Below, one piece after another: positions 1 through 64,000 of a stretch of 64,000 nucleotides of DNA (positions are counted from its first letter, which is position 1; every line of letters starts with the position of its first letter). The translations under genes were made by a program, and so were the position numbers. The stretch is from Zootoca vivipara (taxonomy: Eukaryota), in NCBI RefSeq assembly GCF_963506605.1, contig NC_083290.1, forward strand, positions 682,001-746,000. The letters are read 5' to 3'. Below the pieces are notes generated by a model that was given only the letters and a program-made list of their open reading frames with translations, was not told the origin of the DNA and searched no databases.

Positions 1-3000
1 CTGTGGAGAAATAGCTGAAAGAAAAGAGCACAGGGGGCAGGAGGAGAAAGCGTCAAGCAAGGCAGAAGAGAAAGCGGAACTTGCTCCAACCATCATGGTG
101 AGAAATGGCAGCTCCAAGGAACCAGCTTCGGGAGGGAGGGAGGTGGGCAGCTTCATGGCATCTATTGCTACTAATCCAGAGCCTAAGGCGGGGGGCGGGG
201 CGGGGGGGGGGTCAAAACAAATGACAAAGGCTCCAGTAAAGGTGGGTGTTAAGGGGTGATATGATAGCCATGTTCAAATATATAAAAGGATGTCATATAG
301 AGGGTGAAAGGTTGTTTTCTGCTGCTCCAGAGAAGCGGACACGGAGCAATGGATTCAAGCTACAAGAAAGAAGATTCCACCTAAACATTAGGAAGAACTT
401 CCTGACAGTAAGAGCTGTTCGACAGTGGAATTTGCTACCAAGGAGTGTGGTGGAGTCTCCTTCTTTGGAGGTCTTTAAGTGGAGGCTTGACAGCCATCTG
501 TCAGGAATGCTTTGATGGTGTTTCCTGCTTGGCAGGGGGTTGGACTGGATGGCCCTTGTGGTCTCTTCCAACTCTATGATTCTATGATTCTATGTGAAGG
601 AAGCCAGAAATGCAGTTGTGGACAGGACCAAAAAATTGCTACAAGTCCTGACAGTCTTCACACATCCATACTGTCACAGGAACATTTACAAGAGCCAACA
701 TTCTCTGCCTGGTTGCCTTGAAGCAAAAAAATCTGCGGGCTCCTGTGGGCAGGCAGACAAGGATCCCTTTATAAGGCTGGGCTTGCAGAATATGGTCCGG
801 TGTCGTCCCTTTATAGTAGCACCGACTGCAACAGAGAGGGGGGCACTAACAAGAGAGGGTCCCAAGCTGGCCCAGCCCAGTGTAGAGCAAGAGGCTTCCA
901 ATGCCTCTGATTCCACCCCGCCACACAAAAAACCCACTTACCTGACCCGTGTCATATTTCCCATGCTGCTTTGGCACTTCAAATACACCCACCGTCTCCA
1001 GCACTTTGCCCTCAGGGCGGTTCCTAGGGTGAGGACAGAGAGAAGGCAGGGAGGGCGTGAGGCTCGCCCAGAGTGTTGGTCACTGAGTCGCAAAGTCTGA
1101 ACTGGCTTTGGATGTCGCCCCCCCCTTTCTCACAACCACAGCTCAGCTTTCAGACTCCTATTCAGCTGGCAGTCCAGTGGAGCTGCTCTGCCCCACGCAC
1201 AACAAATACAACAAGAAAGTAACAATGAATAAAGCTTCTTGTTTAAAGTTTAACTCCAGAGGTAACTGCAGTCACAATGGCCAAGAGCTCAGAAAGGAAC
1301 CGATAAACTCGGGAGGGAGGGAAGTCCACCGATGGATGTTTGTCGCAATAGTTAAAAGGAGTCTTGCACGTCCCGAAGCAGCATAGCTCTGGGGAGAAGA
1401 ACGCAGGGGAGTGTGCCTGTGGGTCCTGTTTTTGAAGGCTGAATTAGGGGCCAAAGGGAAATCTCATCTTGCACTGGCAAAGTCAGGCAGCAGTAAGCAG
1501 GCCTCAAAATGATTTGCGGCAGGCCAACAAGGTTCCTGACTACAAATGCTTTAAACCAGACCTCTCCAACCTGGTGCCTGGCAAATGTTTCGGACTACAA
1601 CTCCCATCAGCCCCCAGCATCCTACAGCCATGTTGGATGAGAGTTGTGGTTTAAAACACCTGGAGGGCCCTTGGTTGGAGAAGGCCAAGTTAAACAATAG
1701 CAAGAGGGTAGTGGCATCAATGACCAATGATACGTCATTCTAATGAGACTGGGAGGACTTCTCTCTCAAGGCACCTTTATGCATTGGGCTCCACCCCCAC
1801 AAGCCACTATTTTGCCTCTTGGTGTGGTCGGTAAAATTGCACACACCCAGGGATTGAAACTCCCATTGTTCTAGGCACATTAGCACCAGCGGTTTCGGAG
1901 CTCTGGTCGCAGTACTGTGCCTAAGATTTCAGATTAAACTGTCACTGCTGAAAGAAAACGAGGGCCTTTTTCTTCCTCCCCACCTCCAGCCACTTTCTGA
2001 AGACTGGAGAAGAGACCCTCTTAAGAATATTGGGAGGGGGGGTGGGCAGGGGAAGGGCACTAGACCATTTGAAAAATGAACAAAAGATTTTAGCTGCAGC
2101 TCATTCATTTTCAGCTTTGCATTCTTGTTATAAAAAAGCGCGCCTAGACATTTTGTTGTTGCTCCCATAACTTCAGTATAAGGTGCCATTTAGCTCCAGC
2201 TTTCATATTTCCGTTTCTAACACTGCACCCTCCCCCACAAAGCAGAGCCTGCAAGCAGATTTAGGAACTGTTAACCTCCAGGGACAGCTTGTTGTTGCTG
2301 TTTAGTTGTGTCCGACTCTTCATGATCCCATGGACCATAGCACGCCAGGCACTCCTGTCTTCCACTGCCTCCCGCAGTTTGGTCAAACTCATGTTCGTAG
2401 CTTCGAGAACACTGTCCAACCATCTCATCCTCTGTCGTCCCCTTCTCCTAGTGCCCTCCATCTTTCCCAGCATCAGGGTCTTTTCCAGGGAGTCTTCTCT
2501 TCTCATGAGGTGGCCAAAGTATTGGAGCCTCAGCTTCACGATCTGTCCTTCCAGTGAGCACTCAGGGCTGATTTCCTTCAGAATGGATGTTGTTTGATCT
2601 TCTTGCAGTCCATGGGACTCTCAAGAGTCTCCTCCAGCACCGTAATTCAAAAGCATCAATTATTTGGCGATCAGCCTTCTTTATGGTCCAGCTCTCACTT
2701 CCATACATCATTACTGGGAAAACCATAGCTTGAACTATACGGACCTTTGTCGGCAAGGTGATGTCTCTGCTTTTTAAGATGCTGTCTAGGTTTGTCATTG
2801 CTTTTCTCCCAAGAAGCAGGCGTCTTTTAATTTCATGACTGCTGTCACCTTCTGCAGTGATCATGGAGCCCAAGAAAGTAAAATCTCTCACTGCCTCCAT
2901 TTCTTCCCCTTCTACTTGCCAGGAGGTGATGGGACCAGTGGCCATGATATTGGTTTTTTTATATATTGAGCTTCATACCATATTTTGCGCTCTCCTCTTT

Positions 3001-4407
3001 CATCCTCATTAAAAGGTTCTTTAATTCCTCCTCACTTTCTGCCATCAAGGTTGTGTCATCTGCATATCTGAGGTTGCTGATATTTCTTCCGGCAATCTTA
3101 ATTCCTGCTTTGGATTCATCTAGTCCAGCCTTTCGCATGATGAATTCTGCATATAAGTTAAATAAGCAGGGAGACAATATACAACCTTGTCGTACTCCTT
3201 TCCCAATTTTGAACCAGTCAGTTATTCCGTATCCGGTTCTAACTGTAGCTTCTTGTCCCACATAGAGATCTCTCAGGAGACAGATGAGGTGATCAGGCAC
3301 TCCCATTTCTTTAAGAACTTGCCATAGTTTGCTGTGGTCGACACAGTCAAAGGCTTTTGCATAGTCAATGAAGCAGAAGTAGACGTTTTTCTGGAACTCT
3401 CTAGCTTTCTCCATAATCCAGCGCATGTTTGCTATTTGGTCTCTGGTTCCTCTGCCCTTTCGAAATCCAGCTTGCACTTCTGGGAGTTCTCGGTCCACAT
3501 ACTGCCTAAGCCTGCCTTGTAGAATTTTTAAGCATAACCTTGCTAGCGTGTGAAATGAGCGCAATTGTGCGGTAGTTGGAGCATTCTTTGGCACTGCCCT
3601 TCTTTGGAATTGGGATGTAGACTGATCTTCTCCAATCCTCTGGCCATTGCTGAGTTTTCCAAACTTGCTGGCATATTGGGTGTAGCACCTTAACAGCATC
3701 ATCTTTTAAAATTTTAAATAGTTCAGCTGGAATATCATCACTTCCACTGGCCTTGTTATTAGCAGTGCTTTCTAAGGCCCATTTGACGTCACTCTCCAGG
3801 ATGTCTGGCTCAAGGTCAGCAACCACACTACCTGGGGTGTACGAGACATACCTATGAGCAGCTTAACAGGGTATACCCATTTGGCAACTGTTCATGCGAG
3901 AATTTTGGGGGGATCCCGATCAGAGCCCTTGTGGAATTTCCTAGGCCTCAATGGATACCCTCACCTCCACTTTGGATACAGCCAGAAATCGTTGGAATGT
4001 GGGGGAGGGGGTCATCCTGAAAAGGTAAGACCCCTCCCCCCATTCCCCACCAGTACCCTCAAGCCCCTCTTCCCAGCTGTGCCCCCGACCCCACACAAGC
4101 CCCTCCCCTCCCACAAGCCCCTCCCCCTCCCACAAGCCCCTCCCTCCTCGAAGCCCCTCCCTCTGCCGTGGCCCCTCCTCCTCTCCGCTCACCGTGAGGA
4201 AAGGGCCCTCCTGGGGATCAGGCCAGGCCACGCCCACAGGCTCGTCCCGCGCGCCGCCCCTCGCAGCGCCGCCGCTCCTCCGCAGGGCAGCCCTGAGCCG
4301 CACGAAGACGACGACGACGACGACGAGGAGGCCCTGGCCCGGCTTAGCGCCACGGCCGCCCAGCACCGGCTTCGGGCCGCTGCCGCCGCGCAGGCCGCTG
4401 ATGCCAT
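1..4407 (-). CDS. POLDIP2: Polymerase delta-interacting protein 2, 5' part. Coding exons 4407-4193, 1023-942 and 14-1 (exon 3 runs off the window edge).
   Basis: Spliced translation MASAACAAAAARSRCW...RRALSSR|NRPEGKVLETVGVFEVPKQHGKYDTGQ|LFLH matches the POLDIP2 N-terminus. Donors are at 4192 (GTGAG) and 941 (GTAAG), acceptors at 1024 and 15, and phases are compatible. Head-to-head with TMEM199 as in other amniotes. Confidence 0.96.
246..593 (+). mobile_element. CR1 LINE 3' fragment
   Basis: ORF2 C-terminus [11 protein letters not shown]...[23 protein letters not shown] followed by an (ATTCTATG)n tail. Confidence 0.9.
2289..3850 (-). mobile_element. RTE-BovB LINE, 5'-truncated and frameshifted
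   Basis: RT peptides QAGFRKGRGTRDQIAN, FIDYAKAFD, GVRQGCILSP and LRYADD are split over several frames; (CAA)n tail. Confidence 0.95.
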
Positions 4408-5120
4408 CCCGCGGCCCTGGCGCAAGAGAGGCTTCAGGAGGCGCCCACAATGCACCTCGCGCCCGCGCCGCAGCCCCACTTCGTCGTCGTCGCCTGAGAG
4501 GAGGAGACGGCGGGGTCGCTCTGGCCCGCGCGTATGCCATGGAGAGGGGAAGGCTTCCGGGTCACTCGCTCGGCGCCGCTTTCTCCACCACAGAGATAAG
4601 AACGTGTAGAAGGAGCCCGAATGGGAGTTTCCGGGGTTGTTCCTCACTCAACCCTCCAACTTCCACCCGGGTTTAAATGATGATAAACAATTGTGTTTTC
4701 GGGAAATAGACCGGAGTTTGGAAAAGGGTTTGGATGACACAGGCCGCGGAGTGAACCCGGAATATGCTTCTCAGGGCGACGAGGCGTCCTCTCTTCCCTT
4801 TTGTTACCTCTGTGTTCACCTCCTTCTTCGGGTCTCCGCGGTAACCCCAGTCAGATTCTTCCCCGCCCACTTCAGGCAACGAGCGGTCATATGACCAGCG
4901 ACACTTCCAAGATGGCGACCTCCCTGAAGGTGGGACCTGCGCTGCGGCGGCTCCTGCGGGGCTCCGAGGTGCAGCGGCTGCCGGAGGAGCTGCGGGCCGA
5001 GCTGGAGGCGGCCCTCGCCGAAGAGGAGCCCCGCTTGTCATTCCACTTCGTCCGAAAGCTCCACCGAGCTCTGCGGGAGGCGGGTGAGGAGAGCGGGTGA
5101 CCTTCGGGGCAGGGCAGGGA
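4190..5120. promoter_or_regulatory. CpG island and bidirectional promoter of POLDIP2/TMEM199
   Basis: Divergent ATGs are ~500 bp apart (4407 and 4912) in CpG-dense DNA. ETS-like TTCCGG/CCGGAA cores are present, and a YY1-type AAGATGGCG overlaps the TMEM199 start (4909-4917). Confidence 0.8.
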
Positions 5121-8100
5121 GTTCACCCCGCACCCCCGCTTGTGACTTTCCCCTCTAATGCTTGTCCGAAAGAAGCTGCCTTCTTTCCTCCACCCCTGTG
5201 TGCTTCCTCTCGAGTAAACTAACCAATGCTTAGAAGGGGCTCCTGCATATAGATATAATTGTAGTCATGTCACGTGTTTTCATAAAGGAGCTCAAGATAA
5301 TCTACATGGTTCTTCTCCCCCACCCCACCCTGGTTATTTTATCCACAGAACACTCATGTGAGGTTGTTTAGAGAGAGAGAGAGCGACAGAGAGAGAATGT
5401 GACTGAGCCAGGGCCACCCAGTGAACTTCATGGCTGAGTCGGCATTTGATCCTTGATCTGCTTGGTCTCTCTGCCCAAGACTCTTAAGCACTACACCACA
5501 CCGACTCTACACTCAAAACACTACTACACCCTACATAGCATAGGGTGCACCATGGTGTACACACTTATTGGGGAACAAAATATGTTGACATGGGGGTGAA
5601 TCGTAAAGGGAAACAGGGTGGTCCTCCTCAAAAACCTTTAAAGAGCCCATGTGATGCCCTAGCCTGGAGGGTGCGGGGTGAGCGAGGCAGGACCTCGATT
5701 CAAAACTCTTGCTTAGTTTTGAAGCTCTCACCGGGGGGGGGGGGGCTTGAGTCAGCTGCACTGTCTCCCTTTACCACACCTTACATGCTTGTTAGGATAC
5801 AAGTGTTCACATTTCCAACCAGTTATGAAGGGCTTGCTTGGTGACCTTGGAGCCAGTCACTATCTCTCAGCCTATCCTACCGTACAGGTTTGTCATGAAG
5901 GTGAACCGGTTTCCCTGCTGTGCACATGTGGAAGGGCAGGACTTCAATCCTAAATTCTCCAGTGAATCAAGGTGAAAACCTTCCCCACACCGGAGACCCT
6001 GGAGCGCAGCTACCAGTCAAAGCAGATAGTACTGGCCTAAATGGACAAAGAATCCGACCTAGGATAAGGCCATTATCTATGTGCATAACATATCTTTCAA
6101 ATTCCTTTGGCCCAGAATTCTTATTGGTGACACACCTTTTTTTTAACTCCTAGGTTCTCAGGTATATCTTCATGAACTGCTGGAAGGCAGTGAGATCTTC
6201 CTTCCTGAAGAGAAAAAGCCTCCCAGGGTTTGTATGAAGCACTTACCTTTTTAATAAAAATAACTAGGTGGTTGGAATCTTTGTGGCTTCTGATGTATAA
6301 AAGGCTTTGATAAGGAGATAACTTTGCTTCTCCAAACACACACACATGTCTAGTTACATGTATCTTAGGAAGCCTAAATCTCTCCACTCTCCCAACAAAT
6401 ATTTGACATAAAACAGTGAAATTGCTGTTCCATTGCAAGTTTGTCTTCTGTTTCAGAATCCAGAATTAGTAGCCCGGTTAGAAAAGATCAAGGCCAGGCT
6501 AGCCAATGAGGAATACAAGAAGATAACAAGGAACATCAACTGCCAGGTGAGGGGAAAATATAAACCTCAACCGTCCCATCCTTAGCAAAGATCAGCCTGA
6601 TCTTACTTAAGACATCTGCAGATATCTACGTGATACGGCTCTGCTTTGAGGAAGGGTTGGTGGATGTGGATACCGACCCTTAGTGAAGGGCACAGGGGTT
6701 CTGGAATGAAGAATTTGTGGTAAGAATGCAAAGGAACATAATAAAGATTAAGCTTCAGGGTGAGGCCCTTTCCTTTGGGGAGGGAGCCGGAGCTCAGTGG
6801 TAGAGCCCCTGCTTTGCATGCAGAAGGTTCCAGGTACAACCCCCAATGACTCTCGGTAGGGCTGGGAGGACTCCCTGCCTGAAACCCTGGAGAGCCTCTG
6901 CCAGCGTATGCAGTATTGAACTAGATCAGGCATCCCCAGACTTCGGCCCTCCAGATGTTTTGGACTACAATTCCCATCATCCCTGACTACTGGTCCTCTT
7001 AGCTAGGGATCATGGGAGTTGTAGGCGAAAACATCTGGAGGGCCGCAGTTTGGGGATGCCTGAACTAGATGGACCACAGATGTGAGTCAGTACTGTATAA
7101 GGCAGCTTCCTATTTTCCTGTTCATAGAGTTGCTATATAGGCAGCTAATCTCTGGTTAGCATTAAGTATATGTGGTGTGACTTGCACAGTTACTGTAGTT
7201 TCTGCCGTGGGATTTGGGATTAGAGCTCCACATTTTATATCTGACGGCCTAGGTGACATTTTCACACTACACCTGGGAAGAAGGGAAGGCCTTTCTTTGC
7301 CTTGGTCCTGAAGCTGCTTTGTTGCCAAGCAGAACAGAGGAAAGCCCTGTAAGAAGCTCTTTTCTCTCTCTTTCTTTTAGGAACTGAACCGATACGGCAC
7401 TTTGGCTGACCTTGGAAGGCAAGGTGGGTTTCTGTGTTAAGAGCAGGTGGCATGTTGAGGCAAGGAGAGGACCGATGGATGGGTGGTTGTGAGAGAGGGA
7501 AAGTAAGGCATATCCATTAAAGGTGACAGAAAGGGTGGGGAGGGAACTGCGGGAAGGGGAGAGGAGAGTCCCAAGGGAGGGAGAACCTTCGTTAAATTGA
7601 TAGCAGCTCCTATGCATGTCTTTTCGGAAGTAAGGCCCATTCATTAGAATGGGACGTATCTCAAGTAAGTATGCAACTTTAGTATTTCAGCCTTGATTTG
7701 AAATTTATTCAATAAAATCTCTACACCATTTGATTGTGAAAAAAAAAACTTTACAGCAGTTTACAAAAAAGGTGAAAATACAAAGAAAAAAATAGCAATA
7801 AGCACTTTTAAGAAGTTAAATTAACAATTAGGAGCAGATTAAAACTCACATCAACTTTCTTAATGCCCAAGTAGACTCTGGAATGAATTTTGCTTTTATT
7901 TAGCCGTTTTAAAAATCAGATAAAGTACAAGTCTCCGCAAACTAAGAGGGAAAACAACCCTTTTCATTTTAGAACCACGAAAATATGTCACTTCAATGTG
8001 GAAGAATCTGAGGAGTTTCTTCAAGCTTCATCATCCCAAAAAGGGGCAACAAAGTCCAACTGCCACCTATGTTAGGTTCTGAGGGGGATGAACTTTCCCC

Positions 8101-11100
8101 AGAAATCCTGCTCATTTTAATTTCAGGCAAGTTGATATTGTGGGGGGGGGGGCAAGAGTCACAGAGAGAAGGGAGTTGAAGAGACAGCACAAGGTAGAAG
8201 AAAGAGCAGAGCAAAAAAGGAAAGGGAGACAGAGAAGATGCTGAGAGAAAGGGCAGAAATGTTTGAGGAGATAAAGAGGGCCTAAATAGGAGATAAAGAG
8301 CCTGATGGATCAGGTCAGTGCCCATCTAGCCCAGGATCCTGCTCTCAGAGTCGCCAGCCAGATGCCTGTGAGAAACCAGCCAGCAGGATTCAAACACAAG
8401 AGCAACTCTCCTCTCCTGTGGTTTCCCGCAACTGGTATTCGGAAGCATTGTTGCTTGTGACAGCGAAGGCAGATCCTAGCCACCCTGGCTAATAACCCTC
8501 AATACCCCTCTATGAGGATGCGGGTGGCGCTGTGGGCTAAACCACTGAGCCCAGGGCTTGCCGATCAGAAGGTCGGCGGTTTGAATCCCTGCGACGGGGT
8601 GAGCTCTTGTTGTTCGGTCCCTCCTCCTGCCAACCTAGCAGTTTGATAGCTCGTCAAAGTGCAAGTAGATAAATAGGTACTGCTCCAGTGGGAAGGTAAA
8701 CGGCGTTTCCGTGCACTGCTCTGGTTCGCCAGAAGCAGCTTAGTCATGCTGGCCACGTGACCCGGAAGCTGCACGCCGGCTCCCTCGGCCAATAAAGCGA
8801 GATGAGCGCCACAACCCCAGAGTCGTCCGCGACTGGACCTAACAGTCAGGGGTCCCTTTACCTTTTAGCCCTCTATGAATTTGCTCAATTCTCTTTCAAT
8901 GCCTTGTGGGAGGGAGTTCCATAGATTAGCTGTGTGCTGAATGAAGAAAGACGTTCTCTCATCTGTCCTGATTCTTCCAGCAGAAAGAAAGAAAGAGGCA
9001 AAAGGCAGGCAGCTGGTGATAGGACTGTGAAGGAAGACGAGATGAACGAGACAACAGATAAAGGATTGAGAAAGTGCAAGGAGGAGTCACAGATGGAGGG
9101 CAAAAAGTGCAAGGAAGAAGGTAGAGAGGAAAAGGCACCAGCAGGCGACAGATGGGTTGGTCTCTGGCTTTAGGGGTTGGACTAGATGACCCCAGAGGTC
9201 CCTTCCAACTCTGCAACTCCATGAGAAAGAAAGAAAGGCAGGGAAGGTTATGGAAAGAGAGAGAGAGAGAGAGAAGCTTTTTGTTGCTGTTAAGGAAAGG
9301 CAGACATAATGGTGGTGATGACTTGTCCTCTAGCTCAGTATCAACCACGGGCATAGAGAAGACGATAGAACTATGAAAAGGGTTCAGAGGTTTTGGCCAA
9401 CTATTAAATGAAAGATGGGTTTACTTGGTTCCAACTACTACATATAATATTGGGGGGGAAAACAATAGCATGCCAGTACCGCAATGTGGGTAATATGTGG
9501 TGAAACTCCAGCACTGTTAAGTTAAAATTGAAAGTAAGAATGGGTCCAATGTTCCTGTTTGGGGGTCAGAGGTCTGGACTGGTCGGGTCTGGACTGGTTA
9601 AAGACCAACAGGTGTAGACAATACGAAGCTCTAGGGAACCATGTTCCAACTTGTATTGTGGCAGCTGCCTCTGTTCCTGTTGAAAGCCAGTCCCTTTGGT
9701 CAGAGCCATGAGGGCTGTTAGGGGAAGGGCTGCGTGTCCCTGGCAGAGCCCCCACTTTCCATGCCTATGGCCCCAGGTTCAATTCCACAACGTCCCCAGG
9801 TTGGGCTGGGAAGGAGCCCCTGCCTGAGCGCCTGGAGAGCCACTTCTGCCGGTCAGGGCAGGCCACACTGAACTGGATGGCCCTATTTGCTTATTTCATA
9901 ACGTTTACACGCTGCTTGATTGTAAAAGAACCCCCAAATTCGCAAGTTAAAACTTTCAATAACAATTGACTAAAAACTAGCGTAGGCTTGTCTAAAGAAT
10001 GTTTTTTAGCAGGCGCTGAAGAGAGCACAGGGAAGGCAAACTCCTTGATATCAACAGGCAGGGAGTTCCCAAGTTTCCAATGTTCTAACCCAGTATATAG
10101 CAGCTTCCTGTGATGCGCGAGGAGGAGTACAGCAGTGGGGTAATGAGGTGGGCAGAACTCATTTCAGAGGGGCAGGAGATTCCTTTTCCTTCTTTGGGTT
10201 TCAGTCATAGGGAATGGACCTTGCTGGGCCTGTGTCACACACACTGCCTCTGCTTTTCCCAGTGAGGTCCACCAAAGCCTTGGTTGTCACCATCGTCAAC
10301 TTCCTGGTCACGGTGGGGGCCACATTTGCCTGCACCTACCTGGGCTCCCAGTACGTCTTCGTGGAAATGGCACCGGTGAGTGGCAGCTGGGCCAGGGGGG
10401 GGGACTGTGCAGGGGACAGGGAGAGACTTAAGGAAAACTCTGGGTATTCCATGGGTGGGGGTGAGGGGCAGCTCTCTTGAACAACGTAGAGGTCAACATT
10501 TCCAAGGACATTGAGAAGCTGGAACAGGGCAGCCAAGATGGTGAAGGGTCTGGAGACAAAGCCTGATGAGGAACAGTTGAAGGAGCTAAAATAAAAAAAT
10601 TCCTTCAGTAGCACCTTAAAGACCAACTAAGTTTTTATTTTGGTATGAGCTTTCGTGTGCATGCACACTTCTTCAGATACAGTGAAATGGAAGTTGAAGG
10701 AGCTGGTGATGTGTAGCCTGGAGAAGAAGAGATAGGAGAGTCATCTTCAAATATCTCAAGGGCTATGGCACAGAAGAGGGAACAAGCTTGCTTTCTCCTC
10801 CTCTGGAGGGTAGGACTCGAACTCATGGCTTCAAGTTACAAGAAGGGAGATGGAAGAACAGTAAGAGCTGTTGAGAGGGGGTGGACTCTCCTTCCTTTCA
10901 GGTTCTTTAGGCAGAGGTTGGATGGCCACCTGTCTTGGATGCTTTAGCTGAGATCCCTGCATTGCAGGGGGCTGGATGACCCTTGGGGGCCCTTTCCAAC
11001 TCTACAAGCCTATGATCCTGCAATTCCTCCCACTAGTGCATTTTTATGTAAAAGGGGGAGGGGAAGCCTTTAGTTCTGAATCCAAAAAAGGCAAAGGTTC

Positions 11101-11359
11101 TGACTCTAACGCTAGATGCACCCCCCAAAAGAGTACAGATTAGCCCTGACCCCCCCCCAAAAAAAAGTCCAGAGCAGAAGCAAGGCAGGATGTCTTTTAA
11201 CTGCAACTCACCTGGCAGAGGCGTCTGAGGCTGAGCTGACTTCCTTTCCCCTCTTCCTTCCAGCGTGTCCTGTCAGCCGTGGTTGTGGCCTCCGTCGTGG
11301 GCTTGGCTGAGCTCTACGTGATGGTTCGGAACCTGGAAGGAGAACTGGGGGAGCCCTAG
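4912..11359 (+). CDS. TMEM199: TMEM199 / VMA12 V-ATPase assembly factor, ~195 aa. Exons 4912-5083, 6154-6227, 6457-6546, 7381-7423, 10263-10375, 11264-11359.
   Basis: Contains [45 protein letters not shown], two TM segments ([23 protein letters not shown]; [21 protein letters not shown]) and ends LEGELGEP*. All introns GT-AG; 588 nt in frame. An in-frame upstream ATG lies at 4891. Confidence 0.96.
6927..7062. mobile_element. hAT-type MITE
   Basis: TIRs CAGGCATCCCC...GGGGATGCCTG with a perfect 8-bp TSD AACTAGAT (6919-6926 / 7063-7070). Confidence 0.9.
8516..8868 (+). mobile_element. Sauria SINE, full length
   Basis: tRNA-like head GGTGGCGCTGTGGG...GGTTTGAATCCC and CCTTTA tail. 10-bp TSD CCCTCTATGA (8506-8515 / 8869-8878). 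Inserted into an older CR1 tail. Confidence 0.9.
10588..10691 (-). mobile_element. Penelope-like element fragment inserted in a CR1 remnant
   Basis: 13-bp direct repeat AGTTGAAGGAGCT (10575-10587 / 10692-10704). Same family as 25540-26060. Carries a hammerhead motif. Confidence 0.75.
10643..10680 (-). ncRNA. Candidate minimal type-I hammerhead ribozyme
   Basis: GUAU-CUGAAGA-A-GUGUGCAUGCACAC-GAAA-GC-UC/AUAC: full catalytic core, 4-bp stem I, palindromic stem II and a palindromic AGCU mini helix III. Confidence 0.65.
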
Positions 11360-11990
11360 CCAAGGAGCCCTTCCTGGCTGGCCTTTCTCTCGGCCTGCTC
11401 TCTCCGCCCTTCATCCTTGCTGCTCCCCACTCATGGCCAGGGAGGCAGGGTCAGCCACCAGAGGCCGCCGGCCGATCCCAGTACAAACCACCAAGGAGGA
11501 GCAGGACCTTCTCTCTGCAACTTCTTCCTCCCGCAGCTACGTACAAGTGGGCTCTTTTTCCTTCCCCTGAGGTGCTGTGAAAAGCCTTTCCCCAACAGGC
11601 CTCCCTTTTCTCTGGCACAAATAATCTGGTGTGTTTACAGTGGTGTGGGTTTTTTCCCCCTGCAGGCACTGAAGCTGGACTAGGGGATAGGGGTGGGGGA
11701 AGCAACTTCACACCAACAGGAGAAGATTTCTCTTTGTGCATCTGTCACACCCACAAGCTGCAAGGTTGCTGTTCCCAAAGAGTTGGCCACCTGAGCAAGA
11801 GCGATTACTTTTGTTGCCCTTTGGCAAACACAAAGGGACACACCATTTTGCTGTTACACCAAGCCCGGCAAGCAACTGTGAAAGGCCGCATCCTATCCCT
11901 TACAGTTTGGAGGTGCTTCCCCCCCCCCTCCGCAAACCGCCATCCTCCGGGTGTCGTCTTAATGTATAGAAATCAACCTTTGTTATGTGC

Positions 11991-11996
11991 AATAAA
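11991..11996 (+). terminator. Likely TMEM199 polyadenylation signal
   Basis: AATAAA ~630 nt after the stop codon. Confidence 0.6.
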
Positions 11997-12400
11997 CGGA
12001 TCAAAATCTGTTGAAGCTGCAACTCAGGCAGGTCTCTAGCAGCAGGTGGGGGGAGGTTGTGGGGGGAGAGGGGAAGGCTAGAAATTCTCATTGATGAAGG
12101 GATTGTAGATGGAGGAATTTGCTATGTAATGGTGACCAGTATATTATATGGGATAACAAACTGTGTTTTGGGGCTGGAGGGGTGAGCTTTTGTCCCGTTT
12201 TAGATCCCGAGAAGCAAAATAATTGTATGCTTCACCTTCGTTGGAAGATTCGGGACAGGCAAAAGAAAGTCATGGTTGAAACTATGGAACTTGCTCCTGC
12301 AAGAGGCAAGGATGCCCATCCACTTGGATGGCTTTAAATGGGGATTAGGCAAATTCAGAGGAGGCTCTCATGATGGCTGTGCTCTTGAGAGGCGGTAATG

Positions 12401-12618
12401 CTTCTCGGTAGTGGCGCCCGCCCTGTGGAACGCCCTCCCACCAGATGTCAAAAAGAAAAATAGCTACCAGACTTTTAGAGGACATCTGAAGGCAGCCCTG
12501 TTTAGGGAAGCTTTTAGTCTTTAAGAAATTAGTGTGTTTTAATATTTCTGTTGGAAGCCGCCCAGAGTGGCTGGGGAAACCCAGCCAGATGGGCGGGGTA
12601 TAAATAATAATAATAATA

Positions 12619-12653
<35 letters not shown>
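12401..12653 (+). mobile_element. L2 LINE 3' end
   Basis: Encodes [13 protein letters not shown]; (TAA)/(TTA)n tail. Confidence 0.85.
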
Positions 12654-12658
<5 letters not shown>

Positions 12659-12721
12659 TTGCTTGAGGGCTTCCTATAATGGGCATCTAGTTGGCCACTG
12701 TGAGAACAGGATGCTGGACTA

Positions 12722-14135
12722 GAATCATAGTTGGAAGAGACCACAAGGGCCACCCAGTCCAACCCCCTGCCAAGCAGGAAACACCACCAAAGCATTCCTG
12801 ACAGATGGCTGTCAAGCCTCCGCTTAAAGACCTCCAAAGAAGGAGACTCCACCACACTCCTTGGCAGCAAATTCCACTGTTGAACAGCTCTTACTGTCAG
12901 GAAGTTCTTCCTAATGTTTAGGTGGAATCTTCTTGTAGTTTGAATCCATTGCTCTGTGTCAGCTTCTCTGGAGCAGCAGAAAACAACCTTTCTCCCTCCT
13001 CCATATGACATCCTTTTATATATTTGAACATGGCTATCATATCACCCCTTAACCTTCTCTTCTCCAGGCTAAACATACCCAGCTCCCTAAGCCGTTCCTC
13101 ATAAGGCATCGTTTCCAGGCCTTTGACCATTTTGGTTGCCCTCCTCTGGACACGTTCCAGCTTGTCAGTATCCTTCTTGAACTGTGGTGCCCAGAACTGG
13201 ACACAGTACTCCAGGTGAGGTCTGACCAGAGCAGAATACAGTGGTACTACTACTTCCCTTGATATAGATGCTATACTCCTATTGATGCAGCCCAGAATTG
13301 CATTGGCTTTTTTAGCTGCTGCATCACACTGTTGACTCATGTCAAGTCTGTGGTCTACCAAGACTCCTAGATCCTTTTCACATGTACTGCTCTCAAGCCA
13401 GGTGTCTCCCATCCTGTATTTGTGCCTTTCATTCCCCCCTCCCCAAGTGTAGTACTTTACATTTCTCCATGTGAAAATTCATCTTGTTTGCTTTGGCCCA
13501 GTTGTCTAATCTGTTAAGGTCATTTTGAAGTGTGATCCTGTCCTCTGGGGTATTAGCCACCCCTCCCAATTTGGTGTCGTCTGCAAACTTGCTCAGGGTG
13601 CCCTCAAGCCCATCATCCAAGTCATTGATAAAGATGTTGAATAAGACTGGGCCCAAGACAGAACCCTGTGGCACCCCACTAGTCACTTCTCTCCAGGATG
13701 AAGAGGAGCCATTGATGAGCACCCTTTGGATTCGGTCAGTCAGCCAGTTACAAATCCGCTGAATGGTAGCATTTTCTAGCCCGCATTTTACCAGCTTCTT
13801 TACAAGAATATCATGGGGCACCTTGTCAAAGGCCTTGCTGAAATCAAGATAGGCTACATCCACAGCATTCCCTTCATCTATCAGGCTTGTAATTCTGTCA
13901 AAAAATGAGACCCGATTAGTCTGACATCACCTATTTTTCAGAAACCCTATTTTTCAGAAACCCATGCTGACTTTTAGTGATCACAGAGTTTCTTTCTAGG
14001 TGCTCACAGACTGTTTGCTTAATGATCTGCTCTAGAATCTTTCCTGGTATTGATGTCAGGCTGACTGGGTGGTAATTGTTTGGGTCCTCTCTTTCCCCCT
14101 TTTTGAAAATAGGGACAACATTTGCCCTCCTCCAG
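12722..14135 (-). mobile_element. CR1 LINE, RT domain to 3' end, frameshifted
   Basis: Peptides [32 protein letters not shown] and [12 protein letters not shown]. Confidence 0.95.
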
Positions 14136-14239
14136 ATGGGGCCCCTTTGGTGAGAACCGACACTTCTTGTTTGTTTGTTTTGTTAAATTTCTATACTGCC
14201 CTTCATCTGAGGATCGCAAGGTGGTTTACAATATAAAAA

Positions 14240-14448
14240 AGAAGAAGAAGAGGAGTTTGGATTTGATATCCCTCTTTATCACTCCCCGAAGGAGTCTCAA
14301 AGCGGCTAACATTCTCCTTTCCCTTCCTCCTCCACAACAAACACTCTGTGAGGTGAGTGAGGCTGAGAGACTTCAGAGAAGTGTGACTAGCCCAAGGTCA
14401 CCCAGCAGCTGCATGTGGAGGAGCCTAGACGCGAACCCGGTTCACCAA
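14240..14448 (-). mobile_element. tRNA-derived SINE
   Basis: Head CCAGTGTGGTGTAGTGGTTAAGAGC...GGGTTCG and (CTT)n tail. Homologous to 54269-54408 plus 55228-55330. Confidence 0.75.
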
Positions 14449-14539
14449 ATTACGAGGCCACCGCTCTTAACCACTACACCACACTGGTGTAGTGCTATGT
14501 ATGCATAGCTTGGTAACAAACCAAAACAGTAAACCTCCC

Positions 14540-14770
14540 ACAGATTGTTTTATTAGCCAGAGGCTTGAGAGAACAGGAGCGTCTTCCCCTGGTGCCTAAA
14601 GGTGTACAATGAAGGTGCCAGGCAAGCCTCTCTGGGGAGAGCATTCCACAAGCAGGGAGTCACTGTAGAAAAGGCCTCCCCTTGTGTTGCCGCCCTCTGG
14701 ACTTCTTGCAGAGGAGGCGCCCGAAGAAAAGCCATAGATGGTGAGTGCTTGGATCTCAGTGCTCCCATCC
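14540..14770 (-). mobile_element. Old L2 LINE fragment
   Basis: Encodes AFSTVTPCLWNALPREACLAPSLYTFR. Confidence 0.7.
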
Positions 14771-15129
14771 TACGCATATCGTCTCTGAAGTAAATCTGTT
14801 TGATTTCAAGTAAACATGTGGAGGATTTCCCCAGGGGTGGTGCAGTTGGGCGAGGGGGTTGCCAGGGAGGAGGAGGAGGTGATTAGCATGCCCTGTTGCC
14901 ACTGGCTGGTTGCATGCTCTGCATGCAGAAGGTTCTGAGTTCAATCCCAGGCAGCATCGCCAGTACGGCCAGGTGAAATCCTTCCTCTACAAGTATCATT
15001 GTATGTGATTGCACCAGCCGAAGTCTACTCTCCAACCTAGTTCGCAAGCCAGACTCTGCATCCCAAGGGCCTCCAACCAGGTAACAGGCTCAATTTCGAT
15101 AACAGCTGCTATTGGAAAGAATAGAATAA

Positions 15130-15610
15130 TTCTGGACACCACAATTTAAGAAGGATATTGACAAGCTGGAAGGTGAGCAGAGGAGGGTGACCAAGATGAT
15201 CCAGTGTCTGGAAACCAATCCTGATGAGGAATGGTTGAAGGAGTTGGGGATATTTAGCCTGGAGAAGACGAGACTGAGAGGAGACAGGAAAGCCATTTTC
15301 AGATATAAAAAGAGCTGCCACATGGAGGATGGAGCAAGCTAGTTTTCTCCTGCTCTGGAGGGTAGGACTTGAACCCATGGCTTCAAGTTACAAGAAAGAT
15401 TCCAGCTAAACATACGGGAAAACTTTCTGACAGTAAGAGCTGTTCAACAGTGGAACAGACTCCCTCAGGGGGTTGTGGACTCTCTTTCCATGGAGGTTTT
15501 TAAGCAGAGGTCGGAAGGCCTTATTTCCTAGATATGTTAGTTGAGATTACTGCATTACAGGGGGTTGGACTAGATGACCCTCGGGGTGCCTCCCAACTCT
15601 GTTGTCTATG
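15130..15610 (+). mobile_element. Degenerate CR1 LINE 3' fragment
   Basis: Similar to the CR1 3' ends at 246-593 and 12722-13200. Confidence 0.8.
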
Positions 15611-16090
15611 ACAACACCCATATTGGATAGCAGTTGCTCAAAACCATTGTGTCCTTTTTGCTCCTGGAGGCTTTAAGCAGCGGGTGCTGGTCAGAGGCCC
15701 CTCGGAAGCGTTGATTAATGTTCTGATGTCTGCTAAGCCCTCGCCAGAAACACACACTCCAATATTAATATTGTCGCTACGTGCCATTCCAGCTGGCTGG
15801 GCCCAGAAGGGGGCGGGGGCGTGCTATGGAACCTCGACCTTTTCCATGGGCCATCACTGGGATTAGGTGATGTAGTTCAATCATCCACGGATCCCCCTGG
15901 AGATTAAGGTATTTTTCCCCCCCTGGGCAGATTAGGTGGCATTATCAAGCGATTGTAGGGTCTGAGCTCCCCCCGCTTCTGCATTTAAGGGTATTGGATA
16001 GGCCTGTGGGGTAGAGAGCAACCCCCCCCCAGCCAAAATCAGAAATGAAAGTGATCAGGCTAAGCTGTGAGGACATCACAAAACATCTCT

Positions 16091-16096
16091 TTTATT
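16091..16096 (-). terminator. Likely SEBOX polyadenylation signal
   Basis: AATAAA on the - strand ~300 nt after the stop codon. Confidence 0.6.
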
Positions 16097-16396
16097 GGAG
16101 TTACAAGAGAGATTTGAGGGGTTGGGGTGAAGAGGAGAAAAACCAGCAGATTAATGCGGCCAGGTGCATTTTTAAAAGGGGAGGGGGGGTGCCCAGATAC
16201 AATTGGACTCCAACAGAGACAGCCCTCCCCCCCCCTTCCCAGGAAGGAGCCTGTTACACAAAGGAACGATGGTTTACAGAGGAGCAACTCTGCTCTAGCC
16301 TTCCCCTGTTGCTGCTTCCAGCTCCCAACCAGCCAGGCCTCCATCCACCTCTCACCCAGAGCCAGATCTTCCTCGGCGGTGCGCCCACGCGGGCGT

Positions 16397-17197
16397 CTAG
16401 AGGTCCCCGAAGTTGGCCACCAGGGCGGCGCTGTAGATGAGGTCCGAGATGGTCCCCAGGGAGGTGCGAGGCGGAGGAAAGGCGTCCCAGCGCCCCGACA
16501 GGGCGGACCACGCCGCGGCCTCTTCCTCTTCTCGGAGGGAGCTCCCCGGCCACCGAGGGGGCGCCGCCTCCTCCCAGCCTAGGAAGACAGAGGCGCTGCC
16601 GGGCGGCGGCGTGGGGCTCAGTCCCGGCTGCCCATCGGGCTTGCTGCCAGCCTGAGCCCGGCGGGGCTCGGCGCTGCTCTTGATCCTGCGGGCGCGGCGG
16701 TTCTGGAACCAGACCTGGGGGGGAGAGGGAGCCGATGAGAGAAGGGGCATGGAGAGGCAGGCAGGGGCCCTCCCGAGGCGGAGGAGCCGTCGGGGCTCAC
16801 CTGGATCTTGGCCTCGGGCAGCTGCGTGAGCTCGGCCAGGCGCTCGCGCGTCCCGATGTCCGGGTAGGGCAGGGCGGCGAAGACGCGCTCCAGCTCGCTC
16901 AACTGGCCCCGACTGAAGGTGGTCCGCTTCCTCTTCCTGGGGCCGCCGCCGCCTCCTCCCTCCGTCCGGGGACCTGCGAAGGTGCGAAAGAAGGCAGACG
17001 GGGCGGGCAGTGCTCGGGAGGGAGGAGGCGGTTTCTTCCTAGCCTCCCCCTCTCCAGGTCCCACCTCCATCCCGCCAGCACCTGGCGCCCCGCAACCCAC
17101 CTCCGCCAGGCTGCTCCCCGCGCTCTCCGGCCGCCCCGTCGGGGGAGAGGAAGGGCGGCGGCACCCGGAGGACGCGCGCCCGCTCCTTGCTGCCCAT
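16397..17197 (-). CDS. SEBOX: SEBOX paired-like (Q50) homeobox protein, ~195 aa. Exons 17197-17101, 16973-16801, 16714-16397.
   Basis: Homeodomain [46 protein letters not shown]|[10 protein letters not shown] has the typical intron before VWFQN. The C-terminal motif is [18 protein letters not shown]. The start context is a strong Kozak (GCCGCCACGATGG), and the gene lies between TMEM199 and VTN. Confidence 0.93.
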
Positions 17198-18681
17198 CGT
17201 GGCGGCGGCTCCTGCCTGCGGCTGCTCCGGCTGGCCGTCTAGCTTTTATCACCTCCCTTCGGAGACCGAGCAGCGTCATTCCACCCCCACCCCCACCCCC
17301 TCGGGCGGGCTCACATCTGGGACCAGCCCCGCCACCTGACGCAGTTCGGGCACCTGGAGACGGGAGGGGGAAGAGGGAGGCCCGTCGGGTCGAAGCGCGG
17401 GCGGCGCGGGAGCTGTCCTTGGTCCTGAAGTACCCGCCTCGGACAGCGCCTCGTCTAGGGACCAGCCTGGGATCCCGCCGAAGAGGTGCGGGGGCTCAGG
17501 AGTTTTCCCGGAGTCCAACTTCTCTGGCACACGCAAGAGGCCTGTCTTTAGAGAGGCAGTGTGGTGTAGCGGTTAGAACCAGGGCCTGGGAAACCAGGTT
17601 CAAATCTGCACTCTGCCATGAAGCTCACGTTTATGGAGACAGATGAAAGGATAGCTTCTCTGGTTAGAGGTTGTAGGTTCCATCCCCGTATGGGATGGCT
17701 GCATATTCCTACATTGCAGAGGGTTGGACTAGACGATCCTTCCAACTCTATGATTCTAAGTCCACACAGCACAGAGTTAAAGCGCGGAACTCCCTCCCAC
17801 TGGAAGCAGTGATGGGCACCAACTTGGATGTTTTTAAAATAGGATTGGGCAAATTCATGGAGGAGGAGAAGGAGGTTTTCGATGACTCCCTGCCAGGATG
17901 GTGATGCTCTGCCTCCACAGTAGGAGCCAGCGATGCTTCTGAATACCAGAGGGAACCCTGTGCTCAGTTCCTGCCTGTGGGTTTTGCGTTGGGCTGCCCA
18001 CTGTGAGAAGTGGGCCAATGGCCTGATCCAGCAGGCTCTACTGGTGTCGTTATGAGGGCCAAACACTTAACGTGCAGCTCTGGCCCCCATGCATTTATTT
18101 ACTCCCAGAGCTAAACCTGAGTTCAGCACTCCATAGTTCGTGTGCATGGAATATGCCTGGCAGAGTGATTCCCAGCAGCGTCTGCTTCAACAGCAAAGCC
18201 CCGCTTACTTCCGAGGAAGTGGGCATAGGATTGCAGACTAAACCCTGTGTCGTGTCCCCATTATATCTGATTGATCTGCCCCATAAAAAGCCCTTCATAT
18301 TATGTACTATTAAAGCTGGAAGAGACACTTCAGAGGCCATAGAATCCCAGAAATGTAGTCGGGGTCCCTACCAAGGGTCATCAATCTAGCCCAACCCCCT
18401 GCAAGGCAGGAATCTCAGCTAAAGCATCCATTGCAGATGCCCACCCAACCTCTGCTAAAAAAAAATCTCCAAGGAAGGAGAGCCCACAACCTCCCGAGGG
18501 AGACCCTTCCACTGTCCACTGTCAGAAAGTTCCTCCTGAAGTTTAGTTAGACTCTCCTTTCTTGCAACTTGAATCCATTGGCTCTGGTTCCCCCTTCCGG
18601 AACAGCTGATAAAAAGGTTGCTCCCACTTTCATGTGGCAGCGCATGAGATATTTGAAGACGGCTCTCAGATCTCCTCTCAG

Positions 18682-18813
18682 CATGGGCGTAGCCAGGGGG
18701 GCAGGGCGGGGCAGCTGCCTCCCAAAATCAATAAAAATACAGAGTTAACTGAGATTCTGCCTCCTCCCCCCCCCCAGGCCTGCCCCCTAACAAAAATCCT
18801 GGCTACACCCATG
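18682..18813. mobile_element. hAT-type MITE
   Basis: TIRs CATGGGCGTAGCCAGG...CCTGGCTACACCCATG with an 8-bp TSD CCTCTCAG (18674-18681 / 18814-18821). Confidence 0.85.
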
Positions 18814-18887
18814 CCTCTCAGTCTCCTCTTGTCCAGGTGAAACCGTGGGACCGATTCAGATGGTCCGCCCCCGCCACTTAATGGCTC

Positions 18888-19436
18888 CAATTGGACTACT
18901 GCAATGCGCTCCACGTGGGGCTACCTTTGAAGGTGACCCGGAAACTGCAATTAATCCAGAATGCGGCAGCTAGACTGGTGACTGGGAGTGGCCGCCGGGA
19001 CCACATAACACCAGTCCTGAGAGATCTACACTGGCTCCCAGTACCTTTCCAAGCACAATTCAAAGTGTTGGTGCTGACCTTTAAAGCCCTAAAGGGCCCC
19101 GGTCCTGTATACCTGAAGGAGCGTCTCCACCCCCATTGTTCTGCCCGGACACTGAGGTCCAGCTCCGAGGGCCTTCTGGCGGTTCCCTTGTTGTGAGAAG
19201 TGAGGTTACAGGGAACCAGACAAAGGGCCTTCTCGGTAGTGGCACCCGCCCTGTGGAACGCCCTCCCAGCAGATGTCAAGGCAATAAGTAACTATTCTAC
19301 TTTCAGAAGACAACGGAAGGCGGCCCTGTTTAGGGAAGTTTTTAATGTTTGATGCTGTACTGTTTTTAATATTCGGTTGGAAGCCGCCCAGAGTGGCTGG
19401 AGAAACCCAGCCAGATGGGCGGGGTATAAATAATAA

Positions 19437-19472
<36 letters not shown>
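18888..19472 (+). mobile_element. L2 LINE 3' fragment
   Basis: Encodes DYCNAL...QNAAARLV...HITPVLRDLHWLPV; (TTA)n tail. Confidence 0.9.
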
Positions 19473-19474
<2 letters not shown>

Positions 19475-20682
19475 TCAACTCCCTCAATTGTTCCTCATAG
19501 GGAACCATTCCTCATGATTCCAGTCCCATCTGCTGGATTAACAGGGGAAAGTCTGTCCCACTTCCTGCTCAACAGCCCTTCACCTTCGTCGCAGTCATGT
19601 CACTGTAGTATGGTGTAGTGGTTAGAGTGCTGCCTAGGGTTGCACCATGCACTTAAAGCACCTCCCCCAAAGAATCCTGGGAGCTGTAGATTAAGGGTGC
19701 TGGGAGTTGTAGCGCTGTGAGAGGGAAACTACAGTTCTCTGGATGGGGAGTTTGCTTTAAATGTACATCCCCCAAGGACCAGAGAGGGAGGAGAACCAGG
19801 CCTGCCCCCTTGAGCTTGGAGGGAAAGTGCAGAAATCAATAAAAGCCTCTCTTCATTAGGCAAAAGGTCTCTTTTAACCATTTCTCATTGGACGTCAGGC
19901 TTTCCAGACACCTCCACATTCCCAAATCATCACCGTCTTGATCACCCTAACTCTTTGGATGGTGTACAAAAGGGCTTGGCTACATTCTGGCCTGCTCCTT
20001 GATGACTGTGTGGTGCAGGCAGAACACCCACCCTTCCCCCCCCACCAGCTTAAGACTGGTTCCCCACCCCACCCCCACCCCACTTGCTGGTCCCAAAGCT
20101 GACAAGGTTTCCTTATTCCCATTTCCCCATGTTTGAAACAGGGTAGTTTCAGATTGAGGTGCTGAGAAATATTTGCTTCCTAGGCTCCAAAATTAGTGTT
20201 GGATCAACCCTAGGGAACATTTTACAGCTTGAGGGCCACCCCTGGCCTTTAGACAGCCTTCCAAGGGCCATATGCCATGGGTGGGCGGAGCCAGAGGCAA
20301 AAGTAGGTGGGGTAATGGACGCACCCCACCCCTCTTTGAGCAGTAGTCTAGTTTCTACACTGCCTACCCTTGATCCTCCACCCAGGCTAGCAAGAGGGGT
20401 GTGGCCAGTGCTGAAAGGGGCGTGGCCTAGAGAGGGGTGGCTGGGGAGGAGGCGTGGCCTTGGAGAGGGGGCGTGGCCTGCTGGAAATTTCTAGGGCTGG
20501 ATGGAAGGACCTGGAGGACTTGGGTTCCCTCACCTCATGCATCACACATCTCCAGGACCGGAGCAAAATGTTGCTTTTGCACAATGCAATTCAACACGTT
20601 ACAACCCCAGATCCTGACCGTGGAGTCTTAAATAAACATTGAGTCATCGCCAAATGACTCGTGTCCCCCGTGAGGTGGTTTA

Positions 20683-21296
20683 TGTGGGATGGAACACTGG
20701 GGCAGACAAGTCACAACAGTTCCTAGAGTGTCCACTAACAGGAACTCACCTGGAGGGACACCTGACTAAGTTCAGCTTCCTGTTCCTCCAGATATGCAGA
20801 TGAGATGGATTAGCTGGCAGACAAAAGCTCCTAGCCAGCAGCCATTCTCTCTCTTAGCCACCTCCTCTTCAATGGGAACACATCTCCAGAGAATCTACAG
20901 TTAGGATGGTTCTCCCTCTTGGCCTGCAGCCAAGAGAGAGACCAAATGGAGCCTTACTTTACTAAGTAGTCTCCAGATGTACATATTTGTAACTTTTCTA
21001 CGTAAGCCTACCTTTCTGAGATTATGCTGTTAACTCAGGATGTCATGTGAGTAAACTCTATCTTATTTTAATACTATTGTGCCGTGTATTTCTTTTAAGA
21101 GGGACAAAGGGGATTTGCCAGGAAGTATAATATTGAAGTATAATATTGTTGCAGAGGTTCTAACAAACCTAACGCTCACGTTTTGCTGCGCACAAAAGGG
21201 GAATGTCACTCTGCTGATATTGGAAGCTTGCTAACACAAGCTTGGATAGGATCTATCTAATAATATATCCTAATCCACATCCTTAACATTCCCACA
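20683..21296. mobile_element. Solo LTR, ~614 bp
   Basis: Termini TGTGGGA...TCCCACA with a perfect 5-bp TSD GTTTA (20678-20682 / 21297-21301) and an internal AGTAAA polyA-like signal. Confidence 0.75.
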
Positions 21297-21443
21297 GTTT
21301 AGCATCACCGTTCTTTGTTTTGGTCCCCAAACTACCAGGTGAGACAGGTTGTCCAAACTTGGGCTGCAAAGAACCCCCCTCCCCACAGGTCTCTAGTCCC
21401 CCCAAAAAACAAGCAGGCAGGTACGGTCTTTGGAACTCGGGGC

Positions 21444-21449
21444 TTTATT
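21444..21449 (-). terminator. Likely VTN polyadenylation signal
   Basis: AATAAA 40 nt after the stop codon. Confidence 0.7.
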
Positions 21450-21488
21450 TGGCCGCTGTCGACGGTGTGGAGGGCTTTCTGGCTGGGC

Positions 21489-24400
21489 TCAGGCAAGATC
21501 CTCATCGGATGGGCACCCCAGCCAGTACTTGGAGATGGGGCGAGGGTACCTGGGGTAGACGAAATCCACACGTCGAGTGTTCAGGTTCAGGCGGTAGTAC
21601 TTGTCTGAGAGGGAGGGAGGGAGGTGCAGAAAGGGAGGAAGGAAATCCTGTTAATTTAGCTTCTCACTTCTCCAACCTTAAATTCAGCTCTCCGGATTTC
21701 TGCGGCAATTTGAGGTTTTTTAAAAATATCCTCGTCAAAGTTCACCAGGTGCAGATTGCTTCTAAGAAACATGTTTTTTTGTCTGCTGTTTTGACCATAT
21801 GTGCACCTTTGTTTCCTAACAGAAAGCATTTTTCGTTGGCATTTTTTCCACTTACCAATAGTTATGCAGACTGTCCCCTAATATATGCATTTCTGTACCC
21901 AACAGTTAGCTGGAGAACTGCAGCCCAAAATCTGGATGTAGGTGAATGTCGAAGGGCAGCTGCATTTCAATAGTCTTTATTATTATTTTTGAAACTGCTA
22001 ATCTGGTAAATTTGAGATCGCCTTACCCCAGCTATTCGATCAGTGGACCTGGCAGTGTTACAAGTGTCCCATAATCCTCGTCATCGCTACCTGGAGATGC
22101 TACTGAGGATTGAAACTGGGACGTTCTGCATGCCAAGCAGACACTCTACCACTGAGCTACTGTGGGATAACCAGCCTCACGTAACCAGTATTCTGAAGTC
22201 TAATTAATGCATGACGGGGTTAAGACCATAGAGTAAGCTGACCAGTCAGGCTTAGCTCACCTTGGGAGGGACTAGGTCATTAAACCTTTGTTCCCTTAGT
22301 CTACCAGAGAAGCTCAATGTGTGAGGCCTGAGTTGCAAACCGCATGACTCTTACAAGCCACTCTTGAGTTCCTATACCAATTCTAGAAACCTTTGCCACT
22401 TTGTACCTAAGCCAAATTTTAATGCCTGTGCATTTTTTCCTGAATGCTACATGGAAAAGAGCATGAACGGGACCTTTAGAGAGTTTGTAAGTAAACCATT
22501 TTTAACTAGTGAACCCACAAGGGCACATTTTAAAGTTCTAACTGCCTATGTTTCCAAGCTTTGCTGCATATTCTGCAATTTCAAACCTGGACTGGGGTCC
22601 TCTCCCTAAAATGTGCTGGCTACAAACCCAGATCTTGGCATCCAGTGAGTTCTCTTTTTGTGTCTATCTCCTCCCCCCCTCCCCAGCAACCTTCCTTGAT
22701 GCCCTGTACTCACCGCCAACGAAGAAGTAGACGCTCTGGAAGGGCTGGCATGGGGTGGTTCCGCCCAGCAACCAGTCCATGTCCGAGGACTCTGAGCTGG
22801 GTTCGCCTTGCCAGTCCCAGGCATTCCAGCGTCCCCAGCGCTGGCGGTGGCGGTACTTCCTGCGGTGCCGGCGTGACGACTTCCTCGCTGGGCGGCGCTG
22901 GGCAGGGCTCTGTGCCACGTAGATCCGGCCGAGCATCACGGCATCCAGGCCACTGGGCACCCCTCTCCAGTCGCGGCTGATGAAACGGGCCCTGCTGGCC
23001 CCACCTGGAAATGGGGAGAGGGGACGTCAGAAGAGACGGCTGGTGAGCCAGGCTTTCCCCAGGCCATCCCCATAGCCTTGGGTCTCTGCACATGGGCAGA
23101 GGAGGGTGACCGAGTCAATTGAGGGACTGGCAACCAAGCCTTACGAGGAAGGGTTCAGGCAGTTGGCTATGTTTGGCCTGGAAAGATAATAAAAATAATA
23201 AATAATAATAAATTTTTATTTATACCCCGCCCTCCCCAGTCAAAAACCGGGCTCAGGGCGGCTCACACCAACAAAACCACAATAAAACATAAAAACAATT
23301 AATTAAAATACAGATTAAAATACAGTATTAAAATTTAAAATGCAGCCTCATTTCAAGTAGTCCATAAATCCAAGCCATGAGGGAGGAAAACACAGGGGTC
23401 AGACTAAGTCCAACCCAAAGGCCAGGCGGAACAGCTCCGTCTTGCAGACCCTGCGGAAAGATGACAAATCCCGCAGGGCCCTGGTCTCCTGTGAAAGAGC
23501 GTTCCACCAAGTTGGGGCCAATACTGAAAAGGCCCTGGCTCTAGTAGAGGCCAATCTAGCCACCTTATGGCTCAGGATCTCCAGAATATTGTTGTTTGTG
23601 GACCTTAAGGTCCTCCGCGGGGCATACCAGGAGAGGCGGTCCCGTAGGTACGAGGGTCCCAAGCCGCATAGGGCTTTAAAGGTCAAAACCAGCACCTTAA
23701 ACCTGATCCTGTACTCCACCGGGAGCCAGTGCAACTGGTAAAGCACTGGATGAATGTGATCCCGCGGCAGGGAGATTTGTTGCGGCAGCAAGTTCCCTAG
23801 TTGAACTGCACACTGAGCCAACGGTGTGATGCAGCAGCAGAAAAGGCTCATGCAATCCTAGGCAGCATCTGCAGAAGTCTAGTGTCCAGATCAAGGGAAG
23901 TGATACTACTGCTCTATTCTGCCTTGGCCAGATCCACCTGGACTCCCAGGTCCAGCTCTGCACACCCCAGTTTAAGGAGAATATTGTCAAGCTGGAATGT
24001 GTGCAGAGGAAATGGGGTCTTCTTCTGACTTTTGACTGAGCTGAGGCCCTTCCCTTAAAAAAACATAGTAAGATTCCAGTCCTCATGGGGTGGAATAAAC
24101 CACTGGTTAAAATCAGAAGCTGCCCTATATCCTCTTGCTCAGCGTTTTCAACACTGACTGGCAGCAGCTCTCTGGGGTTTCAGGCGAGGAGACCTTCCCA
24201 GCCCTACCTGCCGATGCTGGGACCTTCTGCATGCCGAGCAGGTGCTCTGCCACTGAGCCACATCCCTCCCCAAAGGTATGAACAGGGCAGGAGTCCCATC
24301 CTCTCTTGCCCCCGGCAATCACATCGGGCCAGCTCAGCAGGGTGCGGCCCAGCTGTGGGTGCCTGCGGAGAGTGGGGCTCAGCCCAGACACCCACACGCT

Positions 24401-35890: not shown

Positions 35891-36737
35891 AGTCCACACA
35901 GCAGAGTTAATCTGTGGAACTCCCTCCCACTGGAAGCAGTGGTGGCCGCCAACTTGGATGCTTTTAAAAGAGGACTGGGCAAATTCAAGGAGGAGGGGAA
36001 GGTTATTGATGGCTACTGGCCTGGATGGTCTGCTCTGCTCAGGGTCCCTCCCAATGCTACCATTCTATGCTCTGTTGACCATTGTCCCAAGGGAGCCGAC
36101 AGCCCTGTCCCCCCTTGCAGTGTGAACTGCCCACACCTGGTGGGGGTCTCATCTGGCATCAGCAAGGGAATTGAGTGAAGGGATTTACGCACCACCCTGA
36201 TTCTTTAATCGGCAGGTGCCAAAGCCGGCTTCCCTCGCCCTCCCCGCCTCAGGCCTGGAATCCACTTAAGGGCTCTGCCTGCAAATCCTGTCTCCTGACA
36301 CTTATCCTCTGTTCTAACCCTGCCTCTGCCCCCCCCCCCAATACCTCCCACCTGGCGGCTTTGCTGTTGCTGCAGAGAGAATTGGTGAGTAACTCCCCGC
36401 CCCTCCATAAAAAAAGACTCCGACTTGGGAAGGGGCGTTGGAAAATATTGAGTCAGACTGTTGATCTATTTAGCTCAGTAATGTCTGCACTGGCTGGCAG
36501 CAGTGTCTCTCCAGGGCTTCAGTCACTGAGTCTCTTTCCCAGCCCTGCATGGAAATGTCAGGGACTGAGCGTTCTGCATGCAGAGCAGGTGCTCTGCCGT
36601 ACAGTGGTGCAAAGTAGGATTCTAGTCCTCATGTGTCGGAATAAAGGGTTGAAACTGGAACACGGGAAGCGGCATTGTCGGTGTCGCCTGCCACTGACTG
36701 GCAGCAATGGATTGCCAGGGTTTCAGGTGGAGAATCT

Positions 36738-36979
36738 TCTGGTGGTTCCCTTGTTGCGAGAAGCCAAGTTGCAGGGAACCAGGCAGAGGGCCTTCTCGGT
36801 GGTGGTGCCTGCCCTGTGGAACGCCCTCCCAACAGATGTCAAAGAGGAAAACAACTACTGTTTTAATGTTTAATAGATTACTGTGTTTTATTTTTCTGTT
36901 GGAAGCTGCCCAGAGTGGCTGGGGAAACCCAGCCAGATGGGTGGGGTATAAATAAAAAATTATTATTATTATTATTATT
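36738..36979 (+). mobile_element. L2 LINE 3' end
   Basis: Encodes [15 protein letters not shown]; (TTA)n tail. Confidence 0.85.
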
Positions 36980-37428
36980 GAACCTGGGGTCTTCTGTCCC
37001 TGAGCCACAGTCCTTTCCAAAGCACAGCCCCCAAACTCCCCCCCCCCCATGACAACAAAGGACTATCCTGCTCAGAGAGGCGGAGGGGCAGGGGCGGGAA
37101 TCTGAATCTCTTGCTTCAGAAACCCAGAGGGGCAGCCCTCAGAGACTTCCCTACAAAGCCCCCCCCCTCTGGCCGCAGCAGACCCCACCCACAACCGATG
37201 GCCAGAGGACAAACCTACCTGCTCAGGTGTGGCTTGGGGGACCTGCTGTGTCTCTGAGGTCAGGCTGCCGCCTTCCGGGTCTCCCACCTTCCCTCCTTGC
37301 CACCTCTGGGATCTCTTTCTGCGCAGACGGCAAGAGGATTAGCCCCCAAGCTGCCCAGCCAGGCAGGGAGATCTTGCATGGACAGAGAGCTGCCAGCCTT
37401 GTGCCAGATAAAAATAAGTTGTGTGTGT

Positions 37429-37429
<1 letters not shown>

Positions 37430-37478
<49 letters not shown>
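37430..37478 (+). repeat. (GA)n microsatellite
   Basis: About 24 perfect GA units. Confidence 0.95.
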
Positions 37479-37481
<3 letters not shown>

Positions 37482-37670
37482 AGGCTGCATTATACATCAT
37501 ATGCTGAAAGTGCATTATTTTCCCCTGGGAACTGTAGTTTCTGCTGGGAATTGCAGTGCTGTGAGGGGTGAATCCCAAGATTTTCTTGGGGGAAGTCTTT
37601 TTTTTTTTAAGTACATGTTGTGTACGCAGCCAGAGTCCTCAGAACAACAGGCCATTTTGTGTGGTTTGGC

Positions 37671-38141
37671 ACACAAAGGTCCGTATAGTTAAAGCTATGG
37701 TTTTCCCAGTAGTGATGTATGGAAGTGAGAGCTGGACCATAAGAAGGCTGATCGCCGAAGAATTGATGCTTTTGAATTATGGTGCTGGAGGAGACTCTTG
37801 AGAGTCCCATGGACTGCAAGAAGATCAAACCTATCCATTCTTAAGGAAATCAGCCCTGAGTGCTCCCTGGAAGGACAGATCGTGAAGCTGAGGCTCCAAT
37901 ACTTTGGCCACCTCATGAGAAGAGAAGAATCCTTGGAAAAGACCCTGATGTTGGGAAAGATGGAGGGCACAAGGAGAAGGGGACGACAGAGGACAAGATG
38001 GTTGGACAGTGTTCTCGAAGCTACGAACATGAGTTTGACCAAACTGCGGGAGGCAGTGGAAGACAGGAGTGCCTGGCGTGCTGTGGTCCATGGGGTCACG
38101 AAGAGTCGGACACGACTAAACGACTAAACAACAACAACAAC
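37671..38141 (+). mobile_element. RTE-BovB 3' fragment
   Basis: Encodes KLRLQYFGHLMRREESLEKTLMLGK; (CAA)n tail. Confidence 0.93.
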
Positions 38142-39185
38142 AGAATAAGGCTGGGAAAATAATACTCTTGACTGCAGATACCTGAAGAGTTGCTCAGATG
38201 GGGCAAACTTGCTTTCTGCTGCTCCAGAGAGTAGGATCCTAACCAAGGGCTTCAGATCACAAGAAAAGAGATTTCCACTCAAGCTTAGGAAGTACGTCCT
38301 GAGGGTAAAGGGGTCGTGGGCTCTCCTTCAATGGAGGTTTTTAAGCAGAGGCCAGGTGTCCACCTCTCGGGGATCCTTTAGCTGTGATTCCTGCCTTGCG
38401 GGGGGTTGGACTAAATGACCCTTGGGGGTCCCTTCCAGCCCTACAATTTCACGATTCTGTGATCCTGTCCTCTGGTGGGGCGGGCAAAGCCCCCCCCCGA
38501 ACCCACGATTTGCTGCCGAGGAGCGCATGCTCGCTGAGGCTGATGGGAGTTGTAGGACTGAGTTGAGGAACCACAAGTCAAACTCCCGTCCAATCGCCGC
38601 TCCCCACCAACCTCCCAAACTCTCCCTCCCCCCTCCCCCTCCCCAACCCCACACCTGAATTCCTCAGGTGCAATATCATGATGTACCTAAAGAAGCCGAG
38701 GACACGACCAAGCATCCCTTCTCTTTGTCTCACCAGGAGGAGAGGCGAGAGGGAAGGAGGGAGGGAGGGAGGAAGATGCGGTTGCCACGGCGACAGGCCC
38801 TCCTTTTAGGGGGAGGTGACTTCATTCCCGCGGCGGGGAAGGCGAGGCATCATCGGAGGGGGTGGGCTTGGCAGCAGCCTCTCTGCCGGCAAAGAGCTCT
38901 GCATCGCGCATCAGGAGGAGGAACAGCTCAGCTGCCAGGCAAGTGGTACCCAAGATCGCGCCCGACTCCTTCCTTCCTCCAGCCCTGCATCCTCGGCTCT
39001 CCATCTCTCTCCATCACTTCTTCTGCCCCGCCCAGACTCACCTTGGCTGCGCCTCGCTGTGCCAGCCTCCTGCCAGCCGGACCCCAGGCTCCCAAGCCCG
39101 CCCTGGGCACATCCCCAGATCCGGAGATGCAGCTTTAAGGTGCCTCCCCCTTCCCTGACGCCCCCCCACTCACCCCCCCACCCCG

Positions 39186-42100
39186 ATGGTGCTCCCTCTT
39201 CTCGTCTCTGCCTATAGACTGTGCCGCTTAGCCATGTCTGACTCGGAGGCGCTGACGGTCGACTGGTGGGGAGACAGCCCCGGGGCGTCCCAGGAGAGCT
39301 CGCCGGGGGCCAGCCCGGCCATCCAAGCGGCCCTCAACAGGATCCTGCCCGACCTGCACCAGGCCATCTCGGCCACCAAGCAAGCGGCCGGCCCCGAGGA
39401 CCTCCAAAGCGGCTTGGCCGAGATCCTGGCCCTGGTGGAGGAGGCCTGGCTGATGCCCACCGTGGGCAGGGAGGTCGCCAAGGGCCTGTGCAACGCCATT
39501 CGCCTGGAGGGGGGCCTGGACTTGCTGCTGTCCTTGCTCCAGACGGCCGACCACGAGACCAAGTGCCAGGCGGGCAAACTCCTGGAGCAGATCCTGGTGG
39601 CGGAGAACAGGTGAGCCAGGCAGGGGGACCGGCGGGGAGGGGAGGACCGGCCGAGGCGTCTGCAGGAGGCCAGGGGTGGCGACCTTTCCTTCCAGCTCAA
39701 GGGCCACATTCCCTTCATTGCAAGCTTCCAGGAGCCGCATGCCAAGGTGGGAGGGTCCAGAGGCAAAAGGAGGCCAAGCAATGAATGCAGGGGTGTTTTT
39801 TGGGGGGGGGGGCACAATGTGCTAGTGATTCCTTAGGTGTGATTCTTGCGTTGCAGAGGGATGGACTTAGATAATGCTTAGGGGGGAGGCACATTCCCTA
39901 CCAGAGAAGAATGGCGGATTAAGCTGATGCAGAAATGGCAAAACTGACCAGAAGAACTAGGAATCAGGAAGACCAAAATTCCAATAAGGAATGGGGGAAA
40001 TACATCATTTATTTTTTAAAAAAAAACCATTGTCAACAATTAAAATTATTAGTGGGACTGGAATGGTGCTTGTAGTCAAAAGTTGGACTGTGGTTTTATT
40101 GAAGATTTAATAGAAGTGGAGTAACAGAGAAGATGCAGGAGAAAAAGTTAACATAAGGACCCACAAAAGGGAGGAGGGAAGTCAAAGGGACTTTGTTATT
40201 TGTTTGCTTTATGATTGCTTATAAACCTGAATGTATATGTATATATGAGAGAGATGATGCTTAGGGGTCCCTTCCAACCGTACAGTTATATTATTCTGCT
40301 TCATTGGAGGCTGATAAGCAGAAGTTGGACGGCTGTTTGTAAGAGATTATTTAGCTACGATCCCTGCGCTGCAGGGGTGAGGTTAGATGACCTCTGGGGG
40401 TCCCTCCCAGCTCTACCTTTCTATGATTCTATGAGACAGGAAAGGGGAATGGGCATGTTTCCTGCCAGCAAAGAAACTCGAGGGTGTGAAGCAAGGGCCA
40501 GACAGGTGTGTGGACTAGGGGGAGGGGGTGTGGTTTTGGATGGAGGGGGCCGCATTTGGCCCCTGGACCTCCGGTTCCCTGTCCTCGGCAATGGGGCAAT
40601 ACCGTGTTTCTCCTAAAATAAGCCATACCCCGAAAATAAGCCATAGTGATGATAGGCAGTTTAACCTTGTAGGTTAAACTGTACCATACTTAATAATAAT
40701 AATATAAAAAGACATCCCCTGAAAATAAGCCACCGTGTTTTTTTGTTTTTTTGTTTTTTGAGGAAAAATAAATATAAGACGGTGTCTTATTTTTGGAGAA
40801 ACACGGTATTTGTGTAGGGATGAAGTGACACGCTCACAAAAATTCCTCCTTCCTATACTCCCTTTCCGACAGCCTTTCTTTCCCAAAGGGATTTCCCCAC
40901 CCGCTTTTAAAAGGTTTGCTTTTCGAGTGTGCAGGAACCCCCAAAAGGAGCCCCCCCCCGTGGGTTCTCTGCATGAGTCCCTGTTCTGGGCATGCCCTTG
41001 CCTGAAGGTGCGTGATCGCTGTGTCCCTGCCTCCAGAGAGATCCCCCCCCCCACTCACACCTCTCAATAGCAGAGGTACAGCAGAGGCAGGCTGAGAAGG
41101 AAGCGAGGCAGGGCAGGTTTTCGTGCAGAGACACAACAGTGGTTTTATACTGGGGGCTCCCAGGGCCTTCCCGCTCCTGTGACACCACAAATGAAGGCTT
41201 GCAAATGGTGCGCTTAGGCAATGCATAGTTAAACTGTGGGACTCGGGAGGACTGGACAAATCCATAGAGAAGGAGAGGACGATCCTGCTTGGCAGGGGGT
41301 TGGACTGGATGACCCTTGTGGTCTCTTCCAACTCTATGATTCTATGATCCGTGGCTACCAGCCACAATCGCTCAGCTCTGCCTCCAGTCCCTGGCAGCAG
41401 TCCTTCTGAATCCCAGTAGCTGAAAACTGCAGGATGGGAGAAAGGGCTCTTGTGCTCGGATCCTGCCTCCCGGTTCCCCTTTTCGCAATCTGTTTGGCCA
41501 CTGTGAGAACAGGATGCTGGACTCGATGGGCCATTGGCAGGCTCTTTCTTAGGGAACCTACCCTCAATGGTCTTTCAGGAGTGGCAACATGTAACGTGGG
41601 CACATTCAATGCTTTGCTTTCTTTGAAATGGGCCAAGCCAGGCCTGTTGCAAATCCTGCTCACGTTGCTGAGTGGGACCCCGGATTTTGACCCTCCCCCC
41701 AAGTCCTGGCCTGACTGGGCTGCTGACTCCTGCCCCCCCCCCCAATTCTGGAGTCATATCAGCAGCAATATCTGCCCTGAGTCATGCCAGGATGACAAAC
41801 TATTCGTTGTTGATATTCAGTCAACTGTTGTTGTTTAGTCGTTTAGTCGTGTCCGACTCTTCGTGACCCCATGGACCATAGCACGCCAGGCACTCCTGTC
41901 TTGCACTGCCTCCCGCAGTTTGGTCAAACTCATGTTCGTAGCTTCGAGAACACTGATTCAGTCAACTAGCTAGGAGAAAAAGCCATCATAGCTCTGGGGC
42001 AGAGCAGCGCAGGTGTCTCTAGATAGGGCTAGAGAATAAGACCCCCTTGCCTGGACTCCTGGGGAGCCGCTGCTGCCAGTCTGTGTAGGCAGTACTGAGC

Positions 42101-45100
42101 TAGGTGGACTACTGGTCTGCAACTGTATATGGAGGCTTTGTACGTTCCTATTTAAAGCAGCGTTTATTTAAATTCGGAACCATGAGGACTAGCATCTTGC
42201 TTTATTCTTAGGGAGAAGAAGCTGCTTTGGTAGAACAGACCTTTGCAGCCAGAAGGTCCCATGTTCAACCCTGCAGGGCAGTCTGGGGATTAAATGAGAA
42301 TTAGGACCCTGGAGAGACCCAGGTTCAAATCCCTACTCGGCCACCATGAAGCTCACTGGGTTTGACCTTGAAACCCAGTTGCTACCTCTCAGCCTAAGCT
42401 CAATCACAGGGATGTTGTGGGGATTAAATGAGGACTACCACCTGGGAGATCCGGGTTCAAATCCCCACTTGGCTACGATGCTCAGTATCAATGAAATAAA
42501 AACCAAAGTTTGCCAGGATCTGCTTGAGAACAGAACAACCTCGGAACCTGCCCTGGGGCACAATGTCCTTTCTGGAGCCCCACAGGAAGGGCCGAGGCAG
42601 CTCTCCCCTCTGCCAGGTGGGCTTTTAAGGGCCCTAATTGGGAAAATGCATTAGCCGAGACCCAGAACGACTTTGGATCCATCGGAGGAGCTTCCTGGCA
42701 GGAGGGAGCGGCTCTTGGCCTTTGCATCTCTCCGGATAAACCACACACCTCTCCCCTTCCTACCGCCAGCCTGCCTCGCCAGGGTGGGGATCCAAGGCGG
42801 GGGGGGGGGGGTAAGTGGAACCCGCCTTGTTCTGTTCCATGTGGCCAGGACATGCTGTGCTGCTGCTGCTGCGTGCTGATTGCTCGTCACCACTCTGGAG
42901 GATGAATCCGGCTGGCAGCTGTGCCAAGATGAGGTGGTCTCCGGAGGCAGAGGGGCCCCGATGGGAGCAGGGCAGAGAAGGAGGGAGCTGGAAGCCACAG
43001 GAGGGGAGAGTTGCTCTTGTGCCCAAGCCCTGCTTGCGGGCATCCCATAATAGGCATCTGGTCGGGCACTGTGTGAGAGAACAGGGTGATGGACTAGATG
43101 GGCCACTGGCCTGACCCAGCAGGCTCTTCTCATGTGTGTTTAGCCTGGAGAAGAGAAGGCCGAGAGGTGAGACAAGATCCATCTTCAGATATCTCAAGGG
43201 TTGTCATGTGGAAGAGGGAACAAGCTTGTTTTCTGTGGCTCCAGGACCTGAATCAATGGCTTCAAGTTACCAAAAAAAAGGAGATTCCAGCTAAAGATTA
43301 GGAAGAACTTTCTGAGTGTCAAAGCTGCTGGACAGTGGAACAGACTCCCTTGGAAGGTGGACGGCTCCGCTTCCTTGGAGATTTTAAAACAGATGCTGTC
43401 TATCCTCTGCTTAAAAAAACTGAAATGAGGGAGAGACCCCACCTCCCGAGGAAGGGCAAAAGGCAGGCGTCTTTCTAAGGTTTATTTGGGATTTTCTTCT
43501 TTGACACTTGAATCCCTTGGTTCTCTGGAGCAGCACAGAACAAGCTTGCTGGATCTTCCACGGCGCAGCGATTCAGGCACCTGAAGATGCAGAATTCAGC
43601 AGGGCCAAGAACATATGAAGAAGAGCCTGCTGGAACAGGCCAATGGCCTACCTAGTCCAGCCTCCTGCTCTCACACTTGCCTCTGGGAAGCTGAGCACAA
43701 GAACCATAGAATCCTAGAGTTGGAAGAGACCACAAGGGCCATCCAGTCCAACCCCCTGCCAAGCAGGAAACACCATCAAAGCATTCTTGACATATGCCTG
43801 TCAAGCCTCTGCTTAAAGACCTCCAAAGAAGGAGACTCCACCACACTCCTTGGCAGCAAATTCCACTGCCAAACAGCTCTTACTGTCAGGAAGTTCTTTC
43901 TAATGTTTAGGTGGAATCTTCTTTCTTGTACAGTGGTACCTTGGTTTATGAACACAATTGGTTCCGGAAGTCTGTTCATAAACTGAAGCGTTCATAAACT
44001 GAAGCGAACTTTCCCATTGAAAGTAATGGAAAGTGGATTAATCCGTTCCAGACGGGTCCGCAGAGTACTCAACCTGAAGCGTACTTAACCCGAAGCATGG
44101 GTGCAATTGGTTCCGGAAGTCTGTTCATAAACTGAAGCATTCATAAACTGAAGCGAACTTTCCCATTGAAAGTAATGGAAAGTGAATTAATCCGTTCCAG
44201 GTGGGTCCGTTGTGTTCGTAAACTGAAAATTCATAAACCGAGGTTCCACTGTAGTTTGCATCCATTGCTCCGTGTCCGCTTCTCTGGAGCAGCGGAAAAC
44301 AACCTTTCTCCCTCCTCTATATGACATCCTTTGATATATTTGAACATGCTATCATATCACCCCTTAACCTTCTCTCCTCCAGACTAAACATACCCAGCTC
44401 CCTAAGCCGTTCCCTAAGAGCACTTCTGCTTAAGATTAAGAGTCAAGCGATAAAAGGAGGATGACGAAACTGGGATGAGTTGGATCGGACACCACCTCCT
44501 GTTGGGCTGCCTGTGCCCCAACAGCCCCCCCATTGCCACCCCAGGCCCCATTGCCATCTTTCGGAGATCCAGTAGCGCTCTGGATTCCCTGTATTGAACG
44601 GGGACCACGTGACCTCTAAGTCCCTCTCTAGCTCTTACAGTTCTGTATAATTTATCTGGAGGCTGCAGACCATGCTCTCCATTTCCTTGAGATAGGCGGC
44701 CCATCTGGCAGGGCCAGGTAGGTCCTGAGCGCAGGATCCAGCCTCCTCCAGAGATGGCATGATGGGAACCCTGCCAGGGCCGGCAGTCACTCACAGAGAG
44801 AGCACAAGTTTTCCCAGAATGGGGCGCTTCGCTCACTTCCTGGAACAAGCCAGCCTGGCAGAATCTGATGGGTGTGTGTTGGGGGGGGGGGTGCTGTTAA
44901 GCCTTGCAAATGCAAAAGCCCTCCTTCCCCCTCTGTTGGGGGGGACACTCCCTGGCCCGCCCCAGCTATGGGTCCAAGCCCCGGCTGAAGCAAAGTCCCT
45001 CCTTCCTTCCTCCACCCCCATAGACACCTTCTCCTGCATGGCAGCCACACACACACACACAGTTAACATAGAATATTCTGCACAGGTCCGGTGCTAGGGC

Positions 45101-48100
45101 TTTTTGCGCCCTAGGCAAAATCACCTTCTGGCGCCCCCCGGCACATGTGTCATGCCCCATGCACAACACTGCTGGCACCCCTGCCATAGGCGGGAGGAGC
45201 GCAAGCCAAAAGGAGAGCTCAGCGCCCTCCCGCCTGTGGAGGGGGCGCTGTGAGCTCCTCAGCGGCTGCAGTGAGCGAGCAGCGGCAGCAGCGCCCATAG
45301 CTGAAGGCTTCAGCTACGGGCGCTGCTGTCGCCACCGCCCGCTCACTCGCTGCAGCCGCTGAGGAGCTCACACCGTCCCCTCCATAGGCGGGAGGAGCGC
45401 GAGTGTGCGCCGTGGGAGGGCGGCGGTGGTGCGGGGGTTTTGCGGGGCAGGCTGGCCAGCGCCCCCTCCATTTACGCGCCCTAGGCAACTGCCTAGTTCT
45501 CCTAAATGGATGCACCGGCCCTGATTCTGCAGAGTCAGTGGTATCAGCCCTGGAGTCCAACCTGCATTGCAGAGGGTTGGAATAGATGCCCCTTGCGACC
45601 CTCTCCAGCTCTGCACTTCCACGATTCTGTGCTACCTGCCTTAACAAGGAAGGTACCTCTGAGTACTTTTTGAGTGCATAAGGACCTTCTGCATTTTCCA
45701 GCAACTGGTATTCAGAAGCATTGCTGCCTCTGACTGTGAAGGCAGAGGACGGCTGGGAGCCACCGATACCTCTCTCCTCCTTCCTGGATTTGTCTAATCC
45801 TCCTTTAAAGCCATCTTAGTTGGTGGCCATCCCTGCCTCCTGTGGGAGGGAGTTCCGCTGTTTAACTCTGGGCCATGTGATGAAGGGCCTTCTTTCCACG
45901 GCATCCCCGCCCCCCCAGGCTGCTTTCCTGATCCCGTTCTGCCTCCCCGCTCTCTGCCCCCAGGGACCGCGTGGCTCGCATCGGCCTGGGCGTGATCCTG
46001 AACCTGTCCAAGGACCGTGAGAGCCTCCCTCTGGCGCGCAGCACCTCGGGGATCCTGGAGCACATGCTCAAGCACTCCGAGGACACCTGCTCACAGCTGA
46101 TCTCCGACGGCGGCCTGGACGCGCTCCTCTACTGGTGCCGCTGGAGTGACCCCGTGGTCCTGCACCACTGCGCCGCCGCCCTGGCCAACGCGGCCATGCA
46201 TGGCGGGCCGGCCAACCAGCGGCTGATGGTGGAGAAGAAGGCGGCCGAGTGGCTCTTCCCGCTGGCCTTCTCCAAGGACGGCTGCCTGGTGCAGTTCCAC
46301 GCCTGCCTGGCTGTGGCCGTCCTGGCCACCAACAAGGAGGTGGAGAAGGAGGTGGAGCACTCGGGGACCCTGGCGCTGGTGGAGCCCTTCGTGGCCACGC
46401 TGGACCCGGGGCATTTTGCCCACACCTTGCTGGGCAGCAGCGACAACAGCCAGGGCAGGACGGCCGAGGACCTGCAGCGCTTGGTGCCCCTCCTGGACAG
46501 CTCCCGCCCAGAGGCCCAGTGCCTGGCTGCCTTCTACCTGTGCGCAGAGGCCGCCATTAAGGCCCAGCAGAAGAAGATGCAGGTAGCTTGTTTGCATGCA
46601 GAGCCATGAGGACTAGCATCTTACTTCCTCTGCTAGTTCAGCGGCAGAGCCCCTGCTTTGCATGCATGCAGAAGGTCCTGGAAGGATCCAATCCATGACT
46701 AGAATCTGGGACAGACCAGGGTTCAAATCCCCATTCCACCATGAAGCTCATTGGCAAGCTGGTTGCTCCCTCTCGGGCTAAGCTACCTTGCAGGGTTGTT
46801 GTGAGGGCCAAATGGGGAGGAAGAGGAACTTATGTGGGCCACCAACGCACAAACTGAATGAATGCTTGGCTTTGCTCAGATTTTCACAGAGATCGGGGCC
46901 ATCCAGAGCTTGAAGAGGATTGTCTGCTACTCCCCGGACGGCACCACCTCCTCGCTTGCCAAGAGGGCGCTCCGCACGATGGGCGAGGAGGTGCCCCGGC
47001 GCCTGCTGCCCGCTGTGCCCAACTGGAAGCCCCTGGAGGTTCAGAAGTGGCTGCAGCAGATCGGCTTTGTCAAATACTGCCCCAATTTCCTGGTAGGGCT
47101 TGCAATGGGGCGGTTGTTGTGTGGGGAATGGGGGTCGGGGCTCCTGGAGAGAGGAGAGAGCCCCTGAGGAGACTGCATGTGTCTGTGGGGTTCACAGTTC
47201 AGTCCCCACACAGGCCTCCCCCAAAAGCTGCCTCCCTAGCCCACCCCTGGCTCTTGCAGACCCCTCCTAAGAACATAGAGCTTACACTCACCTTTTCTAC
47301 CAAACACCACAACCGTTTTCCATAGTGGAGTCCCTCCATGGATCATGTTGGTTTCTCTCCCCTTGCTCACACCTTTGGACGTGAAACTTACCCCACCCTT
47401 CCTCTCCCCCCAGGAGCACCAGGTGGATGGCGACCTGCTTCTGAGGATGACGGAGGAGGATTTGCGAGTGGACCTCAAGATGACCTCCAGCATCACACGC
47501 AAGCGGTAAGGATCTCTCGGCATCCGAGGAGGAGGAGCTCCTGCGCCGAGAAGCGGGGTTGAGCTGGATGATCTCTGAGGGTCCCCTCCAGATCAAAAAC
47601 AGCAGCTGTGCTATTGCTCACCAAGTACAGCAGGGCTATCAATCTGCTCCTGTTTGCCATAAAACTCCAACATTTTTTTTAAAGCACATGCCACATTTGC
47701 AGGAAATTCAGCTATGCAAAAGGGTTTCGAGCACCTGGAGGGCTGGCCAGTTCCCCCTCCACGCTGAACAACACCCCCCAAAAAAGCAGCGTGCCTCTGC
47801 TCCAACCTGGCAGGAGGTGTCCCCCCCCTGCAGCCCTACTGAGCCGCCCCCCTCCTTCCCCCAGGTTTTTCCGGGAGCTGACAGAGCTCAAGACCTACGC
47901 CAGCTACTCCACCTGCGACCGCAGCAACCTGGCCGACTGGCTGGGCTCCGTGGACCCCAAATTCCGCCAGTACACTTACAACCTGGTCACCAGTGGCATT
48001 GACCGCAACTTCCTCCACCGGGTGACGGAGCAGCAGCTGGAGGAGGACTGCCAGGTCCACACGGGATTCCACCGTGTCCGCATCCTCTCGGCGGCCCGAG

Positions 48101-50949
48101 GTAACCTCTCCCCCCCTGCTCTGCGGACCCCCCAACCCCCGGGAAGGACACCCTGAGGGTCAGAGCTGTTTGGCAGTGGGACGGCCTCGCTCGCAAGGCG
48201 GTGTGCTCTTCTTCACTGGAGGTCTTAAAACGGGGCTGAGCTGGATGACCCCTGGGTGTCCCTCCCAACTCTACAGTATGATTCCATGATAATAATATAA
48301 TAATAGTTTTTTATTTATACCCCGCCCATCTGGCTGGGTTTCCCCAGCCACTCTGGGCGGCTTCCAACAGAAAAATAAAACATTAAAAGCCTCCCTGAAC
48401 AGGGCTGCCTTCAGATGTCTTCTAAAAGTCTGGTAGTTGTTTTCCTCTTTGACATCTGTTGGGAGGGCGTTCCACAGGGCAGGTGCCACCACCGAGAAGG
48501 CCCTCTGCCTAGTTCCCTGCAACTTGGCTTCTCGCAACGAGGGAACCGCCAGAAGGCCCTCGGCAGTGGGTCGCTGTGTCCGGGCAGAGCGATGGGGGTG
48601 GAGACGCTCCTTCAGGTATCCTGGACCGAGGCCATTTAGGGCTTTAAAGGTCAGCACCAACACTTTGAATTGTGCTCGGAAACGTACTGGGAGCCAATGC
48701 AGGTCTTTCAAGACCATGAAACAACTTGCTGTTGGAAGGGAGGGAACCCATGGATCTAAGGTGGGGAATCTTTTCCACACTGAGAGTCCACATGCCCAGT
48801 GTGTGCAGGACCAGTTTCTACTCCCGCTAGCATAAGGACATTAGATTGTGGCTGCTGGATCAGGCCAATGGCCCATCTAGTCCAGCCTCCTGTTCTCACA
48901 GTGGCCAGCCAGATGCCCCCGTGGGAAGCCTTGGCTCAGGGATTCTTTTGCTTTGCAGGGGGTTGGACTAGATGACTTTTGGGGTCCCTATGGATCAACC
49001 AAGGCCTTCTCTCCTGCCAAAGCTCATGCAAAGGCGGTCAGCAGCATACATGTCTGAGGCTTTGTGCCAGGGACCCTGGGCATGGAGTCCAGCCTCCCAT
49101 GGCTGGGAGCTCTCTCTCCTCCGGAAGAAAGAGTGGGAAAGGGAGCGGGTGCAAATGCTTCGAAATTTCTTGGAGAGAAGCCACGGCACCACATCGCCTG
49201 GGCCTGCTATGAAACTCTTGGGAAGGGTCCCATGGCCACCCACCCCTTTCCTGTCTCCTCCCAGAGATGCTCCATTCGCCTCTGCCCTGCAGCAGCGGAA
49301 AGTCCGCCTTGGAGGGGACAGACGTCTTCATCAGCTACCGGAGAGCCACTGGGGCGCAGCTGGCCAGGTGGGCAGGGGAATGCCAGGGAGCAGCAGCGCG
49401 GACCATTCACACGTATGGGCATGTCAAAGAGAAAAGCCTTCCTTTTTTCTTTCTGTAAAGAGCCAACTGTGTGATGTAGCAGCAGAAAAGGCGAATGCAA
49501 TTCTCTGCTGCATCAACAGAAGTCCAGTGTCCAGAGCAAGGGAAATAGGACCAGGATATGACCACTCTATCCTGGCTTGGGCACCTGGAATACTATGAGG
49601 AATAACTTTCTGGCAATAAGAGCTTTTTGATAGCGGAACAGACACCCTCATAAGGTGGTGGACTTTCATTGGAGGTTTTTAAAGAGAGCTTGGGTTGGGT
49701 TGGCCTGGATGACCCTTGGGGGTCCCTTCTGTCTCTATGATTCTATCAATTGCTTCTAATCTCTCAACCTCTCTGTGCAAGGAAGCAGGGGTTGGCCCAC
49801 GGCGGCTCTCCCCAACCCAATGTCATCCAGAGGGTGTTGGACTCCAACTCCCAGCAACCCCAGGTTGGCCGATGTTCAGGGTTGATGGGAGTTGTAGTCC
49901 ATGCGATCTCTGAAAGGTTGGTCCGAAAAGGTCGGCAGGATCTCTGACAAGCTGGGCTCAGAGCAAGGCTTGCAGTCCTCATTGGCCAGAAACATGTACC
50001 GGTAAGGGCACCATGAGACAGTGTAGAATTAACCTGCGGAACTCACTGCAACCACACTTTGCGCTACTGTTAGCAGCAGTAGTAGATTTTTACATGTTGC
50101 ATTTCTACAGGAGACCTGCGTTCTCTGGTGGGGGCGTAGGGAGAATAAAATGCACCCATTAAGACCTAAAAATAGGACGGTGAAATGGATCTAATTATCC
50201 TTAGCGTTGATATTGTAAGACTTTCGATGCGTTCAGAGCACTGGCTTATTAATTATGCATTTATTGTTCCGCTTTCTGAACAATTGCAGTCTCCCATAAT
50301 GGCTCATGTTAAGTAAAGATGGGGAAGGGCTGAGAAACCACAAGCACACACCAGGGGGGAGGGAGGGGGAGAGGAGGGCGTACGGACGTTATTTCCTTTA
50401 CAACAGCCCACTAAGGTAGGCCGGCAGCAGCTGTGGGAGGGTGTGCAGTTTGGACTGAGGTTGCAGCCGGAGGGGAAAGGGGGTTCTCCAACCCTTTCCC
50501 TTTATGCCATCGCCCTAAATCTCTCCTCTCTCCGGAGACTCAATCGGAAAGAGCCCAATTCTGGGTGCCTGGGTCAAACCACCCTTCCTTTCCTGCACCC
50601 CCCGCCCCGTTTTCGCTCCCCCAGTCTCCTGAAGGTCCACCTGCAACTGCACGGATTCAGCGTCTTCATCGACGTGGAGAAGCTGGAGGCCGGGAAGTTC
50701 GAGGACAAGCTGATTCAGAGCGTGATGAGCGCCCGGAACTTCGTGATGCTGCTTTCGCGCAACGCCCTCGATAAGTGCGTGGGGGACACTGAATGCAAGG
50801 ATTGGGTGCATAAGGTGAGAGGGCTTCACCCTGCCAGGGATCATAGCGTCTCTGTGTTTGGGGAGATAGGGAAGAAATTCAGAGAATCCTAGAAGGGTTG
50901 GACGGGGACCCCCAAGGCAGGGGTCTCCTTGGGGCTCCTGCCATCTTCC

Positions 50950-51003
<54 letters not shown>

Positions 51004-52411
51004 TATTATATATACCCTGCCCATCTGGCTGGGTTTCCCCAGCCACTCTGGGCGGCTTCCAACAGAAAATAAAACACAGTAATCTATTAAACATTAAAAG
51101 CCTCCCTGAACAGAGCTGCCTTCAGATGTCTTCTAAAAGTCTGGTAGTTGTTTTCCTCTTTGACATCTGTTGGGAGGGCGTTCCACAGGGCAGGCGCCAC
51201 CACCGAGAAGGCCCTCTGCCTAGTTCCCTGCAACTTTGCTTCTCGCAGCGAGGGAACCGCCAGAAGGCCCTCGGTGCTGGACCTCAGTGTCCGGGAAGAA
51301 TGATGGAGGTGGAGACGCTCCTTCAGGTATACTGGACCGAGGCCATTTAGGGCTTTAAAGGTCAGCACCATCCTTTGGACACGACCAAACCAGCATAGAT
51401 ATCACTGAGACAGGAGTGCAAACAGGCCGGGAATGTTTGCTCGAGAGGGCACATCTTTTGGGGAGACTTTGTCCTGCCACATTATGCCCAAATTCTTCCT
51501 GATACAATGTACATGGAAGCCAGCAGGACGAGAGGAAGGGAGATCACATTGGACAAGCTCACCCCTCCCTAAGCAAGATTTTCCTCCTCTCTTTATAAAT
51601 GCTTCACAGGAAATTGTCACAGCCCTGAGTAGCGGGAAGAACATTGTCCCGATCACGGACCACTTCGAATGGCCGGATCCAAAGACCCTCCCTGAGGACA
51701 TGAGAGCCATCCTGAAGTTCAACGGGATCAAGTGAGGAGTGTCCCTGGGGATAAGGCGGGCAGAGGGGGCAACACAGCCAGCTACTTTGCGGGAGAGAGG
51801 GGGGGTGCATCTGGGGAAACTCCGGGGAGACAAGGCTGAATCCGAAAGGGTTTGAAACCAATTGAATGCTAATAGCTTCAGGTGCAAAAGACGCTTTGAA
51901 GCACCAGGCTTGAAGTTGCACCCTTTCCCCTGCCCCTTTCCAAATCGGTGCTCCAGTTCATGCAGGGGGGAAATGGGGACCCCTGGGAAACTCAAGAGCT
52001 GCAGATTTCCCATGGCCCCTTCCACACCAAGTACCGCATGGCTTGGTTCAGCTTAGGGGTCCTCAGCAGGGGTCCCTCAGACCTTGTGGGGGCCGGACTA
52101 TATATTTTTTTTGGGTGGGGGAATGGACGAGGGATGATGAGCAGCGTGCGAAAGGGCTCCGGAGAGGGGCTGCTTACAAAGCCCAGCCCCCTTCCTCCTC
52201 TAGGCAGGGCAGGGAGAAGCCAGGAGGAGGGAGGGAGGGAGGGAGGAGCCCTGTGGTTCAGCTGTTTCATTTCCACTTCCCTTGCAGATGGTCCCACGAA
52301 TACCAAGACGCCACCATTGAGAAGATCATCCGCTTCCTGCAGGGCCGCTCCTCCCGGGATTCCTCCGCTGGCTCGGAAAACAGCCTGGACTGTGGGGCCC
52401 CTCAAAACTAG
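39186..52411 (+). CDS. SARM1: SARM1 NAD+ hydrolase (ARM-SAM-SAM-TIR), ~707 aa. Exons 39186-39610, 45964-46582, 46880-47092, 47414-47505, 47865-48100, 49265-49367, 50625-50814, 51610-51731, 52288-52411.
   Basis: N-terminus [14 protein letters not shown]; ARM motifs [18 protein letters not shown] and [10 protein letters not shown]; two SAM domains; TIR motifs [18 protein letters not shown] and KDWVHK|EIVTAL. The catalytic Glu codon is at 51610-51612. 2124 nt in frame, all introns GT-AG. Confidence 0.98.
40602..40806. mobile_element. Tc1/mariner-type MITE
   Basis: 21-bp TIRs CCGTGTTTCTCCTAAAATAAG (1 mismatch) with a TA TSD. Confidence 0.88.
41827..41955 (-). mobile_element. Short RTE-BovB 3' end
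   Basis: 12-bp TSD ATTCAGTCAACT (41815-41826 / 41956-41967). Confidence 0.9.
43706..44413 (-). mobile_element. CR1 LINE 3' fragment interrupted by a MITE
   Basis: The CR1 sequence resumes exactly after the TA at 44252-44253. Confidence 0.9.
43931..44251. mobile_element. Tigger-like MITE with an internal ~97-bp direct repeat
   Basis: TIRs CAGTGGTACCTTGGTTTATGAA / TTCATAAACCGAGGTTCCACTG with a TA TSD. Internal repeat at 43955-44051 / 44104-44200. Confidence 0.88.
45083..45523. mobile_element. hAT-type non-autonomous element with an internal palindrome
   Basis: TIRs CAGGTCCGGTGC / GCACCGGCCCTG with a perfect 8-bp TSD ATTCTGCA (45075-45082 / 45524-45531). Confidence 0.88.
48288..48715 (-). mobile_element. 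L2 LINE 3' fragment
   Basis: Encodes [25 protein letters not shown]. Confidence 0.9.
50950..51370 (-). mobile_element. L2 LINE 3' fragment
   Basis: Same subfamily as 48288-48715; long (TTA)n tail. Confidence 0.9.
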
Positions 52412-52807
52412 GGAGCTGGAAGGTGCTTCCCCCCAACGGAGCGGGCGGTGGGGCGGAGTGGGAAGAAGAGGGGGACCCTTTGCTTCTGTCCCCAAGTCTG
52501 CACTGGCCTAGAGAGTGGCCTCACCCCACTGCTGCAGCCCCTCCCCCCCAGCTTTTGCAGGCTCAGCCACTGCTGCTGCGTCAGTGCCCCCTGCTGGCTG
52601 CCTTTGGGATACGCCAATTAGGTTATGCAAAACTCCGGAAGACAGTTGGAGCAGCAAACTTTCTCCCTTGCTAGTGGCCTTTCACCAGAGGCTCTTAACT
52701 CTTTGTGTGCCTGGGTAAGATTTTTGGTTTCTCAACAAATTCGGTTATTACTTGGCTGTGGGGAAAGTAGTCGGGAAGGTGGCCTTTGTAGCCTTTATCT
52801 TGTATTA

Positions 52808-52813
52808 ATTAAA
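52808..52813 (+). terminator. Possible SARM1 polyadenylation signal
   Basis: ATTAAA ~400 nt after the stop, followed by GT/T-rich sequence. Confidence 0.45.
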
Positions 52814-53590
52814 GTATTTATCAGATTCTAGGCTCCAGAAGCTTCTTTAGGTGTCTGCTCATCTGTTTTTTAAAGCTAAGGAAATGGTAAGAGGTTTAGG
52901 AAATGACTGCATTTCAAACCCCTTCATAAACCCTCTAGAGATTGGAAGGAGCGGCAAAGTGGCCAAGTTCAGGGACGTTTAAACACAAAAGAGATTCCAA
53001 AGAGCTCCGAAACGGAGTGGATGGGTGGTAAAATGGCAAATGCAATTCAATGCAAACAAGTGTTAAATGATGCTGGGTCAAAAAAGTCTTAATTTCATGT
53101 ACCTGCTCATGGGGACCTGAATTGCAGGTGGCAGACCAGCAGTGAGACCTTGCGCTCCTAAGAGACAGCTCAGTGAGGCTGACCGAGTGACAATGCACAT
53201 CCCAGGCAAGGGATGGTTAGGAAAGGAACTGAGAACAAAACGGCCAGGATCATGAGGTCGTTATAGAAATCTATCGTGCGGCCACGTTTGGAGAACTGTG
53301 TGTAGTCCTCAAAAAGGAGATGTTCAGAAAAGGGAAGCCAAAACAGCCAAGGAGGTGGAAGAACGACTCCCAGCGTGAAGAAAGTCCGCAGCATTGGGGA
53401 TGTGAGAAAGAGGCGCCATGGTAGAAGTTCATAAGGTTATGTGTGGCGTGGAGAAAGAACAGGGCTGCTCACTACTCCTGGAAGGGACCCCCAAGGCTCA
53501 TCTAGTCCAACCCCCTGCAATGCAGGAATCGCATTTGACCTGTTGAAAAAAAACCCGGTGTGCCTCAGGAGTAGCAGCAGAACACAGCCC

Positions 53591-53818
53591 NNNNNNNNNN
53601 NNNNNNNNNNNNNNNNNNNNNNNNNNNNNNNNNNNNNNNNNNNNNNNNNNNNNNNNNNNNNNNNNNNNNNNNNNNNNNNNNNNNNNNNNNNNNNNNNNNN
53701 NNNNNNNNNNNNNNNNNNNNNNNNNNNNNNNNNNNNNNNNNNNNNNNNNNNNNNNNNNNNNNNNNNNNNNNNNNNNNNNNNNNNNNNNNNNNNNNNNNNN
53801 NNNNNNNNNNNNNNNNNN
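53591..53818. other. Assembly gap
   Basis: Run of 228 N. Confidence 1.
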
Positions 53819-54268
53819 ACTGCTCTCAGCCGCCGTCCCATCACCCAGCCTTTCCTGCCCGTGCCAGGCTCGTGGCCTCTCCTCTGTGGCCCCGGAGTGG
53901 CGTGGAGTTTGCAGAGTCAGGAGGAAACGTGAGCGGAGCTGGAAGGGAGCGTCAATTATACAGGCGCCCAAGTGAGCCGTTCCCCTGAATTATGGGTGCC
54001 TTTCAGTTGGAGGGTTGGAGGGAAGAGGGGGAGGAGGGGGAGACAGGGAACCAAGTGCCGAAGGAAGGTCTCCCCTCGGTCACCACCCAGTTCCCCCACA
54101 CAGGGCCTTGGTCTTTATGACCCCCAATGATTGCAATTTGCACCCCTGCCAGTCAATTTTAAGGACCAGATTCACAGGTCACTTGGAAGCTGCCTCTATA
54201 CCGAGCCAGACTACTGGGTTTGCCTGCACTGACTGGCAGCAGCGGCTCTGCAAGGGCATCCTTGAGAG

Positions 54269-55330
54269 CTAGTGTGGTGTAGTGGTTAAGAGTGGTAGAC
54301 TCGTAATCTGGGGAACCGGGTTCGAGTCTCCGCTCCTCTACATGCAGCTGCTGGGTGACCTTGGGCTAGTCACACTTCTCTGAAGTTTCTCAGCCCTACT
54401 CACCTCACTAAGAATAAGAATAAGAATAATTTATTTATACCCCGCCCATCTGGCTGGGTTTCCCCAGGCACTCTGGGCGGCTTCCAATAGAAATATTAAA
54501 ATACAATAATTTATTAAGCATTAAAAGCCTTCAGATGTCCTCTAAAAGTCTGGTAGTTGTTTTCCTCTTTGACATCTGTTGGGAGGGCGTTCCACAGGGT
54601 AGGTGCCACTACTGAGAAGGCCCTCTGCCTAGTTCCCTGTAATTTGGCATCTTGCAACGAGGGAACCGCCAGAAGGCCCTTGGCACTGGACCTCAGTGTC
54701 CAGGCAGAACGATGGAGGTAGAGACGCTCCTTCAGGTATACTGGACCGAGGCTGTTTAGTGCAGGCATCCCCAAGCTGCGGCCCTCCAGATGTTTTGGCC
54801 TACAACTCTCATGATCCCTAGCTAAGAGGACCAGTAGTCAGGGATGGTGGGAATTGTAGTCCAAAACATCTGGAGGGCCGAAGTTTGGGGGTGCCTGGTT
54901 TAGGGCTTTAAAGGTCAGCACCAACACTGAATTGGAAATTTACTGGGAGCCAATGTAGGTCTTTCAAGACCGGTGTTATGTGGTCTCGGCGGTCGCTCCC
55001 AGTCCCCAGTCTAGCTGCCGCATTCTGGTTTAATTGTAGTTTCTGGGTCACCTTCAAAGGTGGCCCCACATAGAGCGCACTGCAGTAGTCCAAGCAAGAG
55101 ATAACCAGAGCATGCACCACTCTGGCGAGACAGTCCGTGGGCAGGGAGGGTCTCATCCTGCGTACCAGACCCAGCTGCCCTGGATACAGAATTAACCTGC
55201 ACCTCCATGGACAGCTGTGAGTCCAAGCAGAGTGTTTGTTGTGGGAGAGGATGGGAAAGGAGAATGTTAGCCGCTTTGAGACTCCTTCGGGGAGGGATAA
55301 AGCGGGATATCAAATCCAAACTCTTCTTCA
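54269..55330. mobile_element. Nested cluster: tRNA SINE (+; 54269-54408 and 55228-55330) > L2 (-; 54409-55227) > hAT MITE (54762-54897)
   Basis: The SINE halves join to match the copy at 14240-14448. The MITE is the same family as 6927-7062, with TSD GTTTAGTG / GTTTAGGG. Confidence 0.82.
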
Positions 55331-55678
55331 TCACCGTCCTGCATGCAAACGGGCTGGAAATCACAGGAGGGAAAAGGGCGCTTAGGTTCTGCACTGTGAG
55401 AACGGGACGCTGGACTCAGTGGGCCCCTTTGGGCCCGATCCAGCAGCCTCTTCTGATGTTCCTGAATTGCCAGCTCTCCCTTCTTATCTGTTCTCTGTGC
55501 AGAAGGACAGGCGGAGGAGTGGGAAAACCCTCCCTCCCTCCCACGCCAGGCCCACCCCCAGGCCGAGATGCATCTCCAAGGCCGCTCTTTAGGGCCCCAG
55601 TTGGCACACCTCAGAGTACCAACGTGCCACAAAAGGGCAAAGAGAGGAGCGAGCATCTTATCAGCACACACCTCCAAC

Positions 55679-55684
55679 TTTATT
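55679..55684 (-). terminator. Likely SLC46A1 polyadenylation signal
   Basis: AATAAA on the - strand ~550 nt after the stop codon. Confidence 0.6.
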
Positions 55685-56237
55685 GTGACATGTCCTTTGA
55701 TGCACACCCTCGTCGAGGTGTGTCCGGGAGCCGTCTGCAACCAGCAATTTCCCCTTGAAGTAAGAATGGGGAAGCAAACTTGAGGAGTGGGGGGGGGACC
55801 ACCTCCCTTGGCACAGGAGAGCTAGCTGTCATCGAGAGATGGGCCGTCTCCCCCTTGGCACCCAAGCCCGTCCTAGAAGCCTGCTCTCTTGGGATGAACT
55901 CGCTGTCTCTGTTTCCTGGAGACTTGCGACAGACTGGGCTGGAAAGAGCGGCAGCTGCCCCACTAGAAAAGGAAAATACTCCCCACTGCTGGGGTGGGTG
56001 ATACCCCAGAACGGGGACGGAAGAAGAGATTCATGGGAGAGAAGAGGGGGCTTTCTTTGCGGTCTCCCCTAAAAGCCAATGTGAATGGCACACACAAAGT
56101 CGTCCCCCCCCCCGCCACTCCCCTGGCTACGATTCCTCCTCCCTGCTCCACAGATCTGAAGAAAGGTTCTAGTCCTCATGACACACCCAATCCAGTGGCA
56201 CAGAAATCACAGCATGTCTCAGGTGAAAGTCAGCTGG

Positions 56238-59200
56238 TCATTGTTCCGCCTCCTGCAGCGGACCAGGCATGTCGGCAAAGTGGCTGTAGTCGGGTTTCGA
56301 GTCCTGGATTTCAATCCAGCTGGGGGAGGGAGGGAGAGAGAGAGCGAGAGAGAGAAAAGGGGCAGAGTTAAGGACCTCCGAGGAATGGAGCCGATAGAGC
56401 CCAGGGTGTGCTGCAGCTGCACAAAAGGCAAATGCAATGCCAGGCGTCATTAGGAAAAGAAAAATTAAATTAAATGCAGCCATGATACAACTGCATTTGG
56501 AATACTGTGTACAGTTCTGTTCACCTCAAAAAGGGCATTGCAGAGAGGGAAAACGTTTCAGAAAAGGGCAACCCAAATGGATCAAGGGGGGGGTGGTGGA
56601 AGAAAAATTGTGTCGTTTGGGACTCTTTAGTTTAAATGGCAACATTAGAGGTGTTTATAAAATTCTGCAAGTGAATAGAGAAGACTGTCCCTCCCTCTCT
56701 CCTAACACTGGAACTAGTGGTGATCCCACGAAACTGATTGATGGAAGATTTAGGCAGAGTTAGACTGCGGAACTCCCTTCCACAGGAGACAGGGATGGCC
56801 ACCAACTTGGGTGGCTTTTAAAGAAGATTAGGCAAGTTGGAGGAGAGGGCTCTGGAGGGCTCCTAGCCAGGAGGCTCGGCTCTGCTTCCATGGTTGGAGG
56901 TGACAGCCATGCTTCTGAATCCCAGTTGCTGGAAACCGCAAGAGGGAAGAGTTGCTCTTGGGCTCGGATCCTGCTGGTGGGTTTCCCATTGGGGCATCTG
57001 GTTGGCCTCCGTGAGAACAGGAGGCTGGACTAGATGGGCCCCTTTGCCTGAACGAGCCAGGCTATCCTTACACAGGCTATCCTTACACACTATCCATTTC
57101 TTCCTATATAAATAACAACTAAATGCTGTCGTCACACTGCAGTTTGAGTAGCTGCCACTAGGGCTCCCTTTGGCCTGACTCAGCTGCAGCCAGGCTCCTC
57201 TTATGGGGTTTGAGGTGACCTTGCGATGCAGGAAGCCAGGGTGGTCAAGATGGAGAGAGGAGGACTTACCCGATGATGGCGGCTGGAACGAGGAGGATGA
57301 CGGCCCCAAAGAGGAAGGGGAATCCTTTCATGAAGGAGAGGCTGGCTGGGTAAAGGGAATTGAAGACCCCCGTGGCCACCAGCGAGCAGAGGCCTTCCAC
57401 GCAGGCCACGGCAGCAAAGAGAGCCCCTGGAGGGGAGAGCGGAGAGCTGAGGCACGCATGGGGCATGCCCCCAATGCCCCAACCCCAAATGGTGGGTGTT
57501 TTCATACAATCATAGAGATGGAAGGTGTACCCAAAGGTCCTCTAGTCCAACCCCTGCAATGCAGAAATTGCAGCTCAATTTCCTGACCTGACCTCTCCAG
57601 TCAACGAGAGACCATCTTATAAAGGAGTCTGCTCTTCCCAGGGTGCTGGGAACTGTAGTTCTGTGACGTCCAGACCTTCCTAGCTGGGGATCTGAACTTG
57701 CTCTTTGTCCCCAGCAACACACACACATAGGGAGCCTACCCAGGAGGGGTGTTTGGGAGAGAGGTGAGGTCCTCAAGCCTGTTGGGGAAGCGACTCCCAC
57801 CAACCACCCAAAAAATGTCTGAAACTCACGTTGTGCTTCTCCAGTAAATGCACAACCCCTGATTCTTGCAGCTCGTTCCAGCACCATTATTTCTGGATTC
57901 TGCCACGAGGACTAGAAACTTTTGAGTTTGTTTTTAGTCCTTAGGGTAGCAGTGGGAAGCTTTGGCCCTCCAAATATGACTGAACTACAATTCCCATCAG
58001 TCCTAGCTGTCAGCCATGTTTGCCCCAATGCATTGTGGGTCAGGTGATTTGGCTGTGGATCCCCGAACCCTTGCTTTGCTTACCTTGCTCCTTCTTGTCA
58101 ACCAGCCTGGATAACTTGGAGCGGATCACAGGCGTGACCGTCATGGAGAGGAAAAGGAGGCCGTATCCTGTCGGGGGAAGGAGGAGAAAGAAAACGAAGA
58201 GACCCACTGAAATGACTTCGGTTTGGGGCAAACTTAAGTGTCCTTGGATGTCCACCAACTGGCAACCAGAGGCCTTGACTGTCTCTGACAGTTAGTGCTC
58301 TCTAGGAATCTAGATAGACTGCCTCTGGGCCTGGAGGTTCCACAAGAGCATCATAAGAGCCTGCTGGATCAGGCCCAAGGGGCTCTGTTGGTAGGGTAGG
58401 AGGAGATGTTTAATCTCAGAGTCATGGGTTCAAGTCCCACATTGGGCAAAAATATTCCTGCATTGCAGGGAGCTAGATGAAACCTTGCGTTCCCTCCCCA
58501 CTCTACAATTCTGCGATTCTAGCACGGCATCCTGTGCCCATAGGGAAGGCCACTCAGGTCCTGCTTGTGATCTCCTCGCTTGCGCTTCCCACCCACCAGG
58601 GCTCACAGAATCTTATAATCATCCGAGGTGGAGGAGCACCCAGGGGTCATCTAGTCCCACCCCCGCAGTGCAGGAATTCAGAGGCACGCTGCCTCTCGAC
58701 ACTGAGGGTACGTAGCACAGAACGAAATGGATCAGGCCAGTGGCCCCTCTAGCCCAACACCCTGTCCCCACAGTGGCCAACCATATGCCCCCACAGGAAT
58801 CCCACAAGCAGGACCCGAGGGCAACAGTTCTTCAGTTCTGCACCGTCTATTCAGGGGTAGACTGCCCCTGAGCATGGAGGTTCTGTTCCCACAGTAGGCC
58901 TCCAAGCGGAGAGCCCGGTAGCAGGATCAGGCCAGGGACCCATCTGGCCCAGCATTCTACACAGATGCTTGGGAGATGGTGGACTCCCATTCCCTGGAGG
59001 TTTCTAAGCAGAGGCTTGGTGTCCATCTGCCGGGGGACTCTTTAGCTTTGACCCTTGCGCGGCTGGGGGGTTGGGCTAGATGGCCGCCAGGTGTCCCTTC
59101 CGACTCTCCAACCCTCAAGCAACGCCTCCTCTCCCAGGAGCAGCTCACCTGTGAACATCAGGGGTGTGGTGCTCGCCAGGGCGATCGTCCCCAGGCCCAG

Positions 59201-61584
59201 GACGTTGGACAGCAGGCCGACTTCGGCCACCCAGCCGTCCTCGAGGCAGGTCTGCAGCAGGCGCAGCCCCAACAAGCTGGCAAGGTAGGCCAGGTAGTGA
59301 GCGGCCGAGCCGTAGCCGATCAGCTCCGAGCCCCAGCAGAGCGGGGTGCTCAGCTCGTACAGCACCAGCAGGTCCGAGGCCCCAAAATGCACGGTGACCA
59401 CCAGGAAGAAGGCGAGGGAGTACAGGAGCAGCTTGTGCCACTCCCAGCCCCGGGCGCCAGGCACATAGAGGCGGAGGACGGAGGCGTAATGTTGGAGGGT
59501 GAAGAGCCCCGCGGGCCGTCCGGGCTGCTCCACCGATTCCCGCAGGCAGACGGCGGCATAGAGAGCGGCGGCGAGGCTAGCCGAGAGGGCCAGCCAGAAG
59601 GGAGCCACGTAGCCTTGGGCATGGCGCCACTGCCCGCCCACGATGCTGGCTCCCATTCCCGCCAGGCCCAGGCAGGCCTCCAGGATGGCCACGCGGAAAG
59701 TGCGCCCTCGCCGGTCGCTGACATCGGCCGCGTAGGCGAAGGAGGCAGCCAGGATGAGGTTGTAGTCGCCCGAGAGGCCGGCCAGGATGCGGCCCAGCAG
59801 GAGCCAGGCCACGGGGAGCCGGAGGGACATCACGGCCAGGAAGATGGCCGCCTGCAGAGCCATGCCCAGCGAGGGGAGGACGAGGGCCGGGCGGCGCCCT
59901 CTGGAGTCGCTCCAGGGGCCGAGCAGCGTGACGGAGAAGAGGCCCACCAGGAAGCCGGACAGGTTGAGGTAGAGGTTCCAGTGGGCCACCAGGGTCTCCA
60001 GTTCCTGAGAGAGAAAGAGGGGGGGGAGGCAGAGGGCTGTGAGGCAGGAGGAGGGCTGGACTACTGCAAGGCGCTCTTCACAGGGCTGCCCTTGGGCTTG
60101 GCTTGGAAGCTACAGCTGGCCGCGGCCAGATTGCTGGCAGGAGGGCAAGAACAAGGGTTGCCCTTGTGAAGGAGCTGCGCCGGCTGCCCACCTGTATTCG
60201 AGGGTCTTGCGTTAATCAACAAGGCCCCGAGCTACTTGGGTCTACAATTCCTAAGGGATCGCCTGAACCCTTCTATCCCAGCTCGCTCACTGAGATCACC
60301 CGTGGTGCGGCTCACTTGACAACAATGAGAAACCAAGCCTCTCAGGTCATGGACCCGGTCCTGTGGAACTCCCTGGCACTGGAGATGCAGCGGGCACCTA
60401 CTAAAAACTTTTCTATTCTGCCTGGTCTAGGCAGGCCACGAAGAACACAAGGGTTGGCTGGTGTTTGCTTTTAATTCTTTGTTTGCTTTTAACTCGGTTT
60501 CAAATTTTTATGATTTTATTGAACGGTTTTATGCTTTTACATTGTTGTAAACCGCTGTGATATGTTTTTATGGTACCGCAGTATATACCGTACATATCTA
60601 TTATAAATAAATAACTTGGAGCTGGGAATGTCCCCTGCCTGAAACCCCGCAGAGCTGCTGCCAGTCAGTGTAGGCAATACTGAGCTGGGAGTCCAGAGGG
60701 TCTGACTTGGTATATATGTCTGCTATCTCTTAGGGACACCATCAAGGCCGATGCTGTGGTGTTGTTGTTGTTGTCTGTTGTTTTTAAAATTTGTCTACTG
60801 CCCCTCATTCATAGATCTCAGGTCGCTTCACAGCATTAAAATCCAAGATAAAAAACACAAAGTACATATTAAAGCAAGAACGAAAAAAGCCACAAACCAA
60901 TAACCCTGTGCTATCTTTTATACCCACAAACATTCTTCTTCGTTTTCTTTTAAAAACGGTATGTGGTTTCAATTCCATTCATATTTAAAAACTTTCCTAT
61001 GTTTCCAGCTTTCCCCTACTTTATCGGTGTTTCTGCTTTGGTTTTTATCGGTAAGCCACCTCCAGTCCCAATCTGGGGCAAAAGGTGGGAGATAAATAAA
61101 CGCAGCAACAACTACAACAGCCCCCCCCCCAGCCTGAAACCCAGAGGAGAACGGCTGCCAGTCTGTGCCTGCAGTCCAGATCCTGATGGAGCAAGAACGT
61201 GACTGGCTCTAAGACACCTTCCCGGGCTGCCTGGTCAGGTGAGCTTCCCCGTTCAGGCGCAGTCTACCCCAGCCAAGCCCCGTTGCCGCGACGCACCTCC
61301 TCCTGCTTGGCGGAGCCGCTCCCGTTGGCGCATCCTCCTCCTCCTCCCTGCCGGGCGGCGCTGCTGCCGTTCCCGGAGCCGAGGCGCTCCCACAGGTACT
61401 GGGTGCAGAGGGGGCCCTGCAAGCCCATGGCCAGCGTGGCCAGCAGCAGCACCGGCTCCACGGCCCGCGGGCGCGCGCACCCGGCCCGGCGCGCCCGATC
61501 CTCCGTCTCCGTCTCCGCCTCCGCCTGGTCCCCGGGCTGCCCCGCCGGGGGTCCCGCCGGGGGTCCCGCCGCCTGCTCGGCCAT
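56238..61584 (-). CDS. SLC46A1: Proton-coupled folate transporter PCFT, ~488 aa. Exons 61584-61297, 60004-59149, 58167-58084, 57426-57270, 56319-56238. An alternative in-frame ATG lies at 61668.
   Basis: Motifs [36 protein letters not shown] (MFS motif A), [25 protein letters not shown] and FNSLYPASL. Five-exon structure, 1467 nt in frame, tail-to-tail with SARM1. Confidence 0.97.
56400..57060 (+). mobile_element. Old CR1 3' fragment
   Basis: Degenerate HLEYCVQF...RLGLFSL peptide and CR1 3' UTR. Confidence 0.65.
60050..60612 (+). mobile_element. Old L2 fragment
   Basis: Encodes [12 protein letters not shown]...AAARLL; AATAAAT tail. Confidence 0.6.
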
Positions 61585-61830
61585 GGCGGCGGCGGCGGTA
61601 GCAGCGACCAAGGGGCGGAGCGGCCACCAGCTCCGCCCGGCCCGACGCGGCGGGGATGGGCGGGCCATGGCCGGGTCGGCAGCCGGGAGGAGAGAAGGAA
61701 GGAGGCGGCCGCCGGGGCGCGGAGGGAGGAAGGAAGGAGAGAGAAGCGCCGCGCGCGGCTCTCGCGGACCTGCCGTGACGTCACGGCAAGACGGCGGCGT
61801 GCAGAGAGCCATTGCAGCCTGGGAAACTGG
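61280..61830 (-). promoter_or_regulatory. SLC46A1 CpG island/promoter with a full CRE
   Basis: Very CpG-rich. TGACGTCA (61776-61783) sits inside the 18-bp palindrome 61771-61788. Confidence 0.7.
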
Positions 61831-61898
61831 GAAGAATCTTGCCCGCGTGCTTGGCTTCCTCTCTCCTCGATTAATAGGGACTACTAGGCATAGCTGCC

Positions 61899-62973
61899 CT
61901 GTTGTCTTTGTCCATGGAGTTTTCTTGGCAGGGTTACTGGAGTGGCTTGCCAGTTCCTTCTCCAGGTGGATCACGTTTAGTCAAAACTCTCCACTATGAC
62001 CTGTCCATCTTGGGTGGCCCTGCATGGCATAGCTCATAGCTTCTCTGAGTTATTCAAGCCCCTTCGCCACGACAAGGCATTGATCCCTGCTTATTTAACT
62101 TATATGCAGAATTCATCATGCGAAAGGCTGGACTAGATGATTCCCAAGCCAGAATTAAGATTGCCGGAAGAAATATCAACAACCTCAGATATGCAGATGA
62201 CACAACCTTGATGGCAGAAAGTGAGGAGGAATTAAAGAACCTTTTAATGAGGGTGAAAGAGGAGAGCGCAAAATATGGTCTGATGCTCAACATAAAAAAA
62301 ACCAAGATCATGGCCACTGGTCCCATCACCTCCTGGCAAATAGAAGGGGAAGAAATGGAGGCAGTGAGAGATTTCACCTTCTTGGGCTCCTTGATCACTG
62401 CAGATGGTGACAGCAGTTCGAAATTAAAAGACGCCTGCTTCTTGGGAGAAAAGCAATGACAAACCTAGACAGCATCTTAAAAAGCAGAGACATCACCTTG
62501 CCGACAAAGGTCTGTATAGTTAAAGCTATGGTTTTCCCAGTAGTGATGTATGGAAGTGAGAGCTGGACCATAAAGAAGGCTGATCGCCGAAGAATGGATG
62601 CTTTTGAATTATGGTGCTGGAGGAGACTCTTGAGAGTCCCATGGACTGCAAGACGATCAAACCTATCAATTCTGAAGGAAATCAGCCCTGAGTGCTCCCT
62701 GGAAGGACAGATCGTGAAGCTGAGGCTCCAATACTTTGGCCACCTCATGAGAAGAGAAGAATCTTTGGAAAAGACCCTGATGTTGGGAAAGATTGAGGGC
62801 ACTAGGAGAAGGGGACGACAGAGGACAAGATGGTTGGACAGTGTTCTCGAAGCTACGAACATGAGTTTGACCAAACTGCGGGAGGCAGTGCAAGACAGGA
62901 GTGTCTGGCGTGCTATGGTCCATGGGGTCACGAAGAGTCGGACACGACTAAACGACTAAACAACAACAACAAC
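61899..62973 (+). mobile_element. RTE-BovB insertion: inverted 5' segment (~61899-62085) plus sense 3' segment (~62085-62973)
   Basis: 13-bp TSD AGGCATAGCTGCC (61886-61898 / 62974-62986), LRYADD RT peptide and (CAA)n tail. Confidence 0.88.
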
Positions 62974-62976
62974 AGG

Positions 62977-63066
62977 CATAGCTGCCAAGTTATCCCTTTT
63001 TTAAAGGGATTTTCCCTTATGCTGAATAGGCTTCCTCGCGAGAAAAGGGAAAACTTGGCAGCTATG
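62977..63066. mobile_element. Small hAT-type MITE whose left TIR was hit by BovB
   Basis: CATAGCTGCCAAGTT...AACTTGGCAGCTATG with TSD CTACTAGG (61881-61888) / CTTCTAGG (63067-63074). Confidence 0.7.
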
Positions 63067-63304
63067 CTTCTAGGCACTTGGCTGCGTTGCTTTCCTTCGA
63101 AAGAATGAAAGCTGGATCTTTCATGGAGACGGGCAAACATACCCTCCTCTGGATCAGGCCCTAGGGGCCCTTCTAGTGCAGCCTTCTGTTCTCACAGTGG
63201 CCAAGGGGAAACTCTGTGAGCAGGATCCGAGCGCAAGAGCCCTCTCTTCCGATGCGCCTTACAAATAATGGCCAATAGCCCTTGAATGGCAAGATCAACA
63301 TCCC

Positions 63305-63380
63305 AAAATGGTTTTCGACCACAGTGATTTTCACCGCTCGACAACTTCAAGAAAAATGCAGAGAGCAAAACCAACCCCTT
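63305..63380 (+). mobile_element. RTE RT-domain fragment
   Basis: Encodes IFTARQLQEKCREQNQPL. Confidence 0.6.
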
Positions 63381-63789
63381 GATAGGGGAAAAATCCTGGG
63401 GTGCAGATTTACTCCCCTGCCCAGCTCGTCGGGGTGCAACTTCCCTCGGATCTCTCTGGGTCAGCAAAAGGAGGAGTCTGTCTCCAGCCAAGCTAAAGAA
63501 GCAAATACTGTACAGTACTACTACTGAAGGAATTGTTTTATTTTACTGTAGTGGTCAGTAGATCTGATTTTTATTTGTTTCAACAAGGTTCGAACACACA
63601 AACAGTAGGAACCCCTGAGCATGGGCTTGCGTGAACTTCTTAAGACCTCTCCCCATTTCCCATAATACATTACATTTTTCAACAGCATCATCGATACATC
63701 ACAAATATGTCACAAAGTGGGAGTGTTTGGCATGTAGAAACATGAGCCCTGTCAATCACCCCAGTTCTTCCCAACACCTTTGGGAAGAT

Positions 63790-64000
63790 GTAAAGTACTA
63801 CACTTCGGCAAAAAAAAATGAAAGGCACAAATACAGGATGGGAGACACCTGGCTTGAGAGCAGTACATGTGAAAAGGATCTAGGAGTCTTGGTAGACCAC
63901 AAACTTGACACGAGTCAACAGTGTGATGCAGCAGCTTAAAAAGCCAATGCAATTCTGGGCTGCATCAATAGGAGTATAGCATCTAGATCAAGGGAAGTAA
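63790..64000 (+). mobile_element. CR1 LINE fragment running off the window
   Basis: Encodes [25 protein letters not shown]. Confidence 0.9.

Follow-up and report, generated by a model that had tools for sequence, protein, structure and literature searches.

A short insert in an intron of a lizard gene carries what reads as a complete minimal hammerhead ribozyme. The question raised by this locus is whether the insert is a small mobile unit in its own right or a fragment of something larger, and whether its ribozyme is used there. The window referred to below is the whole stretch of DNA analysed, 64 kb in length.

Identification of the insert

The insert occupies 104 bases at 10588-10691, on the minus strand. 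It is flanked by a perfect 13-bp duplication, AGTTGAAGGAGCT, which on the plus strand lies at 10575-10587 (beside the 3' end of the element) and at 10692-10704 (beside its 5' end); repeat comparison found the two copies 100% identical, as an earlier interpretation made from the letters alone (the sequence-only reading) had stated. Because this duplication flanks the insert, an insertion event is inferred. Break positions in the family are given below on the ruler of locus L054, on which the insert corresponds to 3566-3669. The 104-mer was present letter for letter in 6 of the 10 loci with long open reading frames (ORFs). The match to the parent element spans 109 nt (10695-10587) at 100% identity, and takes in 4 bases from one copy of the repeat and a single base from its partner, so the 5' edge of the insert is uncertain by 4 nt. 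The bases at 10692-10695 fit the element equally well and form a 4-nt microhomology at the 5' junction.

The sequence-only reading had left two options for the insert, a truncated terminus of a Penelope-like element (PLE) or a tiny ribozyme-bearing mobile unit, and had called the insertion probably recent. The first option is borne out by the exact identity of the insert to the end of full-length elements encoding a reverse transcriptase (RT) and a GIY-YIG endonuclease. The second is not supported, as genomic copies do not repeat the 104-bp boundary as a unit. There were zero differences between the insert and copies with an intact ORF, in agreement with a recent event. The motif is real, and the insertion that holds it is ordinary: 5'-truncated, from a type of element already known.

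The parent element and its family

Genome copies were counted by exact pattern matching. The 34-nt hammerhead stretch matched exactly at 17,230 places in the 1.44-Gb genome, and the 33-nt stretch downstream at 19,001, with no match for the reversed control of either; the copy-number search that the sequence-only reading had proposed thus found both parts of the insert to be very abundant. In longer copies the upstream sequence runs into the end of a GIY-YIG ORF, and a search at the protein level showed tandem long open frames spaced 3,030 bp apart. The link to RT and GIY-YIG ORFs suggested earlier was also found, with all 104 bases unchanged at the end of these 3,030-bp elements. The tandem units, with the same 3,030-bp period, form pseudo-LTRs (pLTRs) that hold the hammerhead, which was present on both sides of the intact ORF in 7 of the 10 long-ORF loci.

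The parent ORF (P0001, 901 aa) matched RVT_1 (E 4e-12) and GIY-YIG (E 6e-5), both above the Pfam cut-offs, and contained the motifs DKG and YIDD. A single ORF with an RT plus a C-terminal GIY-YIG endonuclease is the organisation of EN+ Penelope-like elements. Between the two domains, at residue 761, lies a CX4CxxC linker (CNKPRCQLC). The endonuclease shows CQQC and two later His residues, and a spacing pattern for CCHH, an endonuclease motif of Neptune, applied without a reference alignment, gave no match. According to PMC8557442, a CX2-5CxxC linker marks Neptune elements, and is reduced in Nematis and lost in Penelope and Poseidon. The parent is therefore placed as Neptune type, by motifs and not by a tree, a placement that does not formally exclude Nematis. 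Seven parent ORFs differed at 0-21 of 2,706 bases; by this near-identity the family is young and likely active. A search of titles and abstracts returned no paper on this family, which may be catalogued in repeat databases or listed in the supplements of the papers cited here.

Many inverted 5'-truncated copies form head-to-head pairs, and a one-sided tail of 30-40 bp was present. Two identical intact ORFs lie in opposite orientation, with partial tandems, on contig C9 at about 19.33-19.34 Mb (L055 and L056). An 11-codon open frame starts at an ATG in stem II of the hammerhead (L054:3597-3632) and stops before the main ORF; this ATG sits where the ORF of the anole Poseidon element starts. Some PLEs have an intron in their 5' region. 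An intron from stem II to an acceptor-like site before the tail was considered, and is unsupported by genomic matches and RNA joints: no recurring spliced junction was seen at the candidate acceptor in the first 100 of 200 matches inspected by eye, and none of the RNA joints shown was a spliced joint of the element, at an ORF depth of 0-11.

Copy ends and the origin of the insert

Copy ends were surveyed within the first 3.5 Mb of contig C1, at 90 of the 100 places listed as anchor matches; each half of an inverted pair and each tandem unit counted as its own segment, so the 90 segments are not all independent. The 3' ends were bimodal, with 43 of 90 at 3657-3674 (short), 43 of 90 at 3701-3713 (with a tail of about 35-40 nt) and 4 of 90 reading on. 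This pattern matches the two internal reverse-transcription starts described, together with a tail, for the anole element in PMC11167929. The window copy has the short end, one of the two usual in the family. A duplication of 12-16 nt was found in 63 of the 90 segments, compared with 3 of 440 controls having 12 nt or more, so the 13 bp at the window copy are ordinary.

Identity to intact elements, a usual 3' end, a usual duplication length and the 4-nt junction microhomology are the evidence for the insertion. We consider it very probable that the insert represents the final 104 bases of an abundant Neptune-type element, 5'-truncated and placed by the RT and endonuclease of that element. The enzymatic steps are drawn from the sequence marks and the literature. 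The endonuclease would have made a staggered cut, 13 bp apart. Reverse transcription would have started at the U-rich one of two internal start sites, which would leave the window copy without a tail, and would have passed through the uncut hammerhead and halted 11-15 nt before stem I. The hammerhead would then be a passenger in the window copy.

It is very improbable that the insert instead comes from a distinct family of non-autonomous 104-bp elements, SINE- or retrozyme-like, which would be transcribed and move as one unit. Short copies abound, with 36 of 90 segments starting within 3571-3602, they dominate the RNA reads, and a preprint (10.64898/2026.07.22.740005) derives retrozymes from PLEs. 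An array of four 598-bp units, each with a hammerhead, is also present (L031:4320-6742; contig C1, about 2,777,300-2,779,750). However, the insert has no private changes relative to the autonomous element, and the window copy lacks the TATA-like box described below. Genome-wide, only 34 copies, the window copy included, break within the 6-nt stretch 3561-3566, at varied points, while 1,795 continue upstream, which argues that there is no 104-bp unit. In three raw RNA runs, 85-92% of the reads extend into unrelated sequence, as host transcripts do. The idea of a separate family is largely refuted already. The 598-bp array arose by joining of the ORF start to the endonuclease end. It is retrozyme-like, and is the best natural place to look for dimer cleavage.

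A predicted RNA start and the short copies

Upstream comparison of 60 copies identified an initiator-like TTTCA at 3570-3574 and, about 35 nt ahead of the core, a TATA-like box. In the window copy the initiator-like TTTCACT of this predicted promoter lies at 10681-10687 (minus strand); the TATA-like box, 28 nt upstream of TTTCACT in the element, is absent from it. The pair is kept in subfamilies although the sequence between has diverged, and the same TATA/initiator pair is carried by a rotifer pLTR in PMC3846280.

With subfamilies allowed for, 22 of the 90 segments start at 3571-3582, the front edge of the hammerhead, and 14 at 3583-3602, compared with 4 at 3550-3570 and 17 at 3400-3549. The 5' starts are placed to within a few bases, and one or more of the 90 segments is an internal deletion. 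Part of an initial pile-up of 5' ends at 3570/3576 came from subfamily divergence; 35 ORF-linked references served for the recount. Going by these starts and the TATA/initiator-like pair beside them, the simplest reading is that a good many of the short copies probably ran off at the start of the RNA. A rival explanation is stalling or fold-back at the hairpin; 14 of the 36 segments starting at 3571-3602 join inverted element sequence. Since the window copy itself starts 8-12 nt upstream of the predicted RNA start, its more likely source is a longer transcript, by way of the downstream repeat.

A broader proposal, to which we give an even chance, is that RNA starts about 3 nt before the hammerhead at the TATA/initiator pair and that reverse transcription begins within the same 5' leader, so that the autonomous element would mass-produce SINE-like stumps of about 95 and 130 bp with an uncut ribozyme. 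If true, the message would open with the hammerhead, which would have some target other than the insertion template, and intact ribozyme cores would be present in thousands of host transcripts.

The hammerhead motif

The minus strand of 10680-10643 reads GUAU CUGAAGA A GUGUGCAUGCACAC GAAA GC UC^AUAC, exactly as first reported. Its parts are a 4-bp stem I, CUGAAGA, an extra A, stem II, GAAA, GC and UC. A CUGANGA and GAAA core, a UH cut site, an extra base after A9 and a G10.1-C11.1 pair make it a minimal type-I hammerhead that agrees with the description in PMC4209133 for each trait given there, and the isolated motif is predicted to fold with stems I and II. The proposed cleavage between 10647 and 10646 fits the motif position, after C17 (3610/3611 on the L054 ruler). 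Stem II, said to be self-complementary, is a perfect 14-nt palindrome (10655-10668). The core pattern had 1 match in the 64-kb window and 0 in 100 shuffles. A covariance-model scan, named earlier as a check, did not recover the motif: Rfam reported no hammerhead family up to E=10 over 9000-12500.

In a model without Mg2+, tertiary contacts or proteins, the probability of stem I was at most 0.03 once at least 30 nt of window flank were included. Under the same restrictions the active-type dimer scored -11.1 kcal/mol, two monomers -13.6 and a duplex of the two stems II -30.6. The stem II palindrome is thus predicted to favour a competing duplex between two copies.

Among 110 fetched copies of the same family (at most 4 substitutions), N7 differed in 15, G12 (a CpG) in 3, and C3 and G8 in 1 each; the remaining core bases did not differ. 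Stem covariation, the other check named earlier, was found across families: in 10 motifs of several families 91% of cells were paired, compared with 77.6% when shuffled, and compensatory changes occurred in both stems, with 6 pairs altered on both sides. These 10 motifs were hand-picked by the core pattern, so core invariance is built into the set. Within the young family, a double change at the one pair tested occurred in 2 copies only. The pattern suggests that the hammerhead is probably constrained in master elements, and says nothing on the window copy.

Genome-wide, a hammerhead pattern search gave 169 matches, many of which are indel variants of the main family; the control gave 6. Older hammerhead families with a different stem II and downstream sequence were found at six loci (L138, L139, L148, L155, L160 and L162).

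Host gene and neighbourhood

The exon upstream of the insertion (10263-10375, plus strand) matches Pfam Vma12 (E 1.8e-4, below the curated cut-off) and is assigned to the Vma12/TMEM199 family; it joins in frame with the last coding exon (11264-11359, plus strand). The last coding intron (10376-11263) is 888 bp long, and the insert sits 212 bp into it. With the motif on the minus strand and the Vma12-family exons on the plus strand, the insert is antisense to the host gene, in line with the sequence-only reading. We take the host gene to be TMEM199 and its neighbour, a homeobox gene on the minus strand near 16.6-17.2 kb, to be SEBOX.

On the host sense strand, the insert provides an AATAAA at 10590-10595, identified by motif match. 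The insert might act through this strand, if the hexamer and a U-rich run about 35 nt downstream formed an intronic poly(A) site that drops the last exon of the host. It is the sole AATAAA or ATTAAA in the 888-bp intron, which suits this idea; against it, the site is a motif match and the same hexamer occurs in thousands of copies, and we regard such an effect as very doubtful. None of the indexed RNA runs was listed as containing the window stretch.

A second copy, from a related subfamily, lies in the window at 25539-25716 as a head-to-head pair. Its tailed minus-strand arm has no CUGANGA box, and its plus arm has one extra A after the box and is interrupted by unrelated sequence. A 27-bp remnant of the short 3' end of the element, 96% identical, is found at 63521-63547, and a run of N at 53591-53818.

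Is the ribozyme used?

If cut RNA served as the template for insertion, copies would start at 3611. No 5' end at this position was found in the 90 segments. A two-point count by eye gave 29 at 3611 (100 listed of 267) and 13 at 3615 (100 listed of 134), about four times as many junctions for the cut site as for the position 4 nt downstream, with neighbouring positions equally frequent. For positions 3607 to 3615 the junction tally was 20, 6, 7, 13, 13, 15, 12, 8 and 6 (first 100 of 290 junction-enriched matches, by eye), and a script run on the first 30 of these 290 matches placed 2 at 3611. With none in 90 segments and a flat tally at 3610-3613 (13, 13, 15, 12), copies starting at the cut site were rejected. 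The lack of a 5'-end peak there indicates that inserted copies stem mostly from uncut RNA. No pile of RNA ends was seen at the cut site in about 6% of each of the three raw RNA runs, in libraries that show cut ends poorly; depth in these runs was hundreds to thousands over the hammerhead and tail, and 0-11 over the ORF.

In the window copy the hammerhead is most likely silent, because a TATA-like box and a neighbouring partner are both missing and the copy lies antisense to the host gene. The sequence-only reading had suggested that it would cut antisense or read-through RNA. Such cleavage is unlikely, because this is a single copy with a helix III of one pair and a stem I predicted to be unformed in context, and because related PLE ribozymes cut poorly or only with the protein of the element. 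Single minimal hammerheads showed no cleavage (PMC4209133) and the anole PLE hammerhead cut only with the protein of its element (PMC11167929).

An active ribozyme that trims a putative antisense or read-through RNA from the homeobox gene, as a trans-dimer or with the aid of protein, is accordingly rated as extremely improbable. The core, stems and cut triplet are all intact, variation in the family falls at N7 while other core bases are spared, the stems covary across families, and the anole result shows that a PLE hammerhead can cut when the protein is present. Against this stand the failure of single motifs to cleave in PMC4209133 and the dimer energies given above; the homeobox exons are also about 6 kb off, past the last exon of the host. 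A silent passenger remains the preferred account of the window copy.

Significance and comparison with known systems

The window locus is one of more than 17,000 similar copies and matters little alone. The family, with its near-identical intact ORFs, is a usable system for an open question, the role of PLE hammerheads. Its thousands of break points indicate that insertions come mostly from uncut RNA and often end at the predicted RNA start.

The minimal hammerheads of metazoan PLE pLTRs (PMC4209133) resemble the present motif in having a helix I of 4 bp, a long helix II, an additional base between 9 and 10.1, a G10.1-C11.1 pair and palindromic 15.2-16.2, and in occurring mainly as single scattered motifs from truncated PLEs. 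They were reported for turtles and snakes, and the supplementary alignments of that paper may already hold this family. High variability is emphasised in that paper, whereas the stem II found here forms a perfect palindrome that hardly varies within the young family.

PAc, the Poseidon element of the green anole (PMC11167929), resembles the present element in several respects: the RT is joined to a C-terminal GIY-YIG, pLTR-ORF units stand in tandem, the two 3' ends differ by about a tail, insertion uses uncut RNA as its template and the cut site shows no RNA ends. However, the PAc ORF begins in stem II, while the long ORF here has its first ATG 103 nt past the cut site, and the protein here has the CX2-5CxxC linker, which is absent from Poseidon in PMC8557442. 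Neptune, among the EN+ PLEs of the latter paper, has the same Zn-finger-like linker, C-terminal GIY-YIG and hammerhead-bearing pLTR, with partial tandems, inverted 5'-truncated copies and a one-sided tail of 30-40 bp; the present family differs in its clear 12-16 bp duplications, and is assigned to the clade by its motifs. Penelope of Adineta vaga (PMC3846280) likewise has a pLTR in which a TATA box precedes an initiator-like TCACT by about 20 bp, as well as a tail, target-site duplications, 5' microhomology and solo pLTRs, but its duplications are 8-10 bp and its copies few, compared with more than 17,000 here.

Tandem units each with a hammerhead, the mark of retrozymes, were not found in the window, which has one core match in 64 kb, with the nearest related copy about 15 kb from the insert. 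The non-LTR retrozymes of the preprint (10.64898/2026.07.22.740005) are similar in being PLE-derived, with a type-I hammerhead and scattered, often intronic monomers. They are organised as tandem units, whereas the window copy stands alone, a truncation with the same sequence as the autonomous element.
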